From positions 1-38,357 of the forward strand of contig CAZVRG010000006.1 of assembly GCA_964630025.1 (NCBI GenBank): a DNA stretch of 38,357 nucleotides, given 5' to 3'. This document shows positions 1 to 38,357 of the stretch, in pieces. Numbering within the stretch: position 1 is the stretch's first letter; every line of letters begins with the position of its first letter. Origin of the DNA: an uncultured Candidatus Saccharibacteria bacterium. Its GTDB lineage: Bacteria > Patescibacteriota > Andersenbacteria > UBA10190 > CAIZMI01. Under the pieces are notes generated by a model. The model worked only from the letters and a program-made list of their open reading frames with translations. It did no database searches and was not told where the DNA came from. Both the position numbers and the translations under genes were made by a program.

Positions 1-91
1 CAAACCACCCGCCAGCGAGTACAAGCACCGCGATGAGTACACCAATGCCGATACGCCACTGCATGGGCCGTACCGTATCAACGATTGCCAT
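1..91 (-). CDS. Partial CDS (5' end only), N-terminal membrane anchor
   Basis: Minus strand reads MAIVDTVRPMQWRIGIGVLIAVLVLAGGWF and runs off the window; alternative ATG at 64. Confidence 0.55.
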   Translation of the reverse strand, partial: MAIVDTVRPMQWRIGIGVLIAVLVLAGGWF

Positions 92-114
92 GTTTTTACA
101 ACTACGCTCCGGTG

Positions 115-192
115 TGGGGTGACCGACCGGGATCGAACCGGCAACCTCGAGAGCCACAGTCTCGCGCTCTAACCAATTGAGCTACGGTCACC
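115..192 (-). tRNA. tRNA-His(GTG)
   Basis: Reverse complement GGTGACCGTAGCTCAATTGGTTAGAGCGCGAGACTGTGGCTCTCG...GTTCGATCCCGGTCGGTCACCCCA; G-1, C discriminator, encoded CCA. Confidence 0.96.
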
Positions 193-201
193 ATGTGATC
201 T

Positions 202-278
202 GTATGCCCGGCTTCGTCCTCTCGGGACTTCGCCGCGGCAGCGCGGCGTAGTTCCGCCTCTGGCGGAACGTAGCCGGC
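202..278. repeat. REP-like multibranch palindromic element between the two tRNAs
   Basis: Outer stem ccggcttcg/cgtagccgg with inner hairpins cgccgcg/cgcggcg and gttccgcc-tct-ggcggaac; shares gtatgcccggcttcRtcc with 20201-20218. Confidence 0.65.
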
Positions 279-355
279 TGGTGCCCCCGGCACGACTCGA
301 ACGTGCAGCCTAAGGGATAGAAGCCCTTCGCTCTGTCCAATTGAGCTACGGGGGC
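279..355 (-). tRNA. tRNA-Arg(TCT)
   Basis: GCCCCCGTAGCTCAATTGGACAGAGCG-AAGGG CT TCT AT CCCTT...GTTCGAGTCGTGCCGGGGGCACCA; encoded CCA. Confidence 0.96.
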
Positions 356-504
356 GAGCGAAACGAAGTGTGGGGATTATCTAATGTGCGATCGGTGAGG
401 AAAAACAAATTTGCCGCGCACAGGGTGTCGCGGGGGTGCGAGAAACCGTTGCTGTGCCAACGATTCCGCATATAGAATGTCGCCCGTGTCGGGGTTTGTC
501 AATA

Positions 505-590
505 CGCTAGGGCGTAACTCCTCACTGACCAGGAAGAAGGGGCGCTCTCCGTGGGCGCTTTCCCGTCGGTGAGGAGGTACGCGCTAGGGC
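505..590. repeat. Long hairpin flanked by a 9-bp direct repeat (MITE-like)
   Basis: Arms gcgtaactcctcactgac (512-529) and gtcggtgaggaggtacgc (565-582); cgctagggc at both 505-513 and 582-590. Confidence 0.55.
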
Positions 591-1015
591 ACCGATCCGA
601 TGGTTGGCGTTGCCGGACGAGGTCTCTCTTGCAACAGCACATGCAGGCGCTCAATGAGATCTTGCAAGCTGTAGCGCGTCTTGATGAAGTAGGCGTCCGC
701 CCCCTGATCAAGCGCTTCACGGATGCTTTCATCCTCGCCGATATTGCTTAATATAATCACCGGAATCGCGCGGGTATGGTCATCTTCTTTCAATTGGGCA
801 AGCACGCCCATGCCATCCAGGCCTCCGGGCAACAAGAGATCAAGAATAACGGCGTCGGGTGCATTCGCGCGCGCCTTGCGCACTGCTTCTTCTCCGGTAA
901 TCGCGGGGTCAACCGCAAATCCCGCTTCTTCCAACTCTTCCCGGAGCGTACTCAACAGCGCCTGCTCGTCCTCTACAACGAGAAGGCGCTTTTGTGTTTC
1001 AAGAAGCGGGCTCAT
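584..1015 (-). CDS. Single-domain response regulator (receiver)
   Basis: RLLVVEDE...PDAVILDLLLPGGLDG...IPVIILSN...GADAYFIK receiver motifs; start re-set to ATG 1015. Confidence 0.92.
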   Translation of the reverse strand: MSPLLETQKRLLVVEDEQALLSTLREELEEAGFAVDPAITGEEAVRKARANAPDAVILDLLLPGGLDGMGVLAQLKEDDHTRAIPVIILSNIGEDESIREALDQGADAYFIKTRYSLQDLIERLHVLLQERPRPATPTIGSVP

Positions 1016-1865
1016 GCGAAGGGGGCGCCGTGCCTTCATGCGCATACGGCTCGGCAAGCGGGAGTGTGAAGAAGAAAGTAGATCCGTATCCTTCCCGCGA
1101 CGTAAACCAGACTGCTCCGCCATGCTGCTCGACGATGCGCCGGACGAGATACAGACCGAGGCCCGTCCCGCCTTCACCACCCGCAAATGCCTTCCGTCCG
1201 CGGAAAAATTGCTGAAACACTTTCCCCTGCTCGTCCTTGGGAATGCCGATACCGGTGTCTTCCACGGACACCTGCACGTATGTTCCCGCGCGTTCTTGCA
1301 CACGCGGAAGGGAAACCGTTGGCGGCGCAAGTTCGTGCGTGGGATGCATGGTGATGGTCACCCGTCCGCCCCGCGGGGTGTACTTGATCCCATTGCTCAA
1401 TAAGTTGGTGACCACTTCCGTGAGCCGATTCGGATCACCGCGTGTGAGCGGAATGTGCGCCGCATCCCATGACCATGTCAGCGCGATGCCACGGCGTTCC
1501 GCCTCTCGTTCCAACACCTTGAGACAACGGCGCGCAACTTCTGTGACTTGAATCGGGCGCAGGTAGACGCGAAACGCACCTTCATGCAGTTTCGCGAGGT
1601 TCAGGAGATCTTCCACAAGTGTTGTCAGACGGATATTCGCTTCGAACAGACGTTCCAGGACGCGCTGCACATCGGGTCGTTCTCCCGCATCGCCAAGAAC
1701 CCGGCGCATCCGATCCAGATTCCAGGAGAGCACGCTAATCGGCACCTGCATTTCATGTGCCGTCAGTGCAACAAATTTCTCCGGACTTACCTCGTCCTGA
1801 TGCGATATCGCGACGGGTGTCGGCTTCTCGGTCTTTTGTGTGGAAGCGTCTGCTGTTGGTTTCAC
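999..1865 (-). CDS. Histidine kinase (HisKA + HATPase), no sensor domain
   Basis: H-box AHEMQVP, N-box NLLSNGIKY, G1 DTGIGIP, F-box FQQFFR, G2 GTGLGL. Confidence 0.92.
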   Translation of the reverse strand: MKPTADASTQKTEKPTPVAISHQDEVSPEKFVALTAHEMQVPISVLSWNLDRMRRVLGDAGERPDVQRVLERLFEANIRLTTLVEDLLNLAKLHEGAFRVYLRPIQVTEVARRCLKVLEREAERRGIALTWSWDAAHIPLTRGDPNRLTEVVTNLLSNGIKYTPRGGRVTITMHPTHELAPPTVSLPRVQERAGTYVQVSVEDTGIGIPKDEQGKVFQQFFRGRKAFAGGEGGTGLGLYLVRRIVEQHGGAVWFTSREGYGSTFFFTLPLAEPYAHEGTAPPSHEPAS

Positions 1866-1895
1866 AGTTGGAAGTGTACCACGTGTGTCCCCAGC

Positions 1896-3397
1896 CTAAA
1901 GCTCGGCAAATGGCGCCCGGTACTGCAGCGCTTCCGCCACATGCGCGGTTGCGATGTATTGCTCGCTCCTAAGATCCGCAATCGTGCGCGCCACGCGAAG
2001 AACGCGATGAATGCCGCGGGCGGAGAGTCCCAGCTTTGTCGCGGCCGTTTCCAGCAGCGCGGTTCCATCAGCCGACAGCGCGCAATGCTCTTTCATCTCC
2101 GCAAAGGACAGCGTGGCGTTGATCCGTGATGTGTGCGCAAAGCGCTGTGCTTGCCGTTCCCGCGCGGCAGCAACGCGCTCGCGTACAGCGGGCGACGTCT
2201 CGCCATGTGCTGCATTGCTCAACAACACACGCGGCGCAACTGGCGGAACGTGGACGTGCATGTCAATGCGGTCGAGCAGTGGCCCACTTATTCGCTCTCG
2301 GTACCGGAGCACGGTGCCCGGCGGACAGCGACAGAGGTGCGTGGGGTCACCCGCGTACCCGCACGGACACGGGTTCATGGCAGCCACCAGCGTGAAGTGG
2401 GCCGGAAAGGTCACGGAGCCGGATGCGCGACTCACATGCACCGTGCCTTCCTCGAGCGGTTGCCGCAGATGCTCCAAGACATGGCGCGGAAATTCCGCGA
2501 ACTCATCGAGAAACAACACGCCGCGATGGGCGATTGTCACTTCGCCCGGCTGCCAATGAGCGCAACGGCGGATATCGAATGGTGCGGGGCGCGGAACGGC
2601 CGTGTGCGCAGGAGGCCGCTGCCAGCAGACAGCAATCCGCGAATGCTCCAGATTTTTGTGACTTCAAACGCTTCGGCGTCGGAAAGCGATGGAAGAATGC
2701 CAAGGAGCGCCTTGGCAAGCAGGCTTTTCCCGGAGCCGGGCGGCCCATGCAACAAAATGTTATGCCCACCTGCCGCAGCAATCTCGAGTGCGCGCTTCGC
2801 ATGCGCTTGCTCGGCGATGGCACTGAAATCAGGAATGGTATCGGCAACCGCAGCAGGAGCATCATCAGAAGGCTGAACGACCGATAAGAGTGCGCGCTCT
2901 TCCAGATGATCGAGAAGTTCTTTGACGGTTCGCGGCGCAAGAACGGAAAGGCCGGACGCCCGAACTTCTGCCGCATTGCCGGGAGGAACAACAAGAGAAC
3001 GGATCCCTTGCCGGCGTGCGGATTCCGCAATCGCGAAGACGCCCGGAATAGCTTGCAGGGAACCATCAAGATTCAAGGCGCCCACCACCAGCATGTCGTC
3101 GGGAACGCGCAGCACCTGTCCGGTTGCCGCAAGAAACGCAAGCGCAATGGGAAGATCGTACTGCGGTCCCTCTTTGCGGACATGTGCGGGTGCGAGATTC
3201 ACAATTGTTCGGTGCCGCGGCGGGACCAGGCCGGTGTTTTGGAGCGCGGCGGTAATACGCTCGCGTGCTTCCTTCACGGCCGTGTCCGGCAATCCGACAA
3301 TCGTCACGCTCGGCAATCCTTGCAATTCCTCGACTTGCACATCCACCGGAACGGCATCAATCCCGACAATCGCAGCGGAACGGACGGTCGCGGGCAT
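1896..3397 (-). pseudogene. comM: YifB/ComM Mg-chelatase-like AAA ATPase, frameshifted near 2550
   Basis: N-terminal part has IVGLPDTAVKEARERI, GPPGSGKS and RPFRAPHH. C-terminal part, in another frame, has PGEVTIAHRGVLFLDE, AAMNPCPCG and ISGPLLDRID. The usual GGG..P linker is missing at the junction. Confidence 0.88.
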
Positions 3398-3401
3398 AGG
3401 G
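3354..3401 (-). repeat. Direct repeat copy A: current comM 5' end
   Basis: gcatcaatcccgacaatcgcagcggaacggacggtcgcgggcataggg matches 3937-4008. Confidence 0.9.
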
Positions 3402-3406
3402 AGCAA

Positions 3407-3631
3407 TTATCGGAGCGAGAGAAACTTCTCTCGATCCACTCCTGATTGTCGGATAATACTTGCGAGTGTTCCGGTCTTCAGATCACGCGGATGGACCGGT
3501 ACACAAACTGTATGTCCCGAGCTGTCGCGATAGAATTGGTGGCTCCCCGTTTGATGATGGAGTGAGAATCCTGCGCGCGTCAGGATGCGAACAACATCTC
3601 TCGGCCGAAGCGCGGGGAGACGAGCAACCAC
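3407..3631 (-). CDS. hicA: HicA-family toxin (mRNA interferase)
   Basis: LPALRPRDVVRILTRAGF...QTGSHQFY...VCVPVHPRDLKTGTLASIIRQSG; GSH motif; GTG start assumed. Confidence 0.9.
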   Translation of the reverse strand: MVARLPALRPRDVVRILTRAGFSLHHQTGSHQFYRDSSGHTVCVPVHPRDLKTGTLASIIRQSGVDREKFLSLR

Positions 3632-3651
3632 AACAAACCGACGCCGGAAAT

Positions 3652-3894
3652 TTACTTGCCGACGTGCACGGATTCTGTTATCACCCGTGGTGCTTCCCCG
3701 CGATGCTCCGTCGGCACTGTTTCTCCGGCCTTTTCCAGACTTTCGATATACCCTCGAATTGCGTCCTGCGCCATCCTGCGCGTCTCTTCCATCGTCTCGC
3801 CTTGCGTCGCAATACCAAGCACCGGAATCTCCGCAACAAATCCTCCGTCGGGATCCGACACGTAAATCACCGTATAGTCGTACGCCTGCTGCAT
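3652..3894 (-). CDS. hicB: HicB-family antitoxin (short form, no obvious DNA-binding domain)
   Basis: YTVIY..DPDGGFVAEIPVLGIATQGETMEE...AIRGYIESL...GETVP. Confidence 0.9.
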   Translation of the reverse strand: MQQAYDYTVIYVSDPDGGFVAEIPVLGIATQGETMEETRRMAQDAIRGYIESLEKAGETVPTEHRGEAPRVITESVHVGK

Positions 3895-3936
3895 AGCGCA
3901 AGCATACCGCGGAGCATGGCCGTGATCAAGAAATCT

Positions 3937-4008
3937 GCATCAATCCCGACAATCGCAGCGGAGCGGACGGTTCACCCCGAGGTGCTTCGAAGGGTGGCGG
4001 GCATGGGG
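3937..4008 (-). pseudogene. Direct repeat copy B: orphaned comM 5' remnant with a 24-bp insertion
   Basis: Encodes MPA[insert]TVRSAAIVGIDA and then diverges; the insertion at 3972-3995 adds an in-frame TGA; TAGACT lies 6 nt before the ATG. Confidence 0.8.
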
Positions 4009-4047
4009 CTAGTCTAACACCGCTGTCATCGTGAGGAGCGCGAGCGG

Positions 4048-4076
4048 CCCGACGTTGCCCTACAGGCTACGTCGGG
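4048..4076. repeat. REP-like hairpin
   Basis: cccgacgt-tgcc-ctaca-ggct-acgtcggg. Confidence 0.5.
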
Positions 4077-4096
4077 AGGAAAAGCAATCTTCGCGC

Positions 4097-4125
4097 AAAA
4101 AAACCCACCGCCCGAAAACGGTGGG
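4097..4125 (-). terminator. Intrinsic terminator
   Basis: Minus strand cccaccg-N8-cggtggg followed by T7, just after the stop at 4132. Confidence 0.8.
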
Positions 4126-4131
4126 AAACCT

Positions 4132-4572
4132 CTACCGTAACTCCTCAGGCGGTACAAGATGATGATCGAAATCGTCGCAGCAGAATGGACAATCGGGGAA
4201 GTCGTAGCCGTAACAGGAGATACCATGATTCACTCGCTCGAGACACCCGCAGTGAACACAGCGGAGCACGTACTCGTCACAGTACATATATCCGCCAATG
4301 TCCCAAGCGTAGCATTCGGCCTCGTGTCCACACTGTGGACAGATGGGACGAGGCTTTCTGAATGCTTCTCCCGGCCTCCACACAACCGACCCTGAAGAGC
4401 TTATCGTGAGCTGTCGAACGCTCAATCGATGCCCGGGCCATAACTCTGCTGCCCGACGCGTGGTTTTCTCCAGGGCCTCGCCAGGCGTTTCGGCCACAAT
4501 ATCCAGGGACACAAAGTCTTCCGTGTGGTCCTCCTTGCCTTCAAGCGTTGCGGTATAGGATCTTACCGTCAT
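4132..4572 (-). CDS. Hypothetical protein with three CxxC motifs (zinc-ribbon-like)
   Basis: CPQC, CVHC, CPFC; GGAGG upstream of ATG 4572; has its own terminator. Confidence 0.7.
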   Translation of the reverse strand: MTVRSYTATLEGKEDHTEDFVSLDIVAETPGEALEKTTRRAAELWPGHRLSVRQLTISSSGSVVWRPGEAFRKPRPICPQCGHEAECYAWDIGGYMYCDEYVLRCVHCGCLERVNHGISCYGYDFPDCPFCCDDFDHHLVPPEELR

Positions 4573-4848
4573 TAGGATACCCTCCACGTGCGGAGATTAT
4601 GATGGAACATCCAACGAACTCGCGGCAGCAGCACGGTAGCACCAAATTTTCACGAGGACAAGCGCGTGTATCGGGCCACCACTTCCTGGACAACCGCGGT
4701 GCGTTCTCCACAAGAAACTGGACCGGCGATGTACGGCCGAGCGCCCAGTGCGGCAGCTCGCCATTGTGCTTGTCCTGTGGCAGAGCGTCCGGAATGTATC
4801 TGGCCTTATGCAAAACGCAGAGGGGTTTTCAGAGAGTACACTAGAGGT

Positions 4849-6246
4849 ATGCATCGCCGACCGTGGCTGCTGGCATTCGGCGAAACAGTTATTGCATTCG
4901 CGCGGCGCAGAATATTTGAACGCGGCGCGCTGATTTTGGTGGGGACGTCCGCATTAAGCTACGCCTTGGGCGTGATGCGCGATCGCGTGCTGGCATCGAC
5001 ATTCGGCGCGTCCGATGCGTTCGACGCCTATCAGGCGTCATTTATTATTCCCGACTTCCTTTTCAATCTGTTTGCCGCCGCCGCGCTCTCTGCGGCATTT
5101 ATTCCCGTCTTTACCGACCTGCGCACCCAGCATCGCGAGACGGACGCGGCGCGTCTCGCCGGGACCATCCTTGCGTTCGGGGGGGTCGCGCTGCTGCTGG
5201 TTGGCGGAGGCGTATTCCTGTTTGCGGAACCGCTTGCGGCACTTGTCGCTCCCGGCTTTGCGCCGGAAAAGCACCATCTTCTTGTGCAGCTCACACGGCT
5301 CATGTTGTTGTCTCCGCTTCTGTTCCTCGTGAGCAACCTTCTGGGGAGCATGCTGGTTTCATCCAAGCGATTTCTCTTCTACGGCCTGTCTCCCGCGCTC
5401 TACAATCTGGGCATCATTGCCGGAGCGCTCGTGCTCGCGCCGCGGTTTGGCATTCTCGGCGTGACGCTGGGCACATTATGTGGTGCGACCCTGCATCTTC
5501 TCGCGCGCATCATTGATGCGCGCCGCGCGGGGCTGCGCTTGCTTCCGACGTTTCAGACCTCTCCGCACCTGCGCAAAGTGGTGCTGCTGATGCTGCCGCG
5601 CATCGCCGGACTCGCCGGCATTCAGCTGCAATTATGGGCATTCACTGCCATCGCCTCCACGCTCGGCGAAGGCGCGGTTACGGTGGTGAATCTCGCGCGC
5701 AACTTTCAGAGCTTTCCGGTGAGTCTTGTCGGCATTGCCTTCGCAACGTCGTTATTCCCTCTTCTCGCGGAGGCGGCGAGTCATCGCGCACGTGATGCGT
5801 ACGTGCGCCGACTTCTTCGCGGCGCGTTCGCAACGCTGGCAATTACCATTCCCGCAGCGCTTGTCCTGTATGTGCTTCGCGTCCCGCTCATCACGATATT
5901 CCTCGGCACCGGCGCGTTCCACACAGACGCAATTCTCCGCACCGCTGCGGTGCTCGGGGTCTACACGCTCTCCATTCCCGCGGAAAGCCTCGCGCATATT
6001 CTCGCGCGCGGGTTCTACGCACTGCACAACACGCTTCTGCCAACACTGTTCAGTCTCCTTGGGATTGGCATTTCGATTACGGCCAGCGTGATCCTTGCGG
6101 GACGTCTTGGGCCCATTGGCATCCCCGCCGGCTTCGCGCTCGGCGAAGGCGCTCATGTCATCGCGCTCGCAATTGTTTTGTGGCTATGGACGCGCCGCAC
6201 GTTCGCGCCCCGTGCTGCTGCTATTTCGGCGTCACCAATAGAATAA
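4849..6246 (+). CDS. murJ: Lipid II flippase MurJ (MviN)
   Basis: LGVMRDRVLASTFGA, DAYQASFIIPD, SAAFIPVF, PALYNLGII, FPVSLVGIAFATSLFP, RGFYALHNT; many TM helices. Confidence 0.93.
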   Translation: MHRRPWLLAFGETVIAFARRRIFERGALILVGTSALSYALGVMRDRVLASTFGASDAFDAYQASFIIPDFLFNLFAAAALSAAFIPVFTDLRTQHRETDAARLAGTILAFGGVALLLVGGGVFLFAEPLAALVAPGFAPEKHHLLVQLTRLMLLSPLLFLVSNLLGSMLVSSKRFLFYGLSPALYNLGIIAGALVLAPRFGILGVTLGTLCGATLHLLARIIDARRAGLRLLPTFQTSPHLRKVVLLMLPRIAGLAGIQLQLWAFTAIASTLGEGAVTVVNLARNFQSFPVSLVGIAFATSLFPLLAEAASHRARDAYVRRLLRGAFATLAITIPAALVLYVLRVPLITIFLGTGAFHTDAILRTAAVLGVYTLSIPAESLAHILARGFYALHNTLLPTLFSLLGIGISITASVILAGRLGPIGIPAGFALGEGAHVIALAIVLWLWTRRTFAPRAAAISASPIE

Positions 6247-7036
6247 CGGGCTTCCCTGTGCCGGGCGTGCCGCCGTCGTAGTCTTCCAGCGCGTTCATGA
6301 CGGTGGAGATAGGATAGACAAAATCGGCGCCGCGGCGCGTGCCGGGGTCGTTCGTAATGAATTTCTCTCCTGTCACACCCTTCACGATGAGTGCGTGACG
6401 ATCTGGGCCGGGCGGAGTATAGAACGGATTTCCCAGCTTTTGGCCGTTTACCAACGCAACAACAGGAATCTTCTTCCCGAGCGCCTCCCGAACGTCCTGT
6501 ACTGTCGGATTGTAGATCACGCGCACAGTAAGATGCGGATAGAAATCCCGCGCGAGACGCGCGGTCTCCTCCGCGTTGGAATCAATGTAGAATCCGTACC
6601 GGTCCTTCTGGAATGCCACCATGCGAAGAATTTCTGCATCCATCTCCTGTAACGACAATGACGCGCCGCGGAAAAAGCGTTCCGCCATAATAACGGCCGC
6701 CTCCTCGCACGTATCTTGATATGGCTGCCCCCAATTTCCGAACGGCGCCTGCGGCGCAAAGGGCACTGCGAGATTGACCGCGCTGTTCGGTGTCGTTCCA
6801 GACGGACGCGGTGACGACGTTGCGCGCGGTGCACCTGATGGCGTTACGATAAGGGGAGCATGCGTGACAGCGGTTGGTGCCGGTTCCGCCGACGGCAACG
6901 TTGTCCGATACGGACGCTCTGCAAACCATGCGCGCAACGACGCGCGTTGGGAAACACCAATGAGAAGTACAACCGCGATAGCCGCAATGCTCCCTCCAAG
7001 AGTGATCTGTGTTTGCAGGCGATGCTTCTGTGACAT
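6221..7036 (-). CDS. C39-like cysteine peptidase, membrane-anchored or secreted
   Basis: N-terminal TM helix, Pro/Thr linker, VPFAPQAP...QDTCEEAA, HALIVKG, FITNDPGT (Cys-His-Asp). Confidence 0.8.
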   Translation of the reverse strand: MSQKHRLQTQITLGGSIAAIAVVLLIGVSQRASLRAWFAERPYRTTLPSAEPAPTAVTHAPLIVTPSGAPRATSSPRPSGTTPNSAVNLAVPFAPQAPFGNWGQPYQDTCEEAAVIMAERFFRGASLSLQEMDAEILRMVAFQKDRYGFYIDSNAEETARLARDFYPHLTVRVIYNPTVQDVREALGKKIPVVALVNGQKLGNPFYTPPGPDRHALIVKGVTGEKFITNDPGTRRGADFVYPISTVMNALEDYDGGTPGTGKPVILLVTPK

Positions 7037-7084
7037 ACCGGTACCATACCGGACGACGCTTCAGAAGCGAAGTCTATCCATCCA

Positions 7085-7582
7085 TTACGGCGTGCCTGTC
7101 GGGCGGTCAGACTCAACGAGCGGGCGCAGAAATGTTGTGAGGAGAAGTGCAAGTCCAACGAGGATCGCACCGTCTGCCACGTTGATCGCGGTGAGGTCAC
7201 CAACCCACAGAATGTCTGTGGTGCGTCCTGCCAGTACGCGTTCAAGGCTATTCGACAGTCCGCCACCTAGAAGAATCCCGACGCCGATCGTCGATGTCCA
7301 TCCGCGTTGCCGTTGCGCCGTGTGCAATGAAAACCACACCCAGAGCACGAGCACAACACCGCCCACGAACGCGGCAATACCGACAGAAGCGATCCCAAAC
7401 GGCCCACGGATATTTTCAAAGAGTCGCAGGGAAAGGCCGGAGAATATTTCATACCCAGCATCTGGAAAAAATTTGCGAACACTATATTTGGTCAGTACAT
7501 CGATGCTGACGACGAGCAGTGCACTGCCCCACAACAGTAACGGAGCGCGCGTCAAGGACCGTGCGCTCTCAAGAAGTTTCAC
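7085..7582 (-). CDS. lspA: Signal peptidase II
   Basis: DVLTK, ENIRGPFG, GGGLSNSLER...TTD, INVAD; four TM segments. Confidence 0.85.
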   Translation of the reverse strand: MKLLESARSLTRAPLLLWGSALLVVSIDVLTKYSVRKFFPDAGYEIFSGLSLRLFENIRGPFGIASVGIAAFVGGVVLVLWVWFSLHTAQRQRGWTSTIGVGILLGGGLSNSLERVLAGRTTDILWVGDLTAINVADGAILVGLALLLTTFLRPLVESDRPTGTP

Positions 7583-7597
7583 GAAAACGAGGTATGG

Positions 7598-7966
7598 TTA
7601 CCCCGCGTGCGCGAGACAGGTGCGGGCAGACGGCAATGCCTCTAAACGTTTTTTCTCGATCGGCGCACCACACGCGGTGCACACGCCATACGAGCCGTCC
7701 GCGACACGTTGCAGGGCAGTCGTCACATCGCGGAGTTGTACTTCCAAACTCTGTTCAACACTGCGCGCAGATTCATACTGCTCCTCTTCCACGACATTAT
7801 CCTCGGGCATTCTGCCAATCTCTTCGACACGCGCTGTATAATCGCCAGGCGTTGTCCCTTTATCAGCGATCCGCGACAACTCTTGCTCGAGTCGCGCTTT
7901 CTCTTCCTCCAATTTTTTCTTTTGTGCGTCAATAAATGCGGCGTCGGGTGCGTTTGGTGATGTCAT
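7598..7966 (-). CDS. TraR/DksA C4-type zinc-finger protein
   Basis: Coiled coil followed by ALQRVADGSYGVCTACGAPIEKKRLEALPSARTC; the fourth ligand appears to be His. Confidence 0.88.
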   Translation of the reverse strand: MTSPNAPDAAFIDAQKKKLEEEKARLEQELSRIADKGTTPGDYTARVEEIGRMPEDNVVEEEQYESARSVEQSLEVQLRDVTTALQRVADGSYGVCTACGAPIEKKRLEALPSARTCLAHAG

Positions 7967-7977
7967 ACCCGTAGTGT

Positions 7978-8028
7978 ACCCCGTTAGAAACCGGGAGTAA
8001 AAGCACTGTGACAAAGTTTCTCACGGGG
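7978..8028. mobile_element. Palindromic element copy 1 (51 bp)
   Basis: ACCCCGTTAGAAAC...GTTTCTCACGGGG with tgt on both sides. Confidence 0.75.
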
Positions 8029-8053
8029 TGTAGCGGATGAAAAAATTTTAGCC

Positions 8054-8109
8054 AAAGGAAAAGCCCCTCAGTCGGGCCATAGAAGTAACTAAGTGCCCCG
8101 AGGGGCTTT
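8054..8109 (-). terminator. Probable intrinsic terminator of the 8490-8055 unit
   Basis: Perfect 10-bp arms aaagcccctc (8060-8069) and gaggggcttt (8100-8109); the minus strand ends in TTTTCCTTT. Confidence 0.6.
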
Positions 8110-8490
8110 AAGACATGTGATCGCGGACGCGGCCCGTACTTTCTCGGAACGATCTTTTGGATCCTTCAGAGGAAGTACGGGTGGCATCACTTCGTCGATC
8201 ATATGTCGGTTCTTAACCTCCAAGTGGCTGAAGATTAAGGGTGTGCCTCCACTCGTCGGGTGAGAGAAGGTGTCAAACGCTGCCGGAAACGCCTTCATCA
8301 CCATGATTTCGGTGTCCAATGAGCAACTTGTTTGGTGCGTGTGGGTGTGGGTGTCATTGGGACGCCACTGTCCGCGTCAGAATAGAAGCACCGTTCGAGT
8401 ACTGATAGGGGGAAATCAGTACTCGAGCGGCACTCCCGCCTCCAAGCCCCTCGCGCACGATCCAAACACTGTGAAAGAAAACGCTAACAA
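8055..8490 (-). ncRNA. Candidate structured non-coding RNA or regulatory leader, family unknown
   Basis: Near-consensus promoter upstream, terminator downstream, at least five long stems in between, no convincing ORF; strand taken from the promoter. Confidence 0.5.
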
Positions 8491-8495
8491 AGGGA

Positions 8496-8524
8496 AGTAT
8501 AGCAGTTCTGAACCCACTCGTCAA
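8496..8524 (-). promoter_or_regulatory. Sigma70-type promoter
   Basis: TTGACG-N17-TATACT on the minus strand. Confidence 0.8.
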
Positions 8525-8655
8525 TTTTCCAGCACGATGAAGAAGGATTTCCGCTGCAGAAAGCCAAATCTTTTTTCCTCTCCAGGGAGACGTGTACGAG
8601 ATGCGCGTGCTACGCGGAAGTTTTCCACACGCCCCTGCGGGGGCAGCGTTCGCGA

Positions 8656-10068
8656 TTAGGGAATATTCCCGCGGTTTCCTGTAGGCGCCCATTCAATGTT
8701 CGCAGAAAACTGCACACCACGCGCGTCGGGAGCAACCTCAACCGTCAGCTGCCCGAGCGCCTCTGCCCATGTACGAAGCGCGGGCGCGGCGCCGCGCAGA
8801 GCAAACTGGACAATCGGGATATGGCGCCCCACGGCTCCATCCACAAAGAATCGCTGGGCGGAATCTTGGATATCGTCCGAACGAAGCGATACGCCCACCA
8901 AGAGCAGCGGGTCCAGTGCATTTCCAACAAGGACAAACTGGTCCCGAAATGCGGCAAAGAGATCACTGTGCCCGGGCGCTCCGGATGCCCGCAGTATCCT
9001 CCAACCATCGCGATACGTTTCTTCGATACCATCCGGAGATGCGGCTGGAGACGACGGTTGCTGCGGACGAACATGCCGAATGCTGCGTCCATTCGCGCGA
9101 ACCGTTTCTCCTGTGGCGTGTGTCATCGCGAAACGACGCGAAAGGAGTTTTCGTATTGCATCTTCAACAGTGGAGTGCGTATGTTCGTCGACAGTCACGC
9201 CGCCGGTGACGGCAATCTGTCCATCCGGCTGCGCATGAACAACAAGCAGCGACGGATTGCCATCAAGAAGCTCCGTCAGCGCTCGCAATTCCGATGCAAC
9301 GCCCGTCTCTGCGCGCACTGCCTCCAGTAATGGAGGAAGTTCGGAGGGAAAGAGGGCGGACATCGGCACGCCGTCGACAATCACCACGGCATGTTCTGGT
9401 CGCCGCAAGAGCAAACGACCACCGACGGCGGTGGCGGATGTCGCCAGAGGAAGGCGTCCCGCGATGTGCAGACGCTGTCCATCTCCCCGAACAGTGAGTG
9501 CAACAAAAGTGTTCAGGCCGCGCGGCGGTACAAGGAGAGGAAATTGTCGGGAAATCCATCGCGGGTGCAACCACACATGGACATCCGTTTCGCCACCGAT
9601 CTGCTGCCGTGACACAAACGGAAGTGCCACCGTATCTGCGGGAGGAGATACAACGCTTTCCGCATGGTCACCAATCACCGTGAGCGAACCGCTGTCGACG
9701 CCAGAAAGACCAAAACGATGCGCAACGGAACGTTCCGCAATCATGACGGTTGTATATACGTTCTCCGCAGTTTCCAGAACAAGAGTTGCGCGTATCGGCA
9801 TGGACGGAGAACGTGCCGCGGCTGGAACATCAAGAACTGTTCGCAAAAAATCGCGGGTGCTGGCATGGTCGCCTGTTGCCGCCGCTCTCTCTGCGGGTTC
9901 AAGCATCACCACACGGACCGTCGGTGGAAGACGGTGCAGAAGTCGAAGAAGTGTCGCATCGGGACTGGTAGCGCGAAGGACAAGAAAGACCAGCGCGAAC
10001 GCTGTGACAATGGCCACAATAATGATGCGCGCATCACCGATGAGCGACCGAAGCATGATGTGCGTCAT
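8656..10068 (-). CDS. Hypothetical membrane-anchored protein (DUF3352-like)
   Basis: N-terminal TM helix; EETYRDGWRIL...LFAAFRDQFVLVGN resembles the neighbouring gene; start uncertain. Confidence 0.65.
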   Translation of the reverse strand: MTHIMLRSLIGDARIIIVAIVTAFALVFLVLRATSPDATLLRLLHRLPPTVRVVMLEPAERAAATGDHASTRDFLRTVLDVPAAARSPSMPIRATLVLETAENVYTTVMIAERSVAHRFGLSGVDSGSLTVIGDHAESVVSPPADTVALPFVSRQQIGGETDVHVWLHPRWISRQFPLLVPPRGLNTFVALTVRGDGQRLHIAGRLPLATSATAVGGRLLLRRPEHAVVIVDGVPMSALFPSELPPLLEAVRAETGVASELRALTELLDGNPSLLVVHAQPDGQIAVTGGVTVDEHTHSTVEDAIRKLLSRRFAMTHATGETVRANGRSIRHVRPQQPSSPAASPDGIEETYRDGWRILRASGAPGHSDLFAAFRDQFVLVGNALDPLLLVGVSLRSDDIQDSAQRFFVDGAVGRHIPIVQFALRGAAPALRTWAEALGQLTVEVAPDARGVQFSANIEWAPTGNRGNIP

Positions 10069-10086
10069 AGAATCTTCGAAGCATAC

Positions 10087-10153
10087 TACCACGTCATGAT
10101 ATTGTCCTCTCGTATCATGCGTGGTACGAAACCGCCGGCGTAAACGCCGGCGG
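10087..10153. other. Two intergenic hairpins
   Basis: taccacg-t-catgata/tatcatg-cgtggta and ccgccggcgt-aa-acgccggcgg. Confidence 0.5.
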
Positions 10154-10175
10154 GTACGAGGTGTGTTCGAGACGC

Positions 10176-11858
10176 TTATAGAGGAAGAACCGGCGCGGGC
10201 GTTGGAGACGCGGGAATATCTGTTGCGGAAGGTGGTGGGGGTTCTCGCAACAGGATTGCGCCTGTGTAGAGTCCATCGTTCACCGGGCGGAGGACAAGAC
10301 CATCGAGAACAGCAGACATGCTGTGGTACGCCGGCGGAAGTTCGTTCTGAAGTGCTGTACTGCCACGGAAGAAAGACCACGCTGATTGATCAACCGTCTC
10401 GGCAAGAACACGAAAAGTTTCCACCGTCGCGAGTGTTGGCACTGCTTCCTGCAGCGCATCAAGCACAGCGTGCATCGCGGATCGCGACGTTGCGATGATA
10501 AGGAGATCGTCTACCACCGCGTAATCGAGCGCCCGCGTCGGGGAGCCAAAGTTCATGTACCGTACCGCCACATCGCGATACGTTGCCTCGGTAAAGGCCG
10601 CATCCGCGAATGCGGAGCCTGTCAGATAGGGGCCAAAGGCGGGACCGGCGGCCTCCAACACCCGCAGAGAAGACTGCGTATCCGTCCCCCCGGGTTTGAG
10701 CGTAAGCAGCGCAACAACATCACGAACGCCTGCAGTGTCCGTTGGCAGCGTGCCCAGAATAGCCGTTCCTTCAAAAGACTGGAGAAGGTTTCCAAACGCG
10801 TCTGAACGTTCTTGCAGCGCCTGCGCAACGGGACGCAACCCGGAAGGAATGCGTTCGGATGTGAGAACGTCGGCAAGACTGCGTAGAGGATATTCCATCG
10901 CCATCATCACGGTGTGCGGCAGTGTAGCGGCAAGACGTATGCCGGTGACGCCAGCGCTTGATGATGCGTTTTGCTGCGCAGAGGAAGGTGCGTCCACGCG
11001 CGCGACAACGCTTGCGCTTCCTCCTTCCCCGCTCGGCACAATGGCCATCACGAGAGACGCGTCGTGCGAAAGCGGATGGGAGAAAAAGGGCTGAAGAAGT
11101 GTTGCGAGTACACCCGGACGCGCCGCCATCAAGATAGGTGGCTGCGCAGGAAGCCCATGGAGAGCGCGCTGAAATGCGCGTTCCCGCCCCCAGGTACTCC
11201 CAGAGAATGCCCGCACGCGCCCAAGATTGGTACTGTCGGTAATCAGCACGCCCTCCGAGACAGATGCGAGGCCCAATGCCGGCGATGCGGAAAGATCGAC
11301 CGTGGGAATGCCACGAACAAGAATGGCAGGAACCGGTTCTGCGGCCGACGGGCCAGGCAGGAGCAGATAGGTGATATCACTGGCGCCGGCAACCTGCCCG
11401 GCCTGGAGCCCGTTCATGGTTGCAAAAAAACCGGGAAGCAGCGTGGACGCTTGGGCGTCTCCGGAACGTACGCTCACGAATGCCTGTGCCTCACTCGGAA
11501 TGCTGTCCGCAACCGTCCCTGATGAGCGGGGGAGAAGCCGTATCGCAACCCACACCCCCACGCCAACAAGGACAACCAGCGGGAGCACAAGGAGAAGCAC
11601 GGGCACGATCCGCCGGCGGGGCCGTGCATCTGCTGGCAATCCAACAACCTGTCGGGGCTGGGCAGTGGACAGCGCCGGTGCCGTACCTGCCGCAGCGGGA
11701 GGAAGCGGTCCGGTTCCCGTGAGCCCGCCGCGTGCGGCATCCGCGAGATCATCCGCCATCGTACGGATTGGCGGCAGACTCCCTCCCTCCGCACGCTGTG
11801 CACGCGGAGGATCGCTCCCGGCGACGGGAGATCGTGACGATGCAGGAACGGCAATCAT
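10176..11858 (-). CDS. Hypothetical single-pass membrane protein (DUF3352-like)
   Basis: IRTMADDL motif, one TM helix, then ATYRDVAVRYMNF...LDYAVVDDLLIIATS; start could be 11906. Confidence 0.75.
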   Translation of the reverse strand: MIAVPASSRSPVAGSDPPRAQRAEGGSLPPIRTMADDLADAARGGLTGTGPLPPAAAGTAPALSTAQPRQVVGLPADARPRRRIVPVLLLVLPLVVLVGVGVWVAIRLLPRSSGTVADSIPSEAQAFVSVRSGDAQASTLLPGFFATMNGLQAGQVAGASDITYLLLPGPSAAEPVPAILVRGIPTVDLSASPALGLASVSEGVLITDSTNLGRVRAFSGSTWGRERAFQRALHGLPAQPPILMAARPGVLATLLQPFFSHPLSHDASLVMAIVPSGEGGSASVVARVDAPSSAQQNASSSAGVTGIRLAATLPHTVMMAMEYPLRSLADVLTSERIPSGLRPVAQALQERSDAFGNLLQSFEGTAILGTLPTDTAGVRDVVALLTLKPGGTDTQSSLRVLEAAGPAFGPYLTGSAFADAAFTEATYRDVAVRYMNFGSPTRALDYAVVDDLLIIATSRSAMHAVLDALQEAVPTLATVETFRVLAETVDQSAWSFFRGSTALQNELPPAYHSMSAVLDGLVLRPVNDGLYTGAILLREPPPPSATDIPASPTPAPVLPL

Positions 11859-11906
11859 GGTGATGTGTGTATGCGAAAATTGCGGACGAACGACGTCCTC
11901 TAGCAT

Positions 11907-11975
11907 ACCCCGTTAGAAACTCTTTTGGAAATGGTATGTACGCCCAAGATGCTCTTGGGAAGGTTTCTAACGGGG
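11907..11975. mobile_element. Palindromic element copy 2 (69 bp)
   Basis: ACCCCGTTAGAAAC...GTTTCTAACGGGG; inner hairpin cccaaga-tgc-tcttggg. Confidence 0.75.
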
Positions 11976-11986
11976 CTACGAAGCTA

Positions 11987-14230
11987 TTATCGGTGTCCCG
12001 AACGGCGGGGGGCGGAACCACGTCCAAGAGACGGTGGGCGACGGCTTCCTCCGCGCCCGAAGGGTTGCACGGGACGATCAAATGCTCCCTGTTCCGTATC
12101 CGCAGAAAACTGTTCAGGGGTGGGAGTACCCTGCGGACGATTCTTCAGCGAGAGGTTGATGCGACCGAGGTGGTCTACTTCTTTCACGACCACATCAAGC
12201 GCATCTCCCAGAGCGACGACATCTTCAATGTTCCGCACAAATCCCTGGCCGAATTCCGAAATATGCACGAGCCCGTCCGTCCCCGGGATCAGTTCCACAA
12301 ATGCGCCGAAGTTCATGAGACGCGTGACACGTGCTGCAGGAAACTCTTCCCCCGCAACAATTTCCCGTGTCAAATTCTTGATCCAGGTTGTCGCTTTTTC
12401 AATACCGGCCGCGTCCGTGCTGGTAATCGACACCTGTCCGTCATCCTCCACAGTAATGTCCGTTCCTGTTTCTTCAATAATTTTGTTGATCACCGTTCCA
12501 CGCGGTCCGATCACGTCGCGAATCTTTTCCGGATTGATACGGAAGGACACGATACGGGGCGCGTAGCGCGAGAGCTCCGCGCGCGGAGACGGAAGCGCTC
12601 GTTCCATGACCCCAAGAATCTGTTCACGCGCCGTACGCGCACCCATGAGCGCTTCTTCGACGAGCGGCCGCGGCAGTCCGGGAATCTTGATATCAACTTG
12701 CAGGGCGGTTACTCCCTGGCGCGTTCCCGCCACTTTGAAATCCATATCGCATCCCTCGTCTTCCATGCCGGCAATATCGGTGAGAAGGACGGGCGCACGT
12801 CCCTGTCCGGTTTCATCCGTCACCAGGCCCATGGCAATGCCTGCCACGTGGCGCGGCACTGGCACGCCGGCATCCATCAAAGCAAGCGACGTCCCGCATG
12901 CGGATCCCATGCTGCTGGATCCGTTGCTGCTCAACACTTCCGAGACCACCATCACCGTATACGGAAACACATCCCGCGAGGGCAGGAGCGGCGCGACTGC
13001 ACGCTCCGCGAGCATGCCGTGCCCGATATCCCGACGACCGGCGCCGCGATTCGGCTTGATCTCTCCGACACTGAACCCCGGCATGTTGTAGAAATGGAAG
13101 AAGTGTTTCTTGGTGTCTTCTTCCGTCATGGTGTCGAGAATCATGATGTCATCAGGCGCGCCAAGCGTTGTGACGGACAGCACTTGCGTTTCCCCGCGCT
13201 GGAACAAAGCGCTTCCGTGCGTGCGCGGTAACACGCCCACTTCCACAGACAGCGGACGAATTTCGTTGGGCTGACGGCCATCCACGCGTTTGCGCTCCTT
13301 CAGAATCCATTCGCGTACAAGGTCCCGATGCATGTCCTGACAGAGCGCGCGGACAGCCGCGGCGCGATCCGCCGTTGTGCCCTGTTCGGTCACCAGATGT
13401 TCGGTCCATTCCTCCACGCGCGCATTGAGCTGTACCTTGGAGCCGCCTGCCTGCAGGAGTGCCGGCAATTCGCGCTGCGCGCTTGCGCGGACAGCCTCTT
13501 CCAGATCGCTGGGAAACTCCACGGTGTGTGGATCCGCCTTTTTCTGACCAACGTCCTTTCGCATTGCTTCAATGAATGCCGCGAGCTCACGCGTCATACG
13601 CATGCCCTGATCAATAGCGGCGAGAAGATCCGCTTCGGCAATCTCTGTGGCTCCTGCCTCAAGCATCACGACATCCGATGCGGTGCCTGCCACGACGAGA
13701 TCGAGCATTGCCTGATCAACTTCTTTCGATGTCGGATTCACCAGCCAGGCGCCGTCTTTGGTCCGTCCAATACGCACTGCGCCGATGGGGCCGTTCCACG
13801 GAATGCGCGATATGGCCAACGCGGCGGAGGCGGCAAGCATTGCCACAATGTCCGCTTCGTGCGCATCGTCATAACTCAACACCGTGGTGACCACCTGGAC
13901 ATCGTCCCGCATGCCCTTCGGAAACAGCGGACGAATGCTCCGGTCAATCAGCCGAGAGGTGATGATGGCAATATCCGTGGGTTTGCCCTCCCGCTTCATA
14001 AACCGGCTGCCCTTAATTTTTCCGGCGGCGTAGAACTTTTCCTCGTACTCGACAAGCAGCGGCATGAAATCCGTGCCGGGACGGGGATTCGCCATCAGAC
14101 AGGCGCCAAGCACCACCGTATCGCCGTAGCGCACGGTGACAGAGGCATCCGCTTGTCCGGCAAGTTTCCCTACCTCAAACGTGAGGGGGCGACCAGCAAG
14201 CTCGGTGCGAAATGTTCGTGAGGATGTCAT
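11987..14230 (-). CDS. pnp: Polyribonucleotide nucleotidyltransferase
   Basis: Two RNase PH domains (RLIDRSIRPLFP, HGSALFQRGETQ, SNGSSSMGS, DMDFKVAGT) plus KH and S1 domains. Confidence 0.98.
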   Translation of the reverse strand: MTSSRTFRTELAGRPLTFEVGKLAGQADASVTVRYGDTVVLGACLMANPRPGTDFMPLLVEYEEKFYAAGKIKGSRFMKREGKPTDIAIITSRLIDRSIRPLFPKGMRDDVQVVTTVLSYDDAHEADIVAMLAASAALAISRIPWNGPIGAVRIGRTKDGAWLVNPTSKEVDQAMLDLVVAGTASDVVMLEAGATEIAEADLLAAIDQGMRMTRELAAFIEAMRKDVGQKKADPHTVEFPSDLEEAVRASAQRELPALLQAGGSKVQLNARVEEWTEHLVTEQGTTADRAAAVRALCQDMHRDLVREWILKERKRVDGRQPNEIRPLSVEVGVLPRTHGSALFQRGETQVLSVTTLGAPDDIMILDTMTEEDTKKHFFHFYNMPGFSVGEIKPNRGAGRRDIGHGMLAERAVAPLLPSRDVFPYTVMVVSEVLSSNGSSSMGSACGTSLALMDAGVPVPRHVAGIAMGLVTDETGQGRAPVLLTDIAGMEDEGCDMDFKVAGTRQGVTALQVDIKIPGLPRPLVEEALMGARTAREQILGVMERALPSPRAELSRYAPRIVSFRINPEKIRDVIGPRGTVINKIIEETGTDITVEDDGQVSITSTDAAGIEKATTWIKNLTREIVAGEEFPAARVTRLMNFGAFVELIPGTDGLVHISEFGQGFVRNIEDVVALGDALDVVVKEVDHLGRINLSLKNRPQGTPTPEQFSADTEQGAFDRPVQPFGRGGSRRPPSLGRGSAPRRSGHR

Positions 14231-14249
14231 AACACTCTAAGAGCGGCAC

Positions 14250-14519
14250 TCACGCATTCAACTTCAGACGTTTCGCAATCTCTGTGTAGCGGTCTGGATC
14301 TTCACGTTCCAAATACGAGAGCAGCCGGCGGCGCTTGCTCACCATGCCGAGCAGCCCCCGGCGAGAATGAAAATCCTTCTTGTGCGACTTCAAATGTTTC
14401 GTCAGCTCGGAAATCCGTTCGGTGAAGATCGCGATCTGGACTTCTGGCGATCCCGTATCCGACTCGTGCAGACGATACTTCGCGATAATCTTCTTTTTGT
14501 CCTCTTCAATCTTACTCAT
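14250..14519 (-). CDS. rpsO: 30S ribosomal protein S15
   Basis: [13 protein letters not shown]...[12 protein letters not shown]; canonical rpsO-pnp order. Confidence 0.98.
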
Positions 14520-14538
14520 GTATGCGCGAACCAGCGTA

Positions 14539-15474
14539 TCACGACCTGCGGTGCGTCGCAAGTTGCGCGGGTGAGGAAGCAAGAAGACCGGTCTCCGCGT
14601 AGGCACGAATGCCGGCACGGATATCGAATGCGGGCACAAACCCGAGAAGCTGCTTGGCGCGGGTCATGTCACATTCTGTGTGCTCTTGATACCGGCCCGC
14701 GTACGGATTCTCGATGTATTCCGGGACACGCTGCGTGCCCAACACCGCATTCAGGAGAGCGACGAGATCATTAAATGCTGTGGCGGTGCCAGAGCCACAG
14801 TTCACAACCGCGCTCGTCCGCGCCTCCGCCGCGAGCATGTTTGCGCGTACGACATCATCCACATAGATGTAGTCACGCTTCTGCTCGCCGAATTTGAACA
14901 GCCGCGGATTGCCTTCGCGCATCTGCTGCGCGAACTGCGTAATCATGGTTGCCCGCTTGCTTTTGTGACCTTCTCGCGGCCCGAAGACATTGGAGTATCG
15001 CAAACCGACCACAGTGACGCCTTGGTGCGCCGCCGCAAAGGCCATGGCGCGTTCATCGAGCGCAAGTTTCGACTCGGCGTATGGGTTCAACGGATGGACG
15101 GGCCCGTCTTCCCGATACGGTGCGGGAACATCGCCGTACACTGCGCACGATGCGGCATAGACGATGCGTGCGCATCCGTGTGCAACGGCGTCCTGAAACA
15201 GTTTGAGAGAGCCGTCAACATTCACCCGAAACATGTTTTCGCGATCAAGATCCGTCGTGTCATTATTCGCCGCTTGATGAAACACCACATCCAGCGTTCC
15301 AAGTTTCTTCCAATCCAACGCCCAAAACTCTCGCGGGAGTACCCGCTCCCGAAGTTCCGGAAGGTCTTGTTCCCCCGTTGTTCCCGTGATCCACACTTCA
15401 TGACCCTGCGCATGGAGATGCAGCGCGAGATTGGACCCAATAAAGCCTGTCCCGCCGGTCACCAAAACGCGCAT
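14539..15474 (-). CDS. NAD-dependent epimerase/dehydratase (ADP-heptose 6-epimerase-like)
   Basis: [49 protein letters not shown]. Confidence 0.88.
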
Positions 15475-15578
15475 GACACGAGTGACAGTAGCGCGCGAGC
15501 GTGCGAGCGTGCAAGCGTGCGAACAATGCCTACGGGACGCACTGTACGAACAGCAGCACACTCGCCATGCGATGAACT

Positions 15579-15596
15579 GCTATCATTCTTGATAGC
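15579..15596. promoter_or_regulatory. 18-bp palindrome (operator-like), copy 1
   Basis: GCTATCA-ttct-TGATAGC. Confidence 0.65.
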
Positions 15597-15599
15597 GAA

Positions 15600-16007
15600 T
15601 CAGCGATCGCCGACGAATGGAAAGCGCTTCATGAATGCCGCCGGCGACCCTATGAGCACGCCTCGGTCCCATCGTGGTTGCGCGTGCGTGCGGCGAGAAG
15701 CTCGGTGACGAAGCGGAAAGAGGCGGCGATAGCCAGGACGCTCGGCATCGAGCCACCGATCTACCCGCCGGATGAGATTCGGGCTGACATGAAGCGCATC
15801 CTGAATCATCCGGTAGCTTTGGCCGCCAAGGAGGCGTGCCGCGATTTCAAGTCGGCGCACAAGCACTGTGCGTTCCGTCTTGGTAAGGAAATACCGAAGA
15901 AGGATGAGGGTATCGGTTCCGCGACGCTTCTCGAAGAGATCACGAAGCAGCGTCAGCGCCCGTTGGTCGGCCGCGAGCGAAATCTCTACTGATCGTCTTC
16001 GTGGCAT
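15600..16007 (-). CDS. TrpR/YerC-like HTH protein
   Basis: FLTKTER..LVRRLEIAARLLGGQSYRMIQDALHVS...IRRV Trp-repressor-family pattern. Confidence 0.8.
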   Translation of the reverse strand: MPRRRSVEISLAADQRALTLLRDLFEKRRGTDTLILLRYFLTKTERTVLVRRLEIAARLLGGQSYRMIQDALHVSPNLIRRVDRWLDAERPGYRRLFPLRHRASRRTHAQPRWDRGVLIGSPAAFMKRFPFVGDR

Positions 16008-16027
16008 TGCTATCATTCATGATAGCA
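16008..16027. promoter_or_regulatory. Palindrome (operator-like), copy 2
   Basis: TGCTATCA-ttca-TGATAGCA directly before the ATG. Confidence 0.65.
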
Positions 16028-16083
16028 GACGCACACAGGAGTGCATTGCAACACTGTCTGGTACGCTCTGGTATGCTAGTGAT

Positions 16084-16983
16084 GTGCCATCACCTGAGGC
16101 GGTATCAAGATCAGCTGATCTCTTCACATTCCCGGAACCGCTCGCGTCGAATCTCGAGGGGTTCGCCGCGCCGTTTTCCAGCTGGTTTTTGTACACCCCC
16201 GCCCGTGCGCTTCTCGACGCGGGTGAAGGCATTGCAAGCCGCTTAGGGAACCGCGTATTTGTGCCCGAAGTCGTCTTTCTCACACATGCACACTATGATC
16301 ACATTGCCGGACTCACGGGATTTCTTCTCGCCCGCACGTCCGCTCGCGGAGACGACGAAAAACCGCTCACCATCTATTATCCGGAAATCGCCGAACGCAA
16401 TTTCGCCAATTTGCGCGGATACGTCGATACGGTCGTACGCAGAAAAACATTTCCGCTCACGTGGAAAGCCGTTGCTATTGGGGAGCGCATTCCGGTGCGT
16501 CATTGGTTCGTCGAACCGTTCGCAACGAAGCACTCCGTGCCCTCCGCCGGATACCGTTTTCTCGAGATGCGACGTCGCTTGCGTCCCGCGTTCCAGGGGA
16601 AGCTCCCGCAAGAAATCATCCAGCTAAAAAAAGAACAGGGTGACGATACGCTCCACGAAGAGTACGCGCACGTCGTTCTTGCCATGACGGGAGACACGGG
16701 CCCGAGCATTGATGGATCACTCTTCACGAATGCCGACGTGCTCGTCCACGAAGCAACATTCCTCAAGCCGGAAGATCGGGAAGGCGATGACCACGCAACG
16801 GCGGAAGATGCATTCATCCTCGCGCGCAATGCGCACGTGAAAACGCTCGTGCTCTATCACATCAGCCAACGGTATTGGCGACGCGACATGCAGCGCGTCA
16901 TTCCCGCGCTGCAAAAAAAGACCGGCTACCAAGGCCGCGTCGTAGTCGTCGCCGGATTCACGCACCCCGACGGGTTTTACTAA
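16084..16983 (+). CDS. rnz: Ribonuclease Z, Thermotoga-like (MBL fold)
   Basis: FSSWFLY, LDAGEG, FLTHAHYDHIAGL, TGDT, HEATF, DHAT, LYHISQRY; GTG start 6 nt after TATGCT. Confidence 0.85.
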   Translation: MPSPEAVSRSADLFTFPEPLASNLEGFAAPFSSWFLYTPARALLDAGEGIASRLGNRVFVPEVVFLTHAHYDHIAGLTGFLLARTSARGDDEKPLTIYYPEIAERNFANLRGYVDTVVRRKTFPLTWKAVAIGERIPVRHWFVEPFATKHSVPSAGYRFLEMRRRLRPAFQGKLPQEIIQLKKEQGDDTLHEEYAHVVLAMTGDTGPSIDGSLFTNADVLVHEATFLKPEDREGDDHATAEDAFILARNAHVKTLVLYHISQRYWRRDMQRVIPALQKKTGYQGRVVVVAGFTHPDGFY

Positions 16984-17273
16984 TTCCTTCCATTCTTCGC
17001 GAGGTTGGAAAGCTTCGTGAGGTTGATCGTGACGGACACAATAATCACCGAGAGGATAAGCGCGTAGAGGAACTTCGCGATGATGCCGCTTGCGGAAGGG
17101 AAATACTCACGGAAAACAGATTGAATGGCGTCATTCCACGCAAGCGCGGCGACCAGCCCGAGCGCGGACGTTGCGAGGGTGAGGAGCTGCGCGGAAATCT
17201 CGCCGGTCAGTCCTTTCACCCAACGGACGACCGGACCAACACGCGCAAAATTTCCGTGTTCTTCAATGGTCAT
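16980..17273 (-). CDS. Small two-TM protein (DUF5654-like)
   Basis: LATSALGLVAALAWNDAIQ...KFLYALILSVI. Confidence 0.8.
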   Translation of the reverse strand: MTIEEHGNFARVGPVVRWVKGLTGEISAQLLTLATSALGLVAALAWNDAIQSVFREYFPSASGIIAKFLYALILSVIIVSVTINLTKLSNLAKNGRN

Positions 17274-17317
17274 ACGCGACACGCATCCTACAGACGATCG
17301 TGAAGAGACACAAGAGC

Positions 17318-20026
17318 TTACGCAGTCGCAAGCGCGGTGCGCTTCGAGGCAGACGTGCCGACCTCTTCAAACGTCACGTCATCACCGCGAAGCACAGCGC
17401 GGATAAACGCACCCTTCGGGAATTGGCCGGACAATAGCGCTGTTGCGAGCGGCGTCTCCAGACGCCGCTGAATTTCCCGCTTGAGCGGGCGCGCCCCAAA
17501 ACTCGGATCAAATCCATCTTGCGCCAAGCGGTTTCGCACATCCGCAGCGATCTCCAGACCAACACCTTGCGCGTGCACGCGACGCACGACATCCGCAAGA
17601 AGGAGATCGGCGATCTTCTGCACGTGCTCTTTCGCGAGCGCGTGGAAGACAACAATCTCATCGAGACGATTCAAGAACTCCGGGCGGAACACGTCTTTCA
17701 AATGCTCGAGAAGGGCCTGCTTTAACTTTTTCCATTCTTCCGGCTCTGGGGTGCCGGCACTGGTCGCTTCATGAATCGCTTTGCTCCCCACGTTACTCGT
17801 CGCAATGAGCACGGTGTTTTTGAAATCCACCGTGCGGCCCTTGCCGTCTGTGAGCCGACCATCGTCGAGAACTTGCAACAGCACGTTCATCACATCGGGA
17901 TGCGCCTTTTCAATTTCATCGAGAAGAATGACCGCGTAGGGACGACGGCGAACGCGTTCTGTCAGTTGCCCGCCTTCTTCGTGCCCCACATACCCCGGCG
18001 GACTGCCGATCAGTCGCGCCACGGCATGCTTTTCCATGTACTCGCTCATATCCATACGCACAAGCGACTCCTCGCTGCCGAACAGCGCTTCCGCAAGCGT
18101 CCGCGCAAGTTCGGTTTTTCCCACGCCCGTCGGCCCAAGGAAAAGAAATGATCCGATCGGCCGCTTGGGGTCTTTGAGTCCTGCCCGTGCGCGGCGCATG
18201 GCCTCCGCAACGGCACGGATTGCTTCATCCTGCGCGACAACGCGCCGATGCAGGATTTCTTCCAACCGCAGCAATCGATCCAGCTCTGTGGGAGTGACGT
18301 GCTCAAGCGGAATGCCCGTCCACTGCGCAACGATCGCGGCAATATCCGCAGCGCCAACGGTGAGTTCGGATGTCCCGCGTTTTGTCTCCCACGATTCGCG
18401 GAGCGTCTGAATCTCCTCTTCCAGCTCTTTGATCTGCGCAGCAAGCGTTTTCACCTTGTCGCTCTTCTTGGCGCGCTGCGCTGCTGTGCGCTCCCGCTTT
18501 ATGCGCTTCAGGTGTTCTTCTTTCTCCGCAAGCGCATCCGGCGCTTTCAGGCCCTGCAAACGCACGCGCGCCGCTGCCTCATCCATCACGTCAATGGCTT
18601 TGTCCGGGAGAAAACGATCCCGCAGGTACTTATCCGTGAGATGCACCGCCGCCTGAATCGCCTCATCGAGAATACGCACCTTGTGGTGTGCTTCGTATTT
18701 ATCGCGAATGCCGCGGAGAATCTCCACGGTGGCATCCGCAGACGGCTCCGCAACAAAGATGGGTTGGAAACGACGCTCCAGCGCCGCGTCTTTCTCGATG
18801 TGCTTGCGATATTCGTTCAGCGTGGTCGCGCCAATCGCCTGCAAATCGCCGCGTGCAAGCGGCGGCTTCAGAATATTGGCGGCATCCATCGCGCCGCTCT
18901 CTCCCGTCGCGCCGGCACCAACGAGAGTATGCAGTTCGTCCAAGAACAGAACGATGTTCTTTTTCGCCTGCTCAATTTCTCCCACAACTTTCTTTAGGCG
19001 TTCCTCAAATTCCCCGCGATACTTTGTGCCGGCGAGCAGCGACGCAAGATCAAGGGCGACCACGCGCTTTCCATGCAACACCTCCGGCACATTGCCGGAC
19101 AGAATGCGGAGCGCAAGTCCTTCGACAATCGCGGTTTTTCCTGTGCCCGGTTCGCCAATCAGCACGGGATTGCTTTTCGTTCGCCGGCTCAAAATCTGCA
19201 CGATGCGTTCGATTTCCTCCGCGCGACCGATCACGGGATCCAGTTTGCCTTCTTTTGCAAGCACCGAGAGATCACGCGAATATAGATCGAGTGTCGGCGT
19301 GGTGCTCTTTTCGGCCACAGGGCCTTCTTTTTTTCCTTTCGGACCAACAAGGGACAAAAGCGCCTGTCGCGCGGCGGTTTCGGTGACACCAAGCTTGCGC
19401 AGCGTCTGCGCGGCAAATCCTTCTCCTTCGAGAAGAAGTCCTACCAACAGGTGCTCCGACCCAATGTAGTCATGCTCCAGATCACGAGAGACATGGAATG
19501 CAAGCTCAATAGCTTGTTTTGCGCGGGGCGAGAGGTCAAGAATCGTCTCCTTTTTCTCCCCGTTCTTCTGCGCGTTCGCGGCGATGTACTGCACCAGATC
19601 GTCCGGTTTGATGTGCAATGCGCGGAGAAGCTTTGCGCCTGCTTCCGGTTCTTCTGCAATGGCGACGAGCAGATCCTCCGTATCAATGGCGGATGCACCG
19701 CGACCGGCGGCATGCTGCGCGGCTTGTTGGAGCACGCGCTTTGCACGCTCCGCAAAAAGCTCGAGAAGATTCACGCCTTCGACATCGACATGCCGTGCAC
19801 CGTTGGTCCGGCGCCGCCGCGGCGCAACCTTTTCGCTTTCCTCCTCATCAAAGAAGGAACCAAACCCGGGAAACGCAGATCGCAGCAACCCAAACGGACT
19901 CCCGAACCCCTCGAGATCCGCTGCGCAGGCATGACAGAGTTGTGTTCGCACTTCCCGCTGACCACCCGAACGAAGCACGGTGACAGCAGCAGGACGAGCG
20001 CGACAGGAATCACAGAGTTTCGGCAT
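17318..20026 (-). CDS. clpC: ATP-dependent Clp protease ATP-binding subunit, ClpC type
   Basis: Clp N repeats, two AAA modules ([16 protein letters not shown]), UVR-like middle coil; extra N-terminal CDSC/CHAC motifs. Confidence 0.93.
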
Positions 20027-20149
20027 ACCCCGTTAGAAACGTATGCGAAAAAGCGTGCGGTACGCTTTTTCGCGAAGCGAAGTGTAAAGCTGGTATTTCA
20101 TGTGGGGAGTGTACTGAAGAGGAATGGAATCATGGTGTTTCTAACGGGG
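20027..20149. mobile_element. Palindromic element copy 3 (123 bp)
   Basis: ACCCCGTTAGAAAC...GTTTCTAACGGGG with cat on both sides; inner 12-bp hairpin gcgaaaaagcgt/acgctttttcgc. Confidence 0.75.
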
Positions 20150-20163
20150 CATGTCGGGCACTA

Positions 20164-20192
20164 GTATTCCTCAAAAAACACTCACAGTCAAG
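20164..20192 (-). promoter_or_regulatory. Putative clpC promoter
   Basis: TTGACT-N17-AATACT on the minus strand. Confidence 0.45.
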
Positions 20193-20200
20193 GAAAATTG

Positions 20201-20310
20201 GTATGCCCGGCTTCATCCGGCTTCGCTGTACTTCGCCGAGACTTCGCCGGCGGCATCCGGCTTAGATGAACAATCACGGCTTCCTCCCGCCCAAGGCGGG
20301 CCGAATCGAA
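20201..20310. repeat. REP-like cluster 3' of tRNA-Leu
   Basis: gtatgcccggcttcatcc, gacttcgccg and cccgcc-caa-ggcggg resemble 202-278. Confidence 0.55.
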
Positions 20311-20395
20311 TGGTGAGGACGGAGGGAGTCGAACCCTCACCCCTTGCGGGACCAGTTCCTAAAACTGGCGCGTATGCCAATTCCGCCACGTCCCC
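20311..20395 (-). tRNA. tRNA-Leu(TAG)
   Basis: GGGGACGTGGCGGAATTGGCATACGCG CCAGT TT TAG GA ACTGG, long variable arm, GTTCGACT, encoded CCA. Confidence 0.96.
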
Positions 20396-20426
20396 CGCAC
20401 GCGTAGTCTCCCTCATGAAGCGGTGC

Positions 20427-20455
20427 TTGACAAGATGTACTCTCTATGATACAAA
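20427..20455 (+). promoter_or_regulatory. Putative sigma70 promoter
   Basis: TTGACA-N17-TACAAA with TG extension. Confidence 0.5.
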
Positions 20456-20531
20456 AACCCCTCCAAAAACGGAGTGCGGATCCTTGGTGGATCCGTATGG
20501 CTCTTTCCCCAATTGAGATTGAGAGGGTTTT

Positions 20532-21941
20532 ATGCGAACGTTTGTTGTGCTTGCCGCTTTGTGCGCGGCGATCTTGATTGTCGCATCCAACGCGGATGCG
20601 GCAAAACCGACGGTGTCCGCCCCGCGGCCTACCGTTTCGCGGCCCGCCGCGGTGGCACCGCGACCGACAGCATCGTTCTCCAGACCGGCCGCTCCGAGGC
20701 CAACAGTCAGTTCCTACCGGCCCCCCACGACCACGGCGTATGTGGCCAGGCCCGTCACACCTGCGGCTCCCCGTAGCGTGACACCGTCGGCCTACAAGCC
20801 GGCGGTATCGCCTCCGCGCTCGTTTACGACGCAGAGGCCCCTTGCCGCGACACCGTACAGTCCGTCATCGGCGCCGCGTCCAACGGTGTCCGGTCCTCGT
20901 CCGATTACGACAAGTAGACCGCTTGCGGCGACACCGTACACTCCGCCGCCTCCCAGGCCGGCCCCGAGTTACACACCGCCTCCTGCGAGGCCGTCGGCTC
21001 CGCCGCCGTGCCCGCAGAAGAAACCGGTGGTGGCAAAGAGACCACCGCCTCCCCCTGCGAAGCAGCCCCCGCTTCCGCTACCCCCGCCGCAACCGGTTGT
21101 GTACCCACAAACGATTACGGCCCAGAAAACGTTCGCGCCCACGTTTGCCCCATCAGAGACGTTCGCGCCCGTGAATACGCATGCGCCTGTCTTTGCACCG
21201 CAAAGCAGCAATGTGTATGCACCGACAACCACGAAGGCGTTTAATTTTGCGCCCGCGCTAAGCCTCAGCAGCGCGGGAAGCGGCGGCGGAGGAAGCAGCT
21301 ACGGCCTCCCGCCGTGTCCTCCCTCCTACGGGCCGCCTCCCTGTCCGGCTCCGTACCCCGAGGCTCCGGCCCCGTGTCCCCAGCCGGAACAGCCACCGTG
21401 TCCGAACGGCATGTGTCCGAAGGTCTACACCAACGGATGGTGGAAGATCGAGGGGTGCTGGGTTTGGGTTTTTGACGGACACTTCTATCGGTTCGTCAAC
21501 AACCAGTGGTATGTCGGCGGACAGCCGATCCCTGCGGGGAAAATGCCTCTGGGAAACTGGTGGCAAGGTATTCCTCCGGAAGTCCCGATCGTTCCTCCTT
21601 CGGGAGCGCCGGGGACAGCACCGGCGATGCCGCAAGCCGCTCCGCTTGGTGCATCACAACTTCCGGATCGGGAGACGCTCCACCTGGAGCTGCTCGCGAT
21701 GAAGTACGGGACGACAGTCGAGGAAGTGCGCCGGCGTCTTGGCAGCGATGCGAAGACACAGCCGGTCACACCCCCGACCGCTCCTTTGCAAAAACAGCAG
21801 GAAGTCCTGCCCCCGGAAGCGCAGAAGACGCAGTCAGATGCCGATCTGGTGGCGCGTGCACGCAAGCACTACGGTGCCGCGAGCGACACGACTGTCTCCC
21901 AGACCGCCAGGCAGGATGCCGTGACGGTCGCCAAGAAGTAA
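20532..21941 (+). CDS. Secreted proline-rich repetitive protein
   Basis: Signal peptide, APRPTxS and RPLAATPY repeats, Cys-Pro tract, Trp-rich module; RBS-like gagaggg and own terminator. Confidence 0.75.
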   Translation: MRTFVVLAALCAAILIVASNADAAKPTVSAPRPTVSRPAAVAPRPTASFSRPAAPRPTVSSYRPPTTTAYVARPVTPAAPRSVTPSAYKPAVSPPRSFTTQRPLAATPYSPSSAPRPTVSGPRPITTSRPLAATPYTPPPPRPAPSYTPPPARPSAPPPCPQKKPVVAKRPPPPPAKQPPLPLPPPQPVVYPQTITAQKTFAPTFAPSETFAPVNTHAPVFAPQSSNVYAPTTTKAFNFAPALSLSSAGSGGGGSSYGLPPCPPSYGPPPCPAPYPEAPAPCPQPEQPPCPNGMCPKVYTNGWWKIEGCWVWVFDGHFYRFVNNQWYVGGQPIPAGKMPLGNWWQGIPPEVPIVPPSGAPGTAPAMPQAAPLGASQLPDRETLHLELLAMKYGTTVEEVRRRLGSDAKTQPVTPPTAPLQKQQEVLPPEAQKTQSDADLVARARKHYGAASDTTVSQTARQDAVTVAKK

Positions 21942-21967
21942 CCCTCAGCCAATTCGGCTGACTCTCT

Positions 21968-22006
21968 AACGCCCTGTACGTGACACACGTGCAGGGCGTT
22001 TTCTTT
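21968..22006 (+). terminator. Intrinsic terminator
   Basis: aacgccctgtacgtg/cacgtgcagggcgtt followed by ttcttt. Confidence 0.85.
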
Positions 22007-22024
22007 GTACGCTGCGCGCAACTG

Positions 22025-22053
22025 TTGACAGAACGTCGGTTTTGCACTACTCT
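22025..22053 (+). promoter_or_regulatory. Sigma70 promoter
   Basis: TTGACA-N17-TACTCT. Confidence 0.7.
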
Positions 22054-22124
22054 CGGGTACTCGGTGTTCCGAGAAGTGTTCTGTACCAATCCGGTTTGTA
22101 GCTCCCCTTTCATGAAGGAGAAGA

Positions 22125-23441
22125 ATGATGGAACTGACTCGCGAGGACGGCCGTCCAGTCGAGGCACTGCTTCGGCTGGCAAACCGTCACGGCATCACGA
22201 CAACAGATCAGATGACAGCAAAAGAGTTGTCGGACGCAGTCCAAGAAAACTGGATCCGCAAAACGGAGCACCAGTACCAGATTCCCGAGGGCCCTCCCGC
22301 TCCGGAAGACATGTCCCTCCTGGAAGACCTCTGGCTTATCGGGGCACGAACGGCTCCACCGGGACACTTCGACGGCGCGCTCATCCTCGGTGGCACAGTC
22401 ACCGCTGTCCGAAAACGGCTGGGCTTCCTTGCCGAGCAGCATCGCCAGGGCATGACCGTCACCACGGTGTATCTTCTGGGCGGCGCCCGTCCACTCGACA
22501 AGGACAAGGAAAGTCCGACGGCGCTGTGTACCCAAGCGGAACTCCCGTTCAAGGAAGACTGGGCGGCTCCGAGCACGCTGCCGACGACGGAGGCGGAGAT
22601 GATGAAGCTCGTGTTCGACCAATCGCTTCTCCCAAAGGAGTGGCAGGACGTGCTCATTAACGCGCCCCTGCAAACCACCGCGGATGGGAAGACGAGACAC
22701 CCGAACACGACAGATACGCTTGTCGAGTTGCGGAAGACCAATCCGCGGCCGGGAACGTATCTCGTGGTGTCGAGTCAGCCCTATGTCACCCGCCAGACCA
22801 TCAACGCCCAACAGGCATTGCCGGAAAGTGCGGATGTGGGCATTGGGTACGCGGCTCCGCAGACGACAGCACTGAAGGGATTCTTGGACGAGGTGGCACG
22901 GCTGCTGTACGAAGAAGTGGCGCTTGCGGAAGCGAGTACCGCTCCTTCTTCTCCTGCGCCCCTGCCCACGGGAGGCAGCGATGCGAACGCGCCTGCTGCT
23001 CCGGCGCCGGAAGCGCCACCCGCTGCGACGGCGAACCCGCCGGAAACGATTCTGACCGAGACGAAGCGGATCGCGGAAGAAGCGGCAAGCAACGCCCAGC
23101 AAGCGACGCTGCAAAGAATCGCAACGCTGGAGGACGCTGTCGCCGGCCTTCGGGCCGACGTGCAGAAAAAATGGGAGGACCTTCCCAACCTTTTCGCGGC
23201 GGCTGTGACGGCAAGCTCGCCGAGCTCGCCAACGCCCTCAAAGGCGCCCGATGCGCCGCTGCCAGCAGCCCCCATGCCTGCGCCGGCTCCCGCGTCTCTG
23301 ACTCCGCCGGAAGCTCGCCCGCCGATCCGGCAGGAACCGGCATCAGACGAGCTGAGCTGGCGCACGCTCGGGATCGTTGCCGCGGTGTTCGTCCTGTTCA
23401 TTCTTGGAGGAAGCTACGCGGTCATCGAGTACCTGTTGTAG
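22125..23441 (+). CDS. Hypothetical protein: DUF218/HUP-like domain, coiled coil, Pro-rich linker, C-terminal TM anchor
   Basis: DGALILGG...RKRL...LLGG...TEAEMM...NTTDT...LVVSSQPY pattern; AAGGAG RBS. Confidence 0.75.
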   Translation: MMELTREDGRPVEALLRLANRHGITTTDQMTAKELSDAVQENWIRKTEHQYQIPEGPPAPEDMSLLEDLWLIGARTAPPGHFDGALILGGTVTAVRKRLGFLAEQHRQGMTVTTVYLLGGARPLDKDKESPTALCTQAELPFKEDWAAPSTLPTTEAEMMKLVFDQSLLPKEWQDVLINAPLQTTADGKTRHPNTTDTLVELRKTNPRPGTYLVVSSQPYVTRQTINAQQALPESADVGIGYAAPQTTALKGFLDEVARLLYEEVALAEASTAPSSPAPLPTGGSDANAPAAPAPEAPPAATANPPETILTETKRIAEEAASNAQQATLQRIATLEDAVAGLRADVQKKWEDLPNLFAAAVTASSPSSPTPSKAPDAPLPAAPMPAPAPASLTPPEARPPIRQEPASDELSWRTLGIVAAVFVLFILGGSYAVIEYLL

Positions 23442-23454
23442 CAACGCTGTTCAC

Positions 23455-23487
23455 GCCCGGTGCACATCTCTGTGGCCGGGCTTTTTT
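23455..23487 (+). terminator. Intrinsic terminator
   Basis: gcccgg...ccgggc followed by T6. Confidence 0.75.
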
Positions 23488-23538
23488 CATGCTGATAAAA
23501 GATCGCGCGAACCATGTATGGTCCGCGCGATGGAATGT

Positions 23539-23886
23539 TTAGGAGCTACTGCCAGGTGATCCTTCCTGTTTTCCCCGAAGTTTCTTCCGGTACACCTCGA
23601 TGGTTTCCTCTGCCAGTTTGTGCACTTCCTCGGGGGTCATGATCCTCATCTCCAACTCCTTCCGGGTGAGGTCGTGCACTTCCTGCGCGATTCTCCCGTT
23701 TTGCTTCTGCGCCTCCTCTTTTTTGATGAGGTTGCGCTCGGTTGCGGTTGAGGGAGCCGCCGGCGGACGCACCGGGTCGAGATTGAGACGTCCTTTCGAC
23801 TGCAGGAAGAAGAGTACCCCGCCAACCACGACAGCCGTCACAACGAGGCAGATCACGGACACCTTCAGCACTGGTCGGATGCGCAT
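23539..23886 (-). CDS. Hypothetical membrane-anchored helical protein
   Basis: N-terminal TM helix, charged helical C-terminus, AAAGGAGG RBS, own promoter. Confidence 0.75.
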   Translation of the reverse strand: MRIRPVLKVSVICLVVTAVVVGGVLFFLQSKGRLNLDPVRPPAAPSTATERNLIKKEEAQKQNGRIAQEVHDLTRKELEMRIMTPEEVHKLAEETIEVYRKKLRGKQEGSPGSSS

Positions 23887-23966
23887 TGTCGAAAACCCTC
23901 CTTTAGGAAGAGAAGCAATCGGATATATTCGAGCGTTCCCGATCTCACGATGGAAAGGAACATCCG

Positions 23967-24043
23967 ATCATACACGAAGAATGGAAAAACGTCAAGTGGA
24001 AGAGATGTTCGCTATTGACATTTTCTCATATTTCGTATATAGT
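23967..24043. promoter_or_regulatory. Back-to-back divergent sigma70 promoters
   Basis: Minus TTGACG-N17-TATGAT (23967-23995); plus TTGACA-N17-TATAGT (24015-24043). Confidence 0.8.
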
Positions 24044-24239
24044 ATCCCGACCTTTAAAACTGTCTTCCGGGAGGCGAAACTACTAAGAGGAAGCTCTCCC
24101 AAGGGGATATTCTTTCAAAGGCCTAGTTCGCACCTCACGAAGCGTGCTTCCAAGGAAGGCACACTCCATGAAGTGCGCACCCGTCGTGCGCATGTGGACT
24201 TTTGAAAACTTACCTCACCCAACAAAGAAAGGTGCTTAC

Positions 24240-25163
24240 ATGCATCCCCTTTGGTTCCTGCTGATCTTCGGCGTCCCCGTACTTCTCTTTTTACTCGCAA
24301 TGCTGCTTCTCTACACGCAGAAAGTCATCAGGGTAAACCCGGCGAACACCCAACGAGTCGTGGTGAAGAATGTCGCCACGGGGCAACTGCGCGTTTTGGG
24401 ACCCGGAGCACACCCCATTGGTCCTGGCTGGCAAGAATTCGCCACCGTCCAGCTCAACCGAGAACCGATCGAAGTCTCCGGCGAAGACGCTGAGGAAGTT
24501 CGCTCTTCCGATGGCCTTCGTCTCGCGATCGAATATCGATTCGACATTGTGTCTGGAAGACCGTTCAATCGGACAACCGGTGTGCTCACCACACCGGCTG
24601 ATGATCTCTCTGCGGTCACCGACGAGATGGTTCGTCTTGCCGTGACGGCAATCAACTACGCCGAACGGGAGGAGCGTACGCAAGAGATCATTAAAACGGC
24701 GCTCGACGCGGAATTCGGACAATACACAGGAGATCAACTCACTGTACCGGAATCTGTGGGTGCGTTCATTGTCCCCGCGGCACCAGTACCTGGCGTCGTC
24801 CCAGAGCCGGTGCAGAATACCGCGAAGCTCTATGAAAAGCTCGCGCAAGCCGTTGAGGCGCGTGCGAACCAAGATCTTCTCCACGTCGGCATCAACCTCG
24901 TGGACGTGCGCATCACCAATCTCCGATACAAGGACGAGAGACTGCAAGGAGCGCTCGAGCACAAAAAGCGTATCGAGAAACTGAAAGCCGCCACGGAACA
25001 ACTCATCGATCCCCGTGATCCTGACCCACTCACTCGCCGTGAGGCGCTCGCGGCTGACACCGATCAGTATGGGACGATCGCTCTCGCTCAAATGGGTCGT
25101 GAACTCGCAAAGAAGATACCGGAAGGTCTCGTGGATGCGGTAAAAGAATTCAAAAAGCCCTAA
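24240..25163 (+). CDS. SPFH/band-7-like membrane protein
   Basis: TM helix, then VIRVNPAN...RVLGPG.H.I.P, VRSSDG..L.IE, L..VGINLVDVRITNL, C-terminal coil. Confidence 0.7.
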   Translation: MHPLWFLLIFGVPVLLFLLAMLLLYTQKVIRVNPANTQRVVVKNVATGQLRVLGPGAHPIGPGWQEFATVQLNREPIEVSGEDAEEVRSSDGLRLAIEYRFDIVSGRPFNRTTGVLTTPADDLSAVTDEMVRLAVTAINYAEREERTQEIIKTALDAEFGQYTGDQLTVPESVGAFIVPAAPVPGVVPEPVQNTAKLYEKLAQAVEARANQDLLHVGINLVDVRITNLRYKDERLQGALEHKKRIEKLKAATEQLIDPRDPDPLTRREALAADTDQYGTIALAQMGRELAKKIPEGLVDAVKEFKKP

Positions 25164-25175
25164 CAGGAGAACTGC

Positions 25176-26009
25176 ATGAATCTGAAAAGCACCGCGATTG
25201 CCGCGGTTGTCGGCAGCATCGTCTTTGGACTGTGGGTATGGATCGCCATATCCCTCGGCATCTCTGGAATCTACCTCCTGAGTTGCCTCCTCGGCGCGTT
25301 TGTGGGCGCTATCCTTATCGGAGCTGTCGTCTTCCAGAAAGTCGCGACGGGAAGCTGGTCGGCATTCGGAGTAATCGCGATAGCGATTATCCTCGGTGTC
25401 GTCTGGCCGCTGGTACTAATTTTGGCCGGTGTGACAGTACAAGCAGCCACGACGGCCGACACACAGCAACAAGCCAGCGAACAACCTGGAGAAAAAAAGC
25501 CTGTGCGTGATCTTGTCAGGAAGACAAACGCGGCCGCCGATTTCGGGAACGTGTACACGCACGGCTACCAGGACGGACAAACGGATGTCGGCAAGAGGCT
25601 GTCCGCGCAGGAGCGCATCGCGCTGGAGCAGTGGCCGCGAACGATCGAGGTGGATCTTCCTGCACAGGGAGTGTGGGTGCTCACCGACATCGAACTGGAA
25701 CCCGGCATGGCGTATCCCGTGACGGGGAAACTCCCGCCATGCGGAATCCTCTTCGATTTTGACATCAACAAGGTAGGTCGTCCGGGCGCGGAAATCCTGA
25801 AACGCCCGTTCCTCGACAGGGTTCCGACCGCGACGGTGCTACTCCGGAGAAACCTCATCGCGTACCTGAACGCCAAAAGCCCCGGCAAGCTCTCGTATTA
25901 CGTTGCGAGTGACGAGAACGTGACCGGAACGTGGACGTTCGAGGTGGGAAAGCCACATCCCACCAGTCAAGTACGCGAAGTAGCGCTCTTTCATGAGCGG
26001 CTACCCTAG
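25176..26009 (+). CDS. Hypothetical membrane protein (three TM helices plus soluble beta-rich domain)
   Basis: Three hydrophobic helices; AGGAG RBS 12 nt after the SPFH-like stop. Confidence 0.75.
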   Translation: MNLKSTAIAAVVGSIVFGLWVWIAISLGISGIYLLSCLLGAFVGAILIGAVVFQKVATGSWSAFGVIAIAIILGVVWPLVLILAGVTVQAATTADTQQQASEQPGEKKPVRDLVRKTNAAADFGNVYTHGYQDGQTDVGKRLSAQERIALEQWPRTIEVDLPAQGVWVLTDIELEPGMAYPVTGKLPPCGILFDFDINKVGRPGAEILKRPFLDRVPTATVLLRRNLIAYLNAKSPGKLSYYVASDENVTGTWTFEVGKPHPTSQVREVALFHERLP

Positions 26010-26015
26010 CAACAT

Positions 26016-26052
26016 AACGGCAGTCGTATCACAGCGACTGCCGTTTTTCTTT
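26016..26052 (+). terminator. Intrinsic terminator
   Basis: aacggcagtcg/cgactgccgtt followed by a T-rich tail. Confidence 0.85.
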
Positions 26053-26056
26053 ATAC

Positions 26057-26089
26057 AAAAACACGTCTCGGTTCCGAGACGTGTTTTTT
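26057..26089. terminator. Bidirectional terminator at the end of the pilin operon
   Basis: aaaaacacgtctcgg-tt-ccgagacgtgttttt, perfect 15-bp arms. Confidence 0.8.
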
Positions 26090-26106
26090 CTTGCACAAAC
26101 GGAAGA

Positions 26107-26478
26107 TCAAATGGCGCCGGCAGGAACAGATCCGCCCACGTTGCGAATCACGAAGTTTACGAGCGCAGCAGCAACGCCGATCACGACGATACCGATGATA
26201 GCGTTGGTGATGATGGCTTTTGCGGCTTCCACCTTATCTTCGTTTCCGCCCGAGGTGATATACATGAACCCGCCGTATACGAGATAGGCGAGAGCGATGA
26301 TACCAACGAGGCCGAGAACGGAGTTAATAATCCGCAGAATCACTTCCGGGAGATCACCCTGTGCCGTGCCAGTTGGCGCGGGCACGCCCGTGAGGCCTTC
26401 TTGTGCGCGCGCAACAAGCGGCGCAAGACCGAGCGTCCACGCTGCGACAGGTGCAATCCATGCTTTGACTTTTTCCAT
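26107..26478 (-). CDS. TrbC/VirB2-like pilin, copy 6
   Basis: IINSVLGLVGIIALAYLVYGGFMYITSGGNEDKVEAAKAIITNAIIG; strong GGAGGTGA RBS. Confidence 0.85.
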   Translation of the reverse strand: MEKVKAWIAPVAAWTLGLAPLVARAQEGLTGVPAPTGTAQGDLPEVILRIINSVLGLVGIIALAYLVYGGFMYITSGGNEDKVEAAKAIITNAIIGIVVIGVAAALVNFVIRNVGGSVPAGAI

Positions 26479-26492
26479 CGTCCTCACCTCCT

Positions 26493-26861
26493 TTATTGAA
26501 GCAGCGCGTCGATCACGAAGTTCACGAGGACCGCAGCGATGCCGATAATCACAATACCGATGACGGCATTCACAATAATGTTCTTTGCTTTCTCCACCTG
26601 ACCCTCATCGCCACGCGAGGTGATGTACAAAAATCCCGCGTACACAATAAACGCAAGTGCGAGCACGCCCACTAACGTGAGGGTCCAATTGATGATGTTA
26701 ACAATCATGGTAGGGAGATCTCGTGCCTGTGGCTGCACAGCATACCCCTGGATTCCCTGCGCGCCCAAATCAGCTCCCTGTTGCGCGAGAGCGCCATGGG
26801 GAAAGAGACTGACGCTGACGCCAACGACCAATGCAAGAAGAAGGAGAGAGCGAATCGTCAT
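26493..26861 (-). CDS. TrbC/VirB2-like pilin, copy 5
   Basis: IINWTLTLVGVLALAFIVYAGFLYITSRGDEGQVEKAK. Confidence 0.85.
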   Translation of the reverse strand: MTIRSLLLLALVVGVSVSLFPHGALAQQGADLGAQGIQGYAVQPQARDLPTMIVNIINWTLTLVGVLALAFIVYAGFLYITSRGDEGQVEKAKNIIVNAVIGIVIIGIAAVLVNFVIDALLQ

Positions 26862-26929
26862 TGTTCGTCTTTGCTTTTCCACAAGAGATCTCTTTAACCG
26901 TAGCATGCAACGGACGTTGTGACTACTGC

Positions 26930-27289
26930 TTACGGACGCGGATTGGCAAGCGGCGGTTCTACCGTTTGGGACGTGCCGAGCACGGCGCTGATAACAAAGT
27001 TCACAAGAAGCGCCGCAATACCAAGCACTACGAGACCGATAACCGCGTAGGTAATCGTGTTTTTTGCGTTTTCAACATCGCGCTCTTCTCCGCGGGAGAT
27101 GATGTACCGAAAGCCGCCATAGACGATAAAGCCGAGAGCGATCACCGCGGCGAGCGTCAGGCTCCAATTTATAATGCGCAGAATAAGATCGGGAAGTTCC
27201 TCGTCAGGCAAGCCCACACGTTGTGCTGCATTCAATCCGCGCCGCAATTCTCCTTGCGCGTAGACGACAGGGACGAGAAGACGCCACAT
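26930..27289 (-). CDS. TrbC/VirB2-like pilin, copy 4
   Basis: IINWSLTLAAVIALGFIVYGGFRYIISRGEERDVENAK. Confidence 0.85.
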   Translation of the reverse strand: MWRLLVPVVYAQGELRRGLNAAQRVGLPDEELPDLILRIINWSLTLAAVIALGFIVYGGFRYIISRGEERDVENAKNTITYAVIGLVVLGIAALLVNFVISAVLGTSQTVEPPLANPRP

Positions 27290-27299
27290 CGTTGGTCCT

Positions 27300-27707
27300 T
27301 TACCTTCCTCCGTCCGGCCGGGGAGCGGGCAGAGATTCCGCCGGATCGATGATGTTTATGACAAAGGATACAATCGCAAAGGCAAGACCAATCGCGATAA
27401 TCCCGATAATTGCGTACGTGATCGTTTTCTTTGCGTCCTCCACCTCACGCTCATCCCCGCGGGAAATGATATAGCGAAACCCTCCGTAGACGATGAAACC
27501 GAGAGCGATCACCGCGACGAGGGTAAGTGCAGCCCGAACAACCTGTGCGATCAGTACGGGAAGGGGATCTGTTGGAAGGCCCGTCCCGGATACATTCGGC
27601 GGCTTAAACTGCGCAGAAGCGGGGAATGCAAGCGCAAGCGCGAGCATGGAACTCCCGAGGCGAGAAAGGGGGGAAACGTACCGATGCAGGGACGTTCGCA
27701 GATTCAT
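27300..27707 (-). CDS. TrbC/VirB2-like pilin, copy 3
   Basis: AVIALGFIVYGGFRYIISRGDEREVEDAKKTITYAIIG. Confidence 0.85.
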   Translation of the reverse strand: MNLRTSLHRYVSPLSRLGSSMLALALAFPASAQFKPPNVSGTGLPTDPLPVLIAQVVRAALTLVAVIALGFIVYGGFRYIISRGDEREVEDAKKTITYAIIGIIAIGLAFAIVSFVINIIDPAESLPAPRPDGGR

Positions 27708-28150
27708 CTTCCACTTCGATCAATAGCCCCTCCTCCGCGATCAGTCCGATCAATAAGCCCTCCCGATTGCGGCCCGCTGAGCGCACGAAAGACAAACGTC
27801 AGAATCGCGTAGGACAACGCAATCACCACCAGCCCGACGATGCTGTAAAAAATCGCGTGTTTGCCTTGTTCAATGCGATCCTGATTCCCCGCCGCGGTGA
27901 TGTAGAGAAACCCGCCGTACACAATCGCCGCAAGCGCCAGCACACCCGCAAGGCCGAGCACGTAATTCACCACCAGAAGAACACATTCGTCGATTTTGTT
28001 GCATCCGATCGGATTCGTGATGGTTGAGGAAGCTTGCTGCGCATGCACAAACGCGGGAGCTGCTACCGCAACGCATACGAGAAGAACGACAACAGCCCAA
28101 ACGAGGCGAGAAGCAGGTATGCGTCTGATCATAGCTTCGATGCTCTTCAT
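27704..28150 (-). CDS. TrbC/VirB2-like pilin, copy 2
   Basis: ITNPIGC...LALAAIVYGGFLYITAAGNQDRIEQGK...IVGL. Confidence 0.85.
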   Translation of the reverse strand: MKSIEAMIRRIPASRLVWAVVVLLVCVAVAAPAFVHAQQASSTITNPIGCNKIDECVLLVVNYVLGLAGVLALAAIVYGGFLYITAAGNQDRIEQGKHAIFYSIVGLVVIALSYAILTFVFRALSGPQSGGLIDRTDRGGGAIDRSGR

Positions 28151-28177
28151 GGTAGCACAGCTATAGATGAACGTTCC

Positions 28178-29083
28178 TTAGCGTCCTCCGCTCGGAATCA
28201 GCTGCTGTATTTCCGGAGGGGGACTCTGCAAACGCCCGGGGCTTACGTCGAGCACAGAAAGAATTGTGCGCACAATCACGAATGCGCCAAGCAGCACCAC
28301 AAGTCCAATAAGTGCGTACAGTATGCTCTGCTTCGCTCCCGCGATTGCGGAGCTATCGGCGCCCTGAAAGACCGCGAGAATGTACTTCAGTCCCGCCCAA
28401 ATGATGGCAAGGAGTGCCACTGCCCCTCCGGTCGCGAGCAGCCAGTTGAAGATACGCGCGCCGAGTCCGAAAAGTTCCTGCAAGGTGCATGGTTTCTCGC
28501 CTTGGCCGCACTGAACCAGTCCGCCGGCGCTACCGTCCCTGTTTGCACTCCCTGCGGAAGAGCCCACATCGCCGGCTGCTTGACCAGCGGAACGCGCGGC
28601 GGAAGATCCTGATGAAGCCCTGGGCACTCCGGGCGGCAGACGGTGAACAGCGCTGTCGTACACCGTTCTCTTCAACGGATCTTGTACGACAAGGGGAAGA
28701 TCTCCAGAACCGGCGAATCGTTCCGCCGGCAGTGTCCACGATCCTGGAATGGTCGAAGAGGGTGCAAGCTTCTGTCCGCCTAATGAGAGTGTGTATCCCT
28801 CGACCTGGTGAAACAGCCCGGGATCGAGACCGGGCTGTACAACATCCAACGTGACAAACTCATTCCGTGTCGGCGCAACAGCAAGCGATCGGTCGCTGCG
28901 AAAGCCGCCCGTTCCTGATTCAGAACTAAATCGCAGAAAAACGTCTCCTTGCCGCGATTGTCCAATGCGTACGTGTGGAGAGAGATCCTGACCAAAAACG
29001 GTCGCGGACGACAGCATGAGCATAACGCCAACGATACAAAGTGTTGGTACGCGTCTCACGATATGTGACACAGAGGTACTCAT
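28178..29083 (-). CDS. Large pilin-like protein, copy 1: N-terminal domain fused to a VirB2-like core
   Basis: GLVQCG...PCTLQEL...IIWAGLKYI...AKQSILYALIG at the C-terminus. Confidence 0.75.
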   Translation of the reverse strand: MSTSVSHIVRRVPTLCIVGVMLMLSSATVFGQDLSPHVRIGQSRQGDVFLRFSSESGTGGFRSDRSLAVAPTRNEFVTLDVVQPGLDPGLFHQVEGYTLSLGGQKLAPSSTIPGSWTLPAERFAGSGDLPLVVQDPLKRTVYDSAVHRLPPGVPRASSGSSAARSAGQAAGDVGSSAGSANRDGSAGGLVQCGQGEKPCTLQELFGLGARIFNWLLATGGAVALLAIIWAGLKYILAVFQGADSSAIAGAKQSILYALIGLVVLLGAFVIVRTILSVLDVSPGRLQSPPPEIQQLIPSGGR

Positions 29084-30366
29084 GGAGCCGATCCTCCGAG
29101 TGCGTTTGCGGCGGCTTGAATCTGCTCCGCCGCACGGCGCAATGCGGCTTCCACCGTATCCCGTCCCACGACGACATCATCAAGCATCTCAGTGAAGACA
29201 CGGTCCACCACGCGATTGTCCGGCTGCTGCCACGTGCGTGCGGAAAGCGCCTGTTCGGCAAACACGCCGATGGTTGGATCTCGCTGTAGCTCAACCACGA
29301 GATCGCGACGCGCCGGCGGATATCCGCTGCGCTTCAGATACTCGCGCGCGGAATCTGTTCCCGTGAGAAACCGCACAAACTGCCACGCGGCCTGCGCGTT
29401 GGCGGACTGCCGCGACACGCCGAACGCCCAATAGCTCGCGTAGGTGGCCGTCGTGCCGTCGAGCTGCGGGAATGGAGCAATCGCAAAATTCAAACGAGGA
29501 TTTTTTGCCTGTATGGTCGCGCGATGGTAGCTGTAGTTGAACATCATCGCGGCTTCGCCCTCCGCAAATGCGTCGATGGAATAATCCGACGTCGGCTGCC
29601 ACGTGTAGACATCTTTTGCCGGATTGGCGAAATCGGTGAGGAACCGCACGGATTGGCGCGCGCGTTCATCGTCCCCAAAGGCAATGGCGCCGGTATCGTC
29701 GTGAAAAACCACGCCGTTTTGCAAAAGAATGGCGCTTATGATATCCGGGGAACGATTCACATTCCGCCCCGTTCCGGCGGCAAGCCCGTGCTGATCGATT
29801 TGTCCGGGTTCAACAGGATTAAATCGTACCGTGCGCCGGACAACGTCATGCGCTTCTTTCCATGTGCGAGGTGGGCGCGCAACGCCAGACGCGTTGAAGA
29901 TGTCTTTGTTGTAATACAGCGCGAGGGAGTCCACGAAGAGCGGAAGCCCGAGGATGCGTCCATTCAGGACAAGATCGTTTGCAACCGTATCGACAAATTC
30001 ATCGCGCACATTGCGCAGAGATACGGTGTCGGACGGCGCCGGCAGCAAGGTGCCCTGCCAGCGCGGTATCCACGATGAATGCACAAGAAGCACATCGGGC
30101 CCGCGTCCTTCCGCGAGCGCGGTGCGAAGAATTTCTTCGTACTGATCGGGAGGACTGATTTTGCGGTATTCCACCTGTACGCGCGCGCGTTTCTGCGACG
30201 CCTCAAACGCGCGCACAAGCGGCTCCATGGTGTCTGCGTCATCAAAGACCCCCCACACGGTCAGGTTCGCTCCTTGCGTGGGCGCACTGCCGCCGCGCAC
30301 GCATCCTTGGCCGAGGAGCGCCAAGCTTCCAAACAGAAGACTCGCTTGAAGAAATCTACGTCGCAT
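29080..30366 (-). CDS. Extracellular solute-binding lipoprotein (sugar ABC type)
   Basis: Lipobox LGQGC, LTVWG, GRGPDV, ALYYNKDIF, FAEGEAAM; no permease genes adjacent. Confidence 0.88.
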   Translation of the reverse strand: MRRRFLQASLLFGSLALLGQGCVRGGSAPTQGANLTVWGVFDDADTMEPLVRAFEASQKRARVQVEYRKISPPDQYEEILRTALAEGRGPDVLLVHSSWIPRWQGTLLPAPSDTVSLRNVRDEFVDTVANDLVLNGRILGLPLFVDSLALYYNKDIFNASGVARPPRTWKEAHDVVRRTVRFNPVEPGQIDQHGLAAGTGRNVNRSPDIISAILLQNGVVFHDDTGAIAFGDDERARQSVRFLTDFANPAKDVYTWQPTSDYSIDAFAEGEAAMMFNYSYHRATIQAKNPRLNFAIAPFPQLDGTTATYASYWAFGVSRQSANAQAAWQFVRFLTGTDSAREYLKRSGYPPARRDLVVELQRDPTIGVFAEQALSARTWQQPDNRVVDRVFTEMLDDVVVGRDTVEAALRRAAEQIQAAANALGGSAP

Positions 30367-30967
30367 GCGGGGAAGAAGAACGCTGTACGGTGCGCCGCGA
30401 CGTCCCAGCATCCTGCGCGCGCAGAAACAGCAATCCATACTGGTGCAGACTCGCATGTACCGGGGAAAGAAATGTGAGGCCGGCAGCTTTTCCTGCGGCA
30501 AGGACGGCATCGCGGCTGACGCGGTGTTCCGACGGCGGGCCAACGGGCGTTGCCACTTCATCCCATTCGATCACCGCAACACGACCGTCTGTTGGCTTCA
30601 CGACCCGCGCCGCTTCGGTAAGGACCGCCGCGGGATCGCTTTGATACAGCACGCCGATCAGAAGTACGAGATCGGCCCATCCGTCCGGGAGACCGGTTGC
30701 GCGCGGGCGCGCAAGATCTGCGCGGAGAACATCCACACGATCCGCAACGCCTGCACGTTCCGCGCGACGTCGAGATTCATCCACTGCCATCGTCCGTATA
30801 TCAATACCAACCACGCGCCCTGCCGAACCGACAAACCGCGCCGCTGGGACAAGGGTATAGCCTGCGCCGCATCCGAAATCCGCCACCTTCCAGCCGGAAC
30901 GAATGCCCAGCTGCCGCAAGAGCTCTTCAGGCTTCAGTGATGTACGAATGGATGTTGGTGTGAGCAT
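30356..30967 (-). CDS. Class I SAM-dependent methyltransferase
   Basis: VADFGCGAG, VVGID, ADLVLL, VIEW...GPP. Confidence 0.88.
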   Translation of the reverse strand: MLTPTSIRTSLKPEELLRQLGIRSGWKVADFGCGAGYTLVPAARFVGSAGRVVGIDIRTMAVDESRRRAERAGVADRVDVLRADLARPRATGLPDGWADLVLLIGVLYQSDPAAVLTEAARVVKPTDGRVAVIEWDEVATPVGPPSEHRVSRDAVLAAGKAAGLTFLSPVHASLHQYGLLFLRAQDAGTSRRTVQRSSSPHAT

Positions 30968-31001
30968 GCGTACCTTGCGCGTAAGTGTACCATGCCCACG
31001 C

Positions 31002-33509
31002 TCATTCTTTTTCGCCTGCGAAGGTCGTGAAGGATGCGATGGAATCGCCCGTGTCCAGACGCATCACGCGCACGCCCTGCGTGGCACGGCCGAGCACACG
31101 AATGCTGTCCATGGGAACGCGAATTGCTTGTCCTTTTGCGGACGTGACGATGACCGTCGCGTCTTCATTCACGGCCACGGGCGTGAGCGCCATACCCACG
31201 ACGGATCCTGTTTTTGAAGTTACCTGCGCGGTTTTGATGCCGGAACCGGCGCGCCGCTGCACTTTGTACGCCGAGAGCAGCGTGCGCTTTCCAAATCCGT
31301 GTTCCGTGAGGACAAGCACATGGAACTGGTTCGGCTTCACGTCTTGGATGTGCGCCATGCCGATCACTTCGTCGCTGCGCTTCAGGCGCATCGCATGGAC
31401 GCCGGCTGCCGGACGACCCATCGGGCGCGCGTCGTTTTCCTTGAACCGAATAGATTGGCCGCGCGCGGTCACCAGCATGATGTGGTCACTGCCGCTGGTG
31501 CGCGCAACCCAGTCGAGCGTGTCTCCTTTATGCAGGCGAATCGCAATGAGCCCGCTCCGGCGCACGTTCGCAAACTCGGCAAGCGGCACGCGCTTCACCG
31601 TTCCTTGACGGGTGACCATCACCAAAAATCCGGCTGCAGGAGCGGCCTCTTTTTTCTGTGCTTTTGTTTTTCCGCTTGTTCGTGTCCGTTGTTGCGTCGT
31701 GCCTTTCGGAAGTGCAAGCACGGCAGTGACTTTTTCGCCGCTTCCGAGCGAAAGGAAGTTGGGCAGTGCTTGCCCTTTTGCCGTGCGCGAGGCGAGGGGA
31801 AGATCGTATGCCTTTGCCGCAAACACGCGACCAAGGTTCGTGAAGAAGAGAACGTCCGCGTGCGTCCGTGTGACAAACAGGGTATCCACCGTGTCCTCTT
31901 CTTTGGTGGTCATACCGATCACGCCTTTGCCGCCGCGCCGCTGCACGCGATAGGCCGTGACCGGGAGCCGCTTCACATAGCCGCCCGCGGTCACGATGAC
32001 GACCGTGTCTTCGTCAGGGATGAGATCTTCCTCGCGGAACTCGCCAATGGGCTGTGCGACCACGGTGGTGCGACGTTCTTCGCCATAGCGCTCCTTGACA
32101 CGCTGCAGCTCGCCCATAACAACTGTGGTGATTTTTTTCGGACTGCCGAGGAGTTCCATGAGTTCGCGGATGAGGCGGCGTTTCTCGGTAAGTTCATCCT
32201 GCACTGCTTTTCGTTCAAGCCCCGCAAGCGGTTGCAAGCGCATTTCCAGAATGGCGGTTGCCTGCGCTGCCGAGAAATCAAATTTCTTCCGCAAATTTGC
32301 GTGTGCGTCTTCTTTCGACTCGCTTTTCTTGATGGTGGTGATGATCGCATCAATATGATCGAGCGCCTTCGTGAGCCCTTCGAGAATGTGCGCGCGTTCT
32401 TTCGCGCGTGCGAGCTCATACTCGCTGCGTCGACGGACAACCACGCGCTGATGCTCGAGGAACTGTTCCAGGAGCGCCTTGAGGGTCAGCACGCGCGGCT
32501 CGATGCCATTCACCAAGGCGAGAAGATTCACGTGGAACGTCCGCTGCAGCGCGGTGTGGGCAAACAATTGATTCAACACTTTATTCGGGACGGCATCACG
32601 CTTGAGTTCAATCACAATGCGCGTCCCGTCCTTGTCGGACTCGTCACGAAGATCGCGAATGCCTTCGAGCCGCTTGGCGCGTACGCCATCCGCAATCTCT
32701 TCCAAAAGAGAGGCTTTGTTCACTTGATAGGGAATTTCCGTCACGATGATGCGGAAATCCCCTTCTTTTTCTTCGACAATCTCCGTGCGCGCACGCGTCA
32801 CCATCGGACCCTTGCCGGTGGCATACGCCGCAGCAATGTCGCGCGCCCCGTACACAATGCCTCCGGTCGGAAAATCCGGACCACGCACGAACTCGACAAG
32901 ATCTTCAACGGTCGCGTGCGGGTCTTTGGCAAGATGCATAAGCGCATCAATGACTTCTCGCAGATTATGCGGCGGAATGTTCGTTGCCATGCCCACCGCG
33001 ATACCCACCGTTCCATTCACGAGAAGGTTCGGGAGCACGCTGGGGAGCACCGTCGGCTCCTTGCGCGTGCGATCGTAGTTTTCCGTGAAATTCACCGTGT
33101 CTTTATCGATGTTGGCGAGCATAAGCTCTCCCACACGCGCAAGCCGCGCTTCCGTGTACCGCATGGCGGCGGGCCCGTCTTCGGTGCTCCCCCAGTTTCC
33201 TTGCCCATCAATCAGCGGATGGCGCAGCGAAAAATCTTGTGTGAGACGCGCCATCGCTTCATACACGGAAAGATCCCCGTGCGGGTGGTAGCGACCGAGC
33301 ACTTCCCCGACGACGGCCGCCGATTTTCGTAATCGTCCGCCCGCACGCAGTCCCATATCGTGCATGGCGTACAAAATGCGCCGCTGGACCGGTTTCAGTC
33401 CGTCCCGCACGTCTGGCAATGCCCGTGACACGATCACGGACATGGCGTAGTCGAGATACGAATCGCGTACCTCGTCGGTTATGCCCCGCGGCTGGATCGT
33501 CTCCGGCAT
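31002..33509 (-). CDS. gyrA: DNA gyrase subunit A
   Basis: [29 protein letters not shown], GyrA-box QRRGGKG, beta-pinwheel CTD. Confidence 0.98.
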
Positions 33510-33518
33510 GAGGAGAAG

Positions 33519-33842
33519 TTATGGGCTCTTTGGCGGAGGTGGGCCGAAGGCGCGAAAAAGATTTGTGGAAATCTGCCCAACATCCACCGGAGACGCTGAC
33601 GCCGGTGACGCTTCCGGAGACGTTGTTGTCTCCGGTGCGGGAGACACGAGTAACGGCGCTTCCGGAAGCTCACCAACCGCCGTCGGTGACGGCGCTGGCG
33701 TCTCCGCAGAACGACGACTGATAAAGGTGACGCCGACCCAGAGCAACAGGATCAGCGCAAAGGAAAAGGCGGTGGCAACAACCACAAAGCGGCGCCGCGC
33801 GGTGAGCGGCTGCTCTTGCAAAGTGCGGAAGTACTGCAACAT
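33519..33842 (-). CDS. Hypothetical single-TM protein with Pro/Ser/Thr-rich tail
   Basis: LQEQPLTARRR followed by a TM helix; tightly packed between flanking genes. Confidence 0.7.
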   Translation of the reverse strand: MLQYFRTLQEQPLTARRRFVVVATAFSFALILLLWVGVTFISRRSAETPAPSPTAVGELPEAPLLVSPAPETTTSPEASPASASPVDVGQISTNLFRAFGPPPPKSP

Positions 33843-33854
33843 AGGACGGTGCCT

Positions 33855-34547
33855 CTACGCGGTGAACAGTACCACAGTGGTTTCCTCGCCGCTCAAGTCC
33901 CGCTTTTTCACGCTGAAACGTTCCACCGGATCAATCTTCGATGATCCGATCTCACGAAGAAACGCGGACACCGGCTGGAGTTTCTCCGTGACCTTCCACC
34001 CGTCCTGTCGAAAGTGCATCGGCACAACCACTCGCGGTTCCATTGCGTTCACTACGCGCATGGCAGCCTCGGCATCGAGCGTGTCTCCGCCGCCAACCGG
34101 AAGAAACAGAATGTCCACGCCATTCAGGCTTTCCAGAATGTCGCTTGCGGGAACAGCACGTAAATCCCCTACATGGACCAGCCGAAGCCCTTCGTGATCA
34201 AACGTAAAGAGTGTTGGTTCGCTGGCCGTTTCGCCATCGGTCGCCGGGCGTTTTCCCTGTGTTCCTCCCACCCGGTCCCCATGCGTGCTGGCGCTTCCGC
34301 CTACGGGGATGCCATGAATGAATACCCCTTTCACTTCGAATTCGCCGGGATGATCGATCACGAACGGCTCACCGATGATCCCGTCCAAATACCCGTGTGC
34401 CGGACTGTGCGGATTACTGGTGGTGACAATATCCGCTTTTGCGCGGAGCGGGCGCGGCGCAACGCTCGGTCCATAGGGATCGAGGACAAGTACTGCGTCC
34501 TTTGTCTCAAGTTTAAAGGCAGAAAGCCCCAACCAACTGATGTGCAT
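33855..34547 (-). CDS. MBL-fold metallo-hydrolase (Lactamase_B_3-like) with a degenerate metal motif
   Basis: ISWLG..AF, LDPY, PGEFEVKGV, HVGDL, VDILFLPVGG, VVPMHF; HxHxDH region reads SNPHSPAH. Confidence 0.85.
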   Translation of the reverse strand: MHISWLGLSAFKLETKDAVLVLDPYGPSVAPRPLRAKADIVTTSNPHSPAHGYLDGIIGEPFVIDHPGEFEVKGVFIHGIPVGGSASTHGDRVGGTQGKRPATDGETASEPTLFTFDHEGLRLVHVGDLRAVPASDILESLNGVDILFLPVGGGDTLDAEAAMRVVNAMEPRVVVPMHFRQDGWKVTEKLQPVSAFLREIGSSKIDPVERFSVKKRDLSGEETTVVLFTA

Positions 34548-34695
34548 AGCGAAGGGTAGTAGCGTGTAGCTTCTTAGCTTGTAGGACGACGAACAGCGGA
34601 CACAACCTAAAAAGCTACCAGCGACAAGCGCAGACACTACCGTAGCATGCGTGCTCTTGCCTCACAAGACCCATTCTTGTATATTCTCCCGACAT

Positions 34696-35943
34696 ATGAC
34701 TCCACGTCGTGCCGCCCAGATTGGTACGCAACAGCAGAACGCGGACTCCCCGTTCGCCCGTCTTCTTGCTGCACATCCAGACGCGCTGCGCGCGTTGCAC
34801 GCCGGGGACATTGTGAAAGGAACCGTTCTGGAAATCGCGCCGAGCTCCCTGTATGTGGACTTGGGCTCGCAGGGCGTCGGCATTGTGTTTGGACGTGAAT
34901 TGCTCGATGCGGCAGACACCTTCCGCATGGTGCGCATCGGCGATGATATCGAAGCGGTTGTCCTCGATCCCGAAAACGATCAAGGGTACATCGAACTCTC
35001 TCTGCGCAGCGCATCGGAAGAGAAAAGTTGGGCGCGCTTGGAAGCACGAAAAGAATCCGGAGAAATATTCCCCGCCCAGATTATGGATGCAAACAAGGGT
35101 GGCCTCATTATTCGACTGGAAGGCATTACCGGATTTCTTCCCGTTTCGCAACTGTCGGCCGAGCACTATCCGCGCGTGGAGGGCGGCGACAAGCAGCAGA
35201 TTTTTGATCGCCTGAAACAGTATGTCGGGCAACTCTTTAATGTGCGCGTGCTCACCGCCGACCGCCGCGAAGGAAAACTCATTGTCTCGGAAAAGGCAGC
35301 GATGACCGCCGAGATGGAAGGTGCGCTGGGCGACCTGAAGGAAAGAACGGAAGTTGAGGGTGTCGTGAGCGGCATTGTGGACTTCGGCGTGTTCATCAAG
35401 TTCCAGCGTGGAGGACAGGACCTGGAAGGCCTTGTCCATATTTCGGAACTCGCCTGGCAGCGCGTTGATGACCCGAAAGATTATGCAAGCGTTGGCCAGA
35501 AAGTGCGCGCGGTGGTGCTCGCGGTGGAGGGCACGCGCATTTCTCTCTCGCTGAAGCGCCTGCGCGAAGATCCGTGGCTGACGGTGGAGCAGCGCTACAA
35601 AGTCGGTGACATGGTGGAAGGTCGCGTGCTGAAGCTCACCCCGTACGGCGCATTTGTGAAGCTGGATGAAGACATTCACGGACTCGCGCACATTAGCGAA
35701 CTGTCCGGAAAAGAAGGTATGCGACCCGAGGATGTGGTGAACGTCGGGAAACAGTACAAACTGCGCATCATCAGCGTGGAGCCGCAAGAGCATCGTCTCG
35801 GCTTGTCCTTGAAAGCAGAAGCATCGTCCGAAGAGAAGAAACCTGGCCGGCAGGCAGACGGGCCTGCACGCAAAGCACCGCGTGCCAAAAAAGAGTCCAC
35901 GACAAAGGGTACGGGGAAGGAAAAAACAAAGCACAAGGAATAG
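34696..35943 (+). CDS. rpsA: 30S ribosomal protein S1 (four S1 repeats plus basic tail)
   Basis: ANKGGL...GFLPVSQL, DFGVFI...EGLVHISELAW, YGAFV...GLAHISEL. Confidence 0.92.
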   Translation: MTPRRAAQIGTQQQNADSPFARLLAAHPDALRALHAGDIVKGTVLEIAPSSLYVDLGSQGVGIVFGRELLDAADTFRMVRIGDDIEAVVLDPENDQGYIELSLRSASEEKSWARLEARKESGEIFPAQIMDANKGGLIIRLEGITGFLPVSQLSAEHYPRVEGGDKQQIFDRLKQYVGQLFNVRVLTADRREGKLIVSEKAAMTAEMEGALGDLKERTEVEGVVSGIVDFGVFIKFQRGGQDLEGLVHISELAWQRVDDPKDYASVGQKVRAVVLAVEGTRISLSLKRLREDPWLTVEQRYKVGDMVEGRVLKLTPYGAFVKLDEDIHGLAHISELSGKEGMRPEDVVNVGKQYKLRIISVEPQEHRLGLSLKAEASSEEKKPGRQADGPARKAPRAKKESTTKGTGKEKTKHKE

Positions 35944-35953
35944 ACGCAACATG

Positions 35954-35994
35954 AAGAAGAAAGAGCGGCGAGGGACTCGTCGCTCTTGTTCTTT
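35954..35994. terminator. Terminator between convergent genes
   Basis: aagagcggcgag-gga-ctcgtcgctctt with A-rich and T-rich flanks. Confidence 0.7.
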
Positions 35995-36271
35995 ACTCCT
36001 CCTGACCTAGATCTGACGGAGGATGTTTGATGCGGGCACGCACAACCAGTGTTGGACCAGTACCATGCGCATCCTTCACGCCTGGTTGCAACGGTGTGTG
36101 CTCCTTTGTGCATCCTGCACAGCACACAATCTCCACCGTGTCTCCCTGAAACTCCGCGGGAATGGCAGCGTCCTTTCCTGCCCATGGAGAGAATTCCTTT
36201 GTCGCATCGACACGTGTGCGATGCTTTCGACATTTAGGACATTGCTGCACACGCGTGAAACCAGCTGACAT
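35993..36271 (-). CDS. Small hypothetical protein with CPKC and CAGC motifs
   Basis: GGAGG RBS before ATG 36271; two CxxC motifs; ends at the terminator. Confidence 0.55.
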   Translation of the reverse strand: MSAGFTRVQQCPKCRKHRTRVDATKEFSPWAGKDAAIPAEFQGDTVEIVCCAGCTKEHTPLQPGVKDAHGTGPTLVVRARIKHPPSDLGQEE

Positions 36272-36417
36272 AGTATTCCTCCCGTTCTCGTACAGAGGCG
36301 ATGGTTTCCGTATACAAGGGCTGTTCCTAGCGCGAACGTACCAAAGTGTTGTCTCTCTGTCCAGAATCACCTGATGGTCTTTTTCACTGCTCTTGCGTAC
36401 ACTTCATCCCTTCACCT

Positions 36418-38357
<1,940 letters not shown>

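Follow-up and report, generated by a model that had tools for sequence, protein, structure and literature searches.

What are the three short palindromic elements that lie beside gene starts in this DNA, and what moves them? The window, by which we mean the whole stretch of 38,357 nucleotides that was analysed, contains the 13-mer CCCCGTTAGAAAC/GTTTCTAACGGGG as three inverted pairs, at 7979-8028, 11908-11975 and 20028-20149. An earlier note on this DNA had reported three elements with 13-bp inverted ends, with one mismatch in copy 1, and we found them where it had placed them, save that it counted one extra A at the left of each. When up to two mismatches are allowed, the 13-mer matches eight times in the window (100 shuffles: mean 0.56, maximum 3), and six of these matches are the arms of the three pairs. 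The copies are spanned unchanged by contigs of the single sequencing run containing the window (kept as contigs), and their paired ends fold in single-stranded DNA of the + strand (z of -2.2, -6.9 and -6.2 for copies 1, 2 and 3). Neither an excision product or circle nor a filled/empty polymorphism came to light in a population. We compared the genome of this window (G000) with that of a sister species (G001); the two share one genus.

Host genes and signals at the window copies

Copy 1 consists of an exact left terminal inverted repeat (7979-7991), a 24-bp interior without an ORF (7992-8015) and a right repeat with one mismatch (8016-8028), and is flanked on the left (7975-7978; TACA in gene orientation) and on the right (8029-8032) by a perfect duplication of TGTA. 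It adjoins a 122-aa DksA/TraR-type zinc-finger gene (7598-7966, minus strand), whose orthologue in G001 is 66% identical. The -10 hexamer TACACT of this gene has been rebuilt from 7973-7974 and the duplication at 7975-7978, and the gene starts 6 nt past it, a spacing as expected for leaderless mRNA; at the same site, G001 has one uninterrupted TACACT-N6-ATG. Copy 2 has exact repeats (11908-11920 and 11963-11975) around a 42-bp interior that holds an inner 7-bp stem (11921-11962), and its flanks, CATA/CTAC, show no duplication. On one side, 1 nt from its arm, is the ATG of a gene for a 576-aa protein (10176-11906, minus strand) that matched no Pfam family; upstream of and co-directional with that gene is a polynucleotide phosphorylase-type gene with RNase PH, KH and S1 domains (11987-14230, minus strand). 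Copy 2 occupies the 80-bp gap past the stop of the latter, and its right arm faces the 3' end of this gene, not a gene start.

Copy 3, also with exact repeats (20028-20040 and 20137-20149), has a 96-bp interior (20041-20136) in which an inner hairpin, GCGAAAAAGCG/CGCTTTTTCGC (20045-20073), marks its subfamily. The gene-side duplication, CATA on the + strand (20024-20027; TATG in gene orientation), includes the working ATG of a 902-aa Clp-type AAA+ chaperone gene (17318-20026, minus strand), and the distal one, CATG (20150-20153), which matches it at 3 of 4 positions, contains the original ATG, now stranded, at 20150-20152 (minus strand). Copy 3 now stands between the Clp gene and the original -10-like hexamer ATACTA (20162-20167, minus strand), recognised by comparison with G001 (L117), where ATACTA-N8-ATG-CCG is uninterrupted. 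Upstream lies a tRNA-Leu (20311-20395, minus strand); because it overlaps the + strand ORF at 20151-20516, that ORF is probably spurious, and the right arm of copy 3 therefore faces no gene. Copy 1 split a -10 box and copy 3 hit a start codon, and at both the duplication restored the signal beside the gene. The closeness to minus-strand ATGs that had been noted earlier is real: those at 7964-7966, 11904-11906 and 20024-20026 are separated from the arms of copies 1, 2 and 3 by 12, 1 and 1 nt. The flanks were likewise as first described, with none duplicated at copy 2, but the repeat unit is 4 bp rather than 3.

Target duplications and empty sites in a sister species

To our flank test set of 41 elements G000 contributed 27 and the examined parts of G001 14, with one mis-paired row scored as a miss. 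Perfect 4/4 direct flanks were found in 23, while another nine match at 3 of 4 positions and nine at two or fewer; permutation of the right flanks over 10,000 trials gave a mean of 3.2 perfect matches and a maximum of 11. The 23 matches arise at a repeat length of 4, lengths of 3 and 5 giving one each, and among 32 non-palindromic flanks 15 are direct repeats and none inverted. A possible assembly chimera affects one element counted in G000 (C18:101-191): the 198-nt contig end around it matches G001 at 98% identity. At 9 of 9 examined G000 sites with conserved synteny (C13, C28, C21:13462, C21:3957, C25, C14 and window copies 1-3), the arms are absent from G001. Four of these sites align to the base, with the duplicated 4-mer single in G001: CATG at C13, TATG at C25, TACA within TACACT at window copy 1, and the site at the ATG of window copy 3. 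Empty sites, which the earlier note had suggested looking for, exist in G001 for copies 1 and 3, and its reading of a non-autonomous mobile hairpin family is borne out by the 4-bp target duplications together with the empty sites in the sister species. The window elements are insertions and not an ancestral promoter motif; the family duplicates 4 bp at its targets, and element positions differ between two species of one genus.

Insertions also occur inside genes. In G001, 29-bp mini-hairpins lie in frame within genes, where with the duplication they add 33 bp (29 + 4), and at two of them the G000 orthologues, 68.5% and 80.7% identical, lack exactly these 33 nt (11 aa). One AAA+ ATPase ORF in G001 holds two copies, and another ORF with a mini-hairpin is, we presume from its N-terminal motif, topoisomerase-like. 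Given these in-ORF sites in G001 and the lineage-specific sites in G000, insertion therefore went on after the two species split. The 29-bp form thus bears out the earlier note's idea of tolerance within proteins, whereas its proposal that the elements preserve reading frame fails for the long copies by the note's own criterion, an even spread of lengths over mod 3. The lengths of 51, 69 and 123 bp and the three + strand translations on which it drew could be reproduced, and stops are present on the minus strand of copies 1 and 3. The net length (element plus 4) modulo 3 is spread 7/6/9 among 22 long elements of G000 and 1/3/1 among five in the examined parts of G001; that all three window lengths are divisible by 3 is therefore chance.

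Surviving insertions lie where the duplication remakes what was split, namely a -10 box of TATA or TACA type, a YATG start or an ATGA overlap, the ATGA stop/start overlap of neighbouring genes being an insertion place in other lineages. The elements are near gene starts because insertion targets TATA/TACA-type -10 boxes and YATG starts, and not through a property of the ends. The same neighbourhood could be read differently, with the 13-mer as a conserved promoter or regulator-binding motif and the elements as divergent promoter pairs around ordinary intergenic DNA. Outward of most copies comes TATACT, TACACT or YATG, a logo of 43 copies has, 17 bp ahead of the outward hexamer, a weak TTnnCA, and 13 copies have the ATG of a long ORF 1 nt past the motif; however, the -10-like hexamers and ATGs are target sequence, outside the element. 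By a crude gene map, truly divergent genes flank only about 6 of the 27 pairs and co-directional genes about 13, and none of the three window right arms faces a credible gene. Two independent outward sites cannot yield direct 4-bp flanks, in G001 the orthologous promoters, TACACT-N6-ATG and ATACTA-N8-ATG, function with no copy of the motif, and the motif is also found as 29-bp hairpins within ORFs. We regard a promoter origin as highly improbable.

A full-length form with a GIY-YIG gene

A long copy carrying an enzyme, as envisaged in the earlier note, exists outside the window. In this one full-length copy of 281 bp (G000:C25:11438-11718), an 86-aa ORF takes up the space between the same ends, with its ATG 2 nt past the left arm and its TAA within the right arm. 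The product matches the Pfam GIY-YIG family (E 1.2e-16), and an NCBIfam group I intron endonuclease model matches it weakly, below cut-off. The insertion site is empty in G001, which has a 77% identical homologue of the nuclease at another locus.

Among 401 sampled genomes of the phylum, 113 have relatives of this nuclease. Of 389 relatives, the best 80, from other genomes, were taken for end and flank analysis; in 68 of these the same end core encloses the ORF, the element is most often 275-285 bp long and, across many lineages, nothing but the GIY-YIG ORF lies between the ends. Perfect 4-bp direct flanks are found at 34 of the 68 loci (permuted mean 9.0, maximum 17), the host genes downstream are all different, and an ORF of at least 70 aa is intact at 59. 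Eighteen positions, including Y16, R26, H30 and E62, are conserved at ≥95% among 60 sequences. The right junction creates a host start codon at 35 of 65 loci, and the left duplication holds the stop of the upstream ORF at 17 of 65. In the phylum sample, a nuclease relative at E≤1e-15 occurs in 8 of 11 genomes with mini-hairpins vs 105 of 390 others (Fisher p 0.0024; 0.016 without G000 and G001), a significance that is overstated, as the genomes are related; all four genomes with at least five hairpins have one. Across many phyla-level lineages, the nuclease gene is enclosed by these ends, and the GIY-YIG element is common in ultra-small (CPR) bacteria. We define it by terminal inverted repeats of 13-16 bp, with the core CCGTTAGA...TCTAACGG, and a 4-bp target-site duplication; in its full-length form of about 280 bp, the single ORF encodes a GIY-YIG nuclease with one domain and about 86 aa. 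The window copies are probably gene-less, MITE-like miniatures of this very small transposable element.

The interiors were first described as unrelated, which stands for the three window copies: all their pairings fall outside the top 14 of 351 interior comparisons. It does not stand for copy 3 more widely, since this interior is similar to those of at least six other copies (z 7-16), a genome-wide subfamily; the notion of hypervariable cargo accordingly gives way, and the interiors are better read as the presumed remains, decayed or deleted, of longer forms. Similarity of short-copy interiors to the full-length element is weak (best z 3.5), and because of this, descent by internal deletion is argued from positional motifs: an ATG 2-5 nt past one arm and GCTTTTTCGC 4-5 nt ahead of the other, with like spacing. 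Twenty-five arms are exact despite diverged interiors, a combination that calls for continued selection on the ends or some other process.

Such a pattern would suit a family now domesticated, in which the hairpins work for the host, for instance by marking where transcripts end or are processed, by coupling translation or by controlling incoming single-stranded DNA (as proposed for Ssn/NTS), and the nuclease serves that use, not transposition. The wide distribution and good conservation of the nuclease also speak for it, as do the many copies that fit precisely between a stop codon and a start codon, and domestication is proposed for NTS-ssnA-NTS in the main text of the Ssn paper (PMC11893778). 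Set against this, each of the nine G000 sites examined, like the two in-ORF sites of G001, is confined to one lineage, and the copies within housekeeping genes (topoisomerase-like, and the AAA+ ATPase with two) look parasitic. We find domestication quite unlikely; it concerns present use, not origin, and is compatible with descent from the GIY-YIG element.

A candidate mobilising enzyme and known systems

We favour, with some reserve, a mechanism in which the GIY-YIG protein would recognise the ends and cut both element and target, and the host would do the joining. On a single strand, both ends pair into a hairpin whose loop is the nuclease gene, its remnant or 3 nt only; the protein would recognise the paired ends, as related Ssn nucleases do hairpin repeats on single-stranded DNA, cut the element free and cleave the target with cuts staggered by 4 nt. 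Hydrolytic GIY-YIG nucleases are unable to join DNA on their own, and we therefore assign joining to host repair and ligation. We know of no GIY-YIG enzyme that joins DNA, nor of a 4-nt stagger mechanism in this family.

Terminal inverted repeats with 4-bp duplications classically mark DDE cut-and-paste elements. The short copies might therefore be moved by a conventional transposase, of DDE or another type, encoded elsewhere or lost, with the GIY-YIG gene as passenger, accessory or addiction gene, and the lack of any known joining activity among GIY-YIG enzymes speaks for this. The earlier note had seen no transposase in the window, and profile searches with PF01609, PF00665 and PF01797 gave no match anywhere in G000, a 96.65% complete genome with 27 pairs; the search covered these three families, and G001 has one rve match and one partial Y1_Tnp match. 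It is the GIY-YIG ORF alone, however, that the ends bracket in 68 of the best 80 loci within about 280 bp, intact in 59 of the 68 and with catalytic-type residues conserved. End variants, such as the GTTCCAAAT/ATTTGGAAC forms in L058, L080 and L100, change on both arms together by locus, which also fits a linked recogniser. A conventional transposase thus seems unlikely, and the GIY-YIG protein remains our candidate.

GIY-YIG homing endonucleases, free-standing or intron-encoded, such as I-TevI and the Seg proteins, are likewise products of selfish nuclease genes, yet they have separate DNA-binding domains, in contrast to the single-domain protein here, and spread by repair from a filled allele into one cognate site; to our knowledge, they make neither the inverted ends nor the target duplications seen here. 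Rickettsia palindromic elements (RPE) are palindromic selfish repeats of about 100-150 bp that lie in frame in coding genes and are tolerated as an extra peptide, and we know of no established mobilising enzyme for them. The 29-bp form resembles them as a palindromic in-frame insertion but is shorter, adding 11 aa together with its 4-bp duplication, and can be paired with a candidate autonomous element; the three window copies are intergenic. Neisseria Correia elements have a TA duplication, a conserved interior and, as far as we know, no cognate transposase. Like them and other MITEs, the present elements are small, with terminal inverted repeats, a short duplication and many copies beside genes, where they can affect promoters or transcripts; unlike Correia elements, they have a 4-bp duplication, largely unrelated interiors and a GIY-YIG rather than a DDE partner. 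REP/REPIN sequences with RAYT, and IS200/IS605, rely on HUH Y1 enzymes with a covalent joining intermediate and leave no target duplication. They share with our family short palindromes that far outnumber the enzyme genes and a small nuclease that recognises a single-stranded hairpin (on our side, presumably), whereas G000 has no Y1_Tnp match and the elements here have 4-bp duplications. These 'peel and paste' single-strand systems are also cited in PMC11893778.

The closest known system is that of the Ssn/NTS GIY-YIG single-strand nucleases. The published Ssn SRM pattern matched five times, vs nine in a reversed control, and never near the arms or nuclease genes. Each side of the gene here carries half a hairpin (a terminal inverted repeat), whereas in the Ssn system it carries a whole one; in the present family, insertion itself is evident from the 4-bp target duplications and empty sites, and the repeats also lie in frame within ORFs. 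The terms 'target site', 'MITE' and 'Patescibacteria' are absent from the main text of the Ssn paper, in which the authors do liken NTS-ssnA-NTS to an insertion sequence (PMC11893778). As described there, SsnA is a 94-aa single-domain GIY-YIG protein that cuts single-stranded DNA next to its hairpin repeat (PMC11893778, Chenal et al., Nat Commun 2025), similar in size and architecture to the 86-aa protein of the element, and its mutated residues Y6, Y17 and E64 would correspond to Y5, Y16 and E62 here, which are conserved. Both genes have a hairpin-forming, many-copy genomic repeat on either side. SsnA cleavage persists with the hairpin halves on separate oligonucleotides, which is the geometry of a gene in the loop, and Rickettsia is listed there among genomes with >300 SRM repeats (PMC11893778).

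Insertions with a 4-bp target duplication

The three inverted pairs described in the earlier note are confirmed as real: they were found in the window where it had placed them, at 7979-8028 (copy 1), 11908-11975 (copy 2) and 20028-20149 (copy 3), and the element lengths and plus-strand translations that it gave were both reproduced. The copies measure 50, 68 and 122 bp, with interiors of 24-96 bp and no transposase coding capacity. The 13-mer that forms their arms, CCCCGTTAGAAAC, has eight matches in the window at two mismatches or fewer, compared with a mean of 0.56 and a maximum of 3 in 100 shuffles; the three pairs account for six of the eight, and five of these six arms are exact. Across the whole genome under study (G000; 997,074 bases in 72 contigs, G+C 56.6%), of which the window is C6:1-38357, there are 25 exact copies of the 13-mer, 18 with a single mismatch and 36 with two, and 27 outward-facing pairs at most 400 bp apart. 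A relaxed search round six solitary arms returned a possible partner arm for only two of them.

In this study, the pairs were initially taken for divergent promoters, because TATACT, TACACT or YATG lies outward of most arms, an ATG 1 nt past the arm opens a long ORF in 13 cases, and the arm logo carries a weak -35-like signal. This reading is contradicted by the gene contexts, the direct flanks and the empty sites. On a crude gene map, the genes on either side of a pair are divergent in only about six cases and co-directional in about 13. No credible gene stands in front of the right arm in any of the three window copies: beyond it lies no ORF in copy 1, the 3' end of a PNPase-type gene in copy 2, and a tRNA-Leu on the other strand in copy 3. 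A promoter motif is further countered by the distribution of the exact 13-mer, present in 2 of 41 related genomes, namely G000 and its sister species of the same genus (G001), and a sigma-70-type promoter element by orthologous G001 promoters that lack the 13-mer. Integron attC sites, DNA-uptake sequences, invertible promoters and alternative-sigma promoters were considered on sequence alone and dropped, given the housekeeping neighbours, tens rather than thousands of copies, interiors down to 3 nt and the direct flanks. An Rfam search of the window returned three tRNAs and nothing else.

The flanks show the elements to be insertions with a 4-bp target duplication. Of the 41 elements examined, 27 are from G000 and 14 from the fetched parts of G001. 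The direct flanks match perfectly (4/4) in 23 of them and at 3/4 in another 9; one G001 row, in which an outer arm was mis-paired with a nested hairpin, was scored as a miss. When the right flanks were permuted in 10,000 trials, the mean number of perfect matches was 3.2 and the maximum 11. The signal is confined to one repeat length (23 matches at 4 bp, one at 3 bp and one at 5 bp), and of the 32 elements with non-palindromic flanks, 15 have direct and none has inverted repeats. Within the window, copy 1 matches at 4/4 and copy 3 at 3/4; copy 2, at 1/4, has no duplication.

Comparison with the sister species, whose aligned DNA is about 71% identical to that of G000 and in which gene order round the window is conserved, reveals the corresponding empty sites. 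The arms are absent from G001 at all nine G000 sites that could be placed there and, in the reverse case, two G001 sites are empty in G000. At the copy 1 site, G001 reads ...TACACT-N6-ATG and G000 reads ...TACA-element-TACACT-N6-ATG; copy 1 split the -10 hexamer, and the duplication rebuilt it beside the DksA/TraR-type gene. At the copy 3 site, G001 reads ATACTA-N8-ATG-CCG-AAA-CTC..., and in G000 the same promoter and ATG lie beyond the element while a second xATG, followed by CCG-AAA-CTC, lies on the gene side. With an ATG on both sides, the start codon of the Clp-type gene must have been the point of insertion; the old promoter and first ATG of this gene are now 126 nt upstream. The G001 counterpart of the copy 2 site also lacks the arm, at a place where the two genomes do not align base for base. 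Elsewhere, the site of the C13 element is in G001 an overlap of two genes at a single CATG, that of the C25 element is a single TATG containing the start of a gene that we take, from its N-terminal motif, to be RecR-like, and the intergenic regions that hold the elements at C28 and C21:13462 are only 16 and 23 bp long. No RNA run is listed as containing the stretch; one DNA run does contain it and may be its source. The contigs of this run cover copies 1-3 unchanged, with no joint skipping them; contigs cannot reveal rare alleles and are therefore silent on filled/empty polymorphism.

Several further observations were made in these regions. In this genus, a TAnACT hexamer often precedes the gene start by 6-8 nt and a Shine-Dalgarno sequence is lacking (window 7966-7978 and 20150-20167, and many other G000 and G001 genes), the layout expected for leaderless mRNAs. 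One DNA-run contig, at depth 5.3 of 11.4, has an extra C at window 20042, just inside copy 3 beside its left arm. A G000 contig end that carries a 91-bp element (C18:1-198) is 98% identical to G001:C24:168169-168366, in genomes otherwise about 71% identical, and the two sequences diverge completely right after the arm plus TATGGC, reflecting either a chimeric assembly at a repeat or a very recent transfer; Rfam found no RNA family in the G001 region adjoining this segment. The 690-bp gap that separates the DksA-type gene from the following one (window 8100-8650) contains no convincing ORF; it has blocks almost identical in G001, including a palindrome around GAGTACTGATTTCCCCCTATCAGTACTC, and may represent an unannotated RNA; Rfam at gathering thresholds reported nothing there. 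In both genomes, a short additional ORF fragment resembling a J-domain lies upstream of a DnaJ-like gene (G000:C21:3900-4010; G001:C1, reverse complement, 130980-132200). A 32-bp hairpin interrupts the fragment in G000, and G001 has there, in addition, what seems to be a small toxin-antitoxin-like gene pair, these names being given by reading of the translations.

A full-length element and its GIY-YIG gene

A long copy carrying a nuclease, which the earlier note had suggested looking for, does exist. The longest element of G000 (C25:11438-11718) has the same arms as the short copies, a TATG duplication, and an ORF that starts 2 nt past the left arm and ends at a TAA within the right arm. The 86-aa product (C25:11453-11710) matches the Pfam GIY-YIG family (PF01541; E 1.2e-16) over residues 1-71; among solved structures its best relatives are 1zg2 and 1ywl, both small UPF0213 proteins, followed by SLX1, and its G001 homologue, 77% identical, lies at another locus. 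By scanning one genome per species, we found 389 relatives of this nuclease and examined the best 80. By record name, most of their hosts belong to Patescibacteria lineages, and a few are Omnitrophota, Planctomycetota or others. In 68 of these best 80 of 389, the core NNCCGTTAGA...TCTAACGGNN brackets the ORF, mostly at lengths of 275-285 bp. Perfect 4-bp direct flanks are present at 34 of the 68 loci, and 3/4 matches at 13 more (permuted mean 9.0 perfect, maximum 17), the commonest duplication being TGAA (18 loci). The host genes downstream are all different. An ORF of at least 70 aa is kept in 59 of the 68, and an alignment of 60 nuclease sequences contains 18 positions conserved at 95% or more, including Y16, R26, H30 and E62.

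The junctions of these loci follow a pattern. At 35 of 65 loci, the right junction creates the host start codon, often by joining the last A of the arm to the TG of the duplication; the stop codon of the upstream ORF falls within the left duplication in 17 of 65; and 26 of the 59 intact loci have a nuclease ORF that terminates at the TGA of the right duplication. Given these counts, the preferred site looks like an ATGA stop/start overlap of adjacent genes, and insertion would recreate such junctions.

Local alignment of short-copy interiors with the full-length interior is weak (best z 3.5). Copy 3 of the window, the elements on C13, C24, C38 and C66 and two G001 copies form a subfamily with mutually similar interiors (z 7-16). 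Three traits are common to this subfamily and the full-length element: an ATG a few bases past one arm, GCTTTTTCGC 4-5 nt ahead of the other arm, and an inner inverted repeat, GCGAAAAAG.../...CTTTTTCGC, that matches the 15-bp internal inverted repeat of the full-length element. From these traits, we infer that the subfamily copies are probably internal-deletion derivatives. The arms stay exact while the interiors decay.

29-bp hairpins and the reading frame

The shortest form of the element is a 29-bp mini-hairpin, consisting of an arm, 3 nt and an arm, with nine examples in G001 and four or five in G000. Together with its duplication it adds 33 bp (36 bp in one case), a multiple of 3 in 13 of 14 cases, and two of its three frames are open on either strand. 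Two G001 mini-hairpins lie inside long ORFs whose G000 orthologues (68.5% and 80.7% identical) are shorter by exactly 11 residues, or 33 nt; a single AAA+ ORF of G001 contains two more, and another lies in the C-terminus of the G001 nuclease ORF. The earlier note had described a mobile, non-autonomous hairpin family that could be tolerated within proteins. Mobility holds, and so does protein insertion for the 29-bp form, but the window copies are intergenic. Its further claim that the copies preserve frame fails for the long copies, those of the window included, whose net lengths fall 7/6/9 over the mod 3 classes in G000 and 1/3/1 in G001. Of 401 genomes sampled from the phylum, 11 carry mini-hairpins, at up to 22 per genome; these 11 represent 9 of 320 genera.

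Known systems and a candidate mobilising enzyme

The closest published counterpart of the full-length element is the Ssn system. Ssn proteins are GIY-YIG enzymes of 94 aa with a single domain; they bind single-stranded DNA at a hairpin repeat and cleave next to it, also if the halves of the hairpin belong to two different oligonucleotides (PMC11893778). Copies of the repeat commonly flank the Ssn genes, and the authors remark that this layout is like that of an insertion sequence and may have been domesticated (PMC11893778). The protein described here, at 86 aa, is likewise close to the single-domain size of about 90-100 aa, and its conserved Y16 and E62 lie almost at the mutated Y17 and E64 of Ssn, as numbered in that text (PMC11893778). 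The gene is flanked here by the two halves of one hairpin, not by two complete hairpins, and complete 29-bp hairpins with the same arms lie elsewhere in the genomes. The published Ssn repeat pattern (SRM; PMC11893778) matched G000 five times compared with nine in a reversed control, and no match lay within 400 bp of any GIY-YIG gene or overlapped an arm. The terms 'target site', 'MITE' and 'Patescibacteria' are absent from the main text of the Ssn paper (PMC11893778), and no GIY-YIG element that combines inverted ends with a target duplication was described in the literature searched, which covered few subscription journals and no supplements. A Patescibacteria study places a GIY-YIG protein among genes apparently transferred horizontally (PMC12455944).

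The family resembles MITEs in its terminal inverted repeats, its fixed 4-bp duplication, its small members without a transposase gene, its filled and empty orthologous sites in G000 and G001, and a longer same-ended element that encodes a candidate mobilising protein (C25, and 68 of the best 80 relatives). The 29-bp form in G001, though not the window copies, resembles Rickettsia palindromic elements in that it inserts in frame and leaves the host ORF open. REP/RAYT systems differ, since they rely on an HUH Y1 transposase and make no duplication, whereas 4-bp duplications are present here and G000 has no match to PF01797.

Could a conventional transposase be responsible? Searches of G000 with three transposase families (PF01609, PF00665 and PF01797) gave no match; with PF01609 and PF00665 absent from G000, no DDE transposase bounded by the same ends was encountered, and an ORF search near solitary arms (C8:22045-23372, C47:5155-5691 and the end of C26) yielded no transposase-bearing long copy. 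The ends of the full-length loci enclose the GIY-YIG ORF only. Of the 401 sampled genomes, 113 contain a relative of the nuclease at E<=1e-15, and the gene is present in 8 of the 11 genomes with mini-hairpins compared with 105 of the 390 others (p 0.0024; p 0.016 without the two defining genomes), an association whose significance is inflated by relatedness in both cases. By computation, the element ends pair in single-stranded DNA. Building on the observed insertions, 4-bp duplications, conserved ends and linked nuclease gene, we propose that the GIY-YIG nuclease would recognise the paired ends and make the cuts, that the target would be opened with a 4-nt stagger, and that the gaps would be filled and sealed by host enzymes.

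The broadest reading, which we regard as a serious possibility a little short of probable, is that a new class of prokaryotic transposable element has left its relics in the window. At about 280 bp, it may be the smallest autonomous element of prokaryotes, and its sole protein would be an 86-aa GIY-YIG nuclease that recognises the hairpin-paired ends of the element; movement would generate a 4-bp duplication and leave joining to host repair. Such an element would persist in the streamlined genomes of CPR bacteria through insertion at sites where a -10 box, a start codon or an ATGA stop/start overlap is restored by the duplication, and would shed 29-bp hairpins that lengthen proteins by exactly 11 residues.

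Insertion sequences are generally classed by DDE, DEDD, HUH, serine or tyrosine enzymes. A family whose sole gene encodes a minimal GIY-YIG nuclease, and which has duplications, empty sites and clean inverted ends, would constitute a further class. If this is correct, there would be an unrecognised transposon superfamily whose domesticated or decayed members are the Ssn-type nucleases with their hairpin repeats, perhaps also those of Rickettsia and Neisseria, and the Ssn single-strand nucleases would gain an evolutionary origin and a testable mechanism of mobility. It would also account for the abundance of small GIY-YIG genes in Patescibacteria (113 of 401 sampled genomes). The elements illustrate how selfish DNA can persist in 1-Mb genomes that have almost no DNA to spare, by insertion at gene boundaries that rebuilds the split signals or as in-frame 33-bp units. 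In practical terms, each element combines a tiny nuclease with a known hairpin that it probably recognises, the type of pairing that the Ssn work proposes as a tool. For annotation, the arms yield false ORFs and false 'promoter motifs', and may break assemblies.

Other GIY-YIG genes of G000 were checked, and none of these paralogues has the same ends. At C12:18056-18253, a perfect 18-bp inverted repeat (GACGAAGCAATCTCATCG) encloses another small GIY-YIG ORF, and a third, partial copy of the repeat lies nearby; no clear target duplication was seen on inspection. Four other small GIY-YIG genes lie directly beside tRNA genes (C28:3746-3940, C8:2527-2745, C23:173-397 and C2:6772-6972), and have flanks that differ from those of the family studied here, with the arms absent; on C28, a duplicated 5' segment of tRNA-Gln encloses the gene. 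In the window, just downstream of tRNA-Leu on the minus strand (20175-20300), the sequence AGCCGGATGCC...GAAGCCGGGC is, by eye, close to the leader of the C8 and C23 genes; no ORF follows it, so this segment may be a remnant of a second, tRNA-linked kind of GIY-YIG unit.

Follow-up and report, generated by a model that had tools for sequence, protein, structure and literature searches.

One published article (PMC12286853) calls OLE, ROOL and GOLLD large ornate RNAs. The RNA reported here, which was found in a window of 38,357 nt (the whole stretch of DNA that was analysed), resembles these and other ornate RNAs whose function is at best partly known, such as HEARO and the raiA motif RNA, in being several hundred nucleotides long, in having many covarying helices, and in being lineage-restricted and present as one copy per genome with no housekeeping role to explain it. 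It differs from them in matching none of their Rfam models and in its parts, which are a C-loop hairpin, a CA linker, a central domain, a 95-nt hairpin and a terminator. Its setting is also different, since it occurs in CPR hosts and its neighbours are a DUF3352-like gene, a DksA/TraR-like gene and lspA. Like the new RNA, the raiA motif RNA has a fixed gene neighbour and possesses its own promoter and terminator.

6S RNA and Ms1 are RNA-polymerase-binding RNAs that also have a fixed neighbour, as in the case of ssrS-ygfA. The new RNA shares with them a housekeeping-type promoter, a stable structured product (here a predicted one), and a lasting gene neighbour. Characterised members of the DksA/TraR family bind RNA polymerase, and it is to this family that the neighbour of the new RNA belongs. 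6S RNA is, however, a rod of ~185 nt whose large central bubble imitates an open promoter, whereas the new RNA is more than twice that length and has a multi-domain consensus instead of a single central-bubble rod. As the genome also yielded no match to RF00013 at E <= 1, 6S RNA was rejected as an identity.

Attenuators and riboswitch leaders, including the T-box, are comparable in that they precede an operon in the same orientation and in that the 5′ arm of the terminator has a mutually exclusive alternative partner. The new RNA is nevertheless several times larger, matches none of their models, and in some lineages is separated from the operon by intervening genes or terminators. Protein-sponge sRNAs, such as CrcZ with its A-rich "CA motifs" and CsrB/RsmZ, present five to twenty repeated single-stranded motifs. 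The new RNA has an unpaired A/C-rich tract resembling AAnAAnAA repeats together with an exposed conserved loop, and by analogy both could act as protein-binding platforms. Unlike the sponges, it has only one or two such tracts and is composed mostly of stable helices.

Layout of the locus and of the predicted transcript

Comparative analysis of the locus identifies a predicted RNA gene on the minus strand that is single-copy, strongly structured, and new to Rfam 15. It lies in an interval of ~690 nt without a convincing gene. The interval is flanked on one side by a 574-aa ORF (8656-10380, minus strand) and on the other by a gene for a DksA/TraR-type C4 zinc-finger protein (7598-7966, minus strand; 122 aa; Pfam E 1.6e-8), whose ATG at 7966 was set by alignment with the same-genus genome G001. 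Downstream of the zinc-finger gene are lspA (7085-7582) and then a gene for a C39-like peptidase (6221-7036).

An earlier note on this DNA had placed a leftward promoter, TTGACG-N17-TATACT, at the head of the interval. This sigma-70-type promoter is indeed present at 8524-8496 on the minus strand, with a TG before the -10 hexamer (extended -10). It is the sole promoter-like site in 7900-8750, with 10/12 matches in a promoter scan in which shuffles had a mean of 0.4. The predicted transcript spans 8052-8489 (~435 nt), its start being placed ~7 nt past the -10 and its end in a U tract. The individual stems listed in the same note were all found at their coordinates on recheck.

All parts of the transcript are given here in 5′ to 3′ order on the minus strand. 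Near the 5′-end is a G-rich segment, CGAGGGGCUU (8444-8453), which is the complement of the 5′ arm of the terminator, a pairing kept in the closest relatives only. It is followed by a long hairpin of 54 nt (consensus helix 2; 8384-8437), which includes the stem 8391-8406/8415-8430 and is capped by the conserved C-rich apical loop UUUCCCCCUA (8406-8415). The core TCCCCCTAT is invariant in 20 aligned sequences, all of which were found via the motif itself or via hairpin models built on it. A CA-rich linker that is apparently single-stranded (8327-8354), an A/C-rich tract of the AAACAAACA type, comes next, and an A/C-rich tract follows the hairpin in all families read. In the window the linker is enclosed by the pairing ggtgtccaatga/tcattgggacgcc (8314-8322/8354-8363), a plausible helix, but one at which the alignment is ragged.

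The central domain (8212-8302) comprises helices 4, 5 and 6 and a conserved block, CACCCGACGAGUGGAGGCAC (8243-8262). Helices 4 and 5 are the nested GGUGA/UCACC and GAAGG/CCUUC stems (8259-8302), while helix 6 is a CUUAA...UUAAG hairpin (8212-8239). Beyond this domain lies a long hairpin of ~95 nt (helices 7 and 8; 8112-8207) with the conserved internal motif GAAGUNAUG. The terminator-like hairpin that the earlier note had described at 8060-8109 (helix 9) was likewise found there, followed by the U tract UUUUCCUUU, and the whole terminator element extends over 8054-8109. The parts of the RNA that are conserved are the C-rich apical loop, the CA-rich linker, the ~95-nt hairpin, and the terminator.

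A pseudoknot partner for the C-rich loop was considered on reading the sequences and dropped, because G-rich candidates occur at different places in each lineage and none is consistent. The loop also shows complementarity to a G-rich element that recurs in the genome.

Fold, covariation and strand

The minus strand folds at -183.4 kcal/mol, compared with -138.0 +/- 6.3 kcal/mol for dinucleotide shuffles (z -7.20), and none of 100 shuffles folded as well. The plus strand, at a z of -6.82 against shuffles, is nearly equal. With both strands folding almost equally well, a single sequence is insufficient to fix the strand.

Homologues were informative on both structure and strand. In an alignment of 19 sequences and 507 columns, RNAalifold predicted 88 consensus pairs, 60 of which have compensatory changes on both sides, although such counts overstate the number of independent events because the sequences are related. 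The fairer of two controls is the one in which partners were slid by 1-3 columns: the proportion of cells paired falls from the observed 95.2% to 40.9-45.5%, the number of pairs changed on both sides from 60 to 26-32, and the covariation score from 0.538 to 0.086-0.125. Column shuffles gave 77.1% of cells paired (0/500 reaching the observed value), a mean of 40.3 pairs changed on both sides, and a covariation score of 0.207, but this control overstates significance, given that the sequences are related and that the structure was predicted from the same alignment.

Compensatory change extends through the molecule. Helix 2 has 21 pairs, seven of them double-changed, with 97.5% of cells paired. 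Double changes affect all five pairs of helix 5 and six of the eight in helix 6, as well as 31 of the 35 pairs of helices 7 and 8, where 94-95% of cells are paired. In the terminator (helix 9), five of nine pairs are double-changed and 99.4% of cells are paired. The predicted structure is thus backed by heavy covariation.

The earlier note had proposed the minus strand as the transcript and had also stated that most stem mismatches are G-U on the plus strand; the former proposal held, and the latter statement needs qualification. On the minus strand, the non-Watson-Crick cells of the window alone comprise 9 G-U against 7 A-C, and those of the whole family comprise 193 G-U against 29 A-C. When 18 sequences were folded with RNAalifold in both orientations, leaving out the deletion form of G001, the sense orientation reached -103.2 kcal/mol with 89 pairs and the reverse complement -71.0 kcal/mol with 73 pairs. 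The excess of G-U and the better sense fold identify the minus strand of the window as the predicted transcript, and the promoter and terminator agree with this assignment.

Homologues and distribution

A DNA search found the element in the same-genus genome G001, with 73% identity, and recovered 49 nt of it from G003. A contig pattern scan gave 39 stretches, of which those in G001 and G003 are genuine and the other 37 lack the hairpin context. An apparent short form of the RNA in G003 proved to be an artefact of an over-extended ORF, and the RNA is full length in that genome. The covariance model R1, built on the 5′ hairpin, found one locus in each of the six genomes of the family (f1) and none in 35 genomes of its sister family (f2). 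Scanning of metagenomes with a degenerate hairpin pattern added 13 further contigs.

In f2 genomes, too, a dksA-like gene precedes lspA, and the four that were read (G006, G010, G012 and G027) have 560-635 nt of non-coding DNA upstream of it. Each of the four has CA-rich tracts as well as a long hairpin and a terminator. In G006, G010 and G027 the same loop (AUUUCCCCCUAU or AUCUCCCCCUAU) sits atop a different stem, whereas in G012, the sole genome read of its genus, the RNA is present and the C-rich loop is missing. Model R2, a hairpin model drawing on both families, gave one sense-strand match in each of 24 of the 42 genomes of the class (6/6 in f1 and 18/35 in f2) and none in the 14 genomes of the genus of G012. 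The loss of the loop in G012 and the absence of R2 matches from its genus indicate that the C-rich loop is not indispensable.

Further afield, model R3 matched 16 of 151 genomes sampled across the phylum, with one match each. Ten of the 144 sampled genomes outside the order were among these, and they belong to at least six other families. A strong promoter, a hairpin, a tract of the AAACAAAAACAAA type, and a terminator were again seen at the distant loci. The RNA is therefore single-copy per genome and conserved through a class of ultra-small bacteria of the CPR/Patescibacteria type and in several other families of the phylum. Four sequencing runs contain the stretch, all of them DNA and all from two groundwater-metagenome studies.

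Known RNA classes and coding potential

The only Rfam 15 matches in the window above the gathering score are three tRNAs. At E <= 10, region 7900-8750 has five chance-level matches only (E-values 2.0 to 6.9), and at E <= 0.1 nothing was found at the loci of seven relatives. These searches bear out the statement of the earlier note that no RNase P, tmRNA, SRP or T-box signature can be recognised. No T-box or other aptamer model matches the region either. A riboswitch leader would also need an expression platform coupled directly to the downstream ORF; 13 of 18 sequences have an alternative pairing that resembles a terminator/antiterminator switch, and in some lineages the coupling to dksA is broken.

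It could still be supposed that the element is a divergent housekeeping RNA (tmRNA, RNase P RNA, SRP RNA or 6S RNA) missed by standard models. The length of ~435 nt fits the size range of tmRNA and RNase P RNA, and the assembly from which the window comes (G000) has no recognisable tmRNA, SmpB, SRP RNA or 6S RNA. We consider this explanation very unlikely, and none of these Rfam families appears in the region at E <= 10.

RNase P RNA has a conserved P4 core and one gene per genome. The genome carries its own at C13:17601-18042 (54.5 bits, E 2.2e-16, model positions 12-347), and RF00010 has no match in the region at E <= 10, which dismisses this identity.

tmRNA is characterised by a tRNA-like domain with an acceptor stem and T arm, a tag reading frame, and the partner protein SmpB. 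It was a serious candidate, as ARAGORN found no tmRNA in the window or elsewhere among the 72 contigs of G000, Rfam (RF00023 and the permuted forms) found none in the region, and no smpB was found in the G000 assembly. Yet 37 of 41 relatives do have SmpB, among them the other five members of the family, and the RNA-carrying genomes G001, G002, G003 and G005 have a standard tmRNA at other loci (99-135 bits), which in G001 adjoins smpB. The lack in G000 is thus an assembly gap, and tmRNA was dismissed because relatives carry both genes elsewhere. The element, moreover, has no tRNA-like end.

In SRP RNA, helix 8 is capped by a GNRA tetraloop and contains conserved internal loops, and the partner of the RNA is the Ffh M domain. 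Neither RF00169 nor RF01854 has a match in the region or the genome, and RF00169 has none in the 41 genomes of the order. The partner is missing as well: the Ffh M domain was found in 0/41 genomes of the order, and no SRP54-type GTPase scored above the cut-off in G000. Judging from this gene content, bacteria of this order appear to have lost the whole SRP pathway. The element contains no GNRA-capped helix 8 and, with regard to 6S RNA, no central-bubble rod.

The earlier note had also raised, as a weaker option, a retron-like template whose complementary strand folds. Retrons have a1/a2 inverted repeats flanking msr-msd and an adjacent reverse transcriptase gene. No reverse transcriptase domain was found with Pfam among the immediate neighbours and the 31 window ORFs of at least 100 aa, the 5′-3′ complementarity is not conserved, and the structured strand is the transcript itself. 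The msr/msd identity was consequently abandoned.

That the region is coding or pseudogenised, through the ORF at 8089-8319 or another frame, with stems incidental to GC-rich sequence, is suggested by long open frames in GC-rich members: 76 and 55 codons in the window, and 114 codons over most of the element in G001. We regard this as extremely improbable. The 76-aa ORF of the window and the G001 frame lie in different frames separated by 1-nt indels, G002 and G005 differ by a 2-nt indel, and Pfam has no match for the 76-aa ORF or the 114-aa G001 frame. AT-rich members have no open frame in common, and L079 has none of at least 35 codons on the RNA strand. Compensatory changes on both strands at 60 helix positions are a further argument against coding, and a protein-coding gene was accordingly rejected, including for the ORF 8089-8319. 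An open frame on the opposite strand (alignment columns ~109-307) recurs because the complement of the CA-rich tract has no stop codons; it is a composition effect and is broken by the 2-nt indel between G002 and G005.

The earlier proposal of a novel large structured ncRNA is upheld by the lack of an Rfam match, the lack of a conserved ORF, and the heavy covariation. A full-text search of the literature found no description of this RNA, although a motif listed only in a supplement would escape such a search. Highly folded, conserved beside a zinc-finger gene, and without a match to any catalogued family, the element is probably a new functional RNA.

Neighbouring genes, terminator and alternative pairings

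The RNA keeps a conserved place between DUF3352-like and DksA/TraR-like genes. A DUF3352-like gene lies upstream of it in the window and in several other loci, and at 14 of 18 family-level loci lspA follows it in the same orientation. Two of the remaining four are too short, and in G002 and G005 tblastn found no lspA at E < 1e-3. Among nine distant loci, six have a DksA/TraR zinc-finger gene downstream, even in other classes (an assignment based partly on Pfam).

This arrangement raises the possibility, which we judge unlikely though worth serious attention, that the element is a very long cis-acting 5′ leader of the attenuator or riboswitch type for the operon of the dksA-like gene, lspA and the peptidase gene. 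By default, the base of helix 7 would form and the terminator would halt transcription. A ligand, protein or RNA that disturbs helix 7 would allow its 3′ strand to pair with the 5′ arm of the terminator, giving read-through into dksA. The position of the element is as such a leader would have it: at all the family-level loci that were read, and at the six distant loci mentioned above, it lies directly upstream of the DksA/TraR-like gene on the same strand, and in the family only 20-110 nt separate the terminator from the dksA-like ATG. In the window, the promoter scan of 7900-8750 showed no second site with a -35 that could serve as a separate dksA promoter.

The pairings of the terminator arm also have the form of an attenuator. 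The 3′ strand of helix 7, made up of the 14 nt that immediately precede the terminator, competes for the terminator 5′ arm; it ranks first among the partners of that arm in 8 of 18 sequences and within the first three in 13. The competing bases differ between lineages (GUGGGGC/GCCCCAC, CUGGGGC/GCCCCAG and UAGGGUU/AGCCCUA) and hence co-vary with the terminator arms. As modelled, this gives what would be a classic four-segment arrangement, with either segments 1:2 plus 3:4 or 2:3 alone. On the other hand, the pairing is weak or absent in 5 of the 18 sequences, the window included.

A different competitor had been put forward in the earlier note, namely the segment 8444-8453. Its complementarity to 8099-8108 is exact, and in the window RNAduplex ranks it first among the upstream partners of that arm (-21.7 kcal/mol). 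A closing stem from end to end, however, is not supported as a general feature of the ncRNA. In RNAduplex, a pairing of this type comes first in two sequences alone, the window and its close relative L084; in L075 it takes third place, and in the other 15 of 18 sequences it falls outside the top three. It is thus genus-specific and not a defining feature. The terminator is lost from G001 through a deletion of ~90 nt and is intact in L084.

Several other observations count against a leader. Its length of 435-635 nt far exceeds that of known riboswitch classes, and neither a riboswitch nor a T-box model matches it. All riboswitch classes known to us are far smaller. In some lineages, the RNA and the dksA-like gene are separated: by a UPF0102 gene in G115, by an ORF-like stretch in G148, and, in family f11, by ~300 nt together with a further terminator-like hairpin. 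A -10-like TACACT lies 6 nt upstream of the dksA-like ATG in the window. On reading, a -10-like TAYACT was seen 6-10 nt ahead of the dksA ATG in several genomes, and this suggests that dksA is transcribed independently and without a leader. Finally, the C-loop hairpin, the CA linker and the central domain would have no role in a leader.

Promoter and upstream DnaA-box-like motif

The promoter is conserved with the RNA. TTGAC-N17-TAnnnT was found upstream of it in all six of the family's GTDB genomes. Of the 13 metagenome loci, 11 have it and the remaining two are truncated there by contig ends. A simple pattern recovered both this promoter and a GGSCUUUU terminator in 16 of 19 loci, the exceptions being two loci truncated at contig ends and G001, which lacks ~90 nt including the terminator. 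From the -10 hexamer through the U tract of the terminator, the homologues measure 394-466 nt.

Some 100 nt upstream of the -35 in the window is a DnaA-box-like 9-mer, TTTTCCACA (8621-8629, plus strand), which fits TTWTNCACA. The two matches to this pattern in the window are unremarkable alone, with 1.34 expected. Across loci, 18 matches occur in 5,620 nt upstream of the -35 compared with 5 in 66,750 nt elsewhere, a density ~43-fold that in the rest of the same loci. At least one match is found in 17 of 28 loci, a count that leaves out nine more in which the pattern found no promoter or no hairpin. The motif lies at -105 to -119 in the family and at -13 to -18 in distant families, in the opposite orientation. 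Shared descent alone may explain its constant position within the family. We infer that DnaA may bind at this site upstream of the promoter.

Origins of replication have a cluster of DnaA boxes, an AT-rich unwinding element and a GC-skew switch, and usually lie near dnaA. An oriC was rejected here, as there is one strict box near the element, no skew switch in the window, and a distance of 61-143 kb to dnaA in four genomes.

Proposed function

On balance, we favour the reading that the element is a previously undescribed, independently transcribed ncRNA that acts in trans, binds protein, and is functionally tied to the DksA/TraR-like gene. What speaks for the trans-acting reading is that the RNA has a promoter and a terminator of its own, that it is large and built of several domains, that it has a conserved exposed loop and a single-stranded tract, and that in some lineages other elements stand between it and dksA. 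Transcription would start from its own strong sigma-70-type promoter and end at its own intrinsic terminator. The terminated RNA of ~435 nt would be the functional product, working in trans as a protein-binding RNA or RNP scaffold, with the conserved C-rich apical loop and the CA-rich single-stranded linker as its putative contact surfaces. The lasting linkage with the DksA/TraR-like gene may reflect shared function or shared regulation. Read-through at the terminator, modulated by the alternative pairing immediately before it, may in addition feed dksA-lspA, and a trans-acting RNA and a cis attenuator are not mutually exclusive.

A more specific and rather improbable form of the trans-acting reading is that the RNA could be the RNA subunit of a new RNP with the co-inherited DksA/TraR-type protein. 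Its promoter would be under the control of DnaA, and the particle would couple the state of replication to the activity of RNA polymerase or to the biogenesis of envelope proteins. If this were true, the RNA would represent a new CPR-specific class of housekeeping RNA.

To our knowledge, large covariation-supported bacterial RNAs of unknown function are rare, and each of them (OLE, ROOL, GOLLD and raiA) has opened new biology. Genomes of ~1 Mb retain little that is dispensable, and it is unusual for a single-copy RNA to be conserved over class-level distances in bacteria with genomes of this size. Also unusual are its constant tie to a DksA/TraR-type gene and the conserved DnaA-box-like site at its promoter. 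A new Rfam family for this RNA would keep gene callers from predicting spurious ORFs in its GC-rich members. We know of almost no experimentally known regulatory RNAs in CPR/Patescibacteria, and this RNA offers a testable way into regulation in these bacteria.

Variation at the ncRNA locus

Two relatives appear to carry forms of the predicted structured RNA (ncRNA) that depart from the one in the window. In the same-genus genome G001 (L011:1478-1856), ~90 nt of the 3′ part of the ncRNA, including the terminator, are gone. The 3′ part is intact in L084, a metagenome contig closely related to G001, and the loss in G001 reflects either a deletion that occurred naturally or an artefact of assembly. 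In G015, a genome of the sister family, the conserved hairpin (C5:98734-98811) is located ~1.8 kb upstream of lspA at C5:100549, and the portion read between the two (L088) is unusual and rich in repeats. The ncRNA of G015 may be much longer, or it may contain an insertion.

Downstream of the ncRNA, a TAYACT motif resembling a -10 element lies 6–10 nt before the ATG of the dksA-like zinc-finger gene, both in the window (7964-7978) and at L012, L084, L089 and L091. No Shine-Dalgarno sequence is found at these gene starts, which, together with the proximity of TAYACT to the ATG, suggests from sequence that the dksA-like mRNA is leaderless. A promoter scan of 7900-8750 detected no -35 element accompanying the motif at this gene in the window.

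Other genes of the window

Two tandem ORFs of ~575 aa each are located upstream of the ncRNA (8659-11906, minus strand), one of which has a weak match to DUF3352 (E 9e-4). Relatives of these ORFs are found upstream of the ncRNA even in other classes. Further along the window, PF18895, a type IV secretion pilin domain, is present in each of four consecutive ORFs (26496-29083, minus strand; E 1.5e-7 to 2.4e-14). A Mg-chelatase/ComM-like ATPase is divided between two abutting ORFs on the minus strand (1899-3406). The first (2540-3406) contains the ChlI domain and Mg_chelatase model positions 1-94, while the second (1899-2540) contains model positions 103-203 and the C-terminal domain. Either a frameshift or a sequencing error may underlie this split, or it may be programmed.

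A repeated G-rich element in the source genome

The source genome, G000, also contains a repeat of ~110 nt, present in at least nine copies (loci L111-L120) at C2:~50200, C13:~27144, C20:~6682, C22:~7230, C26:~2942, C27:~9153, C38:~1088, C45:~5329 and C56:~2774. In each repeat a long perfect hairpin is followed by GAGCAC; next come two boxes rich in G, AGGGGGAG and GAGGGGGAA, and then a second hairpin, GGGAACC/GGUUCCC. The repeat matched no Rfam family. As judged by base complementarity, its AGGGGGA boxes could pair with the conserved UCCCCCU loop of the ncRNA.

Housekeeping RNAs and the SRP pathway

Neither tmRNA nor smpB was found in the G000 assembly (96.7% complete), whether in the window or outside it. 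All other genomes of the family have smpB, and tmRNA is likewise present in relatives (G001, G002, G003 and G005), adjoining smpB in G001. An assembly gap is the most likely explanation for the absence of both from G000. The RNase P RNA of G000 is located at C13:17601-18042 (L001) and covers model positions 12-347, scoring 54.5 bits against an Rfam gathering score of 100. It is a divergent form that routine annotation would overlook.

Model searches of the 41 genomes of the order detected the small SRP RNA (RF00169) and the Ffh M domain (PF02978) in none (0/41 for each). The large SRP RNA (RF01854) was likewise not detected in the single genome or in the five genomes covered by two model searches, and the best match to the SRP54-type GTPase model (PF00448) in G000 reached 21 bits, which is under the cut-off. 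Among 14 control genomes, RF00169, PF02978 and PF00448 were positive in 12–14 and RF01854 in 7–10. Judging from these sequence models, the whole order to which G000 belongs appears to lack the SRP pathway.

Follow-up and report, generated by a model that had tools for sequence, protein, structure and literature searches.

The locus described here raises a simple question: why does a small TrpR/YerC-like regulator gene sit exactly between two copies of the same 18-bp palindrome? The gene lies in a 38-kb stretch of DNA, referred to below as the window, which corresponds to contig C6:1-38357 of an assembly of 997,074 bp in 72 contigs (96.65% complete, GC 56.6%). The palindrome, GCTATCAttcWTGATAGC, occurs as GCTATCATTCTTGATAGC at 15579-15596 and as GCTATCATTCATGATAGC at 16009-16026, where a sequence-only reading of this DNA had already placed its two copies. 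The window holds exactly 2 matches at up to 2 mismatches, where 0.03 are expected, and 2 matches per window were reached in 0 of 100 dinucleotide shuffles. The same reading had described the two copies as a direct repeat with a single mismatch; this also stands, with an identity of 18/19 over 19 nt (15578-15596 and 16008-16026) and a start-to-start distance of 430 nt. The features of the locus are as follows.

16008..16027, no strand: 5' (promoter-proximal) palindrome copy tGCTATCATTCATGATAGCa, putative autoregulatory operator
15578..15596, no strand: 3' palindrome copy tGCTATCATTCTTGATAGC, putative second operator
15600..16016, minus strand: long-form TrpR/YerC-like gene, 138 aa (135 aa from 16007), Pfam PF01371
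14539..15474, minus strand: NAD-dependent epimerase/dehydratase gene, Pfam Epimerase, E 4e-47
16084..16983, plus strand: metallo-beta-lactamase-fold (MBL) gene, Pfam Lactamase_B_2, E 2e-12
15516..16117 (approximate), no strand: stretch present here and missing at the syntenic epimerase/MBL region of G001, from genome comparison

The 3' palindrome lies 3 nt beyond the stop codon of the regulator gene (15600-15602), as had been noticed from the letters, and 104 nt upstream of the epimerase ATG (15474). At the other end of the gene, the 5' palindrome overlaps the first in-frame ATG (16016-16014), and its end falls 1 nt short of the second (16007-16005); the earlier statement that the palindrome stands 1 bp before the ATG thus holds for the second start codon, the first being inside the palindrome. 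The epimerase gene is the co-directional downstream neighbour of the regulator gene, followed by rpsO and pnp, and is a possible target of the 3' site in the source genome. The MBL-fold gene, divergent from the regulator gene and 57 nt from the 5' palindrome, is a possible target of the putative 5' operator. A plus-strand ORF at 15678-15992, which overlaps the regulator gene, has no Pfam match. No sigma-70-consensus promoter was predicted in 15350-16250, a consensus that may not be that of this phylum. Neither window palindrome was called as an intrinsic terminator by the terminator scan, no T-run follows either of them, and their folding is modest (z = -1.9 and z = -2.7). A chance origin of the paired palindromes is ruled out by the shuffles and, as described below, by the reversed control, the Markov-1 genomes and the genome-wide bracket test.

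The encoded protein matches Pfam Trp_repressor (PF01371) with E 5.3e-9 and 36.5 bits, against a cut-off of 27. Its AF2 (AlphaFold) model, with a pLDDT of 80.7, shows a helical TrpR-like core up to about residue 110, followed by a basic, low-confidence tail (residues 111-138, pLDDT 52-59); the recognition helix reads HVSPNLIRRVDRWL. All top Foldseek matches of the model are TrpR or YerC-like proteins (prob 1.00, TM(target) about 0.6, with modest E of 0.02-0.1), and a 10-member family profile compared with the PDB retrieved the YerC-like structures 3FRW, 3KOR and 3G1C, with E near 1e-19, as well as E. coli TrpR, with E near 1e-7. Profile matches and predicted structure thus agree in placing the protein in the TrpR/YerC superfamily (PF01371 fold), and the family assignment of the sequence-only reading is borne out by Pfam, the PDB profile and Foldseek alike. 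The protein scores 20.3 bits with the NCBIfam TrpR model (TIGR01321), below its cut-off of 67.25, and has no match to the NCBIfam model YerC/YecD, equivalent to HisR (TIGR02531). Two paralogues from the same genome, C7 and C2, barely clear the YerC/YecD cut-off of 42.2, with 42.8 and 49 bits, and C7 also has a weak NCBIfam match to the N-terminus of IS630 transposases (E 6e-5).

Database homologues of the window protein number only 4, at 59-61% identity, and a metagenome scan with the single window protein as query returned no relative. Three of the 4 homologues start with MIAM, which the window spells by means of the half-site ATGATAGCAATG. Long-form relatives are 131-177 aa in length and have a basic linker in common, often followed by a hydrophobic C-terminal helix (..FRLLLGD or HFLLLNLLLD). 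Such a hydrophobic C-terminal helix may be comparable to membrane- or oligomer-forming tails. Neither His_biosynth nor Trp_syntA has a match in the source genome (96.65% complete), and there are no trp or his genes among the 51 annotated neighbours of the palindrome sites. Because the genome lacks such biosynthetic genes, the protein is not a tryptophan or histidine repressor, and a role in repressing trp/his biosynthesis or transport was ruled out on the genome and the site neighbours together.

A scan of the source genome (about 1 Mb), which the sequence-only reading had proposed, shows that the palindrome also occurs away from this gene: the window motif has 19 near-perfect copies, 17 exact and 2 with one mismatch, whereas the reversed control gave 1. 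Counts at 0, 1, 2, 3 and 4 mismatches are 17, 2, 0, 17 and 193, compared with 0, 0, 2, 22 and 210 in simulated Markov-1 genomes. Since the spectrum beyond 1 mismatch is like that of the Markov-1 genomes, there is no tail of degenerate sites, an absence that is unusual for a regulon. In the 19 copies both arms are invariant, and variation is confined to two central bases (TC/GA, GT/AC, GC, CC, CT, CG) and to the flanks; the asymmetric spacer, which had been taken as conserved specially between the two window copies, is therefore nothing particular to this pair. The commonest extended form of the motif is AGTGCTATCATnnATGATAGCACT.

Twelve of the 19 sites are intergenic in a genome that is 84% coding (binomial P = 4e-6), a split that depends on our own crude gene caller, which made 952 calls, gave 84% coding and missed rpsO. 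A gene start lies within 200 nt of 10 of these 12 intergenic sites, and the neighbours comprise rplK, comEC (directly after ftsZ), cysS, recO and several genes without annotation. In many copies the palindrome continues outwards and is perfect over 34-62 bp, with outer arms that differ from copy to copy. Folding energies are -54 kcal/mol (z = -10.7) for the L127 copy, a 62-nt perfect palindrome, and -29.9 kcal/mol (z = -6.4) for the ftsZ/comEC copy. A dimer that binds half-sites independently would not need long perfect extensions with copy-specific outer arms.

The other 7 of the 19 sites fall within real genes and are always translated in one frame, to give (S/T)AI(I/M)(H/N)DS. Their hosts are LeuRS, a TsaD-like, a MurE-like and a SufD-like gene, a YfhO-like membrane protein, a methyltransferase and a small ORF. 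Relative to homologues in related genomes, the MurE site falls in a 28-aa in-frame insertion and the TsaD site in a 7-aa in-frame insertion, and the methyltransferase carries two insertions, one with the window palindrome and the other with a different palindrome. At two LeuRS sites the stretch has the same length as in the same-genus genome G001 and a different sequence, so these are not insertions. The proposition that all intragenic sites are insertions is thus only partly true, holding for MurE, TsaD and the methyltransferase and failing for LeuRS. Classical regulation does not explain in-frame intragenic copies, several of them in lineage-specific insertions.

The sequence-only reading had also asked whether other TrpR-like paralogues carry flanking palindromes of their own, and they do: PF01371 has 5 matches in the source genome, and 4 of the 5 genes are bracketed, each by its own, different palindrome.

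C6 (window) paralogue: bracketed, window motif
C7 paralogue: bracketed, TGTTACAGTATACTGTAACA
C2 paralogue: bracketed, TTTACCTATTTACGTAAATAGGTAAA-type sites
C26 paralogue: bracketed, TTTACCGTTTTACGTAAAACGGTAAA-type sites
C11 paralogue: not bracketed, palindrome at the gene start only, TGTTCTCATATATGAGAACA

A gene passes our strict bracket test if it has a perfect palindrome on each side and the two share at least a 9-mer. Across 835 gene calls, 5 pass, namely the 4 TrpR-like paralogues and 1 unrelated ORF with a repeated terminator-plus-promoter unit on both sides. Solo copies also exist of the palindromes belonging to the other paralogues, about 2-4 for C7, 3 for C2, 5-6 for C26 and 1 for C11. 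Copies of the C-type palindrome are concentrated in glycosyltransferase, NeuB and Wzy genes and often lie exactly at gene junctions, where they provide the upstream gene with its stop codon and directly adjoin the ATG that follows. With the window protein the paralogues share 25-29% identity; C2 and C26, at 64%, are the most similar pair.

When the recognition helices are aligned beside the flanking palindromes of each locus, helix and palindrome are observed to vary together, as listed here.

Helix SPN(L/T)(I/V) / SPNxI or GPNTI: palindrome GCTATCAT..ATGATAGC, in the source genome and four distant named Patescibacteria MAGs
Helix VTARTITTVNN: palindrome ACATTCATACAGTCGTGTATGAATGT, in two genomes of different families
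Helix VTSRTITSVNN: one-base variant of ACATTCATACAGTCGTGTATGAATGT
Helix ASKSTxxLV: palindrome ACACrGTACGTACyGTGT, that is, ACAC(G/A)GTACGTAC(C/T)GTGT
Helix GISTIxSVD: palindrome CATATCGATATG
Helix GMSTIRxID: palindrome ATATwACGTwATAT, that is, ATAT(A/T)ACGT(A/T)ATAT
C2/C26 pair, 64% identical: two related TTTACGTAAA-type sites

A scan for TGCTATCATNNATGATAGCA over 185,579 species genomes found 51 loci, of which 4 have 2 or 3 copies around a TrpR-like gene of 145-161 aa (locus GC 37-49%). These four loci come from one Parcubacteria MAG, two "Patescibacteria group" MAGs and one Saccharibacteria MAG. The pairing of the same recognition helix with the same palindrome is the usual comparative evidence for a candidate cognate regulator/operator pair, and we regard it as very probable, on this comparison of sequences, that the window protein binds both palindromes.

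The arrangement is also observed outside the source genome. PF01371 genes occur in 13 of the order's 41 genomes (0 of 14 in one genus), and 13 of the order's 23 TrpR-like loci pass the strict bracket test; the count rises to 18 of 23 on a looser reading, in which only one flank needs a perfect palindrome and the other needs shared 9-mers in both orientations. In a sample of the phylum, PF01371 matches were present in 95 of 301 genomes, mostly one per genome (range 0-8). The 30 best-scoring phylum loci are short canonical YerC-like genes of about 102-139 aa, and just 1 of them, a form of about 136 aa, is bracketed. Among 40 further loci, lower-scoring and mostly longer and including 3 duplicates of first-set loci, 18 are bracketed. 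Roughly half of the phylum-wide loci fail the strict bracket test. In the loci tested in the order and the phylum, no more than about 10 nt typically separate the stop codon from the 3' palindrome. The neighbours of the module are unrelated from locus to locus and differ from genome to genome. The gene's own palindrome is largely restricted in other genomes to the flanks of the gene: G001 has 1 perfect and 1 near copy, G031 has 4 (2 flanking) and G023 has 3 (2 flanking). The layout of a gene between two palindromes recurs in many tiny-genome bacteria of the Patescibacteria type, the palindrome differing with each protein type.

The neighbourhoods of these loci bear on the role of the 3' copy. 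Crude ORF calls place the downstream neighbour in convergent orientation in 10 of the 16 relatives' loci with a called neighbour, so the 3' site is generally not the next gene's operator, and this was discarded as a general explanation. The earlier suggestion that the 3' copy serves the epimerase-rpsO-pnp run fits the source genome and does not carry over to the relatives. At loci with a convergent neighbour (10/16), reading the palindromes as operators leaves the 3' site without an explanation.

Comparison with close genomes reveals a pattern of presence and absence. In G001, the epimerase and MBL genes are divergent and about 128 nt apart, compared with a gap of 609 nt in the source genome; the TrpR-like gene and its palindromes are absent from this syntenic site, and the window motif has no copy anywhere in the G001 genome. 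The ends of the insertion or deletion cannot be placed in the alignment of the source genome with G001, the intergenic DNA having diverged. A relative's contig from the same metagenome, about 80-85% similar, bridges 14538 to 16267 with 1242 letters instead of 1728. The C26 module lies between metG and tatD, with its first palindrome directly after the metG stop; in G001, G003 and G004 metG and tatD overlap or directly adjoin each other, and in G002 75 nt separate them. The M50 peptidase gene next to C7 was not found in G001 or G003, and hence there is no empty-site comparison at that locus. The palindrome-gene-palindrome arrangement is an insertion/deletion unit, gained or lost as a block.

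The sequence-only reading had favoured a one-gene cassette delimited by recombination-like sites, and had named a gene fixed at this locus in relatives, with no empty site, as the finding that would speak against it. Given its absence from the syntenic site in G001 and the sister module between metG and tatD, which abut in relatives, the module is not fixed, and this part of the cassette idea holds. Nothing points to site-specific recombination, however, which is left unsupported by the fact that each module has its own palindrome and by the failure to find a circle junction, a joining contig or an IS630-type DDE domain. In the Logan contigs of a single groundwater study (three DNA runs), contigs that drop rare variants, the circle junction that the cassette reading had led one to look for was not seen, nor was any deletion or inversion, and in the same contigs (rare variants dropped) none joins across the regulator gene for the window's own strain. 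Pfam sees Trp_repressor alone in the module, with no catalytic domain, and a transposase search with the DDE_3 family found no IS630-type DDE_3 domain in the genome. No target-site duplication is visible at the two insertion sites read, one of which has fuzzy ends; no near-identical module copies were found, the paralogues being 25-64% identical; and no recombinase core site of the Xer/dif or integron type is shared, each palindrome being specific to its module type. The cassette idea survives as a description of inheritance, not as evidence for recombination sites.

The bracketed paralogues, the recurrence of the layout and the match between helix and palindrome together make cognate operators the best reading of the palindromes. 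Of the two possibilities raised by the sequence-only reading, operators are accordingly the better supported, by the 19-site family, the separate palindrome of each paralogue and the tracking of helix and palindrome. We give somewhat better than even odds to the full proposition, in which a long-form TrpR/YerC subfamily (about 135-180 aa, spread over Patescibacteria-type genomes) has these palindromes as its cognate operators in a two-operator bracket, with autoregulation and a cooperative or insulating 3' site in addition. DNA binding, repression, and looping or insulation are the steps that we infer. A dimer would bind each palindrome of 18-24 bp. The overlap of the 5' site with the start codon and likely promoter suggests autorepression, and the 3' site near the stop codon may act together with the 5' site by looping out the gene of about 430 bp; alternatively, it could be a roadblock that shields this small unit from transcription coming from its neighbours. 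The genome contains about 17 more near-perfect sites, most of them upstream of housekeeping genes (rplK, comEC, cysS, recO and others) and seven in frame within genes, which suggests that the protein may be a wider regulator. The palindrome-gene-palindrome unit would be gained and lost as a whole.

Other explanations give the palindromes a different role. The module could be selfish or mobile, with the palindromes as element ends, the HTH protein, comparable to the N-terminal domain of a transposase, as their binding partner and an unknown or host-supplied activity that moves the unit and spreads solo palindromes; we consider this unlikely. The unit and its palindromes are indeed missing from the syntenic site of G001 and from the co-occurring relative's contig, and its sister sits between genes that overlap or abut in G001, G003 and G004, yet the two insertion sites read have no target-site duplication and the Logan contigs hold no deletion, inversion or circle junction. 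The patchiness of the family (present in 13 of the order's 41 genomes, absent from all 14 of one genus, 0-8 matches per genome in the phylum sample), the unrelated neighbours between loci and the very compact unit, with its 3' palindrome beside the stop codon, would suit an element that moves, but near-identical copies are lacking, the paralogues being 25-29% identical to the window protein and C2/C26 64% to each other. Intragenic copies within in-frame insertions point the same way, whereas the two LeuRS sites, equal in length to those of G001, do not. The weak match of C7 to the IS630 transposase N-terminus (E 6e-5) has to be set against the lack of a catalytic domain in Pfam and of a DDE_3 domain in the genome, and fixed arms around a variable centre resemble selection for binding, not copy-paste. 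A variant to which we give rather less credence is a self-propagating regulatory module: the unit would insert as a block between housekeeping genes or even into their junctions, with its operators as ends, seed exact operator copies around the genome, including in-frame ones in essential genes, and so rewire the transcription of a minimal genome, the HTH protein being both end-binder and regulator.

The protein might instead mark exact palindromes along the whole chromosome, like the ParB/parS, Noc/NBS or MatP/matS systems, and those beside its own gene would then simply belong to the set. We hold this to be improbable. A set of exact or almost exact sites that lacks degenerate members would suit such a system, as would the location of 7 of the 19 inside conserved genes such as LeuRS, TsaD, MurE and SufD, the lack of a common function among neighbouring genes and the family's C-terminal hydrophobic helix after a basic linker. 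Most other genomes, however, have only 2-4 copies of the palindrome, the majority of them beside the gene; a 1-Mb genome that holds five paralogues, and five site sets to go with them, is unlike such systems; the sites show a strong preference for intergenic DNA close to gene starts; and an assembly of 72 contigs does not give the order of sites along the chromosome. Least probable of all, in our estimation, is that the palindromes act at the RNA level, forming a hairpin at either end of the transcript and serving as terminators or stabilisers independently of the encoded protein. The very stable extended copies (L127, -54 kcal/mol; ftsZ/comEC, -29.9 kcal/mol) and the 3' copies directly after stop codons are suggestive of such hairpins, but the window copies fold modestly (z = -1.9 and -2.7) and have no T-run, the arms are invariant over 19 sites and phylum-level relatives and track the recognition helix, and the intragenic copies lie in either orientation relative to their host genes. 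The exactness of the 19 sites, the in-frame intragenic copies and the long palindromic extensions are features for which the operator reading does not account.

Patescibacteria genomes encode very few regulators, and the organisms studied here are uncultured; to our knowledge, regulation in this group (CPR) is almost unexplored. Full-text searches, largely outside the subscription journals, yielded no prior description of the long-form subfamily or of the two-operator architecture. The present analysis provides a testable collection of protein/operator pairs, in which one small fold appears in dozens of natural variants of differing specificity and the putative site of each lies beside its gene, a predicted regulon for one regulator and a conserved two-operator gene architecture, for which looping, insulation and mobility are candidate purposes. 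The helix and palindrome pairs listed above lend themselves to deciphering the recognition code of the TrpR fold. Should the modules turn out to move as units, they would represent a new route by which regulatory circuits spread in reduced genomes.

Several known systems resemble parts of this arrangement. With insertion sequences and pdif or integron cassettes it shares a compact unit, matching end repeats, presence or absence between close genomes and a variable context. Unlike them, the unit encodes neither a transposase nor an integrase domain, the genome lacks a DDE_3 domain, and the end sequences are module-specific and track the HTH instead of forming a shared recombinase site; in contrast to insertion sequences, neither a target duplication nor recent copies were seen. 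The dnaA gene is flanked by clusters of DnaA boxes (the bipartite oriC of the Bacillus type), and domain IV of DnaA is classed as a TrpR-like fold, so that here too a gene for a DNA binder of TrpR-like fold is bracketed by its own sites. The modules differ from dnaA in having no AAA+ domain and several paralogues per genome, and nothing links their sites to replication. Repressor genes between looping operator sets are familiar from lambda cI, which lies between OL and OR, and from lacI, with O3 at its 3' end. By analogy with these repressor genes, bounded on both sides by their own sites, paired sites a few hundred bp apart could cooperate, although in the present case single palindromes hug one gene of about 0.4 kb and the layout is family-wide across the phylum.

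The closest relatives are TrpR and HisR (PF01371), which share the fold. They are single-domain proteins of about 100 aa, whereas the window protein has 138 aa with a basic, poorly predicted C-terminal tail and does not reach the NCBIfam cut-offs for TrpR or YerC/YecD. They regulate trp and his genes, whereas the source genome lacks His_biosynth and Trp_syntA and the sites have no trp or his neighbours. Unlike in TrpR/HisR, paralogues number up to 5-8 per genome, and a second putative operator lies just after the stop codon, as it does in only 1 of 30 short canonical members, that one being about 136 aa. B. subtilis yerC encodes HisR. According to PMC9413887, about half of the hisR (yerC) genes have a site upstream of themselves, and TrpR-family/HisR operators are 20-bp palindromes with a lineage-specific consensus. 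The putative operators described here, palindromes of about 18-24 bp, are close to that size; their motif is likewise lineage-specific, and it co-varies with the protein.

The regulator module, a gene for a 138-aa TrpR/YerC-like protein with a palindrome on each side (window 15578-16027), is absent at this locus in a second organism from the same groundwater metagenome, which is approximately 80-85% similar and is represented by contigs of run X1 covering window 14538-16267. Separately, the window repeat search (families D1 and D2) revealed three tandem copies of an 8-bp unit (GCGTGCGA-like) at 15490-15521, directly upstream of the epimerase start codon.

The window-type palindrome also occurs in more distant genomes. 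In the Parcubacteria MAG GW2011_GWA2_47_8b, a solo site and a regulator-gene site (L103 and L104) lie on separate contigs and share an identical 34-bp extended palindrome. The solo site closely follows the 3' end of an ORF with an N-terminal part that may resemble a tyrosine recombinase. Outside Patescibacteria, the gammaproteobacterium Thalassotalea castellviae carries two copies of TTTGCTATCATyCATGATAGCAA, 833 nt apart and with identical flanks (L136/L137); no obvious TrpR-like gene was found among the ORFs listed there.

Among the gene calls of the source assembly, G000, the only non-TrpR gene flanked on both sides by perfect palindromes having at least a 9-mer in common (the bracket test) is a 147-aa ORF at C43:1889-2332. 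The same unit of approximately 40 nt, composed of a GC hairpin and a T-run followed by TTGAC, lies on each side of this ORF and is a duplicated terminator-promoter block.

A further palindrome family in this assembly, CTATAGAGGTTwAACCTCTATAG, has seven copies, all of them intergenic, and none of the seven has a TrpR-like gene beside it. A hairpin family, AAACATGAAGCAGTTCATGTTT with A/T-rich flanks, looks terminator-like.

Copies of the two families in G000
Palindrome: C15:5965
Palindrome: C16:16707
Palindrome: C21:13519
Palindrome: C25:6156
Palindrome: C26:7994
Palindrome: C38:7152
Palindrome: C62:1313
Hairpin: C2:5981
Hairpin: C2:7361
Hairpin: C8:237
Hairpin: C10:16852

Repeats are also found within coding sequences of two genes:
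C18:9639-12149, LeuRS gene
C29:118-1305, TsaD-like gene

LeuRS has two in-frame insertions of the peptide GNREQGT(G), encoded by the 7-bp repeat GGGAACA, and TsaD has one; LeuRS also contains an extra ..IASEAKQSH.. stretch that is absent from the same-genus genome G001. Essential genes of G000 seem to accommodate numerous short insertions that keep the reading frame.

Within the phylum, the largest expansion of PF01371 (Trp_repressor) was observed in G185, a genome of approximately 0.8 Mb with eight matches, where two of the seven fetched loci passed the strict bracket test. In another genome of the phylum, G305, the regulator gene at locus L188 is flanked by GCTATCATG-TTTTAAAA-CATGATAGC. Compared with the window palindrome, the half-sites are identical, whereas the centre is longer in L188, and the encoded protein differs from that of the window in its recognition helix (VSSTTVSKV in L188).
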